Both the position numbers and the translations under genes were made by a program. A stretch of DNA of 64,000 nucleotides from Anaeromyxobacter sp. GTDB lineage: Bacteria; Myxococcota; Myxococcia; Myxococcales; Anaeromyxobacteraceae. This document shows, one piece after another, positions 1-64,000 of this stretch; position 1 is the stretch's first letter, and each line of letters opens with the position of its first letter. Location: assembly GCA_049840735.1 (NCBI GenBank), contig JASGJN010000025.1, positions 32,001 through 96,000 on the forward strand, written 5' to 3'. The notes below the pieces were generated by a model. It ran no database searches. It was not told the DNA's origin and saw nothing but the letters and a program-made list of their open reading frames with translations.

Positions 1-39
1 GTCGCGGGCGCGGCGGAAGACGTCGGTCGGGGTGGGCAT
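1..39 (-). CDS. 5' end of a gene running off the window (MPTPTDVFRRARD...), possibly an AMP-binding acyl-CoA synthetase
   Basis: ATG at 39 on the minus strand with an AGGAGG RBS upstream; N-terminus resembles the 'FRxARDFL' start of AMP-binding proteins; only 13 codons visible. Confidence 0.4.
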   Translation of the reverse strand, partial: MPTPTDVFRRARD

Positions 40-151
40 GCTCGGACCTCCTGGGGAAGCGGGCGAGTCTGCCAGCCATGTGTCACCAGGGGATTGCGCG
101 CCGCGCCGCTACCCGTTCGGGGGTAGCGGGCGGCGTGATAGCCTTCGCGCC

Positions 152-502
152 ATGTCCCGCATCCAGACCCACGCCATCCCGATCCAGACCACCTTCGAGC
201 CGCCGCCGGGCACCGTCGTCGAGCGGATCATCGGGCCGGTCTGGGGCATCACCGTCCGCAGCCGCAGCATCGTCGGCACCACCTGCGCCGGCTGCCAGAC
301 CGTCTTCGGTGGCGAGATCACCGTCTTCACCGACCTCGCCAACGACTCGCGCAACGAGGCCATGAACCGGCTGGAGCACAACGCGCGCGAGCTGGGCGCG
401 AACGCCATCCTGGGCATGCGCTTCGACTCCTCCGAGCTGATGCAGAACACCAACGAGATCGTCGCCTACGGGACGGCGGTGGTGATCCGGCTGGCGCAGT
501 GA
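152..502 (+). CDS. YbjQ/UPF0145 family protein
   Basis: GPVWGITVRSR...GGEI...LGANAILGMRFDS...AYGTAV signature; extended -10 TGnTAGCCT 7 nt before the ATG. Confidence 0.9.
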   Translation: MSRIQTHAIPIQTTFEPPPGTVVERIIGPVWGITVRSRSIVGTTCAGCQTVFGGEITVFTDLANDSRNEAMNRLEHNARELGANAILGMRFDSSELMQNTNEIVAYGTAVVIRLAQ

Positions 503-1166
503 GCCGCCTGCCGCGGCCGCTGGCGCGCCGGCTGGACCGGCTGGCGCGCCGCGCGCACGCCTTCCACCGCTGGGCGCACCACCCGCTCTGCGACCGGTAC
601 GCCGGCGAGGTGTTCCGCGCCGGGCGCCGGACCCGGCTCTGCCGCGGCTGCACCCTGGCCGCCACCGGCGGCGCCGCCGGCCTGGCGCTGGGGGCCCTCC
701 TGCCGCCCGCGCCCGGCGCGCTGCTGCTCGCGGCCGCGGTCGCGCTGCTGGTGCTGGCACCGCTGGCGGTGCGGGGGCGCGCGCCTGGGCCAACAGGGGA
801 ACACGCCCCCGTTCGCCCTGAGCGTAGCCGCGGCGACGCCGCGGCGGAGTCGAAGGGCGAGAGCGGCAAGCCCCCCAAGCTCCTCATCCGCTTCCTTCCC
901 ACGCTCGCCGCCGGGGCGCTGCTGGGCCAGGCGCTCCGCTCCCCGCGCTCCTGCCCCTCGGCGCCGCCGCGCTGGCCGCCGCGGCCGTGGCGCTGGCCAC
1001 GCGCGCCTACCGCCGCCGCGCGCCGGACCGCGCCCCCTGCGCCGGCTGCCCGCACGCGCCGCCCTCGCTGACCTGCCCCGGCTTCGCCCCGCAGGCCCGC
1101 CGCGAGCGCGCCTTCCAGCGGCTCTCCGGCCGGCTCATCCAAGAAGCCCAGCGGCCGGCGGTGTGA
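499..1166 (+). CDS. Cys/His-rich membrane protein (HHPLC..CRGC; C-terminal CAGC..CPGF) with one apparent frameshift near 945 and an in-frame REP insertion
   Basis: GTG overlaps the upstream stop; hydrophobic segments; the shifted frame continues ...YRRRAPDRAPCAGCPH...TCPGF...RLSGRLI to TGA at 1164-1166. Confidence 0.6.
811..858 (+). repeat. REP-like palindromic element, in-frame within a CDS
   Basis: GTTCGCCCTGAGCGTA-GCCGCGGC gac GCCGCGGC-GGAGTCGAAGGGC. Confidence 0.9.
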
Positions 1167-1341
1167 GTAGGGGTCGCGTCCTTTCACTTTACCCTTTCGA
1201 CTCGAACGGGGACCGCCATGACCACCTGGTCCGTCTACCGGGCCCAGAGGTCCGCGAAGCGGCCGCCCTGGGCCCCTCCCCGCGCGGCGTGATGCCTCGC
1301 CCGTGCGCCCCCTGCGCTCCGCGTGCTATGCCCTCACCACT

Positions 1342-1623
1342 ATGCTGAAGGCCAACACGTACTTCGACGGCAAGGTGCAGAGCATCGGGTTCGAGCGCAA
1401 CGGCCGCCGCCTCACGGCGGGCGTCATCGACGTGGGCGAGTACCACTTCGGGACCGACGCGCCGGAGCGGATGACGGTGATCTCGGGCGAGCTGTGGGCG
1501 AAGCTGCCGGGCGAGGCGGCTTGGCGCGCGTTCCCGGCGGGCACGGTCTTCGAGATCCCGGGCAAGAGCGGGTTCGACGTGAAGGCGGCCGCGCCCTCGG
1601 CCTACCTCTGCGAGTTCCTGTAG
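1342..1623 (+). CDS. ppnP: Pyrimidine/purine nucleoside phosphorylase PpnP (DUF1255)
   Basis: MLKANTYFDGKVQSIGF...GEYHFGTDAPERMTVISG...YLCEF. Confidence 0.92.
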   Translation: MLKANTYFDGKVQSIGFERNGRRLTAGVIDVGEYHFGTDAPERMTVISGELWAKLPGEAAWRAFPAGTVFEIPGKSGFDVKAAAPSAYLCEFL

Positions 1624-1638
1624 CCGCTCGCCAGGGCC

Positions 1639-1845
1639 TCAGCCCAGCAGCAGCAGCCAGACGCCCACGGCGAAGATGCCGGCGAGCGCGGCCACGTGCA
1701 GGGCCGAGAGCCAGCCGAAGAGGCGCGGCCGCGGCACCGCCTGCGCCTGGCCGCGCCGGCCGATCACCTGCCGGTGCACCAGCACGGCCACGGCCGCGGC
1801 GGTGCAGAAGACGAGCAGCGATGCGGCGGCGCGCGGTTCGACCAT
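1639..1845 (-). CDS. Small two-TM membrane protein
   Basis: MVEPRAAASLLVFCTAAAVAVLV...LAGIFAVGVWLLLLG; TAAGTT -10 box 7 nt upstream. Confidence 0.6.
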   Translation of the reverse strand: MVEPRAAASLLVFCTAAAVAVLVHRQVIGRRGQAQAVPRPRLFGWLSALHVAALAGIFAVGVWLLLLG

Positions 1846-1903
1846 CGGCGCGAACTTAGCCGATCGGCCGGGGCGGTCCGCGGCGGGTGCGGCGCGGCGC
1901 CCC

Positions 1904-1937
1904 AAAAGAAGAGCGGCGCGGGAGGCCCGCGCCGCTC
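1904..1937 (-). terminator. Rho-independent terminator after the DsbA gene
   Basis: GAGCGGCGCGG/CCGCGCCGCTC hairpin followed by TTCTTTT on the minus strand. Confidence 0.7.
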
Positions 1938-1964
1938 GAGGTTCACCCCCGGTGGGGGTGGTCG

Positions 1965-3296
1965 CTACTTGGCGCTGGCGGCGGCGGCCAGCTGGCGGTC
2001 GATGACCGACTGGTACTTCGCGAAGGGCTGGGCCCCGACCACCTTCTCACCGTTGATGAACACGGTGGGCGTCCCGCCGGCGCCGAGCTTCGTGCCCTGC
2101 TCCGAGTCCTCCTGGATGCGGGCGCGCAGGGCAGGGTCGGCCACCGCGGCGTTGAACTTGGCCAGGTCGAGCTTCAGCTGCTTGGCGTACTGCGGGTAGA
2201 GGTCCGCGCCTAGCGCGCGCTGGTCGGAGAAGAGCAGGTCGTGCATCTCCCAGAACTTGCCCTGCTTGCGCGCGGCCTCGGCGGCCAGCGCGGCGGGGAC
2301 GGCCTGGGGGTGCATGGTCGAGAGCGGCTGGTGCTTCCACACGAACCGGACCTTGTCGCCGTAGGTCCGCGCGACCTCCGTCAGCGTCGGCTCGACCCGG
2401 CTGCAGTACGGGCACTGGAAGTCGGAGAAGACCACCAGCGTGACGGGCGCCTTGGGGTTGCCCTTGATCGGATCGTCCGGCCGGAGCTCCACGGTGACCG
2501 GCTTCGGTCCCAGCGAAGCGTTGGACATGAGCTTCTCGTACACCTGCGCCGCGGGCGTGCCGGCGGCCACCATGGCCTCGGCCTTCTTCAGCTCCTCGTC
2601 GATCAGCTTCTGGAAGGCCTCGTACGGCTGCGCGCCGGAGAGGAACCGGCCGTTCACGAAGAACGCCGGGGTGCCCGTGACCTCGAGGACCGAGGCCTGG
2701 GCCTGGTCGCGGTCCACCCGGTCCTTGTACTTCCGGGTGGCGATGGCGTCCTTCACCTTGGCCACGTCGAGCTTCAGCTCGCCGGCGAGGCGCTCCAGGT
2801 CGGCGTCCTCCAGCGCGGGCGCGGACTCGAAGAGCTTGTCGTGCATCTCCCAGAACTTCGCGCTCCCGCCCTGCGCGCGGGCCTCCTCGGCGGCCATGGC
2901 GGCGGGGAGGGCGCGCGGGTGGAAGCCGAGCGGGAAGTGCTTGAACGCCACGCGGACCTTGCCGCGGTAGGCGTCCTCGACCTGCTTGAGCGTGGTGTAG
3001 CCGCGCTTGCAGAACGGGCACTGGAAGTCGGACACCACCACGATGGTGACCAGCGCGTCGGCGGGGCCGCGGACCGGGCTGTCACCCAGCGTCATCTTGC
3101 GGACGTCCTGGGGGACCGGCGGCAGCCCCTGCGGGCGGCGCTGGGCGGGCTGGGCGCCCTGCGAGGGGGCGGGGGCCGAAGGGGCGACGGCGGCGGCCCG
3201 GGGCCGGTCCTCGCCGCCACTGACGGTGTAGGCGCGCAGGGTATAGCCGAGGGCGGCGCCCACGATCAGGGCGACGATCCAGCTCACATGCTTCAT
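1965..3296 (-). CDS. DsbA family protein with two thioredoxin domains
   Basis: N-terminal TM anchor; SDFQCPFC and SDFQCPYC motifs; GTP cis-Pro loops. Confidence 0.92.
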   Translation of the reverse strand: MKHVSWIVALIVGAALGYTLRAYTVSGGEDRPRAAAVAPSAPAPSQGAQPAQRRPQGLPPVPQDVRKMTLGDSPVRGPADALVTIVVVSDFQCPFCKRGYTTLKQVEDAYRGKVRVAFKHFPLGFHPRALPAAMAAEEARAQGGSAKFWEMHDKLFESAPALEDADLERLAGELKLDVAKVKDAIATRKYKDRVDRDQAQASVLEVTGTPAFFVNGRFLSGAQPYEAFQKLIDEELKKAEAMVAAGTPAAQVYEKLMSNASLGPKPVTVELRPDDPIKGNPKAPVTLVVFSDFQCPYCSRVEPTLTEVARTYGDKVRFVWKHQPLSTMHPQAVPAALAAEAARKQGKFWEMHDLLFSDQRALGADLYPQYAKQLKLDLAKFNAAVADPALRARIQEDSEQGTKLGAGGTPTVFINGEKVVGAQPFAKYQSVIDRQLAAAASAK

Positions 3297-3452
3297 CGGT
3301 CAGGCTCCTTCGATCAGGCCGCGTGGAGAGGCACGGCAATTACCAGAGTTCCGGGGAGGCCACAACGAAGCGGCCCCACCCCGATCCTCTCGAAACACGC
3401 GCCGGGGCTGGCAATTCCCGCCGCGCCCTCCCCCTGGCGGGGGAAGGGCCGC

Positions 3453-3956
3453 TCAGGGCCGGACCACCGACCCGAGCCGGATCATGATCGGCACCCCGGC
3501 GCTGTCGCGGAGCGGCACGCCGGAGTCCAGCTCCAGCGCCAGCGCGAAGTTGCCGGTCAGCTTCAGCTCGTAGGCGGCGCCCAGGAGCAGGTAGCGCCAG
3601 CTGAAGCTCTCGTTGCGCGCGTTGGAGGCGTCCAGGGCCACCCGCAGCTGGATGGGCGTGCTGGGGATGGGCAGGCGCACGCCGGGCCGGATCGCCCCGT
3701 GGGCGTCCGGCTCGAGGCCGAGCACCAGCCCCACCTCCGGGCGGATGCGGTTCTGGAACTCCCAGCCGAGCAGCCCCTCGGCCTCCAGCATGGTCTTCTT
3801 GCTGCCGTCCGCGCCCTGCTCCGTCCCCAGGGCGATCGCGAAGCCGATCACCCCGTTGCCGCCGCTGCTGCTGCCTTCTTCGGTGGGCTCCTGCGCCCCG
3901 GCGACGGCGGCGGCGGTGAGCAGGGCGAGGGCGGCGAGTGCGCGGAGGTGGCTCAT
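3453..3956 (-). CDS. Secreted protein, probable small outer-membrane beta-barrel
   Basis: Signal peptide MSHLRALAALALLTAAAVAGA; alternating amphipathic beta pattern. Confidence 0.6.
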   Translation of the reverse strand: MSHLRALAALALLTAAAVAGAQEPTEEGSSSGGNGVIGFAIALGTEQGADGSKKTMLEAEGLLGWEFQNRIRPEVGLVLGLEPDAHGAIRPGVRLPIPSTPIQLRVALDASNARNESFSWRYLLLGAAYELKLTGNFALALELDSGVPLRDSAGVPIMIRLGSVVRP

Positions 3957-4111
3957 GTCGCCGGGAGGGTATTCGCGGCCGGCGCGCTGCGGCAAGAAAC
4001 AGGCCCCGCCTGCCGGCGCGCCGACCCACCCGGACCCGGCGTTCCGGGCGCGGGGTTGCCCCGGCGGAGCGGAGCGGCTACACCGAGTCCCCCGTGGAGA
4101 ACGCCGCCCAG

Positions 4112-4354
4112 ATGCCGCCGCCGGCGCGGACCATCGACACCTCGGGCCGCCTCTGCCCGTACCCGATCGTCGAGGCCGCCCGCGCGGTGAAGCAGCTCGC
4201 GCCCGGCGCGGTGCTGCTGGTGATCTCCACCGATCCGGGCATCGCGGTGGACATGCCGATGTGGTGCAAGGCCACCCGCAACGAGCACCTGGGCACGTTC
4301 CGCGAGGGGACGGCCTGGAAGAGCTTCGTCCGCAGGGGCGGGGAGGCGAGATGA
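4112..4354 (+). CDS. tusA: TusA family sulfur carrier
   Basis: IDTSGRLCPYP (CPxP) motif; ISTDPG. Confidence 0.88.
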   Translation: MPPPARTIDTSGRLCPYPIVEAARAVKQLAPGAVLLVISTDPGIAVDMPMWCKATRNEHLGTFREGTAWKSFVRRGGEAR

Positions 4355-5406
4355 CGCGCAAGGTCAAGGCGATCGGGATGATCTCCGGCGGCCTCGACTC
4401 GACGCTGGCGCTGGCGCTGATCCGCCGGCAGGGCATCGAGGTGAAGGCCATCAACTTCTACACCGGCTTCTGCATCACCGAGACGCAGCGCCGGAAGGGC
4501 GGGCGGCCGGACGGCACCATCCCGCAGAACGAGGCGCTGCGCGCCGCCGCCGACCTCGAGGTGGACATCGAGTACGTGGACATCTCCGGCCGCGCGTACT
4601 TCGACATGCTGGTCCACCCGCGCTGGGGCTACGGCGCGAACGCCAACCCCTGCGTGGACTGCCGCGTCTTCATGATGCGCAAGGCGAAGGAGATCATGGA
4701 GGCGGAGGGGGCCGACTTCATCTTCACCGGCGAGGTGCTGGGCCAGCGCCCCAAGAGCCAGCGGCGCGACACGCTGCGCATCATCGAGCGCGAGAGCGGC
4801 CTCGACGGGCGGCTGCTCCGGCCGCTCTCGGCCAAGCTCCTGCCGCCCACGCTGCCGGAGCAGGACGGGCGCGTGGACCGCGCGCTGCTGGAGGACATCA
4901 GCGGCCGGGGGCGCAACCGGCAGATCGAGCTGGCGAAGCAGATCGGCGTCTCGGAGTACCCGCAGCCGGCGGGCGGTTGCTGCTACCTCACCGACGAGAA
5001 CTTCTCGAAGAAGTTCTTCGACGTGCTGGACACGCGCGAGGCCCGCGGCGAGGAGCGGCGCATCGACCGGGAGGACGTGATCCTCCTCTCGACCGGCCGC
5101 CACTTCCGCCTCTCGCCGCGCGCCAAGCTGGTGGTCGGCCGCAGCGAGGTGGAGAACGCGCTCCTGGAGCACCACGTCGAGGGGCGCGCCCGGCTCGAGG
5201 CCAAGGACGTGAACGGCCCCATCGCGCTGGTGGAGGGGACGCCGACGTGGGAGGAGCGCCAGCTGGCCGCCCGGATCGTCGCCCGCTACGGCAAGGGCAA
5301 GGACGCGCCGACGGTGGCGGTCGAGTGGCGGGAGGGTGACCTGGTCGAGGTGTACGAGGTCTCGCCGGAGCAGGACGAGGCGAAGATCGAGGCGCTGCGG
5401 ATCTAG
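4351..5406 (+). CDS. ThiI/MnmA-like PP-loop tRNA sulfurtransferase lacking THUMP, with C-terminal DUF814-like domain
   Basis: SGGLDS PP-loop; NPCVDCR; TGEVLGQRPKSQ; PAGGCCYL; GRHFRL. Confidence 0.85.
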   Translation: MTRKVKAIGMISGGLDSTLALALIRRQGIEVKAINFYTGFCITETQRRKGGRPDGTIPQNEALRAAADLEVDIEYVDISGRAYFDMLVHPRWGYGANANPCVDCRVFMMRKAKEIMEAEGADFIFTGEVLGQRPKSQRRDTLRIIERESGLDGRLLRPLSAKLLPPTLPEQDGRVDRALLEDISGRGRNRQIELAKQIGVSEYPQPAGGCCYLTDENFSKKFFDVLDTREARGEERRIDREDVILLSTGRHFRLSPRAKLVVGRSEVENALLEHHVEGRARLEAKDVNGPIALVEGTPTWEERQLAARIVARYGKGKDAPTVAVEWREGDLVEVYEVSPEQDEAKIEALRI

Positions 5407-5441
5407 GGCAGGCCTGGCGCCGCGTGGCTCACGGCGAGCCT

Positions 5442-5494
5442 GGCCTTCGACTCCGCGCCCGCTGCGCGGGCGCTACGCCCAGATGGCCGAACGG
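5442..5494 (-). repeat. REP-like element (slightly degenerate)
   Basis: GGCCTTCGACTCC-GCGCCCGC tgc GCGGGCGC-TACGCCCAG. Confidence 0.8.
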
Positions 5495-5804
5495 GGGCGG
5501 AACCCCGGCATCGGGTCCTTGGGGACGAGCGGGCAAAGCCGCCTGGTGCGCTGGCTCGCCGCCGCCCTGATCCCTTTTGCCGCAGGCGGCCGGGCAGGCC
5601 CCGCCGGGCCCTGCTTTTTCCTGCGGTTTCGCTCGGTTGTTTGTTGACGGGGCCGGGCGGGAAGCGTACCCGATGCGGTGCGATTTTGTCGGGGGGCGCG
5701 GTCCGCCACCACGACGTGGCGGAAGGCGTGCCCTCGCTCGGACACGGGCAGGGAACATTCACCCTGGGACAACATTCCAGGCCCGGGGTCATCACGAGGT
5801 GAAC

Positions 5805-8624
<2,820 letters not shown>

Positions 8625-8650
8625 CCGATCACCTCGCAGCACGCACCATC

Positions 8651-8692
8651 GCGGGGGTCCCGGGCATGATCCGGGGCCCCCGCTCCTCTTTT
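8651..8692 (+). terminator. Terminator after ppdK
   Basis: GCGGGGGTCCCGGG/TCCGGGGCCCCCGC hairpin followed by TCCTCTTTT. Confidence 0.65.
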
Positions 8693-8859
8693 GGCTGGGG
8701 CTCAGCACTTCCGCGCACATCGCCTCCGCCTCGATGGGCTCCCGCTCCGGAAGAGGTGTGTCCCGTGACCTCGGGGCACGTACTTTGACGAGGGCGCCTG
8801 GCTCGGGCACACTCCGGATCGTCTCGGCGCCGCCCCCGCGCCGCCTCGCCACCGAGAAA

Positions 8860-10116
8860 ATGAAGCGCACCACGCCTCCTGCCTGGACCCTCTCTGCCGG
8901 CCTGCTGCTCCTGGCCGGCTTCGCCGCTCCCCGCGCGGACGACCTCGCGTCGCTCTCCGATCCGGTCAAGGCCACCATCGCGTCCGAGGCCGAGCAGGCC
9001 GCCCTCCGCGCGCCGCCGGCGCCGCAGCTGCCGCTCGGCCAGGCCCGGCTCGACCCGGCCACCGGCCGCTGGGTGGCGAGCTACGGCGACCGCCGCGCCG
9101 TGCTCACGCTGGAGCCGCGGCTGCAGGCGGCGCTGGAGCGGAGCCTGGAGCAGTGGACGGTCCCGTGGGGGGTCACGGTCCTGATCGAGCCGGCCACCGG
9201 CCGGGTGCTGGCCATGGCCGAGCACTCGCAGCGCGAGCCGGACCGCCGCGGGATGGCGCTCCAGCCCATGGCGCCGGCCGCCTCCATCTTCAAGCTGGTC
9301 ACCGCCGCGGCGCTGCTGGAGCAGGGCGTCTCGCCGGGCGAGCAGGTCTGCTACCACGGCGGCCGCCACCGGCTGCAGCCGCGGCTGCTGGACGACGACC
9401 CGCGGCGGGACCGGAGCTGCGTCACGCTGGAGAGCGCCTTCGGCCACTCCACCAACGTGGTCTTCGCCAAGCTGGCCGGCCGCGGCCTCGACGCCTCGCT
9501 GCTGCGCAGCGCGGCCGAGCGCTTCATGTTCAACAGCGAGATCCCCTTCGCCGAGCAGGTGGGCGTCTCGCCGGCCCGCATCGAGGACGACCGCTTCGAG
9601 CTGGCCAACACCGCCGCCGGCTTCGGCCCGGTCCGCCTCTCGCCGCTGCACGGCGCGCTGCTGGCGGCCACGGTGGCCAACGGCGGCCTGTTCGTGCCGC
9701 CGGTGCTGATCGACCACGTCGAGGGCGCGCCCACCCCGACCCCGCTCGCGCCCTGGCGCGTGGTGGACGAGCAGGTGGCGGCCTCGCTGCAGGACATGAT
9801 GCGGGCCACCGTCACCGAGGGCACCGGCCGCCGGCAGTTCAAGCGCGCGGGCGGCAGCCTGCGCGGCGTCACGGTGGCGGGCAAGACCGGCTCGCTCTCC
9901 GAGCAGGGCCCGTACCGGGACTACTCCTGGTTCGTGGGCTTCGCCCCGGCGGACAAGCCGGAGATCGCCATCGCCACGGTGGTGGTCAACGAGCGGCTCT
10001 GGCGCGTGCGCGCCACCCGCGTGGCCCGCGAGGCGCTGGAGGCCTACTTCCGCACGCAGGTCGCGCAGGCCGGGGACGAGGCCGGCCCGAGGACGGCGCA
10101 CGCGGCGCGGCCGTAG
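8860..10116 (+). CDS. Penicillin-binding transpeptidase-domain protein
   Basis: Signal peptide; SxxK (SIFK), SxN (STN) and KTG motifs. Confidence 0.9.
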   Translation: MKRTTPPAWTLSAGLLLLAGFAAPRADDLASLSDPVKATIASEAEQAALRAPPAPQLPLGQARLDPATGRWVASYGDRRAVLTLEPRLQAALERSLEQWTVPWGVTVLIEPATGRVLAMAEHSQREPDRRGMALQPMAPAASIFKLVTAAALLEQGVSPGEQVCYHGGRHRLQPRLLDDDPRRDRSCVTLESAFGHSTNVVFAKLAGRGLDASLLRSAAERFMFNSEIPFAEQVGVSPARIEDDRFELANTAAGFGPVRLSPLHGALLAATVANGGLFVPPVLIDHVEGAPTPTPLAPWRVVDEQVAASLQDMMRATVTEGTGRRQFKRAGGSLRGVTVAGKTGSLSEQGPYRDYSWFVGFAPADKPEIAIATVVVNERLWRVRATRVAREALEAYFRTQVAQAGDEAGPRTAHAARP

Positions 10117-10165
10117 GACGGGCTTCGGGCCGCGGGCCCCAGGCTCGCGCTTCCCTTCGGCGCCT

Positions 10166-10332
10166 GCCCTTCGACTTCGCGCCCGCTGGCGCGGGCGCTA
10201 CGCTCAGGGCGAACGGATAGCCTCGCCGCGCGAGGGCGGATCCGCTCGGCGAACGGGTTGCCTCGCCGCGCGAACGCCGCCTCCGTTCGGCCTGAGCGTA
10301 GCCGCCGCGAAGCGGCGGCGAAGTCGAAGGCC
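10166..10332. repeat. Inverted pair of REP-like elements (10166-10216 minus; 10283-10332 plus)
   Basis: Two consensus copies in opposite orientation between convergent genes. Confidence 0.88.
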
Positions 10333-10341
10333 AGGGTCCCG

Positions 10342-11457
10342 CTACAGCGTCACCAGCCCCGAGTCGGCGAACCGGCGCACGGCCTTGAGCACGTCCAGCT
10401 CGCGCAGCGGCGCGATGCGGACCAGGTCGCGCGCGGTGCGACGGCCGTCGCAGCGCGAGAGCAGGTACTTGTCGCTGGACGAGAGCTTCAGCTTCGCCAG
10501 CTCGGCCGGCTGCACCGCCAGGCGCGGCGTGGCCGCGGTCTCCAGCAGGTCCTGGCGCAGCCGCGCGGAGAGCTGCTCCTCCACCTGGCGCAGCAGGGTC
10601 TTCGCCTCCACCGAGGTCGGGTCCAGCTCCACCGCGCGCGCCGCCGCCAGCTCGGCCTCGTCGGCGCGGCCGTCGGCCAGCAGGCCGCGGGCGCGCGCCA
10701 CCAGGTCGGCGGCGGCGCCGGGCTCGAAGGCCGGCGCGGTCTGCGCGAGGGGCGGCGGCGCCGCCTTGAGCCAGCCCTGCCGCGCCACCGCGTAGAGCCG
10801 CTGGTACAGGTGGAAGTCGGTGGCGTGCAGCGCCAGCCCGATCTCGTCGATGGTCTTTCCCTCGCGCGCCAGCGAGAGCAGCCGCCCGTCCACGGTGGAC
10901 GGGTCGATGCTGCCGGGCACGCGCGGCTCCACCACCTCCAGCGGCGCCGCGCCGGTGGGGAACTGGGCGCGGAAGGCGCTCCAGGCGGTGGCCCGGAACT
11001 CGGCCTCGCGGCCGATGTCCTGCAGCGGCACCCGCGCGTCCAGCTCGTCCACGCGCGCCACCGGCCCCTCGTCGAAGGTGAAGACCCCCGAGTCCCACAG
11101 GAAGACGTCGAGCAGCGTCTCCCGGATCTTGATGGCCAGCACCTCGCGGATCACGTCCGGCGCCACGTGGCCGACCATGGTCAGCACCTTGCCCAGGCGG
11201 ACCTTGGTCTCCTCCTGCACCTGGAAGGCCTTGTTGAGCTGGTCCTCGGTGAGGTGGCCGAAGTTGATGAGCAGCTGCCCCAGGTACTCGCGGGGATCGT
11301 TGGAGGCGGCCGCCACCGCCGCGCCCTCGGAGAGGTGGACGGTCTTGCGGACCGTGCCGCGCTCGCAGGTCAGCGCGCCGGTCTTGGACAGCCGGGACAG
11401 CAGCTCGACCAGCTCGCCGAGCGGCAGGACCGCGAAGCTGCCCATGAGTCCACGCAC
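10342..11457 (-). CDS. DUF4388 (PatA-N-like) domain protein with MshEN-like and TPR-like segments
   Basis: GSFAVLPLGELVELL..KTGALT..LSEGAAV; YLGQLLINFGHLTEDQL..VRLGKVL. Confidence 0.8.
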   Translation of the reverse strand: MRGLMGSFAVLPLGELVELLSRLSKTGALTCERGTVRKTVHLSEGAAVAAASNDPREYLGQLLINFGHLTEDQLNKAFQVQEETKVRLGKVLTMVGHVAPDVIREVLAIKIRETLLDVFLWDSGVFTFDEGPVARVDELDARVPLQDIGREAEFRATAWSAFRAQFPTGAAPLEVVEPRVPGSIDPSTVDGRLLSLAREGKTIDEIGLALHATDFHLYQRLYAVARQGWLKAAPPPLAQTAPAFEPGAAADLVARARGLLADGRADEAELAAARAVELDPTSVEAKTLLRQVEEQLSARLRQDLLETAATPRLAVQPAELAKLKLSSSDKYLLSRCDGRRTARDLVRIAPLRELDVLKAVRRFADSGLVTL

Positions 11458-11520
11458 CGCGCGAGTCTCGCAAGGTGGGCCGCTGGCGGCAAGCCTGGGC
11501 CTCGTGTAGAACGATTGGCC

Positions 11521-12101
11521 ATGCTCCGGGCCCGCCTCGCCGTCCCGCTCCTCCTCGCCTCCCTGGCCCTCCCCGCCTGCACCAAGGGGCCGGGGAGAGC
11601 GACCTGGCGCGGTTCGGCGTCGATCGGGCGCCTGGCGGCGCGGCCCCCGACTTCACGCTGCAGGGGATCGACGGCAAGCCGGTGACGCTGGCCCAGCTCA
11701 AGGGCCAGGTGATCTTCGTGAACTTCTGGGCCACCTGGTGCCCGCCCTGCCGCTCGGAGATGCCCTCCATGCTGGCGCTGGGGCGCGAGCTGGAGGCCCG
11801 CCACCCGGGCAAGTTCCGCATGCTGGCGGTGTCGGTGGACGACGGGTGGGACCCGGTGCGCGAGTTCCTGAACGCGCCGCCGTTCCTGGGCAAGCTGGAC
11901 GGCGTGACCGTGGCCCTGGACGACGGGCTGACGGCCACCAAGGCCTATTACTGCGCCGCCCGCGGCGCCTGCCCGTCCCAGTACCAGTTCCCGGAGAGCT
12001 ACGTGATCGACCGGGACGGCAAGCTGGTGGCCTTCGTGGTGGGCCCCCGGGAGTGGACCGACCCCACCGCGGCGGCGTGGCTGGAGTCGCTCATCAAGTA
12101 G
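11521..12101 (+). CDS. TlpA/ResA-like thiol-disulfide oxidoreductase lipoprotein (apparent frameshift near 11590)
   Basis: Lipobox LALPAC in one frame; APDFTL..NFWATWCPPC..FPESYVIDRDG in the next. Confidence 0.85.
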
Positions 12102-12348
12102 GCGCCCGCCTGCTCGCCGCGCGGCCGGCGGCGGGGCGGTGGCCCCTTAGCCCCGGAGCGCGCAAGCGTCCGTTTCTCCAGCGTTGACGCGCCGCGTCCT
12201 GGCCTGCCGTCCACATGCGGGCGAGGTGCTCGGCGGGGCGTGGGGGCCCGGTTTTCTTGCCGGCGCCGGGCCCGCTGCTATAAATGCCCCGAATCTTCGG
12301 TGTTTGGGCGATCGGTGCGCTCCCGCACCCCGCCGTTTCGGAGGCTGC

Positions 12349-13340
12349 GTGGGCACGAGCGGCATCCCCGTGGTGGTGATGGGGCTTGGTGGAGATCGGT
12401 CAGGCGATCGCCAGGGCCGCGCTGCTGCGCCCGGACCTCGAGCTGGTGGCGGCGATCGAATCCGGCGCTGTCCGGCCGCAAGCTCTCCGATGTCCTGGGC
12501 GGGCCCGCGCCCGCCGTGACGGTGACGGGCGACGTGGCGGCGGCCTTCAAGGCGGCGCGCGGCGGCGTCGTGCTCCAGGCCACCGGCAGCCGCTTCGAGG
12601 AGGTGCTGCCCGACCTGCAGCGCGCGGTGCGCGCCGGGCTGTCGGTGGTCTCCACCTGCGAGGAGCTGGCCTGGCCCTGGCTGCGCAGCGAGGAGGCGGC
12701 CGACGCCCTCGACGAGCTCTGCGAGGAGAAGAACGTCGCGGTGCTGGGCACCGGCGTGAATCCGGGCTTCGTGCTCGACCGCCTGCCGGCGTTCCTGGCC
12801 CAGGTGACCGGGCCGGTCCGCCACGTGCGCGGCGTGCGGGTGGTGGACGCCACGCGACGGCGCCGGGCGCTGCAGAAGAAGATCGGCGCCGGCCTCACGG
12901 AGGACGCCTTCCATGACGCCGCCGAGCGCGGCGAGGTGGGGCACGTGGGGCTGGCCGAGTCGGCGGCGCTGGCCGCGGCCGGCGCGGGCCTTTCGGTGGA
13001 CGAGGTGGACGAGGAGCTGGTGCCGCTCGTGGCCGAGGAGGACGGCGAGGCGCTGCCGGGCGCCGTCCAGGTGCGGCGCGGCCAGGTGGCGGGTGTGCAG
13101 CAGATCGCCCGCGTCTTCGCCGACGAGCGCGAGGTGGTCCGCCTGGAGCTGATCATCGCCATCGGCGCGGAGGACCCGCGCGACGAGGTCGAGCTGGACG
13201 CGGACCCGCCGGTGCGCGTGGTGCTGCCGGGCGGGCTGGCCGGCGAGGCCGCCACCGCTGGCGCGGTGGTCAACGCGGCGGCCGCGGTGAGCGAGCTGCG
13301 GGGGCTCGTCACCGTGCTGGACCTGCCCGCGGGACGGTGA
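12349..13340 (+). CDS. DapB-like NAD(P)-dependent amine dehydrogenase (2,4-diaminopentanoate dehydrogenase family); apparent frameshifts near 12392 and 12460
   Basis: VVVMGLG-EIGQAIAR Rossmann start; VVSTCEELAWPW; LGTGVNPGFVLD; LQKKIGAG; GHVGLAES. Confidence 0.82.
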
Positions 13341-13350
13341 CCGAGGCGCC

Positions 13351-13785
13351 ATGCTCGAGAGATCCCTCATCGGCCGTGAGAGCGAGCCCGTCGTCCACGA
13401 GATCGAGAGGGGGCTCATCCGGCGGTTCGCCGACGCCGTCGGGGATCCCAACCCGCTCTACCAGGACGAGGCCGCGGCGAAGGCCGCCGGCCACCCGGCG
13501 CTGGTGGCGCCGCCCACCTTCCCCATGGCGCTCGCCAACGAGCGCTTCCGCCAGTCGCTCGACCTCGGCACCCGCTCCATCCTGCACGGCGAGCAGCAGT
13601 TCGAGTACGCGCGGCCCATCGTGGCGGGCGACCGCCTCACGGTGGTGTCGCGCGTGGCCGACGTGCAGGAGCGGGCCGGCACCAGCGGCCCCTCCGACGT
13701 GCTCGTGATCGAGGACGAGGGGCGCGACCCCAACGGCGCGCTGGTCTTCAGGTCGCGCGCCACGCTGATCCTCCGCCGCGGATAG
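13351..13785 (+). CDS. MaoC-like dehydratase N-terminal subunit (HadA-type hotdog fold)
   Basis: IRRFADAVGDPNPLY..APPTF..ILHGEQQFEYARPI. Confidence 0.9.
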   Translation: MLERSLIGRESEPVVHEIERGLIRRFADAVGDPNPLYQDEAAAKAAGHPALVAPPTFPMALANERFRQSLDLGTRSILHGEQQFEYARPIVAGDRLTVVSRVADVQERAGTSGPSDVLVIEDEGRDPNGALVFRSRATLILRRG

Positions 13786-13792
13786 GACCTCG

Positions 13793-14860
13793 ATGCTCAC
13801 GGCACGCCAGCTCTACTTCGAGGCGGTCAAGGTGGGGGACGAGCTGCCCCCGCTGGTGAAGCCGCCGGTGGACCGCCTGCAGATCGCGCGCTACGCGGCG
13901 GCCTCGCAGGACTGGAACCCGCTCTTCCTGGACGAGCCGTACGCGAAGAACGCCGGCTTCCCCAGCGCCTTCTGCCCCGGGATGCTGGGCATGGGCTTCC
14001 TGGCCGAGCTGGTGGTGGACTGGGTGCGCGGCGCCCGGCTGCGCAAGTTCCAGTCCCGCTTCGTGAAGATCGTCTGGCCGGGCGACGTGCTGACCGCCCG
14101 CGGCCGGGTGGTGGACCGCCGCTTCGAGCCGGGCGGCAGCTACGTGGTGGACATCGAGACCTGGGCCGAGAACCAGCGCGGTGAGCTGGTGGTCCGCGGC
14201 GTCGCCACCTTCCAGCTCTACTACAGCGTCGACGACGAGAACCGGCAGCGCGCCGGGCAGGCTCCGCTGGTGGTGACGCCCGACGAGGAGGAGGCGCGCC
14301 TGGCCAAGCTGTCCCGCGCCCAGCCGCCCGCGCGGCCGGCGCCGCCGGCCAGCCGCCCCATGGCGCCGCCGCGCACGCTCCCGCCGCCGCCCGCGCCCGC
14401 CGCCCCGCGCCCCGGCGCGCCGCAGGCCCCCGCCCGTCCGGCCGCGGCCGCGCCCGGCGCCCGTCCGCAGGCGGTCGCCCCGGCCCGGCCGGCGCCCGCC
14501 GCGCCCCGTCCCCCGCCGCCGCCCGCCCGGCCCGCACCGGCCGCGGCCCGCCCGCCGCCGCCGGCGCGTCCGGCGCCCGCTCCAGTCCGCCCGGCGCCCG
14601 CTCCGGTCCGCCCGGCGCCGGCTCCGGTCCGCGCCGCGCCCGCGCCGGCCCGCGCCGCCGCTCCAGCACGCCCGGCCGCTCCAGCGCGTCCGGCCGCGCG
14701 CCCCGCGGCCCGCGCCGCGCCCAAGCGCGCCGGCGCAGGCAAGCCCAAGCCCGCGCCGCGCCCGCACGCCGCCAAGCGCCCCGCGCGCAAGGAGACCGGC
14801 GTGAGCGCTCGCTCGCGCGCCGGCGCCGCCAAGAAGCCCTCCGGCAAGAAGCGGCGCTAG
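13793..14860 (+). CDS. MaoC family dehydratase with long Pro/Ala/Arg-rich, basic C-terminal tail
   Basis: IARYAAASQDWNPL..VWPGDVL; about 180 aa low-complexity tail. Confidence 0.85.
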   Translation: MLTARQLYFEAVKVGDELPPLVKPPVDRLQIARYAAASQDWNPLFLDEPYAKNAGFPSAFCPGMLGMGFLAELVVDWVRGARLRKFQSRFVKIVWPGDVLTARGRVVDRRFEPGGSYVVDIETWAENQRGELVVRGVATFQLYYSVDDENRQRAGQAPLVVTPDEEEARLAKLSRAQPPARPAPPASRPMAPPRTLPPPPAPAAPRPGAPQAPARPAAAAPGARPQAVAPARPAPAAPRPPPPPARPAPAAARPPPPARPAPAPVRPAPAPVRPAPAPVRAAPAPARAAAPARPAAPARPAARPAARAAPKRAGAGKPKPAPRPHAAKRPARKETGVSARSRAGAAKKPSGKKRR

Positions 14861-14878
14861 CCGCCGCGCGAGGTCACC

Positions 14879-15767
14879 GTGACGCCGCGCCTGGCTGCGT
14901 TCCCCGTGCTCGCGCTCGCCCTGGCGTCCTGCGCCGGCGCCTGCCGCCGACCCGTGGACGCGCCGCCGGCCGCGACCGCGCCGGCCGCCCCGGATCCCTA
15001 CGACGCCGCGCTGGCCGAGGGCGATCGCGCCTTCGCCCTGCGCGGCGCGTCCGGCGACGGGCGCACCGCGCTGGCCGCGGCCCTGGCCGCCTACGCCCGG
15101 GCCACCGCCGCCCGCCCGGGCACGCCCGCGGCCGAGCTGCGGCTGGCGCGGGCCGAGGCCTTCCGCGGCCTGGTGGAGGAGGAGCCGGCCCGGGCGCAGG
15201 AGGCCTGGCGCGCGTCGGCCGCGGCCGCAGAGCGCGCGCTGCGCACGGCCTCGCCGGCCTGGGCCGAGGCCATCGACCGCGGCGAGGAATCCGGCCGCGG
15301 CCGCGGCGCGGGTGGAGGCGCCGGGGGCCGAGGCGCTCTACCTCATCGCGCAGGGCGCGCTGCGCTCCGCGCAGATCACCGGCTACGCCGCGGTGCTCGC
15401 GGTGAAGGACGCGGCGCTGGCCATGGCCTCGCGCGCCGCGGAGCTGGACGAGCGGGTGGACGCGGCCGGGCCGCACCGGCTGCTGGGGGCCTGGCGCGCT
15501 GCGCTCCCGGTGGCGGCGGGCGGCGGCGTGGCGGCGGCCCGGGCCCACTTCGACCGGGCGCGCGCGCTGGCGCCGGAGGACCTGCTGGCCCGCGTGGCCG
15601 AGGCCGAGACGCTGGCGGTGCTGCTGCAGGACGCGGCCCGCTTCGACGCGCTGCTGGAGGAGGTGCGGGCCTTCGACGTGGCCTCCGCCCCGGCCCGCGC
15701 GCCGGAGAACGGCGTGGCCCGCGCGCGCGCCGAGGCGCTGCGCACCCGGCGCGCGCGGCTGTTCTGA
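14879..15767 (+). CDS. TatT-like (TRAP transporter T-component) TPR lipoprotein; apparent frameshift near 15289
   Basis: Lipoprotein-type leader; ELDERVDAAGPHRLLG, GG..ARAHFDRA, APENGVARARA motifs. Confidence 0.7.
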
Positions 15768-15784
15768 GCGGCGCGCAGGCCAAT

Positions 15785-15834
15785 CCGTTCGCCCTGAGCG
15801 TAGCGAGCCCGCAGGGCTCGCGGAGTCGAAGGGC
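15785..15834 (+). repeat. REP-like element
   Basis: CCGTTCGCCCTGAGCGTA-GCGAGCCC gca GGGCTCGC-GGAGTCGAAGGGC. Confidence 0.9.
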
Positions 15835-15908
15835 AAGTCACAACGCCCCTGGGCTCCTGTCCTCGCAGCAGGGGTCGGCACGCCGCCGCTCCCGCTGGAG
15901 GAGCCGTC

Positions 15909-17114
15909 ATGACGAGGAACTTGTCGCTGCTCGCGCTGGTCGCGCTGGCGCTTTCCGCGGGGCGCGCCGCCGCCGCCGACATGGTGGCCTGGCACGCCTA
16001 CCGCGGCGCCGAGAAGGCCGCCTTCGAGAAGGTGGTGGCCCAGTACAACGCCCGCCCGGGCGTGAAGGTCCGGGTGGCCCCGCTGGCGGTGCCCTACGAC
16101 GCCTTCGCGGACAAGATCTCGGCGGCCGTGCCGCGCGGCAAGGGGCCGGACCTCTTCATCTACGCGCAGGACCGGCTGGGCGGCTGGATCGAGGCCGGCC
16201 GGACGGTGGAGCCCCTCGACTTCCTCGTGGACGACGCGGTCCGCGCCCGCTTCATCCCCACCACGCTCGACGCGCTCACCTACAAGGGCAGCCTGTGGGG
16301 GCTGCCGCTCGACTACAAGGTCATCGCGCTCATCTACGACAGGAAGCAGGTGAGGACGCCGCCCCGCACCACCGCCGAGCTGGTGGCGCTGGCCCGCAAG
16401 CTCACGCAGAAGGGGGCGGGGCGCTACGGCCTGGCCTACACCTACGGTGACTTCTACTACAACGCCGCGCTCATGAACGGCTTCGGCGGCGGCGTCTTCG
16501 ATGCCCGCGGCGTGCCCACCCTGGACGCGCCGGGCAACGTGAAGGCCTTCGAGACGCTGATGGCCTGGAAGGCGGCCGGGATCCTCCCCGCAGAGCCCTC
16601 CCCCACGCTCATCACCTCGCTCTTCAACGAGGGGAAGGCGGCCATGGTCTTCTCCGGCCCCTGGTTCCTGGGCGAGCTGGCGCCGGAGGTGGAGTACGGC
16701 GTGGCGCCGCTGCCGCTGCTGAGCGAGCACGGCAACAGGCCCATGCGCCCGTGGATGACGGTCGAGGGCGTCTACGTCACCGCCGGCTCGGCGCAGAAGG
16801 AGGCCGCCTACGACTTCGCCCGCTGGCTCACCGACGTGGACGCGGCCCGTGTGCTGGCGCTCGAGGGGCGGCAGAGCCCGGCCAACGCCAAGGTGTACGA
16901 GGATCCGCGCGTGGCCGGCGACGCGGTCCTGGCCGGCTTCCGCAGGCAGGTGGAGGTGGGCGTGCCCATGCCCAACGCGCCGGAGATGACGCTGGTCTGG
17001 TCCCCGGCCACCACCGCCGGCAACACCATCCTGCGCGGCACCGCGCCGAAGGACGCGCTGGCCCGCGCGCAGGCGACGGTGAGCAAGGACGTGGCGGCGT
17101 TGCGCAAGCGCTGA
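15909..17114 (+). CDS. Sugar (maltose/maltodextrin-type) ABC solute-binding protein
   Basis: Signal peptide; GPDLFIYAQDRLGGW; FNEGKAAMVFSGPW; MPNAPEM (MalE-like). Confidence 0.9.
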   Translation: MTRNLSLLALVALALSAGRAAAADMVAWHAYRGAEKAAFEKVVAQYNARPGVKVRVAPLAVPYDAFADKISAAVPRGKGPDLFIYAQDRLGGWIEAGRTVEPLDFLVDDAVRARFIPTTLDALTYKGSLWGLPLDYKVIALIYDRKQVRTPPRTTAELVALARKLTQKGAGRYGLAYTYGDFYYNAALMNGFGGGVFDARGVPTLDAPGNVKAFETLMAWKAAGILPAEPSPTLITSLFNEGKAAMVFSGPWFLGELAPEVEYGVAPLPLLSEHGNRPMRPWMTVEGVYVTAGSAQKEAAYDFARWLTDVDAARVLALEGRQSPANAKVYEDPRVAGDAVLAGFRRQVEVGVPMPNAPEMTLVWSPATTAGNTILRGTAPKDALARAQATVSKDVAALRKR

Positions 17115-17208
17115 GCGGCACACGGCGCCGCGGGGCCGGTGTGGGACGGTCCCGCGGCACCTCGCACCTTTCGCCCGCGAGGCGCGCGGGGTAGCTTCAC
17201 GCCCGCCG

Positions 17209-18045
17209 ATGACCCCCGCCGCCTTCACCCTGGCCGTCCTGGTCGTCTCCTTCCTGGCCGGGCTGCTCGGGTCGCTTGTGGGGCTGGGCGGCGGCATCAT
17301 CGTGGTGCCGGCGCTCTCGCTCGTGCTCGGCGTCGACATGCGCCACGCCATCGGCGCGTCGATCGTGGCGGTGATCGCCACCTCCACCGGCTCGGCGGCC
17401 CGGTACGTGCGCGAGCACCTCTCCAACCTGCGGGTGGCCATGGTGCTGGAGCTGGCCACCGCGGCCGGCGCGCTGGTCGGCGCGCTCATGGCCGGGCAGA
17501 TCCCCACCCGCGGCCTCAAGCTCCTCTTCGGCGCCCTGCAGGTCTTCACCGTCGTGACCATGCTGCGCCACGGCCGCGGCGGCGCGCGGCTCGAGCCGCC
17601 GCCCGACGCCTGGGCCGACCGGCTCCAGCTGCACGGCGCCTGGACCGATCCGGTCACCGGCCGCGAGCACCCCTACCGCGTGGCGCGCACGCGCTTCGGC
17701 CTGGCGGTGAGCGGCGCGGCCGGCGTGGTGAGCGGGCTCCTGGGCGTGGGCGGCGGGCTCTTCAAGGTGCCGGCCATGACGCTGGCCATGGGCATCCCGC
17801 TCAAGGTGGCCACCGCCACCAGCAACTTCATGATCGGCGTGACCGCCGCGGCCGGCGCCGCCGTCTACTTCGCGCGCGGCGACGTCCTGCCCTTCGTGGC
17901 GGCCCCGGTGGCGGTCGGGGTGGTGCTGGGCGCCACCACCGGCGCGAGGATCATGGGCCGCGTTCCCACCGCCGCCATCCGCTGGCTCTTCGTAGGCGTG
18001 GCGTCGATCACGGCGGTCCAGATGCTGATCCAGGGAGTGCGCTGA
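17209..18045 (+). CDS. Sulfite exporter TauE/SafE family protein
   Basis: GSLVGLGGGIIVVP; SGLLGVGGG; KVATATSNFMIGVT. Confidence 0.92.
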   Translation: MTPAAFTLAVLVVSFLAGLLGSLVGLGGGIIVVPALSLVLGVDMRHAIGASIVAVIATSTGSAARYVREHLSNLRVAMVLELATAAGALVGALMAGQIPTRGLKLLFGALQVFTVVTMLRHGRGGARLEPPPDAWADRLQLHGAWTDPVTGREHPYRVARTRFGLAVSGAAGVVSGLLGVGGGLFKVPAMTLAMGIPLKVATATSNFMIGVTAAAGAAVYFARGDVLPFVAAPVAVGVVLGATTGARIMGRVPTAAIRWLFVGVASITAVQMLIQGVR

Positions 18046-18482
18046 TGGCCGCCCAGCAGCCGCTCCGCCCGCTGCAGGCGCCCGCGCCGCTCGAGGACCA
18101 GGCGCGGCGCCGGGCCGAGCAGGTCGAGCGGCTCATCAGCCGGGTGCTGCGCGCCGGGCTGTGGGCCAGCATGGCGCTGGTGATCTGCGGCGCAGTGCTG
18201 GCGTCGCTCGATCGCGCCGGGACCGCGGCCGAGCTGCCCGCGCTGATCGGCGGCGCGGGCGCCCGCCCGCCGTCCTGGAGCTGGCTGCGCCAGGACCTCC
18301 TGGGCCTGCGCGGTGATGCGCTGATCGTGCTGGGGCTCTTGCTCCTGATCGCCACGCCGGTGGTGCGGGTGGCCATCTCGCTCCTGGCCTTCGCGCGCCA
18401 GCGCGACCGCGCCTTCGTGCTCATCACCGGCGGCGTGCTGGCGCTGCTGGTGCTGTCGTTCCTGCTGGGGAAGGCGGGCTGA
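18045..18482 (+). CDS. DUF1634 membrane protein
   Basis: ISRVLRAG..GLLLLIATPVVRV..RDRAF; usual partner of this TauE subfamily. Confidence 0.85.
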   Translation: MAAQQPLRPLQAPAPLEDQARRRAEQVERLISRVLRAGLWASMALVICGAVLASLDRAGTAAELPALIGGAGARPPSWSWLRQDLLGLRGDALIVLGLLLLIATPVVRVAISLLAFARQRDRAFVLITGGVLALLVLSFLLGKAG

Positions 18483-18527
18483 GGCGCTGGCCCCTTGCGG
18501 TGCGACCTCCGCCCGCCCTGCGCGCGG

Positions 18528-18576
18528 CCGTTCGCCCTGAGCCCTTCGAGAAGCTCAGGGCGGGCGGTCGAAGGGC
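18528..18576 (+). repeat. REP-like element, nested variant
   Basis: CCGTTCGCCCTGA-GCCCTTCGAGAAGCTCAGGGC-GGGCGGTCGAAGGGC. Confidence 0.75.
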
Positions 18577-18785
18577 CGGGCCCAGGTGGGGGCCTGGGCC
18601 CCGCTTCGCGCTTGCCCACCCATACGCGAAGTGAGAATATTCCGCCCCGACCCCCGTCCATCCCCAGCAGCCCACCCGCCCGTGAAAGGGCGGGACGCGC
18701 CCGCGCGCGAGGAGGTGCCGTTGACGAAGTCCGTTCCCAGCCGCCGCCCGGCACGTTCGCGGGAAGTCCCCGCGTGAGGCGCAGC

Positions 18786-19208
18786 ATGCGCATCGACCCG
18801 GCCACCGGCGCGTTCACGCTGCGTGATGGCACCCGGCTCTCGCCGGCGCTGGGGCGCGCCGAGTTCCTGCGCACGCCCGTGGGGCAGGCGGCGCGCGTGG
18901 CGGCGCAGGCCGAGCCCTGGCTCTCGGTGGCCTTCGACCTGCCCGAGGAGCGGCTGGCGGTCGAGCTGCAGTTCGAGGGCGAGCGGCTGCGCTGGATCGA
19001 GCTGGCCTCCACGGCGCAGCCCAGCGGCATGAGCTGGGAGGACTGGAGCGAGACCTCCGAGCAGGCCCGCGCCCTGGAGACGGCCCGCTGGCTGGAGCGC
19101 CACGGCCTCGCCGCCGGCGCGCACCCCTGGGGCGAGGTCTGGTCCGGCTACGAGCCCCGCAGCGGCGCGGGGCACGCGGTGGTGAGCTACGGCGAGGGCG
19201 CCAGCTGA
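18786..19208 (+). CDS. Hypothetical protein (Trp-rich: WEDWSE..HPWGEVWSGYEPRSG)
   Basis: Open frame with typical high-GC3 codon usage; ATG at 18786. Confidence 0.7.
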   Translation: MRIDPATGAFTLRDGTRLSPALGRAEFLRTPVGQAARVAAQAEPWLSVAFDLPEERLAVELQFEGERLRWIELASTAQPSGMSWEDWSETSEQARALETARWLERHGLAAGAHPWGEVWSGYEPRSGAGHAVVSYGEGAS

Positions 19209-19218
19209 GGGCGCGGGC

Positions 19219-19539
19219 TCACCCGGCCACCAGCTCCTCCAGCTTCGCGCGCGGCACGCGCCCGACCAGCTGCTTCACCACGCGCCCGCCGCGGAACAGG
19301 AGCAGCGTGGGCATGGAGCGGATGCCGTACTGATCGGCGATCACCTGGTGCCGGTCCACGTCCACCTGCGCCACGCGCAGCCGCCCGGCGTGGCGGGCCG
19401 CCAGCGCCTCCAGCTCCGGCGCGAGCGCCCGGCAGGGCGCGCACCAGGCGGCGGTGAAGTCCACCAGCACGGGACGATCCGCCTCCAGGACCTCGCGCTG
19501 GAACTCGGCCGCGCCCACCTCGATCACCTGGTCGTCCAT
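19219..19539 (-). CDS. trxA: Thioredoxin
   Basis: VLVDFTAAWCAPC..YGIRSMPTLLLF. Confidence 0.92.
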   Translation of the reverse strand: MDDQVIEVGAAEFQREVLEADRPVLVDFTAAWCAPCRALAPELEALAARHAGRLRVAQVDVDRHQVIADQYGIRSMPTLLLFRGGRVVKQLVGRVPRAKLEELVAG

Positions 19540-19667
19540 CTTGGCCTCCGCGCGGCGCGAGCGCCGCGCCAGCAAGCGGCGGGAGCGCCGCGCCTGCAGG
19601 TGTAGCGCCGTCGCGGGGGGCGGGCGACCGGCCGGGGCGGAACGGCGCGTTCCGCGAAAGGCCCCGC

Positions 19668-20597
19668 TCAGCGGCGCGCCGCGGGAGGCTCGCGCTCCCA
19701 GGGCACCGCCGCGCCCGGCGCGGTGAGCAGCGCCAGCAGCGCGCGCACCTTGGGCGCGGGCTCCCGGCCGCCGGCGAACACCGCCCAGATCGGCACGCCC
19801 GGCGGCGTGGCCTCCGCCAGCACCGGCCGCAGCGCGCCGGCGGCCAGGTCGGCGGCGGCCAGCGAGGCGGGGAGGCGCACCAGCCCGGCCCCGGCCCGCG
19901 CCGCGGCCAGCCCCGAGCGCAGGTCCGGCAGCCGCAGCCGCCCGGCCGGGCGCGCCACCCGGAGCGCGCCGCCCGCCGCGAAGAACCAGACCTCGTCCGA
20001 CCCTGGCGCGGTCACCAGCACGGCGTCGTGCGACGCCAGCTCCTCCACCGCGCGCGGCGTCCCGCGCCGCGCCAGGTAGGCCGGGCTGGCGTAGCACCCG
20101 GTGCGCAGCGATCCCAGCCGGCGCGCGCGCAGCGCCGAGTCCGCCAGCGGTCCGGCGTGGAACAGCAGATCGAGCTTCCCCGCGCCCAGCGCGGCCGGGC
20201 CGGGGTCGGGCGCCAGCTCCAGCTGCAGCCGCGGGTGACGCGCCAGCAGCTCGGCCAGCAGCGGCGCGACCAGCTCCCCCAGCAGCGCCGGCGCCGCCAC
20301 GCGCAGCGTCCCCTGCGCCACGCCGGACGCGGCGCGCGCCGCCTCCTCGGCCCGCCGGGCCTCGGCCACCAGCCGCGCCGCCTCGGCGTGGTAGGCGCGC
20401 CCCGCCTCGGTGAGCCGGACGCCGCGCGCCCCGCGCTCGAGCAGGCGCGTCCCCAGCCGCTCCTCCAGCGCCGTGAGCCGCCGGCTGACGCTCGACTTCC
20501 GGAGCCCCAGCGGCCCGGCAGCGGCGCTGACGCCGCCGGCGGCGACCACCTCGGTGAGCAGCAGCATGTCGTCCAGGAGCGGGGCGGGCTTCGGCAC
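19668..20597 (-). CDS. LysR family transcriptional regulator
   Basis: HTH KSSVSRRLTALEERLGTRLLER..LTEAG; substrate-binding domain. Confidence 0.9.
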   Translation of the reverse strand: MPKPAPLLDDMLLLTEVVAAGGVSAAAGPLGLRKSSVSRRLTALEERLGTRLLERGARGVRLTEAGRAYHAEAARLVAEARRAEEAARAASGVAQGTLRVAAPALLGELVAPLLAELLARHPRLQLELAPDPGPAALGAGKLDLLFHAGPLADSALRARRLGSLRTGCYASPAYLARRGTPRAVEELASHDAVLVTAPGSDEVWFFAAGGALRVARPAGRLRLPDLRSGLAAARAGAGLVRLPASLAAADLAAGALRPVLAEATPPGVPIWAVFAGGREPAPKVRALLALLTAPGAAVPWEREPPAARR

Positions 20598-20846
20598 CGC
20601 GCGATGTTGGCCCAGCCGGCCGGCGCTGGGAACGCCGCCGGGGGGCGGGTCCGGCCGGGCACCCGACCGGGCCCGCTCGCCGCTGGGGCCGCCGGTGCGG
20701 TTGGATGGCGCACGAGCGCGGACCGGTTTGCCTTCCGCGCCGCCGCCGATGTGGGATGATGCGCCTCCCCCGCTCGACGGAGGCGGCGTCGCGCTGCGTC
20801 GGCGGGGTCAAGGGCGGTCCAGGGGACCGCAGGGGAGGGAGCGCAG

Positions 20847-21605
20847 ATGTTCCAGCGGGTCGCCAACCTGTTCAAGGCCTTCGCCAACCTGTTCGTGCGC
20901 GGGCTGGAGAAGCGGAACCCCGAGGCCCTGCTCGAGCTGGAGCGGGAGAACCTGCGCAAGCAGACCGCCTCCTACAACCAGGGGCTGGCCACCCACGCCG
21001 GGCTGGTGGAGCGGCTCATCGGCCAGGTCCGCAAGCTGGAGACCGACGAGCGCGACCTGCGCGCCAAGGCCGCCGCCCACCTGCGCGCCGGGAACAAGGC
21101 CGCGGCCGGCCAGTACGCGCTGCGGCTGCAGACCGTGCAGCGCGAGCTGGAGGAGAATCGCCGGCAGGCCGGCGACGCGGAGAAGACCTACAAGGACCTG
21201 GTCAAGGCGCGCGAGGTGGCGGTGAACGCCGCGCGGGCCAAGATCGAGGCGCTGCGCGGCGCCATCACCGACATGCGCATGAAGCAGGCCATGGCGGAGA
21301 TGAACGAGATGGCCTCGGGCATGATCTGGGAGATCGGCGGCGCCGGCGACACCATCGACCGGCTCCACGAGATCGTCGAGGAGCAGCGGACCCAGGCCGC
21401 CGGCCGCGCCCGCGTGGCCAAGGACTCCATCGACATGTCGGCCGTGGACGTGAAGGAGGCCGAGATGCAGGCCCTGGCCGACCAGGCGCTGGCCGACTTC
21501 GCCGCCAAGGAAGGCATCGCCATCGAGGGCGCCGCCCCCGCGCCGGCCGCGCCCCGCGCCATGGGCGCCAAGGCGTCGGAGGGCGAGGGACAGCAGGGGA
21601 GCTAG
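20847..21605 (+). CDS. pspA: PspA/IM30 (Vipp1/ESCRT-III superfamily) protein
   Basis: Amphipathic helix-0 MFQRVANLFKAF; NPEALLE; long coiled coil; AGRARVA; QALADF; GGGAGG RBS. Confidence 0.88.
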   Translation: MFQRVANLFKAFANLFVRGLEKRNPEALLELERENLRKQTASYNQGLATHAGLVERLIGQVRKLETDERDLRAKAAAHLRAGNKAAAGQYALRLQTVQRELEENRRQAGDAEKTYKDLVKAREVAVNAARAKIEALRGAITDMRMKQAMAEMNEMASGMIWEIGGAGDTIDRLHEIVEEQRTQAAGRARVAKDSIDMSAVDVKEAEMQALADQALADFAAKEGIAIEGAAPAPAAPRAMGAKASEGEGQQGS

Positions 21606-21608
21606 CCC

Positions 21609-23260
21609 GTGCCCGTCACGCCCAGCGCGCCGGCGTGGGCCGCCGAGGAATCGCGCTCGCGTTCGAGAGCGGCGCCAACGGCCAGTTCGTGCTGCACGGC
21701 AACGTGCACGACCGGCTGGCCGTGGGCGGCCGCCTGCAGAACCTGCCCCGCTACCTGGAGGAGGAGCTGCTCTCCGGGTTCGACGTGATCTTCGCCTACG
21801 ACCTGGGCAACGGCCTGCGCGTCTCGCGCGGCGCCGAGGCGGTGGCGGCCTGGCGCGGCGACGACGCGGCCCAGCCCTTCCCGCGCGACCCGCGCGCGGC
21901 GGTGGAGCTGGTGGCCCGCTACGTCCGCACGCTCGGCAACCTGCGCGCCCTGGGGCGGAAGGCGGGCGGCCAGGTGGCGCTGGTGCTGCGCGACGCCGAC
22001 CAGGTGCTGCCCAAGGACGGCGCGGGCCCGGAGCAGGGCGGGCTGGTCTCGCTGGTCCGCGACTTCGCCGGCGAGGCCCCCTTCGCCGAGCTGCCCTTCG
22101 CCAGCCTGCTCATCGCCGACTCGCTCTCCGACCTCCACCCGCTGGTGTCGCTCAACCCGCGCGTGGCGCGCATCAAGGTGCCGCTGCCCGGCGAGGGCGA
22201 GCTGGCCGCGGCGGTGGGGATCCTGCAGGCCGCCCACCCGGCCGCGTTCGAGGCCGGCACCGCGGCGGCCCAGGCGGCCGGCGCCTTCGCCGGCGTCTCG
22301 GTCTCGGCGCTGGAGAGCCTGGTCAGGCGGCGCGCCCACGAGGCGCGGCCGCTCTCGGCGGCCGACCAGGTCTCGGTGAAGAAGGAGCTGATCGAGCGCG
22401 AGGCCTCCGGGCTGGTGGAGCTGATCGAGTCCCGCAGGACGCTGGCCGACTACCACGGCCAGGAGGCGCTCAAGACCTGGCTGCGCCAGGACGTGGCGCT
22501 GTGGAAGGCGGGCGACCTCCGCGCGCTGCCCATGGGCTACCTGGTCTGCGGGCCGGTGGGCACCGGCAAGACCTTCCTGGTGGAGTGCCTGGCCGGCGAG
22601 GCGGGCGTCCCCGTGGTGAAGCTCAAGAACTTCCGCGACCGCTGGGTCGGGTCGTCGGAGGGGAACCTGGAGAAGATCTTCCGGCTGGTGCGCGCGCTGG
22701 GGCGCTGCGTGGTCTTCGTGGACGAGGCCGACCAGGCGCTGGGGCGGCGCGAGTCGGGCAGCTCCGACGGCGGCCTCTCCGGCCGGCTCTACGGCATGGT
22801 GGCCCAGGAGATGAGCGACGGCGGCAACCGCGGCCGCGTCATGTGGGTGCTGGCCTCGTCGCGGCCCGATCTCATCGAGGTGGACCTGAAGCGCCCCGGC
22901 CGCGTGGACGTGAAGGTCCCCATCCTGCCCACCACCACGCCAGCCGAGAGCGCGGGGCTCCTGGCCGCGCTCTGCAGGCGGCAGGGGCTGGACGTCCCCG
23001 CCGCCGAGATCGAGCCGCTGCGCCCGCCCACGCTGCTCACGCCGGGCGCGGCCGAGGCCGTGGCGGTCAAGGCCTACCGCATCCACCGCACCGGCGGGCT
23101 CGCGCCGGCGGCGGCGCTGGCCCGCTGCCTGGAGGGCTACCAGGGGCCGGTGCCGCTGGACGTCCTGGAGCACCAGATGCGGCTGGCCATCCGCGAGGCC
23201 ACCGATTTGGCCTTCGTGCCGGAGGCGCTGCGCCACCTGGCCGCCGGGGACCTGCCGTGA
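21609..23260 (+). CDS. Classical-clade AAA+ ATPase with degenerate N-terminal domain; apparent frameshift near 21649
   Basis: Walker A GPVGTGKT, pore loop RWVGSSE, Walker B VVFVDEAD, SRH SRPDLIEVDLKRPGRVD. Confidence 0.9.
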
Positions 23261-24105
23261 GGTACCTCTGGGCGGCGTTCAAGGCGCGACCCTGGGGCAT
23301 GCCGGTGGCCCCCAACCTGATCTTCCTGGCCGCGACCGGGCTCCTGGGCGGCCTGCTCGACCCGGCCTTCCTGGCCATCGGCGCCGGCCTGGAGGTGGCC
23401 TACCTGGCGCTGCTGGCCCGCAGCCCGCGCTTCCGCGCCGTGGTGGACGCGGACGAGGGCACCCCCTCCGGCGCGCCGGACGCGCGCCGCAAGGCCCTGG
23501 TGCAGGCGCTCCCGCCCGCCGACCGGCGGGCGCAGGAGGAGCTAGAGGCCCGCTGCGCCGAGATCGTCCGCACGCTGGAGGCCCGCGGCAGCGCGGGCGC
23601 GCAGGCCGACGGGCTGGGGCGGCTCTCCTTCATGCACCTGCGGCTGCTCGACGCCCGCACCGCGCTGCGCCGCCTGGTGGCGGGCGGCGACGCCGACCGG
23701 ACCACGCTGGAGGCGCAGGCGCAGCGGCTCACCGTCCGCCTGGCCGAGCCGGACCTGGCGCCGGACCTGCGCCACACGCTGGAGCAGCAGGCCGAGGTGA
23801 TCGGCAAGCGGCGCGAGGCGCACGCCGAGGGCGAGCGCCGGCTGGAGCGCGTGGACGCCGAGCTGGATCGGATCCAGCAGCAGGTGGCGCTGGTGCGCGA
23901 CCAGGCGCTGCTGGCCGCCGACGAGGACCAGGTGGCCCGCTCGGTGGACGCGCTGGCCGCCTCGCTGGAGGAGGCGCACCGCTGGTTCCAGGAGGAGCGG
24001 GACCTGTTCGGCGACCTCGACGACCTGTCCGCACCGCCCACCTTCCCCGCGCCGAAGGGCAGCGCCCGCCGGCGCGGGCAGGGCTCGCAAGGAGAGACGG
24101 AATGA
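23257..24105 (+). CDS. Membrane-anchored coiled-coil hypothetical protein
   Basis: GTG overlaps the AAA stop; two N-terminal TM helices then heptad-rich helices. Confidence 0.8.
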   Translation: MRYLWAAFKARPWGMPVAPNLIFLAATGLLGGLLDPAFLAIGAGLEVAYLALLARSPRFRAVVDADEGTPSGAPDARRKALVQALPPADRRAQEELEARCAEIVRTLEARGSAGAQADGLGRLSFMHLRLLDARTALRRLVAGGDADRTTLEAQAQRLTVRLAEPDLAPDLRHTLEQQAEVIGKRREAHAEGERRLERVDAELDRIQQQVALVRDQALLAADEDQVARSVDALAASLEEAHRWFQEERDLFGDLDDLSAPPTFPAPKGSARRRGQGSQGETE

Positions 24106-25784
24106 CCGCCCTTCGCCGGACCCCGCCGCGCGGCTCCGCCGCCGGCAACCTCCTCACCGTGCTGCTGGTGCTCGGCCTGCTGGGCCTGGGCGGCTGGCTG
24201 CTGCTGCGCAGGTCGCACCAGGCCGCGCCAGGGAAGCCGGCCGAGGAGGCGAGCGCGCCGGCGCAGGCCGGCGAGGGGCCCGCGCCCATCGAGCCGGTCA
24301 CCGGCACGCCCACGCTGGAGGCCGCGGGCACCTACGAGCCCAGGAACGACGTGCTCGAGGTGGAGATCTCGGAGTACGCGGCCTACGGCGGCCTGATCGT
24401 GGCCAACGGCGGGCTCGCGCCCAACCCGGACTCCTTCTTCGCGAAGAAGTACGGCTTCCAGGTGAGGCTCTCGCTGGCCGAGTCGGAGGCCTGGTCGAAG
24501 GTGAACAACGGCAAGCTGGCCGCCGCCGCGACCACCGCCGACACGCTGGCGGTGCTGGGCCGGCAGTTCGAGGCGGTGGTGCCGGCGCAGATCAGCTTCT
24601 CCCGCGGCGCCGACATGGTGGTGGTGGACCAGGGCATCGCCCAGGTGAACGGCCTGGCCGGCCGCGTGCTGGCCGCCTCGCAGTTCAACGAGAGCGAGTT
24701 CTTCATCCGCTACCTGGCCCGCGAGGCCGGGCTCCCGGTCCGCGTGCTGCGCGACCTCGACGCCCGGCCAGGCTCGAACGAGCTGGGGCTGGTCTTCTAC
24801 GAGGACGCGAACCAGGCCTGCGACGCCTACGAGGCCGAGCTGAAGGCCCGCGGCGGGCGGCTGGCCGGGTGCGTGGGCTGGACGCCGCGGACCGACGAGA
24901 TCGTGGCCGCCTCCAAGGGCAAGGCCAAGGTGCTGGTCTCGAACCGCAACCTGCTGGTGATCGCCGACATCCTGGTGGTGAACAAGGGGTTCTCCGAGAA
25001 GCACCCGGAGATGGTGAAGGGGCTGGTCCACGGGCTGCTGGAGGGCAACCGCCAGCTGCGCGACGAGCAGGCCGCGCACCTGACGGTGGTGGCCAAGGCC
25101 TTCGGCTGGGACGAGGCCAAGGCCCGCGACGAGCTGGCCCGCGTCCACCTCTCCAACCTCCCCGAGAACCGGGCCTTCTTCGAGGGGACCATCGACGCCG
25201 CCGGCTCGTTCAACGGCATCTTCCAGTCCTCGGTGCTGGCCTACGGCGCCATCATCAGGAACCCCACCGACGCCTCGCGCTTCCAGGACGGCAAGGCGCT
25301 GGAGGCGCTGGCCAAGGCCGGCCTCTTCGCCGACCAGAAGATCGCCATCGCGCCCATCAAGACGCAGGCCGGCGGCGCGCTGGAGGGCGACCCGCTCCTC
25401 TCCCGTGACATCCGCTTCTTCTTCGAGCCCAACTCGTCGGCGCTGGACCGCAACGCCAAGGAGAACACCGACTACCTCGACGCGGTGAAGCAGTTCCTGC
25501 AGGTGAGCCCGGGCTCGGTGGTGGTGCTGCGCGGGCACGTGGACAACCAGCGGGTGGCCGAGTTCCGCAAGCAGGGCGGCGAGGCGCTGGTCCGCTCCAT
25601 GGGGCTCAAGGCCATGGAGCTGTCGCGGCAGCGCGCCGTAGCCGTGCGCGAGGCGCTGCTGGCGCGTCACCCCAAGCTCGCCCCCGACCGGATCGAGACG
25701 GTGGGGCGCGGCTGGGAGGAGCCCTCGGGCGACGACCCGGACAAGAACCGCCGGGTCGAGGTGCAGTGGTTCACGCTGGAGTAG
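24102..25784 (+). CDS. NMT1/SsuA-like solute-binding domain fused to a C-terminal OmpA-like domain
   Basis: N-terminal TM; SRGADMVV, IADILVV; C-terminal LRGHVD..LSRQRAVAV..GRGW..NRRVEV. Confidence 0.85.
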   Translation: MTALRRTPPRGSAAGNLLTVLLVLGLLGLGGWLLLRRSHQAAPGKPAEEASAPAQAGEGPAPIEPVTGTPTLEAAGTYEPRNDVLEVEISEYAAYGGLIVANGGLAPNPDSFFAKKYGFQVRLSLAESEAWSKVNNGKLAAAATTADTLAVLGRQFEAVVPAQISFSRGADMVVVDQGIAQVNGLAGRVLAASQFNESEFFIRYLAREAGLPVRVLRDLDARPGSNELGLVFYEDANQACDAYEAELKARGGRLAGCVGWTPRTDEIVAASKGKAKVLVSNRNLLVIADILVVNKGFSEKHPEMVKGLVHGLLEGNRQLRDEQAAHLTVVAKAFGWDEAKARDELARVHLSNLPENRAFFEGTIDAAGSFNGIFQSSVLAYGAIIRNPTDASRFQDGKALEALAKAGLFADQKIAIAPIKTQAGGALEGDPLLSRDIRFFFEPNSSALDRNAKENTDYLDAVKQFLQVSPGSVVVLRGHVDNQRVAEFRKQGGEALVRSMGLKAMELSRQRAVAVREALLARHPKLAPDRIETVGRGWEEPSGDDPDKNRRVEVQWFTLE

Positions 25785-25791
25785 CGGCCCT

Positions 25792-25907
25792 GCCCTTCGA
25801 CTCCGCCTGCCCTGAGCCTGCCGAAGGGCTCAGGGCGAACGGGTCCGGTGGCCCGTTCCGTTCGTCCTGAGCGTAGCTGCCGCGAAGCGGCAGCGGAGTC
25901 GAAGGAC
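25792..25907. repeat. Inverted pair of REP-like elements (nested variant 25792-25842 minus; 25858-25907 plus)
   Basis: Consensus ends; outer stem GTCCT/AGGAC in the second copy. Confidence 0.88.
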
Positions 25908-25929
25908 AGGGCTCGAATGCCCCGCCCCC

Positions 25930-28416
25930 TCACGGCCCCAGCAGCCGCGGCCACCACTGGTGCGAGCAGGTGCAGCTCCCGCCGGCGCAGGCCTCGCGCG
26001 CCGACTGGCGCACCACCGTGCCGTCCCAGGCCTGGTCGAGCGCGCCGGTGGCGCAGCCCAGCGACGACTCGCGGAAGGTGACGCGCCCGCAGGCGGTGCC
26101 GTCCGGGGCCAGCAGCTCCACGGCCTCCTCGCAGCGCGGCGCCTCGACCGTCAGCGCCGCAGGGAAGAAGGCGTAGCCGCGGTTGCCCCGCGTGAAGCGG
26201 AGCAGCGTGTTGGGGCGGCCGGCGAGCCAGCCCGGCGGCGTGCCGCCGCCGGCGACGCCGGGCGTGTAGCTCCGGGTCCAGTGGCCGTGGTCGCGCAGCG
26301 CCAGCGTGCCGTCCAGCAGCGGGACCAGCTGCGCGTCGGGCGGGAAGGCGGTCTCGTCGAACGCGCCGTCCAGGAAGGCCGGGCCAGCCGTGCCGGAGGG
26401 CGCGTACCAGCGCCCCCAGCGCTGGCCGGGCGAGACCTCCCACAGCACCAGCGTGGAGCCGCCGCGGGCCACCGCGCCGATGGCGGGGTAGCCGCCGAAC
26501 CCGGTGCCGGAGGCGACGGTCTGCGGTCCCAGCCCCACCGTGCCGTCGGCGGCGAAGGTCTCCAGGGTCACCGACCAGGTGGTCCCGCCGTACTGGCTCG
26601 CAACCGCCACCGAGCCGCCGCGCGGGTCCGGTCCCAGGCTGGCCCAGAGCGGGTTGGGAGGGGCCACCAGGGCGGTGCGCGCGGTGGTGCCGTCGGCGCG
26701 GATCACCTTGTGGTTCACGCCGCTCGCCTCCACGGCGAGCCCGTGCCAGCCGGAGGCCTGCGGGAGGAGCGTCGAGAGCCCGTCCGCGTCGAAGGTGTGG
26801 GCCAGCGCCCCGGTCGCGTCGCGCGCCGACCAGGTGAAGTCGGTCCTGCCGGTGGCGGGGTCGGTCAGCTTGCGCCCCAGGGCAACGTGGCCGGTGCCGT
26901 CGCCCGCACCGCCGGCGCAGGTGCTCTCCGGCGTCACGTCCACCGAGGCGCGCGCCTGGGCCGGGAGCGCGCCGGAGGGCACCAGCCCGGAGCAGGCGGC
27001 GGCGGTGGAGAGGGTCTGCACCGCGAAGCCGTCGCCGGCGGTGCCGGGCAGCGCCGGGGGCGGAGGCGTGGGGCCGGGAGAGGCCAGCAGCGCGGGCCAC
27101 CAGCGGTGCGTGCAGGTGCAGCCGGCGGCGGTGCAGGTGTCGCGGGCGGACTGGACCACCAGCGTGCCGTCCCAGCCCTGGTCGGCCGCGGCGGTCGTGC
27201 AGGCCGCGGCTCCCTGCGAGACCACCACCCGCCCGCAGAGCAGGCCGGAGGGCGCGCGCAGCTCGACCGTCTGCTGGCAAGGCGTGGCGGACGCGCCGCC
27301 TGCCGGGAGCACCGCGTAGCCGCGGTTGCCGCGCGTGAAGCGCAGGTGGGCGCCGGGGGAGAGCGCGGCCAGCCAGGCCGGGGCCGCCTCGCCGGCGCTC
27401 GCGCCGGGCCGGTAGACGCGCGTGTACACGCCGGACTCGCGCAGCGCCACGCTGCCGTCGAGGAGCGGCTGCAGCGTGGCGTCCCAGAGCGCGTCGAGCG
27501 GGCCGGACGCGGTGGTGTGACCATCGGTGAAGGAAGGGCCCATGGGGTCGCCCTCGGCGGTGTACCAGGCCAGCGCCCGGTCGGCCCGGTCGTTCCAGAG
27601 CACGAGGGTCGGGCCGTGGCGCGAGGCGGCCGTCGCCATCACCTGCGGCGGCAGCGTGGCGATCACGCCGATGCCGCCCACCCACACCGGCGCCGACAGC
27701 GGGGTGCCGTCGGGAGAGAAGCGGCGCAGGAAGACGCTGCTGGAGGGGTTGCTCTCGAACTCGGTGTAGGCGAACCCGACGGTGGCGCCGCCCAGCGGGT
27801 CCTCGCCCAGCTGCCAGCGGTAGTTGCCGTTGTAGGCGGTGTAGCCGCGGTCCGACCAGAACGAGCGGGGCGGGCTCACCGTGCGCGCGGCGGCGCTCCA
27901 CCCGTCGGCCCGGAACACGTGCAGGTCCACCGAGAGCGGCGTCTGCACCGGATCGGTGGCCGGGGCCGGCGTGACCGCGATCCCCAGCCAGCCCTGCGCC
28001 TCGGGCAGGAGCGGCGAGAGCTGGCTGCCGATGATCTGGTGGACGGCGTTGCCGGCCCCGTCGCGGTCCTGCCAGGTCCAGAGCGCGGCCGCGTCGTGGG
28101 CGCCCAGCGCCACGTGCCCGGTGCCCTCGGAGAGGCCGGCGCTGCAGGTGGCGCCCGCCGCCAGGGTGCGCCCGCGGACCACCGCCGCCGGCAGCGGGCT
28201 CTCGGGGAGCAGGCCCGCGCACTCGGCGTCGGTCGAGTCGCGCTGGACGGTGAACCCGTCGCCGGTGCGGGGGAAGGTGACGTCCGCCACCGGCCCGGCC
28301 GGCGCCTGGTCGCCCCCCGGTGAACCCCCGCCGGGCCCGCCGCCTCCGCAGGCGGCGAGGGCGAGGAGGAGCGGCGCGAGGGACCGGGAGGGACGGGGCG
28401 GGCGTGCGGGTGTCAT
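25930..28416 (-). CDS. Cys-rich lipoprotein made of two homologous ~390 aa domains
   Basis: Lipobox LAACG; repeated C.GL.P, GTGHVALG, FTRGNRGYA, DQ.WDGT.V.QSAR, CTC.H.WWP.LL. Confidence 0.82.
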   Translation of the reverse strand: MTPARPPRPSRSLAPLLLALAACGGGGPGGGSPGGDQAPAGPVADVTFPRTGDGFTVQRDSTDAECAGLLPESPLPAAVVRGRTLAAGATCSAGLSEGTGHVALGAHDAAALWTWQDRDGAGNAVHQIIGSQLSPLLPEAQGWLGIAVTPAPATDPVQTPLSVDLHVFRADGWSAAARTVSPPRSFWSDRGYTAYNGNYRWQLGEDPLGGATVGFAYTEFESNPSSSVFLRRFSPDGTPLSAPVWVGGIGVIATLPPQVMATAASRHGPTLVLWNDRADRALAWYTAEGDPMGPSFTDGHTTASGPLDALWDATLQPLLDGSVALRESGVYTRVYRPGASAGEAAPAWLAALSPGAHLRFTRGNRGYAVLPAGGASATPCQQTVELRAPSGLLCGRVVVSQGAAACTTAAADQGWDGTLVVQSARDTCTAAGCTCTHRWWPALLASPGPTPPPPALPGTAGDGFAVQTLSTAAACSGLVPSGALPAQARASVDVTPESTCAGGAGDGTGHVALGRKLTDPATGRTDFTWSARDATGALAHTFDADGLSTLLPQASGWHGLAVEASGVNHKVIRADGTTARTALVAPPNPLWASLGPDPRGGSVAVASQYGGTTWSVTLETFAADGTVGLGPQTVASGTGFGGYPAIGAVARGGSTLVLWEVSPGQRWGRWYAPSGTAGPAFLDGAFDETAFPPDAQLVPLLDGTLALRDHGHWTRSYTPGVAGGGTPPGWLAGRPNTLLRFTRGNRGYAFFPAALTVEAPRCEEAVELLAPDGTACGRVTFRESSLGCATGALDQAWDGTVVRQSAREACAGGSCTCSHQWWPRLLGP

Positions 28417-28476
28417 GCACGCGCACCCTAGGTACGGTTCACCCAGCGTGCCTGCCTGGACGGCTGGGGCTCAGCG

Positions 28477-29367
28477 CTAGTCCCCCGCGCGCCGCACCGT
28501 CTCCTCCAGGAACTCCCAGACCGCCGCGATGCGCGGGACCTCGCGCAGCGCCCGGTGCACCACCAGCCAGAGCTCGCCCGCGGCGGTGGGCAGCGAACGC
28601 GCCAGCTCCCGCGCCAGCGGGACCTCCACCAGGCCGCTGCTGCGGGCCGAGTGCAGGTCGGTCAGCACCGCGCCCAGGCCGGCGCGGGCCGCCGCCAGCT
28701 GGGCGGCCATGTGGCTGGTCCGGAGCACCAGCCGTCCGGCCGGCACGCGCTCGGCCAGCAGGCGGGCGGGGAGCAGGTGGGCCAGGTCGTCCCCCCAGGT
28801 GATCCAGCGCGCCTGGTCCAGCCGCCGCAGCGTGCCCAGCTCGGCGGCGTAGGCCGGCGCCGCGAAGACCGCGCCGCGCACCTCCGCCAGCCGGCGGGTC
28901 ACCAGGTCGCCGGAGGCGGGCCGGGTGGTGCGCAGCGCCAGGTCCGCCTCGCGGCGGGTCAGGTCGGCGTAGCCCACCGAGGCATCGAGCACCAGCCGGA
29001 GCCCCGGGTGGCGGCGCAGCAGCCGCGGCAGCGCAGGGGCCACCAGCAGCTGGGCCACGCCGGGCGGGGCCGTGAGCCGCACCTCCCCCTCGGCCGCCAC
29101 CTCCCGCCCCTGCGCCGCCAGCTCCAGTCCGGCCGCGGCCCGCTCCATGGCCTCCGCGTGCGGCCCCAGCGCCTCCGCCAGCGCGGTGGGCCGGACGCCG
29201 TCCGGGGTGCGGTCGAAGAGGTGCCCGCCCAGCGCCGCCTCCAGCGCGTCCAGCCGGCGCGAGGCGGTGGAGGCGTTCACGCCCAGCCGGGCGCCGGCCC
29301 CGGAGAAGGAGCCGGTCTGGAGCAGGGCCAGCAGCACGCGCGCGTCGTCCCAGCGGAGGGTCTGCAT
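28477..29367 (-). CDS. LysR family transcriptional regulator
   Basis: LRWDDARVLLAL..GSFSGAG..ASTASRRLDALE..LFDR; DLTRREADLALR. Confidence 0.92.
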   Translation of the reverse strand: MQTLRWDDARVLLALLQTGSFSGAGARLGVNASTASRRLDALEAALGGHLFDRTPDGVRPTALAEALGPHAEAMERAAAGLELAAQGREVAAEGEVRLTAPPGVAQLLVAPALPRLLRRHPGLRLVLDASVGYADLTRREADLALRTTRPASGDLVTRRLAEVRGAVFAAPAYAAELGTLRRLDQARWITWGDDLAHLLPARLLAERVPAGRLVLRTSHMAAQLAAARAGLGAVLTDLHSARSSGLVEVPLARELARSLPTAAGELWLVVHRALREVPRIAAVWEFLEETVRRAGD

Positions 29368-29446
29368 GGATGCAAAGGTTACCCGCAGTCCTGCGCGTTG
29401 CCATGCGTTCACGCGGAACGCATCCTCTGCGGCAGGAGAGCCGCCC

Positions 29447-30418
29447 ATGACCACCCCCGAAGCCGTCCCCCAGCTGCACGTCATCTTCGGCGCCGGCCAG
29501 ATCGGCCCGCTCCTGGCCCGCGAGCTGCTCGCGCGCGGCCACCGCGTCCGGCTGGTGCGCCGCGGCGCCCCCGGCGCGCTGCCGGGCGCCGAGTGGCGCC
29601 AGGCCGACGTCACCGATCCGGCCGCCGCCGCCGAGGCGGCCCGCGGCGCGGCGGTGGTGTACGACTGCGCCAACCCGGCCCAGTACCACCGCTGGGCGGA
29701 GCTGCTGCCGCCGCTCAAGCGCGGCGCGCGCGAGGCCGCCGCCCGCGCCGGGGCGCGGCTGGTGGTGCTCGACTGCCTGTACATGTACGGCCGCCCGGCC
29801 GCGCACCCCTTCGACGAGGACACGCCCATGCAGCCCTGCAGCCGCAAGGGCGAGCTGCGGGCGATGCTGGCGCGCGAGCTGTTCGAGGCCCACGCCCGCG
29901 GCGACGTGCGCGCCACCACCGGCCGCGCCTCCGACTTCTTCGGCCCGGGGCTCGAGCTCACGCTGCTCACGCCGCGGCTCGCGGCGCGGCTCCGCGCCGG
30001 CAAGGCGGTGGAGGTGCTGGGCGATCCCGACCTCCCGCACGGCTACAGCTACGCGCCGGACGTGGCCCGCGGGCTGGCGGCGCTGGGCAGCGACCCGCGT
30101 GCCGACGGGAAGGCCTGGCACCTGCCGCTCAGCTGGACCGGCACCACCCGCGAGCTCGTAGAGGCCACCGCCCGCGCGCTGGGCGCGCCCGCCGCCCGCC
30201 TGCGCCCGGTCCCGGACTGGGCGCTGCGCGCGCTGGGGCTGTTCGTCGGGCCGGCCGGCGCGCTGGCGGAGATGACCTACCAGTGGAAGCTGCCCTACGT
30301 GATCGACGACCGGCGCTTCCGCGCCGCGTTCGGCGTGGAGCCCACGCCGGCCGACCGGGCGGTCGCGGAGACGGCGGCCGCGCTGCGCGAGGCGGCGGGG
30401 CAGGCGACGGCGGCTTGA
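29447..30418 (+). CDS. NAD-dependent epimerase/dehydratase family protein
   Basis: VIFGAGQIG; LYMYG; RKGELR; RASDFFGP; divergent from LysR. Confidence 0.9.
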   Translation: MTTPEAVPQLHVIFGAGQIGPLLARELLARGHRVRLVRRGAPGALPGAEWRQADVTDPAAAAEAARGAAVVYDCANPAQYHRWAELLPPLKRGAREAAARAGARLVVLDCLYMYGRPAAHPFDEDTPMQPCSRKGELRAMLARELFEAHARGDVRATTGRASDFFGPGLELTLLTPRLAARLRAGKAVEVLGDPDLPHGYSYAPDVARGLAALGSDPRADGKAWHLPLSWTGTTRELVEATARALGAPAARLRPVPDWALRALGLFVGPAGALAEMTYQWKLPYVIDDRRFRAAFGVEPTPADRAVAETAAALREAAGQATAA

Positions 30419-30423
30419 GTCCT

Positions 30424-30535
30424 GGCCTTCGACTCCGCGCCCGCCGGGCGGGCGCTACGCTCAGGCGGAACGGATCTGGAATGACCGTTCGCCCTGAGCC
30501 CTTCGGCAGGCTCAGGGCAGGCGGAGTCGAAGGGC
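30424..30535. repeat. Inverted pair of REP-like elements (30424-30473 minus; nested variant 30485-30535 plus)
   Basis: Consensus copies between convergent genes. Confidence 0.88.
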
Positions 30536-30546
30536 AGCGAGGCGCG

Positions 30547-31674
30547 CTACCCCTGCTTCGCGAACTCGTCCATCAGCGCGGCCAGGGCGTCGATCCAGGC
30601 CGGCTCGACCGCGTTGTAGGTGGACACGCGGATGCCGCCCACGGAGCGGTGGCCCTTCAGCCCGATCATGTTCCGCTTCTTGGCCTCGGCCACGAACCGC
30701 TCCTCGTCCGCCTCGGTGGGCAGCCGGAAGACGACGTTCATCACCGAGCGGCTCTCCTTCTCCACCGGGCAGCGGAAGTAGCCGGCGTTCCGGTCGATGG
30801 CGCCGTAGAGCACCGCCGCCTTCTTGCGGTTGCGGGCCTCCATGGCCGGGAGGCCGCCCAGCTCCTTGAGCCAGGCGAGCACGTTGCGGACCATGTAGAT
30901 GGAGAAGGTGGGCGGCGTGTTGTAGAGCGACTTGTTCTCCGCCACCGTCCGGAGCTGGAAGATCTTGGGGATGTCCTTGCGGCCGGCCTCGACGAGCGCC
31001 TTGGCCACCACCAGCACCACGATGCCGGACGGGCCGATGTTCTTCTGCGCGCCGGCGTAGATGAGCCCGAACTTCGAGACGTCCAGCGGCTTCCAGAGGA
31101 AGTCGCTCGACATGTCGGCGATGAGCGGGACCTTGCCGGCGTCGGGGAGCGGGCGCGAGGCGTCCACGCCGAACTCCAGGCCGTGGATGGTCTCGTTGGT
31201 GGTGAGGTGCAGGTAGGCCGAGGCCGGGTCCACATTCACCTCGGCGGGCAGCGGCACGCGCGTGTACTGCTTCTCCTTGCCGTCGCCCACGCCGGTGGAG
31301 CAGGCCACCTTCACGGCGCCGCCCAGCAGCGCCGCGGTGGTCTTGGCCTCGGAGAGCGCCTTCTCACCCCACGCGCCGGTCACCACGTACTCGCCGGTCT
31401 TGCCGGCGCCCAGCAGGTTCATGGGAATCTGCGCGAAGAGCTGCGACGCGCCGCCCTGCACGAAGAGCACCTCGTGCGTGTCCGGGATGCGCAGCAGCTC
31501 CTTCAAGAGCGCGATGGCCTCGTCGTGCACCGCCTCGTACTGCTTGCCGCGGTGGCTGTGCTCCATCACGGACATGCCGCTCTTGGCGAAGTCGAGGAGC
31601 TCGGCCTGCGCGCGCTCCAGCGCGGGGAGGGGGAGGGCGGCGGGGCCGGCGTTGAAGTTCATCGCTCGCGACAT
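30547..31674 (-). CDS. serC: Phosphoserine aminotransferase
   Basis: [44 protein letters not shown]. Confidence 0.97.
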
Positions 31675-31895
31675 GGTGGTCCTCCGGGCTGGCGCCTGCG
31701 GCGCGAGGCCGGCGAGGCCGGCGGCGCGGCAGGCGGATGAGGGCTGGCCTGTGGGAGCCCGAAGATAGGCCCCTTCGCCCCGCCTCGCCAGGGCGAATCG
31801 CCGCTCCCATGCAGCTCCAGCGGGGCCCGGACTGGGGCCTGCGGCAGGGCGCAGCGCCGTGGCGCCAGGCGCGGATCCGTGCTCATCTCAGCAGG

Positions 31896-32751
31896 ATGTA
31901 CGCCCGCCGCGCGCTCCACCCCGCCGTCGCCCTGACCACCTGCGCCCTGGCCCTGGCCGGCTGCCACCCCCGCCTGCCCGCGGGCGAGCTGGCCGCCGAG
32001 CCGGCCGCGCTGCTGGAGCAGGTGCAGCGGGCGCAGGCGGAGGTGCAGCGCATCCAGGGCGAGGCGCGCGTGAAGCTCTCCTCGCCCCAGGGCACGGGCT
32101 CGTTCCGGCAGTTCGTCGCGGCCGAGCGGCCCGGCAAGCTGCACCTCGAGACGCTCGACTTCTTCGGCAACGTGGCGGCCGTGCTGGTGACCGAGGGCGG
32201 GCGGTTCGCGCTGCTCGACACGCGCCAGAAGGTGCTCTACCGCGGGCCGGCCACGCCGGAGAACCTGGCCCGGCTCATCCCCGTCCCCCTGGCCGCCGAC
32301 GACCTGGCCACCATCCTGTGCGGCTCCGCCCCGCTGCGCGGCACGCCCACGGAGCTCCGCCCCTCCGGCCGCGGCGTGGAGCTGGCGCTGGTCGAGGACG
32401 ACGCGATCACGCGCGTGCAGGTGGGCGAGCGGGCGCTGGTCGAGCGGGCGGAGCGGGCCGTGGCCGGCGGCGCCGGGCCGGGCAGCTGGACGCTCGGGTT
32501 CGACCTGCACCGCGCCCACGGCAAGGCCTTCGTGCCGGGGCACATCGCCCTGGCCAGCGCGCCCGCGCGCGTGAAGCTGGAGCTGACCTGGACCGAGCAG
32601 CTGGAGGTGAACGGCGAGCTGGACCCGGCCCTCTTCCGGCTGGACCCGCCGCGCGGCGCCCGGGTGGTCGAGGTGGGCGAGGGCGACCCCACCCCGGACG
32701 CCATCTTCCCGCTGGATTCCGCCGCCCGCCGGGGCCCCGCCGGGTCCGTGA
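31896..32751 (+). CDS. LolA/LolB-fold (DUF4292-type) lipoprotein; apparent frameshift near 32717 just before the stop
   Basis: Lipobox LAGC; RPGKLHLETLDFFG; LDPALFRLDPP; removing one T at GATTC gives LDPPPAGAPPGP*. Confidence 0.7.
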
Positions 32752-32892
32752 GGCCCGGGACGCCGCGCCGGCGGCTCCCCCCGCCTGCGCGGGAATGCGC
32801 GGCCTGCCCGGCGGTTGGCACGAGGATCGGGCCCCGCTGGCGCGCGCCCGCGATTACACTCCCCGCTCCGTCCTCGACCCGGAGACCGCACC

Positions 32893-33597
32893 TTGGACTT
32901 CACCTGGAAGCACCTCCTCGAGCAGGGCAGCCCCACCTTCTGGATCATCGTCGCCTGCTCGGTGGTGGCCATCGGCGTGTTCGTGGAGCGCCTGATCGCG
33001 CTCTGGGGCTTCATCGGCAACGCCCGCCGGCTGGCCGACGCGGTCACGCGGGCGCTCTACCGCGGCGACCTGGCCGACGGCCGCGCCCAGTGCGAGCGGT
33101 CCGGCTCGCCCGCGGCCGACGTCTTCCTGGCCACGCTGGTGGCGGTGGCGCCCTCGCGGCCGGGCGCGAAGCCGCCCAGCTGGGAGAAGATCGTCGCCGC
33201 CGCCGATCGCGAGCGGCAGCAGGTGAACCTCAAGCTGCGCCGCTACCTGTGGGTGCTGGGCACCGTCGGCGCCATCGCGCCGTTCATCGGCCTCTTCGGC
33301 ACCGTGGTCGGCATCATGCAGGCGTTCCGGCAGATGGCCGCCACCGGCCAGGGCGGCTTCACCGTGGTGGCCTCCGGCATCTCCGAGGCGCTCGTCACCA
33401 CCGCCGCCGGCATCGCGGTCGCCGTGCTGGCGGTGTTCATCTACAACTTCCTCAACGTGCACGTGCAGAAGCTGATGCTGCAGCTCCGCCTGCTCATCGA
33501 GGAGTACCTGGAGATCCTGGCCGACAACCTGCCCGCGCTCCGCGGCGAGGCGCAGCGGCCGGAGGCGCCGGCGGCGCGCCCCGGGGCCGAGGGCTGA
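32893..33597 (+). CDS. MotA/TolQ/ExbB proton channel family protein
   Basis: GGAG RBS plus TTG; APFIGLFGTVVGIM; GISEALVTTAAG. Confidence 0.92.
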   Translation: MDFTWKHLLEQGSPTFWIIVACSVVAIGVFVERLIALWGFIGNARRLADAVTRALYRGDLADGRAQCERSGSPAADVFLATLVAVAPSRPGAKPPSWEKIVAAADRERQQVNLKLRRYLWVLGTVGAIAPFIGLFGTVVGIMQAFRQMAATGQGGFTVVASGISEALVTTAAGIAVAVLAVFIYNFLNVHVQKLMLQLRLLIEEYLEILADNLPALRGEAQRPEAPAARPGAEG

Positions 33598-33600
33598 GCC

Positions 33601-34068
33601 ATGGCGATGAGCAACCCGATGGGCGGCGGGGAGGACCTCGACTCCGAGGGCGGGGGCATCTTCGCCGACATCAACATCACGCCGCTCACCGACATCTTCC
33701 TGGTGCTCCTGATCATCTTCATGGTCACCACCACCGCCATCACCGAGTCCGGCCAGGACCGCGGCGGCTTCAAGGTGAACCTGCCCAAGGGCGGCAAGGG
33801 CGAGGCCCAGGACCTGCCGCAGGACCTGTCGGTGGCCATCCTGTCCGACGGCCGCGCCGTCATCGGCGGCAAGGTGATGGACGAGGCCCAGCTGGCCAGC
33901 ACCTTCCAGGCCTCGTTCCAGCACAGCGCCGACACGGTGGTGCTGGTGCAGGCCGACGAGGGCGTCCCGCATGGCCGGGTGGTGGCGGTGATGGAGGCGG
34001 CGCGCAAGGCCGGGCTGACCCGGCTGGCCATCGCCACCCGCGCCGACCAGGCCGGACAGGCCCCCTGA
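33601..34068 (+). CDS. ExbD/TolR family protein
   Basis: DINITPLTDIFLVLLIIFMV; VNLP; QADEGVPHGRVV. Confidence 0.92.
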   Translation: MAMSNPMGGGEDLDSEGGGIFADINITPLTDIFLVLLIIFMVTTTAITESGQDRGGFKVNLPKGGKGEAQDLPQDLSVAILSDGRAVIGGKVMDEAQLASTFQASFQHSADTVVLVQADEGVPHGRVVAVMEAARKAGLTRLAIATRADQAGQAP

Positions 34069-34161
34069 CCGGGCGGGCGGGCGAGGGCCCGCCGGGGCGA
34101 TATCGCCGGGGCGGCGCGTCGCTCGACCTGCCGCGCCGGCGACGCTAGGATCGACGCATCC

Positions 34162-35640
34162 ATGACCGGCCAGCCGAAGAAGCGCCTGGGTGAGCTGCTC
34201 GTCGAGGCGGGCGTGATCGACGAGTCCCAGCTCGCCTCCGCGCTCGCCTACCAGCGCCAGTGGGGCGTGCGGCTGGGCCAGGCGCTGGTGGAGATGAAGT
34301 TCGCCACCGAGGCGGACGTGGTCGAGGTGCTGGCCCGCCGCTTCAGCTTCGAGGTGGCCCGGCTGGACCGGCTCGACGGCTACGCCCACCAGCAGGCGCT
34401 GCAGCTGGTCGGGCGGGAGTTCTCGCTCAAGCACAACGTCTTCCCCATGCAGGCGGACACGAGCACGCTCACCGTGGCCATGTCCGATCCCACCAACCTG
34501 CAGGTGGTGGACGAGCTGCGCTTCCGCACCGGCCGCCGCGTGAAGGTGGCCATCGGCGGCGACCGCGAGATCGCCGCGGCCGTGAAGGACGCCTTCCCCA
34601 ACGCGGACGGCGGGAACGTGGACGCCATCGCGCTCGACCTGGACGCCGACGAGGGGCAGGGCGAAGCGGTGATGGACCCGTTCGGCGGCGGCACCGAGGA
34701 CGCCATGCACGCGTTCTACGGCGCCCCCTCCTCGCCGGTGCCCATCCCGCCCGAGTTCCTGGCGCCGTTCCCGGCGCCGCTGGCCCAGCCCGGCCCGCTG
34801 CGCGGCGCCCCCATGCCGCCGGTGGCCCCGCGCCCGGGCATGCCCGGGCCGGTCTCGCCCTTCGCGCCGCCCGGCGCCCCGCCCGGCGGCACCGCCTCCT
34901 TCCCCCTCCCGGCGGCGCCGGCCCCCGCGGCCCCGCCCCCGCAGGCGGGTCCGGCGCAGCGCCCTGCGCCGGCGCCCGGCCCCGCTCCGGTGGCCCCGCG
35001 CGCCGCCCCGCCGGCTGGTGCCGCGCCCCAGGGCGGCCCCGTCGCCGGTCCGCCGCGCCCGGTGATGGATCCGCGCCTCGGGCAGCGTCCCGGGGGCGCG
35101 CCCGCCGGAGCGCCGGCTGCGCCGCCTGGAGCGCCGGGCGGCCCGACGGCTTCCCGGACCGCCCCCGCGCCTGCCCCCGGCCGCCCGCCCGCGCCGACCG
35201 CCCCGCCACAGCAGGCCGCCCGGGCGCCCGCCGCTCCGGCTGCGCCCTCGCCCGTCACGGCGAGCATCCCGCCCGGCCCGGGGCCGCTCGTGGGCGGCTT
35301 CGAGCGCGGCGGCTTCGCCCACCCCACGGACGAGCACCAGCACGAGGAGCTGACGCCGCTGGAGGACGAGCTCACCCCCGGTCCGGCGCCGCTGCCGCGG
35401 CCGGCGCCAGGTGCGCCCGCTCCCGCGGCTCCGGCCCCGGCCGCCTCCAGGCCCCAGGCTGCGCCGGCCGCCCCGATGGTCAGCCGCGCCGCGCTCGACG
35501 CCCTGGCGCAGCTGGTGGGCAGCTCGCGGGGCAGCGCCGCCCAGGGGCCGGCCCTGGCGCTGGCCGGGCTGGCCCGGCTGCTCCTGCGCAAGGGGCTGGT
35601 GACCGAGGCCGAGCTCCTGGCCGCCCTGCGAGGCGAGTGA
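34162..35640 (+). CDS. MshEN/GspE N-terminal domain protein with Pro-rich linker and no ATPase domain
   Basis: RLGELLVEAGVIDESQLASALAYQ; VAMSDPTN; no Walker motifs. Confidence 0.85.
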   Translation: MTGQPKKRLGELLVEAGVIDESQLASALAYQRQWGVRLGQALVEMKFATEADVVEVLARRFSFEVARLDRLDGYAHQQALQLVGREFSLKHNVFPMQADTSTLTVAMSDPTNLQVVDELRFRTGRRVKVAIGGDREIAAAVKDAFPNADGGNVDAIALDLDADEGQGEAVMDPFGGGTEDAMHAFYGAPSSPVPIPPEFLAPFPAPLAQPGPLRGAPMPPVAPRPGMPGPVSPFAPPGAPPGGTASFPLPAAPAPAAPPPQAGPAQRPAPAPGPAPVAPRAAPPAGAAPQGGPVAGPPRPVMDPRLGQRPGGAPAGAPAAPPGAPGGPTASRTAPAPAPGRPPAPTAPPQQAARAPAAPAAPSPVTASIPPGPGPLVGGFERGGFAHPTDEHQHEELTPLEDELTPGPAPLPRPAPGAPAPAAPAPAASRPQAAPAAPMVSRAALDALAQLVGSSRGSAAQGPALALAGLARLLLRKGLVTEAELLAALRGE

Positions 35641-35733
35641 CGGCGCGGACTTGGCACCCCGGGTCAGGCGGCGCTCCCCACCCTCCCTCGGACCCATTGC
35701 AGCTGGCCCCGTCCCCGTGACAGCCTGAGGTCC

Positions 35734-38082
35734 GTGCCGGTGGACTCGGACACGCCTCGGGACCCCGCCGCCCTGCGCTGCAGCCCCGACCCGGCCGGCG
35801 CTGCGGCGGCGCTGCTGGACGTGGCCGCCGGGGTGCTGCTCCGGGTCGACGGCGCCCTGGCCCAGCTGCTCCAGCGCCCGGTCGCCGACCTCGTCGGCGC
35901 CCCGCTCGCGGCGCTCGTCCACCCCGAGGATCTCGCGGCCGTGCGGGCCAGCCTGGCGCGGCTGCGCGACGGGTCGGTGGGCAGCTTCGCGCTGGAGCTG
36001 CGCCTGGTCCAGGCGGACGGGACGGCGCTGGCGGTGGGCGCGACGGTGGCAGCGGCCTGGGCGCCCGGCGAGGCCCCGCGCCACGCGGCGGTGGTCGTGC
36101 AGCAGCTGGAGCGGCGCCGCCGCGCGGAGCAGGCGCTGCAGGCCAGCGAGGAGCGCTGGAGGGCCATCACCCAGGCCTCGCGCGAGGGGTTCTTCGACTG
36201 GGACCTCGCCGGGGAGCCGCTGGCCTCCGATCGCTGGCTGGAGATCTTCGGCTTCGCGCCGGGGCAGCAGGTGGCGCTCGCGGAGTGGCGCCAGCGCATC
36301 CACCCCGAGGACCTGGCGGTGGCCGAGCGGAGCGTCGAGGACCACCTGGAGGGGCGCAGCGCGCTGGCCAGCGCCGAGTACCGGGTGCGCCTCCCCGGCG
36401 GCGAGGAGCGCTGGGTGCGGGCCCGCGCCCTGGCGCAGCGCGACGCGGCGGGCCGGCCGGTCCGGCTCTTCGGGACGGTGGCCGACATCACCGAGCCCCG
36501 CCGCGCCGAGGACGCGCTGCGCGCCCGGGAGGCGCGGCTGGCGTTCGCGCTGGAGGGGGCAAACGACGGGCTCTGGGACGTGGACTTCCAGACCGGCGAG
36601 ACGTACATGAGCCCCCGCGGCTGCGCCATCCTGGGCTACGCGCCGGGCGAGCTGGACGGGGTCATGTGGAGCTGGACGCTGATCCACCCCGACGACGAGC
36701 CCCGCACCCGGGCCCAGCTCCGCGCCCACGTCGAGGGGCGGGCCGAGATCCTCCAGGTGGAGCAGCGGCTGCGGACGCGCGCCGGCGACTGGAGGTGGGT
36801 GCTGACGCGCGGCAAGGTGGTGGCGCGCGACGCGGAGGGGCGGCCGCTGCGGATGTGCGGCACGCACACCGACATCACCGCCCGCGTGCGCGCCGACCAG
36901 GAGCAGGAGCGGCTGCGGGGCGAGCTGGCGCAGTCGCAGAAGATGGAGTCGATCGGCCGGCTGGCGGGCGGCGTGGCGCACGACTTCAACAACATGCTGC
37001 AGGTGATCCGCGGGAACGCCGCGCTGGCGCTGGAGGAGCTGCCGCCGGGCGGCGCGCTGCGCGAGTACCTGCAGGAGATCGAGCAGTCGGCCAACCACGC
37101 GGCCCAGCTCACGCTGCAGCTGCTGGCCTTCGCGCGGCGGCAGCCGGTGGCGCCGCGGGTGCTCGACCTGGACGAGCGGGTGGGCAGCACGCTGCGCATG
37201 CTGCGGCGGCTCATCGGCGAGGACGTGGCGCTGGACTGGGAGCCGGGCTGCGGGCCGTGGCTGGTCAAGGTGGACCCCGGCCAGCTCGACCAGGTGCTGG
37301 CCAACCTCTGCGTGAACGCCCGGGACGCCATGGCCGGGCGCGGCCGGATCACCATCCGCACGCGGCGCGTGACGCTGCGGTCGGACGACGTGGTGGGGCG
37401 CCCCGGGTGCGCGCCGGGCGAGCACGTGGTGCTCTCGGTGAGCGACACGGGCACCGGGCTCGCGCCGGAGGTGCGCGCCCACCTCTTCGAGCCGTTCTTC
37501 ACCACCAAGACCGGCAAGGGGACGGGGCTGGGGCTGGCCACCGTGCACGGCATCGTGCAGCAGCATCACGGGTTCATCCAGGTGGAGAGCGCGCCGGGGG
37601 CGGGCACCACCTTCCGCATCCACCTGCCGCGCGCGTCGCCCCAGGCCGCGGCCCCCGGGCCGGCGCCGGCGCCGGCCGCCGCGCCGGGCGCCGGGCACGA
37701 GACGCTGCTGCTGGTGGAGGACGAGCCGGCGGTGCTGGCGCTGGGCAAGCGCATCCTGGAGCGGCACGGCTATGCGGTGCTGACCGCGCCCGGCCCGGCC
37801 GCGGCGCTGGCCCTGGCGGCGGAGCACGCCGGGGACCTCGCGCTGCTGGTGACCGACGTGGTGATGCCGGGGATGAACGGGCTGGAGCTGCGAGATCGCC
37901 TGCGCGCGGCCCGCCCCGGGCTGCCCTGCGTGTTCGTGTCCGGCTACGCCGCCGGCGCCATCGGGCCGGGCGGCCTGCTCCCCGAGGGCGTGGACCTCCT
38001 GCCCAAGCCGTTCGACGGCGAGGTGCTGGCGGCCAAGGTGCGCGAGGTCATCGACCGCGGCGGGGGCGGGCGGCCGCGGTGA
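35734..38082 (+). CDS. PAS-domain hybrid sensor histidine kinase/response regulator
   Basis: Three PAS-like domains; GGVAHDFNN H-box; NARDAM; FFTTK..GTGLGL; receiver VEDE..TDVVMP..KPF. Confidence 0.95.
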   Translation: MPVDSDTPRDPAALRCSPDPAGAAAALLDVAAGVLLRVDGALAQLLQRPVADLVGAPLAALVHPEDLAAVRASLARLRDGSVGSFALELRLVQADGTALAVGATVAAAWAPGEAPRHAAVVVQQLERRRRAEQALQASEERWRAITQASREGFFDWDLAGEPLASDRWLEIFGFAPGQQVALAEWRQRIHPEDLAVAERSVEDHLEGRSALASAEYRVRLPGGEERWVRARALAQRDAAGRPVRLFGTVADITEPRRAEDALRAREARLAFALEGANDGLWDVDFQTGETYMSPRGCAILGYAPGELDGVMWSWTLIHPDDEPRTRAQLRAHVEGRAEILQVEQRLRTRAGDWRWVLTRGKVVARDAEGRPLRMCGTHTDITARVRADQEQERLRGELAQSQKMESIGRLAGGVAHDFNNMLQVIRGNAALALEELPPGGALREYLQEIEQSANHAAQLTLQLLAFARRQPVAPRVLDLDERVGSTLRMLRRLIGEDVALDWEPGCGPWLVKVDPGQLDQVLANLCVNARDAMAGRGRITIRTRRVTLRSDDVVGRPGCAPGEHVVLSVSDTGTGLAPEVRAHLFEPFFTTKTGKGTGLGLATVHGIVQQHHGFIQVESAPGAGTTFRIHLPRASPQAAAPGPAPAPAAAPGAGHETLLLVEDEPAVLALGKRILERHGYAVLTAPGPAAALALAAEHAGDLALLVTDVVMPGMNGLELRDRLRAARPGLPCVFVSGYAAGAIGPGGLLPEGVDLLPKPFDGEVLAAKVREVIDRGGGGRPR

Positions 38083-38089
38083 GCGGCGC

Positions 38090-38467
38090 TCAATTCAGCG
38101 TGCCGGGCATCACCAGCGCGAAGGGCGCGATCTCGGCCTCGAACTCCTCGCCGTCGTCGCGCACCATCCGGTAGGTGCCCTCCATCGACCCGTGGGGCGT
38201 CTGGAGCACGCAGAAGCTGGTGTACTCGAACTTCTCGCCGGGGTCGAGGCGCGGCTGGTTGCCCACCACGCCCTCGCCGACGACCTCCTCGCGCTCCCCG
38301 CTGGCGTCGGTGATGATCCAGTGGCGGCCCAGCAGCGTGGCCGTCTCCTCGCCCTCGTTGCTGATCCGGACGGCGTAGCTGAAGAGGAAGCGGCCCGGCT
38401 CGGAGCGGTCGGGCCGGTAGGTCGCTTCGACGTCGACGCGGATACCCTGGGTGACGGCGGTGGACAC
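38090..38467 (-). CDS. apaG: ApaG protein
   Basis: RHWIITD..GEGVVG..FEYTS..GSMEGTY. Confidence 0.95.
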   Translation of the reverse strand: MSTAVTQGIRVDVEATYRPDRSEPGRFLFSYAVRISNEGEETATLLGRHWIITDASGEREEVVGEGVVGNQPRLDPGEKFEYTSFCVLQTPHGSMEGTYRMVRDDGEEFEAEIAPFALVMPGTLN

Positions 38468-38586
38468 GCCCGTCCCTTATAACGCACCCGCGCCGGGGTG
38501 CCAGTTGTCCGCCCGGCCCGAGTGACGCCGCCGTGGCGGTCCGCCGGTCGCTGGCGGCCGCGATCGCGCCGGGTTAGAAGCCGCGG

Positions 38587-39453
38587 GTGCCCCTCCCTCC
38601 GCTGCTCCTGGCCGCTCCGCCGCACCCCCGTCGCGTGGTCTGCCTCACCGAGGAGACCACCGAGACGCTCTACCGGATCGGGGCGGGGGACCTGGTGGTG
38701 GGCGTCTCCGGATTCACCGTCCGTCCACCCGAGGCCCGGCGGAAGCCGCGCGTCTCGTCCTTCCTCTCCGCCGACGCGGAGGCGATCCTGGCCCTGCGCC
38801 CGGACCTGGTGGTGGGCTTCTCCGACCTGCAGGCCGACATCGCCCGCGACCTGGTGAAGCGCGGCGTGCCGGTGCTGGTCACCAACCAGCGCTCGGTGGC
38901 GGAGATCCTCCAGACCATCCGGCTCGTCACCGCGGCGGTGGGGCGGGGCGAGGCCGGCGAGGCCCTGGCCGCCGAGCTCGCGGCCGGGCTGGAGCGCGTG
39001 GCCGAGCGCGGCGCGGCGCTGCCCTGGCGGCCGCGCGTCTTCTTCGAGGAGTGGCCCGACCCGCTCATCTCCGGCATCCGCTGGGTGTCCGAGCTGCTGG
39101 AGCTGGCCGGCGGCGACGACGTCTGCCTCGAGAGCCGCGGCTCGCAGGGCGCGCGCGGGCGCATCTTCGAGCCGGCCGAGGTGGCCCGCCGGGCGCCGGA
39201 GGTGATCATCGCCAGCTGGTGCGGGAAGAAGGTGCGCCGCGAGGCCATCGCCGGCCGCGCCGGCTGGGGCGCCGTGCCGGCGGTCCGCGACGGGCAGGTC
39301 TACGAGGTGAAGAGCGCGGTGATCCTGCAGCCCGGCCCGGCCTCGCTGACCGAGGGCGTGGAGGCCCTCTCGCGCATCCTGGAGGCGGTCGCCCGCGGGC
39401 AGCCGCTGGCGCCCCCGCGCGAGGGGCTGAGGGAATACGCGGGGAGGGTGTGA
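38587..39453 (+). CDS. Cobalamin/iron-binding (BtuF-like) protein without a signal peptide
   Basis: RVVCLTEETTE; FSDLQADI; FEEWPDP; ILQPGP. Confidence 0.85.
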   Translation: MPLPPLLLAAPPHPRRVVCLTEETTETLYRIGAGDLVVGVSGFTVRPPEARRKPRVSSFLSADAEAILALRPDLVVGFSDLQADIARDLVKRGVPVLVTNQRSVAEILQTIRLVTAAVGRGEAGEALAAELAAGLERVAERGAALPWRPRVFFEEWPDPLISGIRWVSELLELAGGDDVCLESRGSQGARGRIFEPAEVARRAPEVIIASWCGKKVRREAIAGRAGWGAVPAVRDGQVYEVKSAVILQPGPASLTEGVEALSRILEAVARGQPLAPPREGLREYAGRV

Positions 39454-39488
39454 GCGCCGTACGTCGGGCTGGCGGCGTCGGGGCCTCA

Positions 39489-39834
39489 GGTCATCCCGAG
39501 CGAGTCATCGCGGCAGGCGAGGCGGGCAGGAAGGCCCGGTCATGCTGAGCGAGTCATCGCGGCAGGCGAGGCGGGCAGGAAAGCCCGGTCATGCTGAGCG
39601 AGTCATCGCGGCAGGCGAGGCGGGCAGGAAAGCCCGGTCATGCTGAGCGAGTCATCGCGGCAGGCGAGGCGGGTAGGAAAGCCCGGTCATCCTGAGCGTA
39701 GCCTCGCCGCCAGGCGAGGCGGGCAGGAAAGCCCGGTCATCCTGAGCGAGTCATCGCGGCAGGCGAGAGGCAGGAAAGCCCGGTCATCCTGAGCGTAGCC
39801 TCGCCACCAGGCGAGGCGGAGTCGAAGGACGACC
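39489..39834 (+). repeat. Tandem array of 7 units (47-50 bp) derived from the REP-like element
   Basis: Units start at 39489, 39538, 39587, 39636, 39685, 39735, 39782; last unit is an intact element. Confidence 0.92.
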
Positions 39835-39880
39835 GGGCGAGGTGCGCGCATGGTGTGCGCCCCTGCGCTATACCGGAGCC

Positions 39881-40693
39881 ATGGAACCGAGGCTGCAGGG
39901 CATCCTGGACGAGGTCCGCCAGGCAGGCGGGCGGGTGGTGGCGCTGACCGGCGCCGGCATCTCCGCGGAGAGCGGCATCCCGACCTTCCGTGGCGCCGAG
40001 GGCTACTGGGTGGTCGGCTCGCGCAACTACATCCCGCAGGAGATGGCCACCCAGCGGATGTTCCAGGCCGCGCCCGAGGAGGTCTGGCGCTGGTACCTGT
40101 ACCGCTTCGGCGTCTGCCGCCACGCCCAGCCCAACGCCGGCCACGCCGCGCTGGCGCGGCTGGAGCAGGCGCTGGGCGAGCGCTTCACGCTGGTCACCCA
40201 GAACATCGACGGCCTGCACCGCCGGGCCGGCTCGGAGCGGGTCCACTGCATCCACGGCGACGCCGCCTGGGTGCGCTGCTCCGATGAGTGCGGCGTGGGG
40301 CTCCTGCCGCTGCCGGAGTTCCCGGTCCGCACCAAGGACGACGTCATCACCGCCGAGGACCGCCGCCGGCTCTCCTGCCCCCGCTGCGAGGCCTGGCTGC
40401 GGCCGCACGTGCTCTGGTTCGACGAGTACTACGACGAGGAGAACTACCGGATGGAGAGCGCCCTGGCCGCGGCCCACGCCGCCGACCTCCTGCTGGTGGT
40501 CGGGACCAGCGGCGCCACCAACCTGCCCATGCAGATCGGCCAGCTCGCCTACGTGAACGGCACCGCCCTGGTGGACGTGAACCCCGACCTGAACCCGTTC
40601 GCCGAGCTGGCCCAGCGCAGCAAGCGCGGCTTCTTCGCCCAGGGGAGCGCCACCGCGCGGCTCCCCGAGATCGCGGCTGCGCTGGGGGCGTGA
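39881..40693 (+). CDS. Sir2 family NAD-dependent protein deacylase
   Basis: GAGISAESGIPTFRG; TQNIDGLH; HG; RPHVLWF; GTS. Confidence 0.95.
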   Translation: MEPRLQGILDEVRQAGGRVVALTGAGISAESGIPTFRGAEGYWVVGSRNYIPQEMATQRMFQAAPEEVWRWYLYRFGVCRHAQPNAGHAALARLEQALGERFTLVTQNIDGLHRRAGSERVHCIHGDAAWVRCSDECGVGLLPLPEFPVRTKDDVITAEDRRRLSCPRCEAWLRPHVLWFDEYYDEENYRMESALAAAHAADLLLVVGTSGATNLPMQIGQLAYVNGTALVDVNPDLNPFAELAQRSKRGFFAQGSATARLPEIAAALGA

Positions 40694-40810
40694 GGCGCGG
40701 TGCGGTGCAGGTCCACCGGACCTGCACCGGTCCAGGCGCTGCACGAACGGGACGGCCGGACCGGACAGTGCGGCGGGCCGGGACCCTGTCGATGTCGCCG
40801 TTCAGTGAAC

Positions 40811-40856
40811 CCGTTCGGCCTGAGCGTAGCCGCCGCAGGCGGCGGAGTCGAAGGCC
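40811..40856 (+). repeat. REP-like element
   Basis: CCGTTCGGCCTGAGCGTA-GCCGCC gca GGCGGC-GGAGTCGAAGGCC. Confidence 0.88.
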
Positions 40857-40870
40857 AGGGATCCGCACCC

Positions 40871-41392
40871 TCACCCGCGCAGCTTCTCCAGCCGCGCCAC
40901 CCACTCCGCCGAAAGCCCGCACGCCTTCGCGCCGCTGATCAGCACGTCCAGGTACCCCGGCGACGCCGGCGCGTCCGCAGCCAGGCGGCGCCCCGCCGCG
41001 GCGCGGTAGGCCAGCGCCGGGACCGGCTTCCCGTCCGCACCGGTGAGCGTGACCTCCAGCGGCTCGTACAGCCCGGAGATGGCGCCTTCCTTGTGATCGA
41101 CCAGCCCGCGCGCGGCGCCCGGCATCGGCACCGCCAGCCCCTCCACCGCCTGGCCCGCGGCCTCGGCCAGGCTGGCCACCGCGCCGCCCCAGTGGCGCGA
41201 GTTCACATCGAAGGAGAGCCGGTACCCCGGCAGCCGCGCCGGGCGGGCGCGGGTGAAGTCCGGGACGGCGTAGCCGTGGCTCTCCGCCCACTCGGCGAAG
41301 GCGGCGCAATCCAGCGAGGAGCCGTAGACGAACCAGGTGAAGTCAGGGGTGGCGCGGGCCTCGTGGGCCTTGCCGACGACGTTGAGGGGCAT
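40871..41392 (-). CDS. Gamma-glutamylcyclotransferase family protein
   Basis: WFVYGSSL; LPGYRLSF; VEG; DHKEG; YLDVLISGA. Confidence 0.85.
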   Translation of the reverse strand: MPLNVVGKAHEARATPDFTWFVYGSSLDCAAFAEWAESHGYAVPDFTRARPARLPGYRLSFDVNSRHWGGAVASLAEAAGQAVEGLAVPMPGAARGLVDHKEGAISGLYEPLEVTLTGADGKPVPALAYRAAAGRRLAADAPASPGYLDVLISGAKACGLSAEWVARLEKLRG

Positions 41393-41436
41393 GGTGGCTA
41401 GGGAGATAACGGGACGTGCCGCCGCCGGCATGGGCG

Positions 41437-41592
41437 TCAGGGGGCAGGAGGCAGGTCCGCGCCCGCGGGTGCGGCCGGCGCCAGCAGCAACGGCGCGTTG
41501 CCGCCGTGCGCCTCGTACCAGCTCGGTCCCCAGGACAGCGCCAGCGCGAACAGGGTGAAGAGCGCAGCCTGCGCCCAGCGGGTCCGGGTCAT
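41437..41592 (-). CDS. Small 51-aa putative secreted/membrane peptide (not in ORF track)
   Basis: MTRTRWAQAALFTLFALALSWGPSWYEAHGG...; TAGACT -10 box 8 nt upstream. Confidence 0.5.
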   Translation of the reverse strand: MTRTRWAQAALFTLFALALSWGPSWYEAHGGNAPLLLAPAAPAGADLPPAP

Positions 41593-41666
41593 GGGGCTCG
41601 AGTCTACGCGCGCCACCGGCGCGCCCGTAGTGTCCCGATGTCACGGGGAAGTCCTCCGTGCTGCCC

Positions 41667-42254
41667 CTACACCCCGCTCATCGGCGGAGGCGGCACCTCC
41701 AGGCGCTGGGCCACGGTGGACGCCGTTGCCTCCCCGAAGAGTGTCTCCACGGCCGCCAGGAAGCTGAGCTTGAACATCTCGGCCGAGCCGATGACCTGCG
41801 TGCGGCTCTCGTGGTAACGGGCCACGAGCGTATCGAGGTCCAGCGCCTGGACCGCGTGCACGTCCGCGATGCCCTGCAGGTCGTGCGCGTAGCCGCGCGC
41901 GATCTTCATGAGCGCGAGGTCGTGCCGCTCGGGCACGAAGACCTGGAGCTGGCGCAGTCCAGACAGCTCGAGGTGCAGACAGCGGTCCTCGTAGGAATAG
42001 GGCGGCTGGAAGATCCCGGCGGTCTCGATGGGCACGGGTTCGTGGGCCCGGAGACGGGCGCGATCCACGGCTGCCCAGAAGGCCTCGCCCTGGCCAGGCG
42101 TGAGGTCGATGTCAGTCGTTGCGTGCCGGGTGTCGTAGAGCAGGCCAATGGCTGCACCGCCGATCACGGTGATGCGTGTCGGCCGAGTGAGCTCCGCGTC
42201 CAGGACCCGCAGGAACCCGGCGAGCGCCTCGTAGCCGTAGCTACGTCGCGCCAT
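41667..42254 (-). CDS. DUF6036/AbiEii-like nucleotidyltransferase-fold protein
   Basis: VIGGAAI..HATTDIDL; DLALMK..R..HDLQGI. Confidence 0.78.
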   Translation of the reverse strand: MARRSYGYEALAGFLRVLDAELTRPTRITVIGGAAIGLLYDTRHATTDIDLTPGQGEAFWAAVDRARLRAHEPVPIETAGIFQPPYSYEDRCLHLELSGLRQLQVFVPERHDLALMKIARGYAHDLQGIADVHAVQALDLDTLVARYHESRTQVIGSAEMFKLSFLAAVETLFGEATASTVAQRLEVPPPPMSGV

Positions 42255-43011
42255 GCTTCCTCAGCGTCTCCCGGAACGCGTCCTCGGGCATGTTCAGGTA
42301 GAACTTCCACCGGGCAGCGCTGGCGGGGGTGCGCAGTCGCGCCAGCTTGCGATCGGCCGGCCCGTGGACGGGCAGGAAGAAGCGCTCGCGCTTCCTGCGG
42401 CCATCCGCGAGCTGGGCAGCCTCTCGTCGCAGCGCCGGGAGCCCTGCCACGTCGCTGGTGAGATCCAGGAGCATCCCAAGCTCCGCCTTGAGGTTGAGGC
42501 GGCGGGCGCGCTCCCGCAGGTCCGTCCAGTCCAGGTCGCCCGCGTGCTTCGCCAGCACCACCGGGAGGACCCGCAGGACCGTGGCGTCCGTGCGCGCGAG
42601 CTTCAGCGCGCGCACCAGGGTCTCCGCCAGCGGGTAGTGCCGGCGAGGCTCGTCCCCGAGCAGCGGGGCCCCGAAGGCGGTCAGGGACTCGCGAACGGCG
42701 CGCTGCTCCACCGTGGCCGCATCGGCGTCCGGCTTCGCTGAGCTCACCAGGCGTTTGAGCGCGGCCGCGACGGGGTGCTTGGGGTTCACGCGGATGAGGT
42801 GTGCGGGGCCGACGGCCTTGACCTCGAGGAGCCCGGCGTCGAGGAGCTTCTCGACCTCGACCGACACGGCTCGCGTCGTCAGGTGGGCGCGCCTCGCGAG
42901 CTCGCTCATCGATGCGGAGGAGACCTGCCCAGAGAACAGGGTCTCCAGGAGCGCTCGGCGCGCCTTGGACGGAAACAGCGCCCGGAGCGCGGTGCTCTCC
43001 TCCGACCCCAT
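42241..43011 (-). CDS. Winged-HTH protein with C-terminal extension (AbiEi-like partner)
   Basis: LFPSKARRALL..SELARRAHLTTRAVSVEVEKL..GLL; overlaps the downstream gene by 14 nt. Confidence 0.75.
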   Translation of the reverse strand: MGSEESTALRALFPSKARRALLETLFSGQVSSASMSELARRAHLTTRAVSVEVEKLLDAGLLEVKAVGPAHLIRVNPKHPVAAALKRLVSSAKPDADAATVEQRAVRESLTAFGAPLLGDEPRRHYPLAETLVRALKLARTDATVLRVLPVVLAKHAGDLDWTDLRERARRLNLKAELGMLLDLTSDVAGLPALRREAAQLADGRRKRERFFLPVHGPADRKLARLRTPASAARWKFYLNMPEDAFRETLRKHGAT

Positions 43012-43018
43012 GCAGGCG

Positions 43019-43047
43019 AAAGTGCTACTTGAGGTATCAGATGTCAA
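43019..43047 (-). promoter_or_regulatory. Sigma70-type promoter, leaderless start
   Basis: TTGACA-17 nt-CACTTT-7 nt-ATG(43011). Confidence 0.65.
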
Positions 43048-43169
43048 CCGCAGGCGAGTGACCATATCCGCCTGTTTCAAGAAGGTGGGTGCCCCCCGGG
43101 GCATCCCAGGAACGAAGACTCCGACCGCCTCGCGGCGATCGGGGTCCCGAGCCCGGCGCGCCGCGCTCG

Positions 43170-44363
43170 CTACACCAGCACGAGCTTCGCGATCTCCGGC
43201 GGCGAGCCGAGGCGCATGGGCGGGCCCCAGAAGCCGGTGCCGCGGTGGACGTAGATCTGGCCGCGGCGCTCGCCCTCGACGTGCGTGTGGAGGCCGCGGA
43301 CGTACGGGGTGCTGGCGGCCACCAGCAGGTTGAAGGGGATGATCTGGCCGCCGTGGGTGTGGCCGGAGAGCTGGAGGTCGGCGCCGGCGGCCACGGCGGC
43401 CTCGACGCCCCGCGGCTGGTGGGCGAGCAGGACCAGGGGCTTCTCGGGGTCGCGGCCGGCGAACGCGGTCGCGATGTTGGCGGGGTGGTCGTCGCGGGCG
43501 GCGCCGTAGTCCTCCACGCCGGCCAGCTCGAAGCTGGCGCCGGGCTCGCCGATGGTGGCGCGCTGGTTGCGCAGCACGCGGAAGCCGAGCTGGCGCAGCT
43601 TGGCCACCCAGGCGTCGGCGCCGGAGTAGTAGTCGTGGTTGCCGGTCACGAACCAGACGCCGTGCCGCGCCTGGAGCCGGCCCAGCAGGTCCACGTAACG
43701 CCCCAGGTCCTCCACGCTCCCGTCCACCAGGTCGCCGGTGATGGCGATGAGGTCGGGGCGCAGGCCGTTGGTCTGCTCCACCACCCGCCGCACCTCGCGC
43801 TCCTGGATCAGCGGGCCGACGTGCAGGTCGGAGATCTGGGCGATGGTGTAGCCGGAGAGCGCGCGGGGCAGCCGCTCCAGCTTCACCGGCACCTCCTCCA
43901 CCTGCGCCGGGCCGGTGGCGCTGCGGAAGGCCAGCGCGGTGGCGCCGCCGCCGGCCAGGAGCGCGCCGCCGGCGGCCACGCGGGCCACGAAGGCGCGGCG
44001 GGCCGGATCGGCCGGGGCCTCGGGCTGGCTGCGGAGCCAGTCGGAGAGGAGCGTCATGCCCTGCGCGGCCAGCCGGGCCAGGTCGAAGGCGGCCACGGCG
44101 CAGCAGAGGATGAAGCAGACGCCCAGCCAGCTGAAGGCGATGATGGGGAAGAACCGCTGGACCCAGCCCGAGCCGATGCGCACCGCGAACATGCCGGCCG
44201 GGACGGCGATGGCCAGCAGCACCACCAGCACCGTGGCCAGCCGGCGCCAGGGCTCGCCCAGGCCCGGGTCGCGGACCAGGCGCGCCCACAGGTACCAGTG
44301 CATGCCCGCGACGATGCCGAGGGCGACGGCCAGGAAGGCCAGGATGGAGAGGGTGCGCGGCAT
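43170..44363 (-). CDS. Membrane-bound metallophosphoesterase (YkuE-like)
   Basis: SDLH, TGDLVDG, GNHDYY, LAHQP, SGHTHGGQ motifs; N-terminal TMs. Confidence 0.93.
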   Translation of the reverse strand: MPRTLSILAFLAVALGIVAGMHWYLWARLVRDPGLGEPWRRLATVLVVLLAIAVPAGMFAVRIGSGWVQRFFPIIAFSWLGVCFILCCAVAAFDLARLAAQGMTLLSDWLRSQPEAPADPARRAFVARVAAGGALLAGGGATALAFRSATGPAQVEEVPVKLERLPRALSGYTIAQISDLHVGPLIQEREVRRVVEQTNGLRPDLIAITGDLVDGSVEDLGRYVDLLGRLQARHGVWFVTGNHDYYSGADAWVAKLRQLGFRVLRNQRATIGEPGASFELAGVEDYGAARDDHPANIATAFAGRDPEKPLVLLAHQPRGVEAAVAAGADLQLSGHTHGGQIIPFNLLVAASTPYVRGLHTHVEGERRGQIYVHRGTGFWGPPMRLGSPPEIAKLVLV

Positions 44364-44416
44364 CCGCGTAGCTCTAACGGACCTGCGGGCGGGGTGCCAG
44401 CGGGCAGGTGTCGCGC

Positions 44417-45172
44417 CTACCGCTCCACCATCAGCGTCGTGCTCGACTTCGTGGCGCCCCGCTCGCCGCCCCCCTCGCTGTGCTGGTCGAACTCGCGGCG
44501 GGTCACGACCAGCCGGTCGCCCACGTGCGCGAAGCGGTAGCGCTCCTGCTGCACGGAGGAGAAGCCGATCACCAGCATGGCGCGGCCGCTCGCCTTGACG
44601 CGCACCTCGGCCGCCAGCGGCACGCCGTCCTGGCCCAGCCAGAGGGACATGGTGGCGTCCAGCTCCTTCACGTACTTGCGCTGGCTGGCCGGGAGGTCCG
44701 GGTCGAGCCTCAGGCGGAGCAGCCGGGCCGGGGCGCCGTCCAGCGGCTCGTCCCGGGCCTCGAGCACGGTAGCGCGGTCCAGGTCGTGGCGCAGCTCGGC
44801 CGCGCCGTCGAGCAGGCGCGCGCAGGAGGCCGCGTCCAGGTCGGACATGGCGTCCATGACCGGCGTGCGCGCGTCGGCGTCGGCCGCGCGCCGGTCGCGC
44901 TCGCGGTGCAGCTCGTCCAGCGCTTCGCGCCCCCAGGTCACGGTGAGGCCGTCGGCGCCGGCCGCCAGGTGGGCGCGGGCTGGGGTGGCCTGACCGGTGG
45001 GCGCCGGCTGGCCGTCGCGCTGCCGCTCGAACCGGTGCTCGACCTGGGCGCGGATCGGCGCCGTGCCGGGCAGGGCGTCCAGCGTGGCCCGGAGCGCATC
45101 CAGCGGGGCCTGCGACAGGGCGGCGGGTGAGGCCAGCAGGCCGGCGGAGAGCAGCAGCGCGCTCAGGGTCAT
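44417..45172 (-). CDS. Secreted hypothetical protein
   Basis: Signal peptide; open frame with typical codon usage. Confidence 0.7.
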   Translation of the reverse strand: MTLSALLLSAGLLASPAALSQAPLDALRATLDALPGTAPIRAQVEHRFERQRDGQPAPTGQATPARAHLAAGADGLTVTWGREALDELHRERDRRAADADARTPVMDAMSDLDAASCARLLDGAAELRHDLDRATVLEARDEPLDGAPARLLRLRLDPDLPASQRKYVKELDATMSLWLGQDGVPLAAEVRVKASGRAMLVIGFSSVQQERYRFAHVGDRLVVTRREFDQHSEGGGERGATKSSTTLMVER

Positions 45173-45330
45173 GGAGGGTCTCCCAGGCCCCGGAACGCCC
45201 GGGCGGGCAGGGCATTCCCGGACTTCACCTCCAGAAAAGCGGAGGCCGCGCCCCGGTCCTCCTCCGGACCAGGTGCGCGGCCTCCCGGGACCACCCGCGG
45301 CGCCCCGGGCGCCGCAGGTGGCCGCCCCGG

Positions 45331-45738
45331 CTACCGCCAGGCCGTCATGTTCAGCGACTGCCAGCGGCGGTCCAGCTCGGCGCGCTGCGCCATGTACCAG
45401 CGGTCGTAGCGGACCAGCTTGCGCGGGTGGAAGGCCCAGCGCGCGTGGAAGGCGTTGCGGTCGGCCTCGAGGCGGGCGTACTCGGCGCGCAGCTCGTTCC
45501 GCTGGTGCTCACGCCAGGCGGTGTGGCGGAAGCCGGGGCGGTGGTCGGGGCGATGGTCCGGCCGGTACTCCGGGCGGACGCTGACGTTGGCCGCGACCCA
45601 GGCGCCGGCGGGCGGCGGGGGCTGCACCACCACCACCGGCGCGGGGGCCGGGCGGCGGTCGTCGTCGCAGGGGTGCGCGGCGGCGGGAAGGGCGAGGGCG
45701 GCGAGGGCGGCGACTGCGGCGAGCTTCGGGGCGTTCAT
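45331..45738 (-). CDS. Small secreted Arg/His-rich hypothetical protein
   Basis: GGAGGA RBS; signal peptide MNAPKLAAVAALAALALPAAAH. Confidence 0.7.
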   Translation of the reverse strand: MNAPKLAAVAALAALALPAAAHPCDDDRRPAPAPVVVVQPPPPAGAWVAANVSVRPEYRPDHRPDHRPGFRHTAWREHQRNELRAEYARLEADRNAFHARWAFHPRKLVRYDRWYMAQRAELDRRWQSLNMTAWR

Positions 45739-45797
45739 CGTTCTCCTCCGGTGACTCTCACGTACTCACCGGAGGGACGGGCCGGGCCGCCGGATAT

Positions 45798-46145
45798 TCA
45801 CGGCCGCGCGGAGCGGCTCTCCCGCAGCCGTTCCAGCTTGGCCGCCACGATGAAGTCGTTCTCCGAGAGGCCGCCCACCGAGTGGGTCCAGAGCGTCACG
45901 TCCACGGTGCTGTAGTGGACGGTGAAGTCCGGGTGGTGCCCCTCCGCCTCGGCCAGGTCGGCCAGCGCGTTCACGAACTCCATGGCCTGGACGAAGTCCT
46001 TGAACCTGAACTCCTTGTGCAGCTTGCCGTGGCCGTCGCGGACGTCCCAGCCCTGGAGCGAGCGGGCCGCCTCCTCCACCTGGGCCGGGGTCATGGCGGG
46101 CGTGCCGCCCTCGCAGGGGACGCAGCGCTTCTGGGTGAAGTCCAT
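45798..46145 (-). CDS. phhB: Pterin-4-alpha-carbinolamine dehydratase
   Basis: CVPCEGG; FRFKDF; EGHHPD; WTHSVGGLSENDF. Confidence 0.93.
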   Translation of the reverse strand: MDFTQKRCVPCEGGTPAMTPAQVEEAARSLQGWDVRDGHGKLHKEFRFKDFVQAMEFVNALADLAEAEGHHPDFTVHYSTVDVTLWTHSVGGLSENDFIVAAKLERLRESRSARP

Positions 46146-46258
46146 GCCGCAGCCTCTGCGGGCGCGCCCGGCCCCGCGCAAGGCCAAGGCGGGACCTCTG
46201 GCGCCCACGGGCGAGAGGACGTTCACCCCGGCCGGCGCGGCTGGCATACTCGCCCGCC

Positions 46259-46630
46259 ATGGTCCGGCTCTTCCTGGTGGCGGGTGCGATCTCTGGGGCG
46301 GTGGCGGTGGCGGCGGGCGCGTTCGGGGCCCACGCCCTGAAGGCCCGGCTCGCGCCCGACCTGCTGGCCGTCTTCCAGACCGGCGCGCAGTACCAGATGT
46401 ACCACGCGCTCGCACTGCTGGCGGCGGGCTGGGTGGCCGCGCGGGCGCCCGGCGGCGCGTCCACGGTGGCCGGCGTCGGCTTCCTGCTCGGCACCGTGCT
46501 CTTCTCCGGCAGCCTCTACGCGCTGGCGCTCTCCGGCGTGCGCGGGCTGGGGGCCATCACGCCGCTGGGCGGCGTGGCCTTCATCGCGGGGTGGGTGGCG
46601 CTCGCCTTCGCCGCCCTGCGCGCCGGCTGA
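46259..46630 (+). CDS. DUF423 membrane protein
   Basis: GAFGAHAL; YQMYHAL; LFSGSLY; GAITPLGG. Confidence 0.93.
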   Translation: MVRLFLVAGAISGAVAVAAGAFGAHALKARLAPDLLAVFQTGAQYQMYHALALLAAGWVAARAPGGASTVAGVGFLLGTVLFSGSLYALALSGVRGLGAITPLGGVAFIAGWVALAFAALRAG

Positions 46631-46725
46631 GGGCGTCCGGACCCGCGTCCCACGCGGACGGTGCGCCCGCGGCGTGCCGCGGCGCTCGCCTGGCGAGCCC
46701 CGGCCGTGGCAGAGTCGCTCTCCGC

Positions 46726-48036
46726 ATGTCCGATCCCGCCACCGCGAAGCCGCGCTTCCCGCCGTCCATCAAGTTCCTGGCCTGGAACGAGGCCGCCGAG
46801 CGGTTCTCGTACTACGGGATGGCCTCCATCCTGTCGATCTACATGCGGGACCACCTCGGCCTGGCGGAGCACGAGGCCACCGCCTGGTACCAGGTCTTCG
46901 TGGCCGCGGTGTACCTGACCCCGCTGGCCGGCGCGATCCTCTCCGACGTGCTGTGGGGGCGCTACCGCACCATCCTCTGGCTGTCGCTCGGCTACGTCGC
47001 CGGCCACGCCACGCTGGCGCTGTGGGAGACGGGCTGGGGGCTGGCGGCGGGGCTCGGCCTCATCGCCGCCGGCGCCGGCGGCATCAAGCCCTGCGCGTCC
47101 GCCTTCGCCGGCGATCAGCTCCCGCCCGGCGACGACACGCTGCTGCAGCGGCTCTACAACCTCTACTACTGGATGATCAACATCGGCTCCACGGTGGGCA
47201 CGATCGTCATCCCGCTCCTGCTGGTCACCGCCGGCCCGTCCACGGCCTTCGGCGTGCCGGGCCTGGCCATGGCGGCGGCGCTCCTCATCTTCTGGATCGG
47301 CCGCTCCACCTACAAGCACGTGCCCCCGGCCATCGACCGGAGCGCCGCGCCCGGGCCCGCCGACGGCGACCCGAGCTGGCGGGTGGTCCTCCGCATCATC
47401 GCGGTGTTCCTGCCGGTCTCGACCTTCTGGGCGCTCTTCTTCCAGTACGGCTCGGCCTGGACCTTCCAGGCGGACGCGATGGCGCGGCACGTGCTCGGCG
47501 TGGAGCTGCAGGCGGCGCAGGTCACCACCCTCAACGCCATCTCGGTGCTGACGCTCATCCCGGTCTTCTCGCTCTGGATCTACCCCGCGGTGGAGCGGCT
47601 GGGCGTCAAGGCCACCGCGCTGCGCAAGATGAGCGTGGGGATGTTCGTGGCGGTGCTCTCCTTCGTGGCCGCGGCCCTGGTGGAGGCCGCGCTCCAGCAC
47701 GCCAAGGCGACCGGCGCCGCGCCGCCGCACGTGGCCTGGCAGGTGCCGCAGTACGTGCTCATGGCCGCGGCCGAGGTGCTGGTCTCGGTGACCGCGCTCG
47801 AGTTCGCCTTCGCCCAGGCGCCGGCCCGGCTGAAGAGCGTGATCATGGGCATCTGGTACCTGACCATCGCCTCCGGCTCGATCACCACCGCCATCGTGGC
47901 CAGGCTCAACCGCTACCAGGGCGTGGCCTACTACGCCTTCTTCGCGGAGCTGATGCTGGGCGGCGCGGTCCTCTTCGCGCTGGTCGCCTGGTGGTACCCG
48001 GTCCGGCGCGCCGCGGCGGCGCAGCCGGCGGCCTAG
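46726..48036 (+). CDS. POT/PTR family proton-dependent oligopeptide transporter
   Basis: EAAERFSYYG (ExxERF); GGIKPC; LEFAF.QAP. Confidence 0.93.
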   Translation: MSDPATAKPRFPPSIKFLAWNEAAERFSYYGMASILSIYMRDHLGLAEHEATAWYQVFVAAVYLTPLAGAILSDVLWGRYRTILWLSLGYVAGHATLALWETGWGLAAGLGLIAAGAGGIKPCASAFAGDQLPPGDDTLLQRLYNLYYWMINIGSTVGTIVIPLLLVTAGPSTAFGVPGLAMAAALLIFWIGRSTYKHVPPAIDRSAAPGPADGDPSWRVVLRIIAVFLPVSTFWALFFQYGSAWTFQADAMARHVLGVELQAAQVTTLNAISVLTLIPVFSLWIYPAVERLGVKATALRKMSVGMFVAVLSFVAAALVEAALQHAKATGAAPPHVAWQVPQYVLMAAAEVLVSVTALEFAFAQAPARLKSVIMGIWYLTIASGSITTAIVARLNRYQGVAYYAFFAELMLGGAVLFALVAWWYPVRRAAAAQPAA

Positions 48037-48045
48037 AGGGCACCG

Positions 48046-49434
48046 ATGGCGAGCGACCGCTACCCGCCGCAGATCAAGTACATCGTCGGGAACGAGGCCT
48101 GCGAGCGCTTCTCCTTCTACGGCGTGAGCTCGATCCTGGTCCTCTACATGGGCCAGTTCCTGCTCTACGGGAAGCAGGAGGCGACCGCCATCTACCACCT
48201 GTTCGTGGCGGTCAGCTACCTGACGCCGATGGTGGGCGGGTACGTGGCCGACCGGCTCACCGGGCGCTACGCGGTCATCCTCTACGTCTCGCTGGCCTAC
48301 GTCCTGGGCCACGCGGTGCTGGCCCTCTGGGAGACGCGGGTCGGGCTGTGGGTGGGGCTGCTGCTCATCGCGGCCGGCGCGGGCGGCATCAAGCCCTGCG
48401 TCTCGGCCTTCGTGGGGGACCAGTTCCCGCCGGACCGGAAGCGGCTCCTGGAGCGCGTCTACGGCTGGTTCTACTGGATCATCAACCTCGGCTCGGCCTC
48501 GGCCAAGTCGCTCATCCCCTGGCTCATGAAGGATCACGGGCCGGCGATGGCCTTCGCGCCGCCCGGGATCGCCATGGCCCTGGCGGTGGTGGTATTCTGG
48601 GTGGGCCGCCGGCACTACGTGCGCACGCCGCCCTCCGGCCCCAACCCGCACGCCTTCCTCAAGGTCACCTTCCACGCCCTGCGCCGCGCCGGCACCGGCC
48701 GCGCCGGGGAGCACTGGCTGGACGTGGCGCGGGACCAGCACCCGGCCGATGCGGTGGAGGGCGCCAAGTCGGTCTACCGGCTGCTGGGGATCTTCGCCGC
48801 CGTGACCCTCTTCTGGTCGCTCTTCGACCAGAAGTCCTCGCGCTGGGTCCAGCAGGCGCAGCAGATGGACCTGACCTTCTTCGGCCGCGAGGTCTCGCCG
48901 GCGCAGATCCAGGTCATGAACCCGCTGCTGGTGATGGCGCTCATCCCGCTCTTCACCTGGGGGGTGTTCCCGCTGCTGGAGCGGTGGGGCGTGCGGCTCA
49001 CGCCGCTGCGCAAGATGACCGCGGGGATGTTCGTGACCGTGCTCTCCTTCGTGGCCTCTGCCACGGTGCAGACGCTGCTCGACGGCGGCCAGCAGCTGCA
49101 CGCGCTCTGGCAGGCGCCGCAGTACCTGCTGCTCACCTCCGCCGAGGTGCTGGTCTCGGTCACCGGCCTCGAGTTCGCGTACACCCAGGCGCCGCGGGCC
49201 ATGCGCAGCACCATCATGTCCTTCTGGTTCCTGACCGTGTTCCTGGGCAACCTGCTGGTGAGCGCGCTCAACCTGCTGCTCCGGCTCGACGGCGCGCCCT
49301 ACTACTGGGTCTTCGCCGTGCTGATGCTGCTGGCCGCGCTGGCCTTCCAGTGGGTGGCCCGGCGCTACCGCCCGGTCGAGGCCCCGGCGCCGACGCCGGC
49401 CGCCGCCGGCTCCTCCGGCACGCCGTCCACGTAG
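48046..49434 (+). CDS. POT/PTR family oligopeptide transporter (second paralog)
   Basis: EACERFSFYG; GGIKPCVSAFVGDQF; GLEFAYTQAP. Confidence 0.93.
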   Translation: MASDRYPPQIKYIVGNEACERFSFYGVSSILVLYMGQFLLYGKQEATAIYHLFVAVSYLTPMVGGYVADRLTGRYAVILYVSLAYVLGHAVLALWETRVGLWVGLLLIAAGAGGIKPCVSAFVGDQFPPDRKRLLERVYGWFYWIINLGSASAKSLIPWLMKDHGPAMAFAPPGIAMALAVVVFWVGRRHYVRTPPSGPNPHAFLKVTFHALRRAGTGRAGEHWLDVARDQHPADAVEGAKSVYRLLGIFAAVTLFWSLFDQKSSRWVQQAQQMDLTFFGREVSPAQIQVMNPLLVMALIPLFTWGVFPLLERWGVRLTPLRKMTAGMFVTVLSFVASATVQTLLDGGQQLHALWQAPQYLLLTSAEVLVSVTGLEFAYTQAPRAMRSTIMSFWFLTVFLGNLLVSALNLLLRLDGAPYYWVFAVLMLLAALAFQWVARRYRPVEAPAPTPAAAGSSGTPST

Positions 49435-52400
49435 ACCACGCGCCGCGCCCCGCCCGCCGGCACGCGCGGGCCGGGCGTGAGCAGGCCGGCCAGGTTGAGC
49501 GGGTCGGCCGCCGAGAGCGACACCTGCTCCCCCTCGCGCGGCGCGCGCCGCACCGCCCGCAGCGCGTCCACCGCCTCGGGCAGCGCAAACTGCTCGCCGG
49601 AGCGGCCGGCGGCGAAGCGGCCGCCGCGCACCGTCCCGCGCGCCTCCAGCCGGCGCAGCACCCGCACCAGCTCGCGCCAGGGCGGCGCGCCCGGCTCGCG
49701 GGCCAGGAGGTCGCGGAAGACCACGCCGTAGCGGCGCAGCAGCTGCTGGGCCACGCGCTCCGCCAGCTCCGGCTCGCCCGCCGCGCCCGGCCCGGGCTCG
49801 GCCCCGCGCAGGAGCGACCAGCGCCCCCCGCCGCCGCGCCGCCCGCCGCCCAGCAGCGCGCGCAGCCCGGCGAAGCCGTCGCAGGTGGCCAGGCCGGCCG
49901 ACAAGAGCTCCCACAGCGCCGCCTCCACGTCCGCCGCCGGCCGCCCCGTGGCCGCGGCCAGCTCGGCCGGGAAGGAGGCCCCGCGCCGCTCCAGCGCGGC
50001 CCGGGAGATCGCGCGCGCCGGGGGAGAGCGCACCCCCGTTCGCGCTGAGCGTAGCCCCGCCAGCAGGCGGGGCGGAGTCGAAGCGCCTTCCCGCCGCCGC
50101 CAGCAGCCAGGGCAGGTCCTCGCGCAGCACCAGCGTCACCGGGGCCGCGCGGGTGGGCGTGAGCCGGCGCTCCCCCTCGCCGGCCGGCGAGGCCGCGGTG
50201 AGCCGTCCCCAGGCCACCTCGCCGGAGAGGCAGAGCGCGTCCAGCCAGGCCGGGTCGTAGCCGGCCACGCGCGCCGGCAGGAGCTCGCGCTCCCAGGCGC
50301 CGGCGGCGGCCTCGAACCCCTGCAGCTGCCCGATCACCTCCGCCAGGCCGCGCGCGCCGTGCAGCCGCGCGCCCGGGGCGGCGTGCTGCCAGCGCAGCAG
50401 GAAGCGGAGCAGGTCGGCGGTGGAGACCGGCTCGAATCTCCCGCCGCAGCCGGCCCAGGGTCAGCCGGTGGATGCGCGCCAGCAGCGTCCGCTCGCACCA
50501 GTGCGGCGCCTCGACGGACCAGGGCGCGCCGGGGAGGAACTGCCCGCGCAGCACCAGCCCCTCCGCCTCCAGCAGCTCCAGCGCGCCCGCCACCAGCCGC
50601 TCGGGCAGCGCCAGCCGCGCGGCCAGCGCCGCGGCCGTGAGCGGGCCGCTCCGCCCCACCCAGCCCCGCACCACCTCCGCCACCGCCGCCAGCTCGCCCG
50701 CCAGCGCGCCTCCGGCCAGCTCGGCGCGCTCGGTGGCCACGGCCCACCCCTCGCGCACCCGCGCCCGCCCCGCCGCGCCCAGCTCCGCCAGCAGCGGGCC
50801 CCAGCCGGCCGCGTGGGCCTCGCCGGCCGGCAGCAGCACCAGGTCGAGCAGCAGCGCGTGCAGCTCGTCGGCGTCGCGCAGGTCCGGCCTCACCTGCGCC
50901 TCCACCTCGGCGATGGCCTCCGGCGAGAGCGCGCCCAGCTCCGCCGCCTCCGCCGCCGGCAGCCCCCGCCGCACCGCCACCGCGCGCGCCCGCCGCTCCT
51001 CCAGCGGCGCGTCGTCCAGGTAGGCCCAGGGGCGGGCCCCGAGCAGCTCGTGCGCCAGCGGCGAGGGCTCGGGCGTGTCCACCGCCAGGAGCCGGATCTC
51101 GCCGCGGGCGATCTCGCCCAGCAGCGCGCGCAGCGCCGGCGCGTCCATGGCCTCGGTCAGGCAGTCGCGCAGCGCCTCGTGGACCAGCGGGTGATCCGGG
51201 ACCTCGATGGGCCCGCCGGGCGCGTTGTCCTGGCAGGCCACCTGGGCCGGGAAGACCGCCGCCAGCAGGTCCTCGGCCCGCATCCGCGCCACCGGCGGCG
51301 GCACCTTGCGCCCGCCCAGCACCCGCGGCAGCGCCAGCGCCCGGGTGGCCGCCCACCGCCAGCGGACGCCGAACATGGGCGCCTGCAGCACCGCCTGCGT
51401 CAGCACCTCGTCCACCGCGGCCTCGTTCACCAGGTGGAAGATCGACTCCAGCGGGAAGGCGTGCTGCGCGCCCAGCGAGAGGAGCACGCCCTCGTCGGTG
51501 GCCGCGGCCTGCAGCTCGAAGTCGAAGGTCCGGCAGAAGCGCTTGCGCAGCGCCAGCCCCAGGGCCCGGTTGACCCGCGCGCCCAGCGGCGCGTGCACCA
51601 CCAGCTGCATCCCGCCGCTCTCGTCGAAGAAGCGCTCCGCCACGAAGGTGCGGCGGGTGGGCAGCGCGCCCAGCGCCGCCCTGCCGGCGGCCAGGTACTC
51701 CACCACCAGCCGCGCGCCCGCTGGCGGCAGCGCGCACTCCGCCTCCAGCCAGGCCGCCGCCGCGGCCGGATTCGGGGAGCCGCGGCTCCAGGTCCTCGCG
51801 CAGGGCCGAGACCTCGGTCGACAGCTCGCGGCTGCGCCCCGGCGCCTCGCCGTTCCAGAACGGGACCGTGGGCGGCGCGCCGCGGGCGTCCTCGACCCGC
51901 ACCGCCGCCGCCTCCACCCGGCGCACGCGCCAGCCGGTGTTGCCCAGCAGGAAGACGTCGCCGGCCAGGCTCTCCACCGCGAAGTCCTCGTCCACCTGGC
52001 CGACCACCACCCCCTCCGGCTCGGCCACCACCGCGTACTGGGCGGTGTCCGGGATGGTGCCGGCGCCGGTGAGCGCCGCCAGCCGCGCCCCGCGCCGGCC
52101 GCGCACCGTGCCGCTCACGCCGTCGCGGTGCAGGAGCGCGGCGCGCCGGCCGCGCCGGGCCACCCCCTCGGCCAGGAGCGCCAGCACCGCGTCGAAGGCG
52201 GCGCGTGGCAGGTCGCGGTAGGGCCAGGCCCGGGTGACCAGCGCGTAGAGCCGGTCCTCGTGGATGGGGGCGCAGCTCGCCTCGGCGGCCAGCTGCTGCG
52301 CGAGCACGTCCAGCGGCGCCTCCGGCGCGCGCAGCGCCTCCAGCGTCCCGCGGCGCAGCCCGCGCACCAGCGCGGCGCACTCCACCAGCTCGTCGCGCGT

Positions 52401-53544
52401 GACCGGGTAGAGCCGCCCCCTGGGCACGGCGCCGTCCACGTGGCCGGCCCGGCCGATCCGCTGCAGCCCCACGCCCAGCGCGCCCGGCGAGCCGAGCTGC
52501 ACCACCAGCTCGACCGCGCCCACGTCGATGCCCAGCTCCAGCGAGGCGGTGGCCACGATGGCCTTGAGCTGCCCGGCCTTGAGCCGCTCCTCCGCGTCCA
52601 GGCGGCGCTCGCGGGCCAGGCTGCCATGGTGGGCGGCCACCGTCCCCGGCCCCAGCCGCTCCTCCAGCGCGTGCGCGGCCCGCTCCGAGAGCCGGCGCGT
52701 GTTGACGAAGACCAGCGTGGAGCGGTGGGCCCGCACCTGCGCCGCCACGCGGTCGTAGGTGTCGGCCCACAGCTCATTCGACGCCACCGAGGAGAGCTCG
52801 TCGCGCGGCACCTCCACGCCCAGGTCGAGCGGGCGGCGGCGCCCCACCTCCACCACCGTGCAGCGCGGCTCGCCGCGCGGGCCGGTCCGGGCCGCGCCCA
52901 CCAGGAAGCGGGCCACCTCGTCCAGCGGCTCGATGGTGGCGGAGAGGCCGAGGCGCTGCGGCCGGCGCCGGGCCAGCGCCTCCAGCCGCTCCAGCGAGAG
53001 CGCCAGGTGGGCGCCGCGCTTGTCCCGCGCCACGGCGTGGATCTCGTCCACGATCACCGTCTCGACGTCCCCCAGCAGCGCCCGGCCGCGCTCGGCGGTG
53101 AGGAGCAGGTAGAGCGACTCCGGCGTGGTGACCAGCACGTGCGGCGGCCGGCGGATGATGGCCTCGCGCCGCGCGCCCGGCGTGTCGCCGGTCCGGACCG
53201 CCATCCGCAGCTCAGGCACCGCCAGCCCCAGCTCGCCGGCCGCGGCGCGGATGCCGGCCAGCGGCTGGCGCAGGTTGCGCTCCACGTCGTTCGAGAGCGC
53301 GCGGAGCGGCGACACGTAGACCACCCGCGTGCGGTCCTGGAGGGCGCCCGCCTCGGCCTCCCGCACCAGCCCGTCCAGCGCCGACAGGAACGCCGCCAGC
53401 GTCTTTCCCGAGCCGGTCGGGGCCGAGACCAGCACGTCCTTGCGGGCGGCGATGGCCGGCCAGGCCAGCCGCTGCGGCGCGGTGGGCGGGGAAGCGCCCC
53501 TCGAACCAGCGGCGCACGGCGGGGTGGAACGGGGTCAGCGGCAC
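49365..53544 (-). CDS. lhr: Lhr family DEAD/DEAH helicase; four apparent frameshifts (near 53485, 51771, 50436, 50005)
   Basis: APTGSGKT, TTPESL, DEIH, GLSAT, HHGSL, SLELGIDVG, QRIGRAGH; C-terminal LLRRYGVVFR..GEQFALP. Confidence 0.9.
50036..50086 (+). repeat. REP-like element inside the lhr coding sequence
   Basis: CCGTTCGCGCTGAGCGTA-GCCCCGCC agca GGCGGGGC-GGAGTCGAAGCGC. Confidence 0.88.
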
Positions 53545-53689
53545 CGCTCCTCGATAACGCCCCGCCCAGGTTGACGCCGGAATCAACCGAGGCCCTTAAG
53601 ATCCTGGCGCGGCGCGTCAGCCCCGTGGGGGGCGGCCGGCGCCGCTGCTTTCCTGAGGTCCGAGGCCAGAGGCCTCGAAGGAGCCGATC

Positions 53690-54187
53690 ATGCTGCTCAA
53701 GGAGACCGCGCTCGTCCGGCTGCTGGGGCTCAAGATCCCCATGCTCTTCTTCCTGGGACCGCGGGTGGAGCGGCTCGACGACGCCGGCTGCGAGGTCAAG
53801 ATCCGGCTCACCTGGCGATCCCGGAACGGGCTCATCGGCGCGATGTACTTCGGCGCGCTCTGCGCCGGCGCCGACCTGGCCGGCGGGCTCAACGCGGCGC
53901 GGGCCATCTGGGGCAAGCACAAGGGCGTGAAGCTGGTCTTCGCCGACCTGCACGCCCAGTTCCTCAAGCGCGCCGACGGCGACGTGATCTTCCGGTACAC
54001 CGGCGGGACGCGCACGGAGGAGGCGGTGCGCGAGGCCGACGAGACCGGCGAGCGGGTGACGCTGCCGGTGGAGGTGGTGGCGCTGGTGCCGGACAAGTAC
54101 GGCGAGGAGCCGGTGGCCCGCTTCACCATGAACATCTCGCTCAAGCGGAAGGGTGACCGGCCCGCTGCCCAGCGCCCGGCCGCCTGA
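53690..54187 (+). CDS. DUF4442/PaaI-like hotdog thioesterase
   Basis: RN..GAMYFGALCAGADLAGG; FLKRADGDV. Confidence 0.8.
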   Translation: MLLKETALVRLLGLKIPMLFFLGPRVERLDDAGCEVKIRLTWRSRNGLIGAMYFGALCAGADLAGGLNAARAIWGKHKGVKLVFADLHAQFLKRADGDVIFRYTGGTRTEEAVREADETGERVTLPVEVVALVPDKYGEEPVARFTMNISLKRKGDRPAAQRPAA

Positions 54188-54189
54188 TC

Positions 54190-55396
54190 ATGGACTTCGC
54201 AGAGTCGGAGAAGGTCCAGGGCCTGCGCAAGCTGGCGCGCGACTTCATCGAGCGCGAGGCCATCCCGCTGGAGCCGGCGCTGCGGCGCGAGGGGTGGAAG
54301 GCGCTGCTGCCACGGCTCACGCGGCTGCGCGCGCGGGCCCGCGAGACGGGGCTGTGGGCGCCGTCCATGCCAGCCGAGGTGGGCGGGGCCGGGCTCACGC
54401 TCACCGAGCTGGCGCACCTGGGCGAGGAGCTGGGGCGGAGCCCCGTCGGCCACTGGCTCTTCAACGCGCAGGCGCCGGACGCCGGCAACATGGAGATCCT
54501 GCTGCAGCACGGCACCGAGGCGCAGCGGGAGCGGTTCCTGCGGCCGCTGGTGCGCGGCGAGGTCCGCAGCTGCTTCACCATGACCGAGCCGGAGCACGCC
54601 GGCTCCAACCCGGTCTGGCTCGGCACCACCGCACAGCGCGAGGGCGGCGAGTGGGTGCTGCGCGGGCACAAGTGGTTCGCCACCGGGGCCGACGGCGCGG
54701 CCTTCGCCATCTGCATGGCGGTCACCGCGCCCGACGCGCCGGATCCCTACCAGCGGGCCAGCATGATCATCGTGCCCACCGACACCGCCGGCTACGAGCT
54801 GGTGGGGAACCTCTCCATCATGGGCGATCGCGGCGGCGACTGGGCCAGCCACGGCGAGGTGGCCTACCACGGCGCGCGGGTCCCGCTCGATCACCTGCTG
54901 GGCGGCGAGGGCATGGGATTCGTGATCGCCCAGGAGCGGCTGGGGCCGGGGCGCATCCACCACTGCATGCGCTGGGTCGGCGTCTGCGAGCGGGCCTTCG
55001 ACCTGATGTGCCGCCACGCCGCCACGCGCGAGCTGGCGCCGGGCAAGCCGCTCGGCACCCGGCAGCTGGTGCAGGGGTGGATCGCCGAGAGCCGGGCCGA
55101 GATCCACGCCGCGCGGCTGATGGTCCTGCACGCCGCCTGGAAGATCGAGACGCAGGGCGCCTACGAGGCGCGCGAGGAGATTCTCGCTCATCAAGCTGAC
55201 CGTGGCCCGCACGCTGGGGCGGGTGCTGGACCGGGCGCTGCAGACGCTGGGCGGGCTGGGCATGACCGACGACACGCCGCTCGCGTTCTGGTGGGCGCAC
55301 GAGCGCGGCGCCCGCATCTACGACGGCGCCGACGAGGTGCACGTGGACGCGGTGGCCCGCCGGATCCTGCGGCGGTACGGGATGAAGTCGAGGTGA
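54190..55396 (+). CDS. Acyl-CoA dehydrogenase (ACAD10/11-like subgroup); apparent frameshift near 55181
   Basis: FNAQAPDAGNME; MTEP; GHKWF; QERLGPGRIHHCMR; after the shift ARIYDGADEVH, stop at 55396. Confidence 0.9.
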
Positions 55397-56472
55397 GTGG
55401 AGGAGCCGTGCTGCGCGAGGCCTCGCACCCCATGCGCCGCGGCGAGGCGCTGGACGTCGCCGCGGTGGACGCCTGGCTGCGGACGGTGGTGCCAGGGCTG
55501 GAGGGAGTCCCCGAGGTCACGCAGTACTCGGGCGGCGCCTCCAACTGGACCTACCGGCTGCGCTACCAGGACCGCGACCTGGTGCTGCGCCGCCCGCCGG
55601 CCGGCACCAAGGCCCGCTCGGCCCACGACGTGGCGCGCGAGTACCGGATCCAGGCCGCGCTCCGCCCCTGGTTCCCGTACGTGCCGGGCATGGTGGGCCT
55701 GTGCCAGGACCCGGCCGTGCTGGGGGTGGACTTCTACGTCATGGAGCGGCTGGAGGGGCTCATCCCGCGCCGCAACCTGCCCCCGGGGCTCTCGCTCGCG
55801 CCGGCGGAGGCGCGGCGGCTCTGCGCCGGGCTCTGGGACCGGCTGGTGGACCTGCACCAGGTGGACGTCGCCGCCGCGGGGCTCTCCGGGCTGGGCAAGG
55901 GGCCGGGCTACGCGCGCCGGCAGGTGGAGGGCTGGTCGGAGCGGTACCAGAAGGCGCGCACCTGGAACGTCCCGGACTTCGGGCGGGTGCGGGCCTGGCT
56001 GCGGGAGCGGACGCCGGAGGACCTGGGCGCCTGCCTCATCCACAACGACTGGCGGCTCGACAACGTGGTGCTCGACCCGGGCGACCCGGCCCGCATCGTG
56101 GGCGTGCTGGACTGGGAGATGGCCACCGTCGGCGATCCGCTCATGGACCTGGGGAGCGCCCTGGCCTACTGGGTGGAGCCGCGGGATCCCTGGCCCATGC
56201 GCGCGACCCGCCGTCAACCCAGCGGCCTGCCGGGCATGCTGCGCCGCGCCGAGGTGGTGGAGCGCTACCTGGACAGGACCGGGCTCCGGCCGGACGGCTG
56301 GGTCTTCTACGAGGTCTTCGGCCTGTTCCGGCTGGCGGGCATCGCGCAGCAGATCTACTTCCGCTACCATCACCGCCAGACCCGCAACCCGGCGTTCCGC
56401 CACTTCTGGCTCATGGTCCATTTCCTCCACCGGCGCTGCCTGCACCTCCTCCGCCGCGACGGGCGCGGATGA
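55393..56472 (+). CDS. APH/phosphotransferase family kinase
   Basis: GGASNWTY; VLRRPP; AHDVARE; HNDWRLDN; LDWEMATVGDP. Confidence 0.9.
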   Translation: MSGGAVLREASHPMRRGEALDVAAVDAWLRTVVPGLEGVPEVTQYSGGASNWTYRLRYQDRDLVLRRPPAGTKARSAHDVAREYRIQAALRPWFPYVPGMVGLCQDPAVLGVDFYVMERLEGLIPRRNLPPGLSLAPAEARRLCAGLWDRLVDLHQVDVAAAGLSGLGKGPGYARRQVEGWSERYQKARTWNVPDFGRVRAWLRERTPEDLGACLIHNDWRLDNVVLDPGDPARIVGVLDWEMATVGDPLMDLGSALAYWVEPRDPWPMRATRRQPSGLPGMLRRAEVVERYLDRTGLRPDGWVFYEVFGLFRLAGIAQQIYFRYHHRQTRNPAFRHFWLMVHFLHRRCLHLLRRDGRG

Positions 56473-57158
56473 GCACCATCGTCCTGGTCCGCCACGGGCA
56501 GGCGTCCTTCGACGCCGAGGACTACGACCAGCTCTCCGAGCTCGGGATTGAGCAGGCCCGCCGCACCGGCCAGGCGCTGGGCGGCCGCGTCCCCGGGCTG
56601 GAGGCGGTCTACGTCGGCACGCTGCGCCGGCAGCAGCAGACCGCCGAGCACTGCCTGGCGGCGCTGGGCGGCGCGCCGCAGCCGGTGGCGCTGCCGGGCC
56701 TGGACGAGTTCGACCACCGCGAGATCCTGCTCCGCTACGAGCCGCGCTACGCCGAGCGGACCGCGCTGGTGGCCGACCTGGTGTCCACCGGCGACCCGCG
56801 CCGCGCCTTCCAGGAGCTCTTCTCCGCCGCGCTGGCCCGCTGGACCTGCGGCGCGCACGACGCCGAGTACGGGCTGCCCTGGCCCGGCTTCCAGCGGCGC
56901 AGCCTGGCGGCCCTGGAGCAGGTGGCCTCGGCGCTGGGGCGCTCCCGCACCGCGCTGGTCTTCAGCTCGGCCGGCCCCATCACCGCCATCTGCCAGGGGC
57001 TGCTGGGGCTGACCGACGACGCCGCCGGCCGGCTGGCCGGGGCGCAGGTGAACTGCGGGATCTCCAAGGTGATCCGCAGCGAGCGCGGGCTGATGCTCTC
57101 CAGCTTCAACGACCACGCCCACCTGGAGGGCGAGGCGCGGCTCATCAGCTACCGCTGA
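56469..57158 (+). CDS. Histidine phosphatase family protein
   Basis: LVRHGQASF..YDQLS; GLDEFD; FNDHAHL. Confidence 0.9.
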   Translation: MSTIVLVRHGQASFDAEDYDQLSELGIEQARRTGQALGGRVPGLEAVYVGTLRRQQQTAEHCLAALGGAPQPVALPGLDEFDHREILLRYEPRYAERTALVADLVSTGDPRRAFQELFSAALARWTCGAHDAEYGLPWPGFQRRSLAALEQVASALGRSRTALVFSSAGPITAICQGLLGLTDDAAGRLAGAQVNCGISKVIRSERGLMLSSFNDHAHLEGEARLISYR

Positions 57159-57163
57159 GGCCT

Positions 57164-57356
57164 GGCCTTCGACTCCGCGCCCGCTGCGCGGGCGCTACGC
57201 TCAGGCCGAACGGATCGTCGGCCCACTGTGCTTCAGTTCCGTCCGGCCTGAGCGTCAGCTCCGTCCGGCCTGATCGTCAGCCCCGTCCGGCCTGATCGTC
57301 AGCCCCGTTCGGCCTGAGCGTAGCCGTCGCCGCCGGCGACGGCGGAGTCGAAGGCC
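57164..57356. repeat. Inverted REP pair (57164-57213 minus; 57305-57356 plus) enclosing four tandem 22-bp units (57233-57320)
   Basis: TCAGyyCCGTyCGGCCTGAkCG x4, the last running into an intact element. Confidence 0.88.
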
Positions 57357-57442
57357 AGGAGCCGAGGCCAGGAGCCGGAAGCGTGGCGCCCCGGGCCCAA
57401 CTTCGGATACCGCTCCCGCCCCAGCCCGGCTAAGCTCCTGTC

Positions 57443-58756
57443 ATGGTGCTCCCGCTCCTCACCGCCCTGGCGCTCGCTGCCCAGACGCCAACGGCTGCGG
57501 TGCTCCACGTCGAGGACGACTACCCCCGCGCCCTGGCCGAGGCCCGGCAGCGGCAGCTGCCGCTGCTGGTCGAGGTCTGGGCGCCCTGGTGACCCAGCTG
57601 TCGCTTCATGCGGGCCTACGTCTTCACCGACCGTAAGCTCCTGAAGCTGGCCGGGCGGTCTGTCCGGCTCGACATCGACACCGAGAACCCCGCCAACGGC
57701 ACGTTCGTCGAGCGGTTTCCCATCGACGCCTGGCCGACGCTGCTGGTGATCGACCCGGCCACCGAGCAGGTGGTGGTGCGCTGGGTGGGCACCGCCACGG
57801 CCGACGACGTGGTGCAGCTGGCGCTGGACGGCGAGAAGGCGGTCAAGGCCGAGCGGCGCTCGCGCGCCGACGCAGCGCTGGCGCGCGCCGACGCGCTGAT
57901 GGGCGAGCGCAAGCACGGCGAGGCCGCCGCGGCCTACGCCCAGGCGCTGGCCGAGGGCGGCAAGCGCTGGCCGGCCCGCGAGCGCGCGGCGGAGAACCGC
58001 GTGCAGGCGCTGAGCTTCGTCGAGGACCAGGCGCCCTGCGCCGCGGCGGCGAAGGAGCTCCTGCCGCTGGTGGAGGACGTGAACCGCCGGGCCCGGATCC
58101 TCGAGTCGGGGCTCTCCTGCGCCCTGGCGCTGGACGACCAGCAGGCGCAGCTGGCCGCGGTCGCGCCGCTGGAGCCGGCGGCGCGCCGCCTCCTGAAGGA
58201 CCGGGCCGTGCTGGCCAACGATCGCTCCGGGCTCTACGAGCTCCTGCTGGGCGCGCAGGAGGCGCGCGGGGACGAGGCCAAGGTCCGCGCCCTGGCCGGC
58301 CAGTGGTGGGCCTTCCTGGAGCGCGAGACGGTCCGGGCGCCCACCGCGCTGGCCAGGTCGTCCTACAACTCGGCGCGCGTCTCGGCCGCCGTGGCGCTGG
58401 GCGAGCCGGCCCGCGCCCTGCCGGCGCTGCAGGCCTCCGAGCGCGAGCTGCCGGGCGAGTTCACGCCGCCGGCCTCGCTGGCCTACCTCTACCTGGAGCT
58501 CGGGCGCCCCGCCGACGCCAGGGCCGCGGCGGACCGCGCGCTGGCGCTGGCGCAGGGGCCGCGCCGCGTGCGCGTGCTGACGCTGCGCGCCCGGGCCGAG
58601 CGCGACCTGGGCGAGCTCGCGGCCGCCCGCGCCTCTGCCGCCGAGGCCGTGAAGCTGGGCGAGAGCTACGCGCCCGGGCAGCGGCCGGAGGGCTACCTGC
58701 GCGCGGCCCGCAAGCTGGCCGGGGAGCTGGAGGCGTCCGGCGCGCCGGCGCCGTGA
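57443..58756 (+). CDS. Secreted thioredoxin-fold/TPR-like protein, probable selenoprotein (UxxC; UGA at 57590-57592)
   Basis: MVLPLLTALALAAQ..EDDYPRALAEARQRQLPLLVEVWAPW-(TGA)-PSCRFMRAYVF..WPTLLVID, in frame with ORF 57608..58756. Confidence 0.82.
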
Positions 58757-58849
58757 GGGTCCCGGCCATTCTGGGCGCGGCGGTCGCGAAGCTCCCCGGA
58801 CACCCTGGGGCCCCGGTCAGTCTGGGCCGCGGCGGCCGCGAAGGCCCCC

Positions 58850-58901
58850 GGTCATCCTGAGCGTAGCGGCCGCGCAGCGGCCGCGGAGTCGAAGGACGAC
58901 C
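58850..58901 (+). repeat. REP-like element (GTCATCCTGAGC variant)
   Basis: GGTCATCCTGAGCGTA-GCGGCCGC gca GCGGCCGC-GGAGTCGAAGGACGACC. Confidence 0.88.
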
Positions 58902-58911
58902 GGGGGAGCGC

Positions 58912-60033
58912 TCAGTCGTACTCCGCGGCCGAGGCCAGCTCGAGGAGCTCGTCCTGCAGCGGCTCGAACCGCTCGGCCAGCGCCAGGACCAGCACCACCA
59001 CGACCTGGCGCTCCCCGGCGCCGAGGATCACCCAGCCCTGCAGCTCCCGGCCGTCCTGCGTCATGGCGGCGTGGATGGCCATGGCTCGCCCGGACGGGAC
59101 CTCCACCACCATGCGCTCGAGCTCACGGAAGTTGCCGGGCCGCTTCTCCAGCTCGCTGACCGCCCCGTCGGTCAGCTCCTCGAGGCTCGCGGTGACCGGG
59201 CCGGGCGTGGGGAAGCGGTTCAGCATCGCGACCGCGCCCTCCTCCGGCCAGATCGCGGCGGCGTCCACGCTGGGCGCGAGGTTGGCGCGGAGGTGCCAGC
59301 GGCCCTCCGGCAGCGGCAGCCGCAGGTGGCCGCCCCTGGCCTCCAGCACGGCGCAGTGGCGGCGGCCGTCGAGGACGTCCGCGACCACTCCCTCGGTGGC
59401 GAACTCCACCGCTGGCACGGTGGCGGCGAGCAGCCCGAGCGTGAGCGCGCTGCTGGCCAGGAGACCACCAGCCCCGCCCCGCAGGGCCCCGGGGGCGCCC
59501 AGCAGCAGCGCCACCATGCCGGCGGAGAAGGTGAGCTGGAGCAGGGCGATCATGGGCCCTGCGTGGGTCCACAGGAACACCGTCAGGAGGACGCCGCCCA
59601 GGATGGCGCGCGCCAGCGCCCAGGGCTGGGCGTGGGCCTTGCCGGCGAGGAGCATTCCGCCGAGGAACAGGTCCACCACCGGTGCCACCACGGCCACGCC
59701 GGTGGCGGAGTTCGCGGCCAGCCCGGTCTTGATGAGCAGGAACACGGCCACGGCGGTGTTGGCCAGGAGGATCAACCCCGCCGCGCGCCAGGCCAGCGGC
59801 GCCGGCTCCTCCTCCGAGCCGGAGCCCCGGGGGACCGCCACGCGCGGGCGCGCGGCGGAGCCGGGCGGCAGCGGGGCGGCCGCACCAGGCGCGGAGCCCG
59901 GGTCGAAGGGCGGCGGCTCGAAGGCCGCGAGCTCGGGCGAGGCAGGGCCGGCGGACTTGCCGCAGCGCGGGCAGAGGCCGTCCGGACGGAGCGTGTGCTT
60001 GAGCCCGCAGCCTGCGCAGGTGGACCACGACAT
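58912..60033 (-). CDS. Membrane protein with N-terminal zinc ribbon
   Basis: GGGAGGG RBS; CAGC..CPRC; Pro linker; about 5 TM helices; soluble C-terminal domain. Confidence 0.7.
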   Translation of the reverse strand: MSWSTCAGCGLKHTLRPDGLCPRCGKSAGPASPELAAFEPPPFDPGSAPGAAAPLPPGSAARPRVAVPRGSGSEEEPAPLAWRAAGLILLANTAVAVFLLIKTGLAANSATGVAVVAPVVDLFLGGMLLAGKAHAQPWALARAILGGVLLTVFLWTHAGPMIALLQLTFSAGMVALLLGAPGALRGGAGGLLASSALTLGLLAATVPAVEFATEGVVADVLDGRRHCAVLEARGGHLRLPLPEGRWHLRANLAPSVDAAAIWPEEGAVAMLNRFPTPGPVTASLEELTDGAVSELEKRPGNFRELERMVVEVPSGRAMAIHAAMTQDGRELQGWVILGAGERQVVVVLVLALAERFEPLQDELLELASAAEYD

Positions 60034-60286
60034 GTACCCCTCCCGATCGCCTGGGCGACTCCCGCCGCGAGTGTACGGCATCCCGCGCGCGCGGCAGGCG
60101 ATCACCTGCGTCGCACCTGCGCCGCCACGGGTTTCCCCGGGACTCATGGCGGCGACCGGTCGAGTTGATGCCGAAACGGTACCGTGCGCCATGAGCAAGA
60201 TCCGGCGCCTGACGGCGCCTCGGTTCGGGGGGAAGCTCCCCCCGTAACCCCCCATCACGCAGGCTCAATCCGATTGGGCGGCGTGA

Positions 60287-60821
60287 TCAGTCGCAGGGAT
60301 AGAGGCTCTCGGTGAAGAGCCACTCCTGGCCGCGCCGCACGAAGCAGAGCGGGGCGCCGGGGGTGACGAGCCCGGGCGCGCGGTAGGCCAGGCAGGGGCG
60401 GCCCAGCGGGCCGGCGGCGGGGTCGCCGCGGAAGGCCACCGCCACCGCGACCTCCCGCGCCGTGGCGAAGAGCGCGCGCAGCGAGGCGGGCTGGCCGGCC
60501 GGGGCCGAGGCGCCGGGGCCGCCCAGCAGCACGCCGTGCACCCAGCTCGCCGGATCGCGCAGCTCGCGGAGCACGCGCTGGCGCGGGATGACGCGCCCGC
60601 CGCAGCGGAGGCCGTCGGGGGGGACCCGGGCCGCCAGGGCCTCCACGTCGCCGCGCTCGATGTCGCGCTGGATCCCGCGCGCCCAGCCGGATGATTTCCT
60701 CCGCCAGCGCCGCCCGCTGCGCCTGCAGCCGGCCCGCCGGGCCGGACGGCGCGGCGGCGGCTCCGGCGGACGGCTGCGGTCCGGACGCGGCCAGCGCCAG
60801 CGCGAGCAGCAGGGGGATCAC
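60287..60821 (-). CDS. Secreted hypothetical protein; apparent frameshift near 60675
   Basis: GTG overlaps upstream stop; signal peptide IPLLLALALAA; continues RIQRDIERGDVEALAAR after the shift. Confidence 0.6.
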
Positions 60822-62054
60822 GGCAGGCGGTACTTGAGCAGGTGGGCCTCGAGCGGCCCGTTCCAGAGCCGGTGGTCCACCTCGGGGCGCAGCGGGATGA
60901 GCCGCTCCAGCTGCGGGTTGCCGGAGAGGATCACCGCCGTCCAGCCGGAGTGGCGGACCAGCATCTCGCCCAGCCCACGGTAGAACCCCTCCAGCTTGCG
61001 GTCGGCGGTGCGCTGCTCCGAGGCGGTGCGCGGCGGCGGGGCCTCGCGCTTGCCGCGCCCCCAGCGCTCGCCGCGCGGCTCCTGCCCGTCCCGCTCCTCG
61101 CGCCCCTCGCGGCCGCCGCCCAGCCGCTCGCCGTAGGGCGGGTTGGTCACGAGCGTGCCGGCGGCGGCGATGGGCGCGAGGTCGCGCGCGTCGGCCTGGA
61201 CGATCTCCCAGATCGGCGGCCACGCCGGCGGCGGCGGCGTTGCGGCGGAGCGCCTCCAGCGCCTTGGGGTGGCTGTCGCGCGCCAGGATGGGGGCGGGGG
61301 CGCGCGGCAGGACGCCGGCGCGGGCCTCGGCGCGGAGCCGGTCCCAGGTCGACTGGGGGCCGCCGCGGTAGGCGGGCCAGCGCTGGAAGCCGAAGGCGCG
61401 GCCCAGTCCGGGCGGCATGCGCCGCGCGGCCAGCGCGTGCTCGATGGCCAGGGTGCCGGAGCCGGCCATGGGGTCGACGAAGGGCAGCGCGGGATCGACG
61501 CCGCCCAGCAGCAGCACCGCCGCGGCCAGCGTCTCCTTGAGCGGCGCCTCGGTGGTCACCGCGCGGTAGCCGCGCCGGTGGAGCGGGGCGCCGGCCAGGT
61601 CGAGCGAGAGCGTGGCCTGGTCGCGGGCCAGGTGCAGCACGATGCGGACGTCGGGGTCCTTGGCGTCCACGTCCGGGCGGGCGCCCAGCCGGTCGCGCAC
61701 CGCGTCCACGGCGGCGTCCTTCACCTTCAAGGCGGCGAACCCGGAGTGCGTGATGGCGGACGAGGTGACCGTCGCCTCCACCGCCAGCGTGGTCCGGTCG
61801 GTGAGCCAGGCGTCCCAGCCCACCGCGCGGGCGCCCTCGTACAGCGCCTCCGGGGAGGGGGCCTCGAACCGCCCCAGCTCCAGCAGCAGGCGCATGGCGG
61901 TGCGGACGTGGAGGCAGGCGCGCATGCCGGCCTCGAGCGTCCCCTCGAAGGAGACGCCGCCCCGCTCGCCGCGGACGGCGTGGAGCTTGAGGGACGAGAG
62001 CTCGCGGCGGAGGGCGCCCTCGGTCCCCTTGGCGCAGGTGGCGAAGAATCTCAT
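60818..62054 (-). CDS. THUMP-domain RNA methyltransferase (RlmL-like); apparent frameshift near 61208
   Basis: FFATCAKGTE; LHRRGYR..APLKETLAAA; DPMAGSGT; TNPPYGER. Confidence 0.9.
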
Positions 62055-62056
62055 GG

Positions 62057-63031
62057 TCAGCGCGGCGCGCCGGCGCTGGCCCGGGCGTCCGTGTTCCCGT
62101 ACACGGCCAGCCGGATGGAGCCCTTGGCGTCGCGCTTGGCGGTGTACATCAGCTCGTCGGCGCGCGCCATCAGCTCGTCCACGTCCTCGGGCGGCGTGAG
62201 GAAGACCGCCGCGCCCACCGAGAACCCGACCGACCAGGCGCCGTGCCGGGCCACGGCCGTGAGCAGCGTGGCCTTGAGCCGCTCCAGCAGCGCGCCGGCC
62301 ATGGGCGCGTCGGTCTCGGGCAGGATCAGCCCGAACTCGTCGCCGCCCAGCCGCGCCACCGCGTCCACCGCGCGCGTCGCGTTGCGCAGCGTCTGGCCGA
62401 TGGTGACCAGCAGCGCGTCGCCCTCGGCGTGGCCCAGCCGGTCGTTGATCAGCTTGAAGTCGTCGCAGTCCACGTAGGCCACGGTGATGGGCCGGCCGTG
62501 GCGCCGCGCGCGCTCCAGCTCCAGCGCGGCGGCCTCGAAGAAGGCGCGGCGGTTGGCGATCTGCGTGAGGGCGTCGGTGCGGGCCAGCAGCTCCTCCGCC
62601 TCCAGCCGCCCCTTGAGCGCGCCCAGCATCAGCGCCAGGGCCACCGCCGTGCCGGCCAGCATCACGCCGTTCCAGATCAGCACCGCGATGGTGGGGTCGT
62701 CCAGGTGGTGGTGGTGGCGGTAGAGCAGGTCCATGCCCGAGGACAGGACCGCGCTGGCCACGGCCAGCACGATGCCGCCGCGCAGGGAGGCGAACCAGGT
62801 GCCCAGGCCGATGGGGGCCAGGTAGAAGAGGATCAACGACACGTCGCCGCGGGTGAGATAGTCGGTGGCGGCGACGCACAGGATCATCCCCAGCGCCGCC
62901 AGCCACCAGCCGCCCGCCGTCAGCGCCGCCGGGACCGCCCCGCGCGCGTCCGGGATCGCCACCAGCCCGCGGTCGAGCGGAGGTGGGGACGGTGGGGGCG
63001 TCGGGGCCCCGTTCGGGCGCTCAGATGTCAC
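62057..63031 (-). CDS. Membrane-anchored diguanylate cyclase
   Basis: About 4 TMs; TDALT..NRR; D.DDFKLINDRLGHAEGD; RLGGDEF; start codon uncertain. Confidence 0.9.
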   Translation of the reverse strand: MTSERPNGAPTPPPSPPPLDRGLVAIPDARGAVPAALTAGGWWLAALGMILCVAATDYLTRGDVSLILFYLAPIGLGTWFASLRGGIVLAVASAVLSSGMDLLYRHHHHLDDPTIAVLIWNGVMLAGTAVALALMLGALKGRLEAEELLARTDALTQIANRRAFFEAAALELERARRHGRPITVAYVDCDDFKLINDRLGHAEGDALLVTIGQTLRNATRAVDAVARLGGDEFGLILPETDAPMAGALLERLKATLLTAVARHGAWSVGFSVGAAVFLTPPEDVDELMARADELMYTAKRDAKGSIRLAVYGNTDARASAGAPR

Positions 63032-63205
63032 GCGAAATCGTTTGTCTAGGAGGCCATGGGGGCTGGCGCTGTCAAGACTGCCAGCCGCCCACCTTTGCCC
63101 CCATTCCGCGTGACGCTTCAATTACTTACGGTGAAAAACACCCTCCCGGGACGCACGGGCCTCCGCGCGCGGCCCGGGCGGAGGGTGGGCCGGGCCGGTG
63201 ACGGC

Positions 63206-63243
63206 TTCACGAACCCGTGCCGGCGACGCCATGGTCCCGTCAC
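63206..63243 (+). promoter_or_regulatory. Candidate Pho-box-like 11-bp periodic direct repeats
   Basis: TTCAC(63206), GTGCC(63217), GCCAT(63228), GTCAC(63239) upstream of the PhoB-like gene. Confidence 0.4.
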
Positions 63244-63268
63244 AGGGGCAGGTGTAAAGGTTCGTCCC

Positions 63269-63965
63269 GTGACGGCCATCCTCCTCGTGGACGACGAGCG
63301 CGACCTGCTCTCCCTGCTCGACTTCAACCTCCGCGCGGCCGGTTACGAGACCCTGCTGGCCACCACCGGCGAGCAGGCGCTCGCGCACCTCCGCCGCCGC
63401 ATCCCGGACCTGATCCTGCTGGACGTGATGCTGCCCGACCTCTCCGGCACCGAGATTTGCCCGGGAGATCGAGGGTGACCCCCGCACCAGGCACGTGCCG
63501 GTGGTGATGCTCACCGCCCGCGGCGACGAGGTGGACCGGGTGGTCGGGTTCGAGATCGGCGCCGACGACTACGTCACCAAGCCGTTCAGCGTCCGGGAGC
63601 TGGTGCTGCGGCTCAAGGCGGTGCTGCGCCGGAGCGGCGGCGCGCGGCCCGCGGACAGGCCGCCGGAGTCGGTGGGGCCCATCCGCGTGGACGTGGACGC
63701 CCACCGCGCCTTCGTGGACGGGGCCGAGGTGACGCTGACGCCGCTGGAGTTCAAGCTGCTCACCACGCTCATGTCGCGGCTGGGCCGCGTGCAGTCGCGC
63801 GAGCAGCTGCTGGAGGACGTCTGGGAGATGTCCTCCGAGGTGGAGACCCGCACCGTGGACACCCACGTGAAGCGGCTGCGCGAGAAGCTGGGCTCGGGGC
63901 GGGACCTGCTCGAGACCGTGCGCGGCATCGGCTACCGGCTGGTGGACCCCGGCGACAAGGCCTAG
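63269..63965 (+). CDS. phoB: PhoB-like OmpR family response regulator; apparent frameshift near 63460
   Basis: ILLVDDE; LLDVMLP; MLTARGDEVDRVVGFEIGADDYVTKPF; ETRTVDTHVKRLREKL; TVRGIGY. Confidence 0.85.
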
Positions 63966-63969
63966 CCGC

Positions 63970-64000
63970 ATGCTCCACCGCACCCCGCTCGCCGCCGCCA
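63970..64000 (+). CDS. Start of downstream gene, probably the cognate histidine kinase (truncated by window)
   Basis: ATG 4 nt after the regulator stop; positional inference only. Confidence 0.35.
   Translation, partial: MLHRTPLAAA

Follow-up and report, generated by a model that had tools for sequence, protein, structure and literature searches.

A predicted exported thioredoxin-TPR selenoprotein of Anaeromyxobacter and a putative SECIS hairpin lying 65 nt from its UGA codon

The gene described here was found in a 64,000-nt stretch of DNA from Anaeromyxobacter sp. (assembly GCA_049840735.1, contig JASGJN010000025.1), referred to as the window; all coordinates are those of the window, and the features are collected in Table 1. 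The gene, called Trx-TPR below, encodes a predicted selenoprotein in which a thioredoxin (Trx) domain precedes a TPR-like helical domain. The frame opens at ATG 57443, runs through an in-frame TGA at codon 50 (VEVWAPW-U-PSC), and is closed by the TGA at 58754-58756, exactly as read in the first-pass annotation. The N-terminus is bounded by the TAA contained in the hexamer TAAGCT, an in-frame stop four codons 5' of the ATG. TANNNT is found 4-8 nt ahead of the start codon in 42 of the 124 orthologues for which a start was found. A stop-respecting ORF call at the locus yields 382 aa, from ATG 57608 (Met56). Orthologues align over the entire protein with 40-63% identity, the nearest named relatives being members of Anaeromyxobacter (59-60%). 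Among the 120 homologues listed, 95 start at the Met six codons past the Sec codon, the window's own gene call included, and the expectation that annotation pipelines truncate the gene is thus borne out; the full-length homologues among these 120 in which the motif was read (24) all have Cys.

Table 1. Coordinates of the features predicted at the Trx-TPR locus
Feature	Position	Strand	Basis or remarks
Candidate -10 element, TAAGCT	57431..57436	+	6 nt 5' of ATG; leaderless message possible; weak
Trx-TPR selenoprotein gene, 437 aa (predicted)	57443..58756	+	frame reading, Pfam, structure model, orthologues
Predicted Sec-type signal peptide and linker, about residues 1-19	57443..57499	+	hydrophobicity heuristic
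Thioredoxin-fold domain, about residues 20-135	57500..57847	+	PF13899, PF00085, PF13098 over cut-off
In-frame UGA, predicted selenocysteine 50 (UxxC)	57590..57592	+	orthologue codons; 2006 listing for A. dehalogenans
Hairpin 1, predicted spacer, 45 nt	57603..57647	+	conserved with TGA; variable loop
Hairpin 2, predicted SelB-binding SECIS	57650..57668	+	loop GGUCU 57657-57661, invariant G 57658
TPR-like helical superhelix, residues 141-431	57863..58735	+	AlphaFold model, structure search

REP-like repeats lie on both sides of the gene. Perfect inverted arms of 18 and 20 nt surround a 22-nt tandem repeat in the intergenic region 57161-57359, and a related palindromic repeat is located at 58757-58906. 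Apparent frameshifts were noticed elsewhere in the window, the gene names being derived from reading the translations: an Lhr-like helicase is split in two (49268-53435), an acyl-CoA dehydrogenase runs into a phosphotransferase (54190-56472), and a response regulator is split (63217-63965). No conserved gene neighbours or operon were found around the orthologues; recurring neighbours differ by clade, in clusters which include shadow frames.

By a simple hydrophobicity rule, a hydrophobic 9-mer scoring above 1.8 is present in 123 of the 124 orthologues with a start found (no start was found in 6/130), and a lipobox in 33/124. The signal peptide proposed from the sequence of the window alone holds as a signal-like N-terminus of the family by this heuristic, but the window's own copy lacks a basic n-region. 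Judging from the N-termini, the protein is very probably exported, in about a quarter of the orthologues as a predicted lipoprotein.

Pfam Thioredoxin_7 (PF13899) matches residues 24-105 (E 2.8e-10), and thioredoxin matches over cut-off span residues 24-125. The AlphaFold model, obtained from a 50-sequence alignment with Cys replacing Sec (pLDDT 94.7, pTM 0.90), features a Trx fold up to about residue 135, and is all-helical from residue 141, with 17 helices. The hallmarks of Trx-fold oxidoreductases, i.e. a C/UxxC motif at a helix start, the Trx topology and a cis-Pro loop, are all present; W97-P98 occupies the cis-Pro position, P98 is invariant in 50 sequences, and the cis geometry is assigned by homology. 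The thioredoxin fold, suggested earlier from the letters of the sequence, is thus found again both by Pfam and in the model. The same applies to the all-helical TPR-like C-terminus, in which Pfam TPR models (residues 317-408) stay below their cut-offs, and which matches Pins/LGN-type TPR superhelices in structure searches (Z 16.8, rmsd 5.3, 288 residues). The Trx half matches thioredoxins (Z 15.0, rmsd 3.0, 127 residues), and the solved relatives of this domain are DsbD C-terminal domains, PDI and Trx. Structure searches retrieved no solved chain spanning the Trx and TPR halves, which is no proof of a new fold. No NCBIfam model matches the protein over cut-off: the thioredoxin equivalog TIGR01068 scores 27.2 vs. 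96.8 bits, the DsbD model NF001419 31.6 vs. 330, and DsbD, though far short of its cut-off (E 6e-8), is the curated model which the Trx domain matches best. Only unnamed Trx/TPR clusters, from Myxococcota and Acidobacteriota, were found in the ESM Atlas. Cys199 and Cys226 are on adjacent helices of the model and invariant in 50 sequences, and therefore likely pair in a structural disulfide, a bond to be expected outside the cytoplasm; exactly two Cys are found outside the active site in 103/121 orthologues.

The codon at the Sec site was located in 146 of the 148 loci fetched, which after removal of duplicates correspond to 130 distinct loci; it is TGA in 82, TGC or TGT in 48. In 25 further loci from a second phylum (that of a Vicinamibacteria record, which we take to be Acidobacteriota; one duplicate and one locus of an unpublished genome, G441, were left out) the site is TGA in 23 and Cys in 2. 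The pooled set of 155 distinct loci therefore includes 105 TGA and 50 TGC/TGT, and no other codon. The Cys/UGA pairs which the first-pass annotation had proposed to look for are thus there, the UGA standing where other orthologues have a conserved Cys, and the flanking sequence being homologous on either side. Matches were found in 252/401 genomes of the window's phylum, and among the 150 matches listed 70 carry one TGA. The search of 401 genomes of the second phylum gave 26 genomes with 27 matches, a tally which includes G441. In one myxobacterial family with large genomes the orthologue resides in 160/172 genomes, often with a lipobox, and 2-4 matches were counted in some. Sec codon and Cys changed at least 13 times on a FastTree phylogeny of 121 rows (unrooted; 9/130 sequences were too short and left out; the Sec codon and the 27 following residues were masked). 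Comparison of the orthologues makes it very probable that the UGA is decoded as selenocysteine. Every comparative test applied speaks for a genuine selenoprotein gene, whose product is predicted to contain selenium.

The genome of the window encodes the machinery needed. selA, selB and selD were detected over cut-off, and so was a tRNA-Sec (selC, 73 bits) with a UCA anticodon; the four genes which the earlier reading had called for are thus all present. Compared with three relatives, the selD gene (about 249040 on contig C14) carries one extra base and falls into two frames, as a consequence of either an assembly error or a real break. Sec-type fdh and Sec peroxiredoxin genes were not found in this genome, though four congeners have both. 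These findings could be taken as signs that Sec use is decaying in the window's strain; yet the simplest reading of both the selD insertion and the missing Sec genes is likely an error-prone, 94% complete assembly, since 3 of the 16 genes tested in it are split over frames. selD and the Trx-TPR gene are the only genes with a Sec codon found in the window's genome. Searches of the Trx, AhpC/TSA and fdh families revealed an internal TGA in the Trx-TPR gene only, and a whole-genome codon-bias scan, insensitive inasmuch as it missed selD, revealed no further convincing selenoprotein. In the window's phylum, selA is matched in 72/75 TGA genomes, the remaining three having a tRNA-Sec of 75-77 bits, and in 29/34 Cys genomes; all five orthologue-bearing genomes that lack a selA match have Cys. 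In the second phylum selA was found in 24/24 genomes tested vs. 160/201 in the phylum sample (which includes G441). In G415, a TGA genome of unstated completeness, neither selA nor tRNA-Sec scored over cut-off. Co-occurrence with selA was dropped as a strong test, and counts as weak support, selA being widespread in the two phyla.

Two hairpins follow the UGA, the second starting 2 nt after the first. The hairpin at 57612-57640 described in the first-pass annotation is real, in that it forms the upper portion of hairpin 1's stem, but on this single sequence it is modest (z -1.75, 10/200 shuffles being equally good); the remark that its loop lacks the typical G was correct. Hairpin 1 is closed in 76/82 TGA vs. 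5/48 Cys loci, closure being below 0.5 in 6/82 TGA genes of the first set and 3/23 of the second phylum. Apical pairs are found in 80/82 TGA genes, the register shifts between clades, and the lower stem is paired in 87.5% of cells. The loop has 24 different sequences among the 82 TGA loci, and a G at positions 1-2 is found in 0/82 when the loop is read as 6 nt, in 8/82 when read as 4 nt. Hairpin 1 was not favoured as the SelB site because its loop is variable and has no fixed G; from these alignments it is likely only a spacer.

Hairpin 2 had been missed in the first-pass annotation. Its invariant G is 65 nt past the UGA. The hairpin folds with p>0.5 in 81/82 TGA vs. 5/48 Cys loci, all of its 8 pairs are possible in 80/82 vs. 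6/48, and the loop G, at a third codon base, is G in 82/82 vs. 22/48. Genes coding for Ala-Gly-Arg at this site were compared: all TGA genes of this type (73/73) use GCY-GGR-CGG, whereas 3/19 Cys genes use GCC-GGA-CGG, and the other 16/19 break at least one of the GCY-GGR-CGG codon choices. In the rest of these genes, about half of the Ala, Gly and Arg codons concerned are GCG, GGC or CGC. Protein constraint does not account for hairpin 2, because TGA and Cys genes encoding the same peptide differ in codon choice. Relative to synonymous recodings, the mean z is -2.1 in TGA and -0.4 in Cys genes for hairpin 2, -2.4 and -0.6 for hairpin 1, -0.35 and 0.06 for two control stretches. Four of the 8 pairs of hairpin 2 are invariant, three vary on one side, and one varies on both; a compensatory change from G-C to A-U at the top pair is found in 7/77 rows, and recurs in the second phylum (L265, L267). 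The covariation test on the 3' hairpins gave thin support in both, and kinship inflates all conservation counts. The exact hairpin geometry follows 49 of the 83,313 TGA triplets of the window's genome, and the loop GGUCU is the same found in fdh genes of the genus.

Of nine independent pairs on well-supported branches of the tree, an average of 6.9 have hairpin 2 on the TGA side, none has it on the opposite side, and 2.1 are ties (sign test, median p 0.016, range 0.008-0.06). The loci of the second phylum were fetched only after the hypothesis on hairpin 2 had been written down, and make up a held-out set: hairpin 2 was found in 23/23 TGA orthologues, in register in 21, and 3 nt closer to the UGA in the other two, both of which have lost a codon within hairpin 1. 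Hairpin 2 is gone from one of this phylum's two Cys genes and kept in the other. Hairpin 2 with its G is also kept by the Cys orthologues L233, L239, L241, L027 and L256, several of which are in selA genomes. Since most of these five sit among TGA genes on the tree, they are likely recent Sec-to-Cys reversions, the direction of change being read from an unrooted tree.

According to the rule for bacteria, the SelB-binding loop is found 16-37 nt past the UGA, as set out in the available part of PMC13188914, from which the bSECIS criteria used in our own hairpin scan were also taken (loop of 3-9 nt, stem of 4-16 bp, early G, -7.5 kcal/mol or lower). Hairpin 2 resembles the canonical bSECIS of the E. 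coli fdhF type in loop, stem, early G and energy, featuring a loop of 3-5 nt, a stem of 7-8 bp, -13.8 kcal/mol, and, at loop position 1 or 2, a G with U/G after it. It departs from it in spacing, the loop being located 64-65 nt from the UGA, behind the conserved 45-nt hairpin. At 16-37 nt, a populated G-loop hairpin is absent in 77/82 TGA genes (present in 5/82), and no G-loop hairpin of at least 4 bp is found there in the window. Other selenoprotein genes of the genus have a populated G-loop hairpin in this interval in 41/48 cases (selD 24/28, peroxiredoxin 12/12, fdh 5/8). Loose scans also detect G-loop hairpins in Cys genes (28/48 at 38-75 nt, 17/48 at 16-37 nt), and therefore only the position-specific test discriminates. 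Rfam searches of 57100-58000 detected no SECIS or other family near threshold. A covariance model was discarded as support: it matches all the 26 sources given, both Cys genes included, and adds nothing since it is sequence-driven. Hairpin 2 is, by these comparisons, probably the SelB site. The selD genes of the genus (27 congeners and the window's genome) similarly have two adjacent hairpins after the UGA, one of 19 nt followed by one with a GU loop at 32-33 nt; theirs is a smaller spacer-plus-SECIS layout, yet within the known 16-37 nt range.

The reading preferred, to which a probability of about 0.7 is assigned, is that the locus encodes an exported Trx-TPR selenoprotein, whose UGA would be decoded via SelB bound to the distal hairpin, the 45-nt spacer being folded out. 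SelB on the GU-loop hairpin 65 nt downstream would direct Sec insertion at the UGA. About 11 nt of mRNA lie under the ribosome (PMC4513850, available part). Once the UGA has entered the A site, some 10-11 nt would be inside the ribosome and hairpin 1 would begin at the mRNA entry; by folding out 15 codons, it would place the GU loop where SelB expects a SECIS. The base of hairpin 2 would then be about 12 unpaired nt from the UGA; SECIS stems of fdh and most peroxiredoxin genes of the same genus are 8-18 nt from it. The unpaired spacer is 12-14 nt long in 80/82 TGA genes of the first set and 12-13 nt in 21/23 of the second phylum, vs. 12-14 nt in 22/48 Cys genes (spread 9-27), figures which are partly built in, as 9 nt were held single-stranded. 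It may be speculated that the residues just past UxxC are too constrained to carry the SelB loop, and that the hairpin is distal for this reason. In broader terms, it is reasonably probable that a natural SECIS works 65 nt from its UGA by means of a dedicated spacer hairpin in two phyla and across at least 13 Sec/Cys switches.

Other explanations were weighed. A sequencing error at the TGA is very improbable, and so is a genuine stop there, marking a pseudogene or a cytoplasmic 382-aa TPR protein made from Met56. The assembly does have frameshifts, databases hold the 382-aa form and 94 alike, and some ribosomes terminate at Sec codons (PMC4513850, available part); a miscall at 57592, beside a CCTGG site, is nevertheless excluded because the TGA recurs in 104 other distinct loci, including the complete genome of a named isolate (L022). 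The 49 codons upstream of the TGA, moreover, encode conserved protein with a signal-like start, and the short form would, according to the model, miss the initial strands of the Trx fold as well as its attacking residue. The gene may instead encode a selenoprotein in which SelB binds hairpin 1, whose loop is 30 nt from the UGA, as an atypical G-less SECIS, hairpin 2 being only a helper which e.g. slows the ribosome or stabilises the fold. Such an arrangement fits the 16-37 nt spacing, hairpin 1 is conserved in TGA genes with a recoding z lower than that of hairpin 2, and reviews admit exceptions to the model among bacterial SECIS (PMC13326102, PMC13188914, available parts). It is unlikely all the same, as other selenoprotein genes served by the same SelB use G-loops, and the loop G of hairpin 2 is invariant despite its synonymous position, distance being the only point in which this hairpin departs from the published loop pattern. 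Somewhat less likely still is a composite element made of both hairpins, or the early recruitment of SelB by hairpin 2 without folding of the spacer. For E. coli fdhF it has been proposed that SelB is recruited while the SECIS is still far from the ribosome (PMC4513850, available part), and TGA genes in which hairpin 1 closes poorly would accord with it; the unpaired distance survives a 3-nt deletion inside hairpin 1, as the spacer model predicts, and that model is favoured for this reason.

Least certain is the functional step of the scheme: in the periplasm, the Sec50-Cys53 pair would act on envelope proteins lodged in the TPR groove, reducing or reshuffling their disulfides, DsbD would re-reduce the pair, and the protein would work like an exported CnoX. 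A DsbD-fed reductase or isomerase is proposed because DsbD C-terminal domains are among the closest relatives of the Trx domain, both curated and solved; the window's genome has a gene ending in a DsbD C-terminal-type domain, as judged by reading its translation. The role of disulfide reductase or isomerase is taken to be slightly the better guess; both 'oxidoreductase' and 'substrate-binding TPR arm', as the protein had been labelled earlier, are inferred terms. The exported selenoprotein might rather act as an oxidase, as a peroxide or sulfenic-acid repair enzyme, or as a scaffold for one envelope partner, alternatives which together are tentative and less probable. Neighbouring genes are uninformative, no characterised relative or solved full architecture was found in the searches, and the residue ahead of the cis-Pro is Trp (W97), which differs from the residues usual in Trx, DsbA or DsbC. 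The curated and solved relatives speak against these roles, as they are DsbD, its C-terminal domains, Trx and PDI, and not DsbA.

The Sec site itself is not new: a prediction of 2006 already placed it in the A. dehalogenans orthologue. In the available part of Zhang et al. 2006 (PMC1794560, supplementary file 4) this is listed as a 76-aa Sec 'thioredoxin' (Anaeromyxobacter_dehalogenans_1), a member of the same family with the same Sec site (WAPWU-PTC), which matches the Trx part. The entry differs in being a fragment devoid of the signal peptide and of the TPR part of 300 residues; it comes from one species and is grouped among plain thioredoxins; no SECIS for it was found in the part of PMC1794560 available. 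UxxC Trx-fold selenoproteins (PF00085, PF13098, NF041199, SaoT, HUIPC-motif; PMC13188914) share the Trx fold, the attacking Sec and Cys homologues with the protein described here. All of them, including PF13098 (thiol:disulfide interchange protein) and NF041199 (Trx7/PDZ), appear in the 119-family table of PMC13188914, which has no Trx-TPR row in the part available. The TsoB model scores 29.7 bits vs. a cut-off of 805, and none of the families of Haft and Tolstoy 2025, as far as named in the review table, matches over cut-off. CnoX/YbbN also combines an N-terminal Trx domain with a C-terminal TPR domain, some members having an active CXXC, in cytoplasmic GroEL/DnaK systems, with about 285 aa and ten TPR helices (PMC8129009, available part). 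The Trx-TPR protein differs from it in the signal-like N-terminus, the 17 helices after the Trx domain, and Sec; superposition of the whole model on solved YbbN gives TM 0.19-0.21 and rmsd 23 A, the Trx domain alone being alignable, and no CnoX model is among the NCBIfam matches. Neither a Trx-TPR selenoprotein nor a bacterial SECIS located beyond 37 nt and reached via a spacer hairpin was found in the literature covered, which consists mostly of titles and abstract starts, with few subscription journals (and includes available parts of PMC12013277, bioRxiv 10.1101/2022.07.06.499078, PMC10778597, PMC1914089 and PMC13745706); within this literature, the exported Trx-TPR architecture and its recoding signal were not found catalogued. 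BSepDB (PMC13326102) may hold Trx-TPR genes under thioredoxin.

The family is mostly stored in databases without signal peptide and active site, an annotation which the present analysis corrects. According to the available part of PMC13326102, a canonical element is missing in 12.6% of the 57,630 bacterial selenoproteins catalogued, a fact left unexplained there. If the spacer reading is true, the distance between UGA and SECIS would be measured on the folded mRNA, which may account for part of the bacterial selenoprotein genes in which no canonical SECIS is found. SECIS-based gene finding could be widened, and in recombinant selenoproteins the SECIS could be placed away from the residues beside Sec. 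Changes from Sec to Cys are called rare outside FdhA and SelD in the parts of the literature available. The family provides many Sec/Cys switches within one thioredoxin, some likely from Sec to Cys, and indicates selenium chemistry in the myxobacterial envelope.
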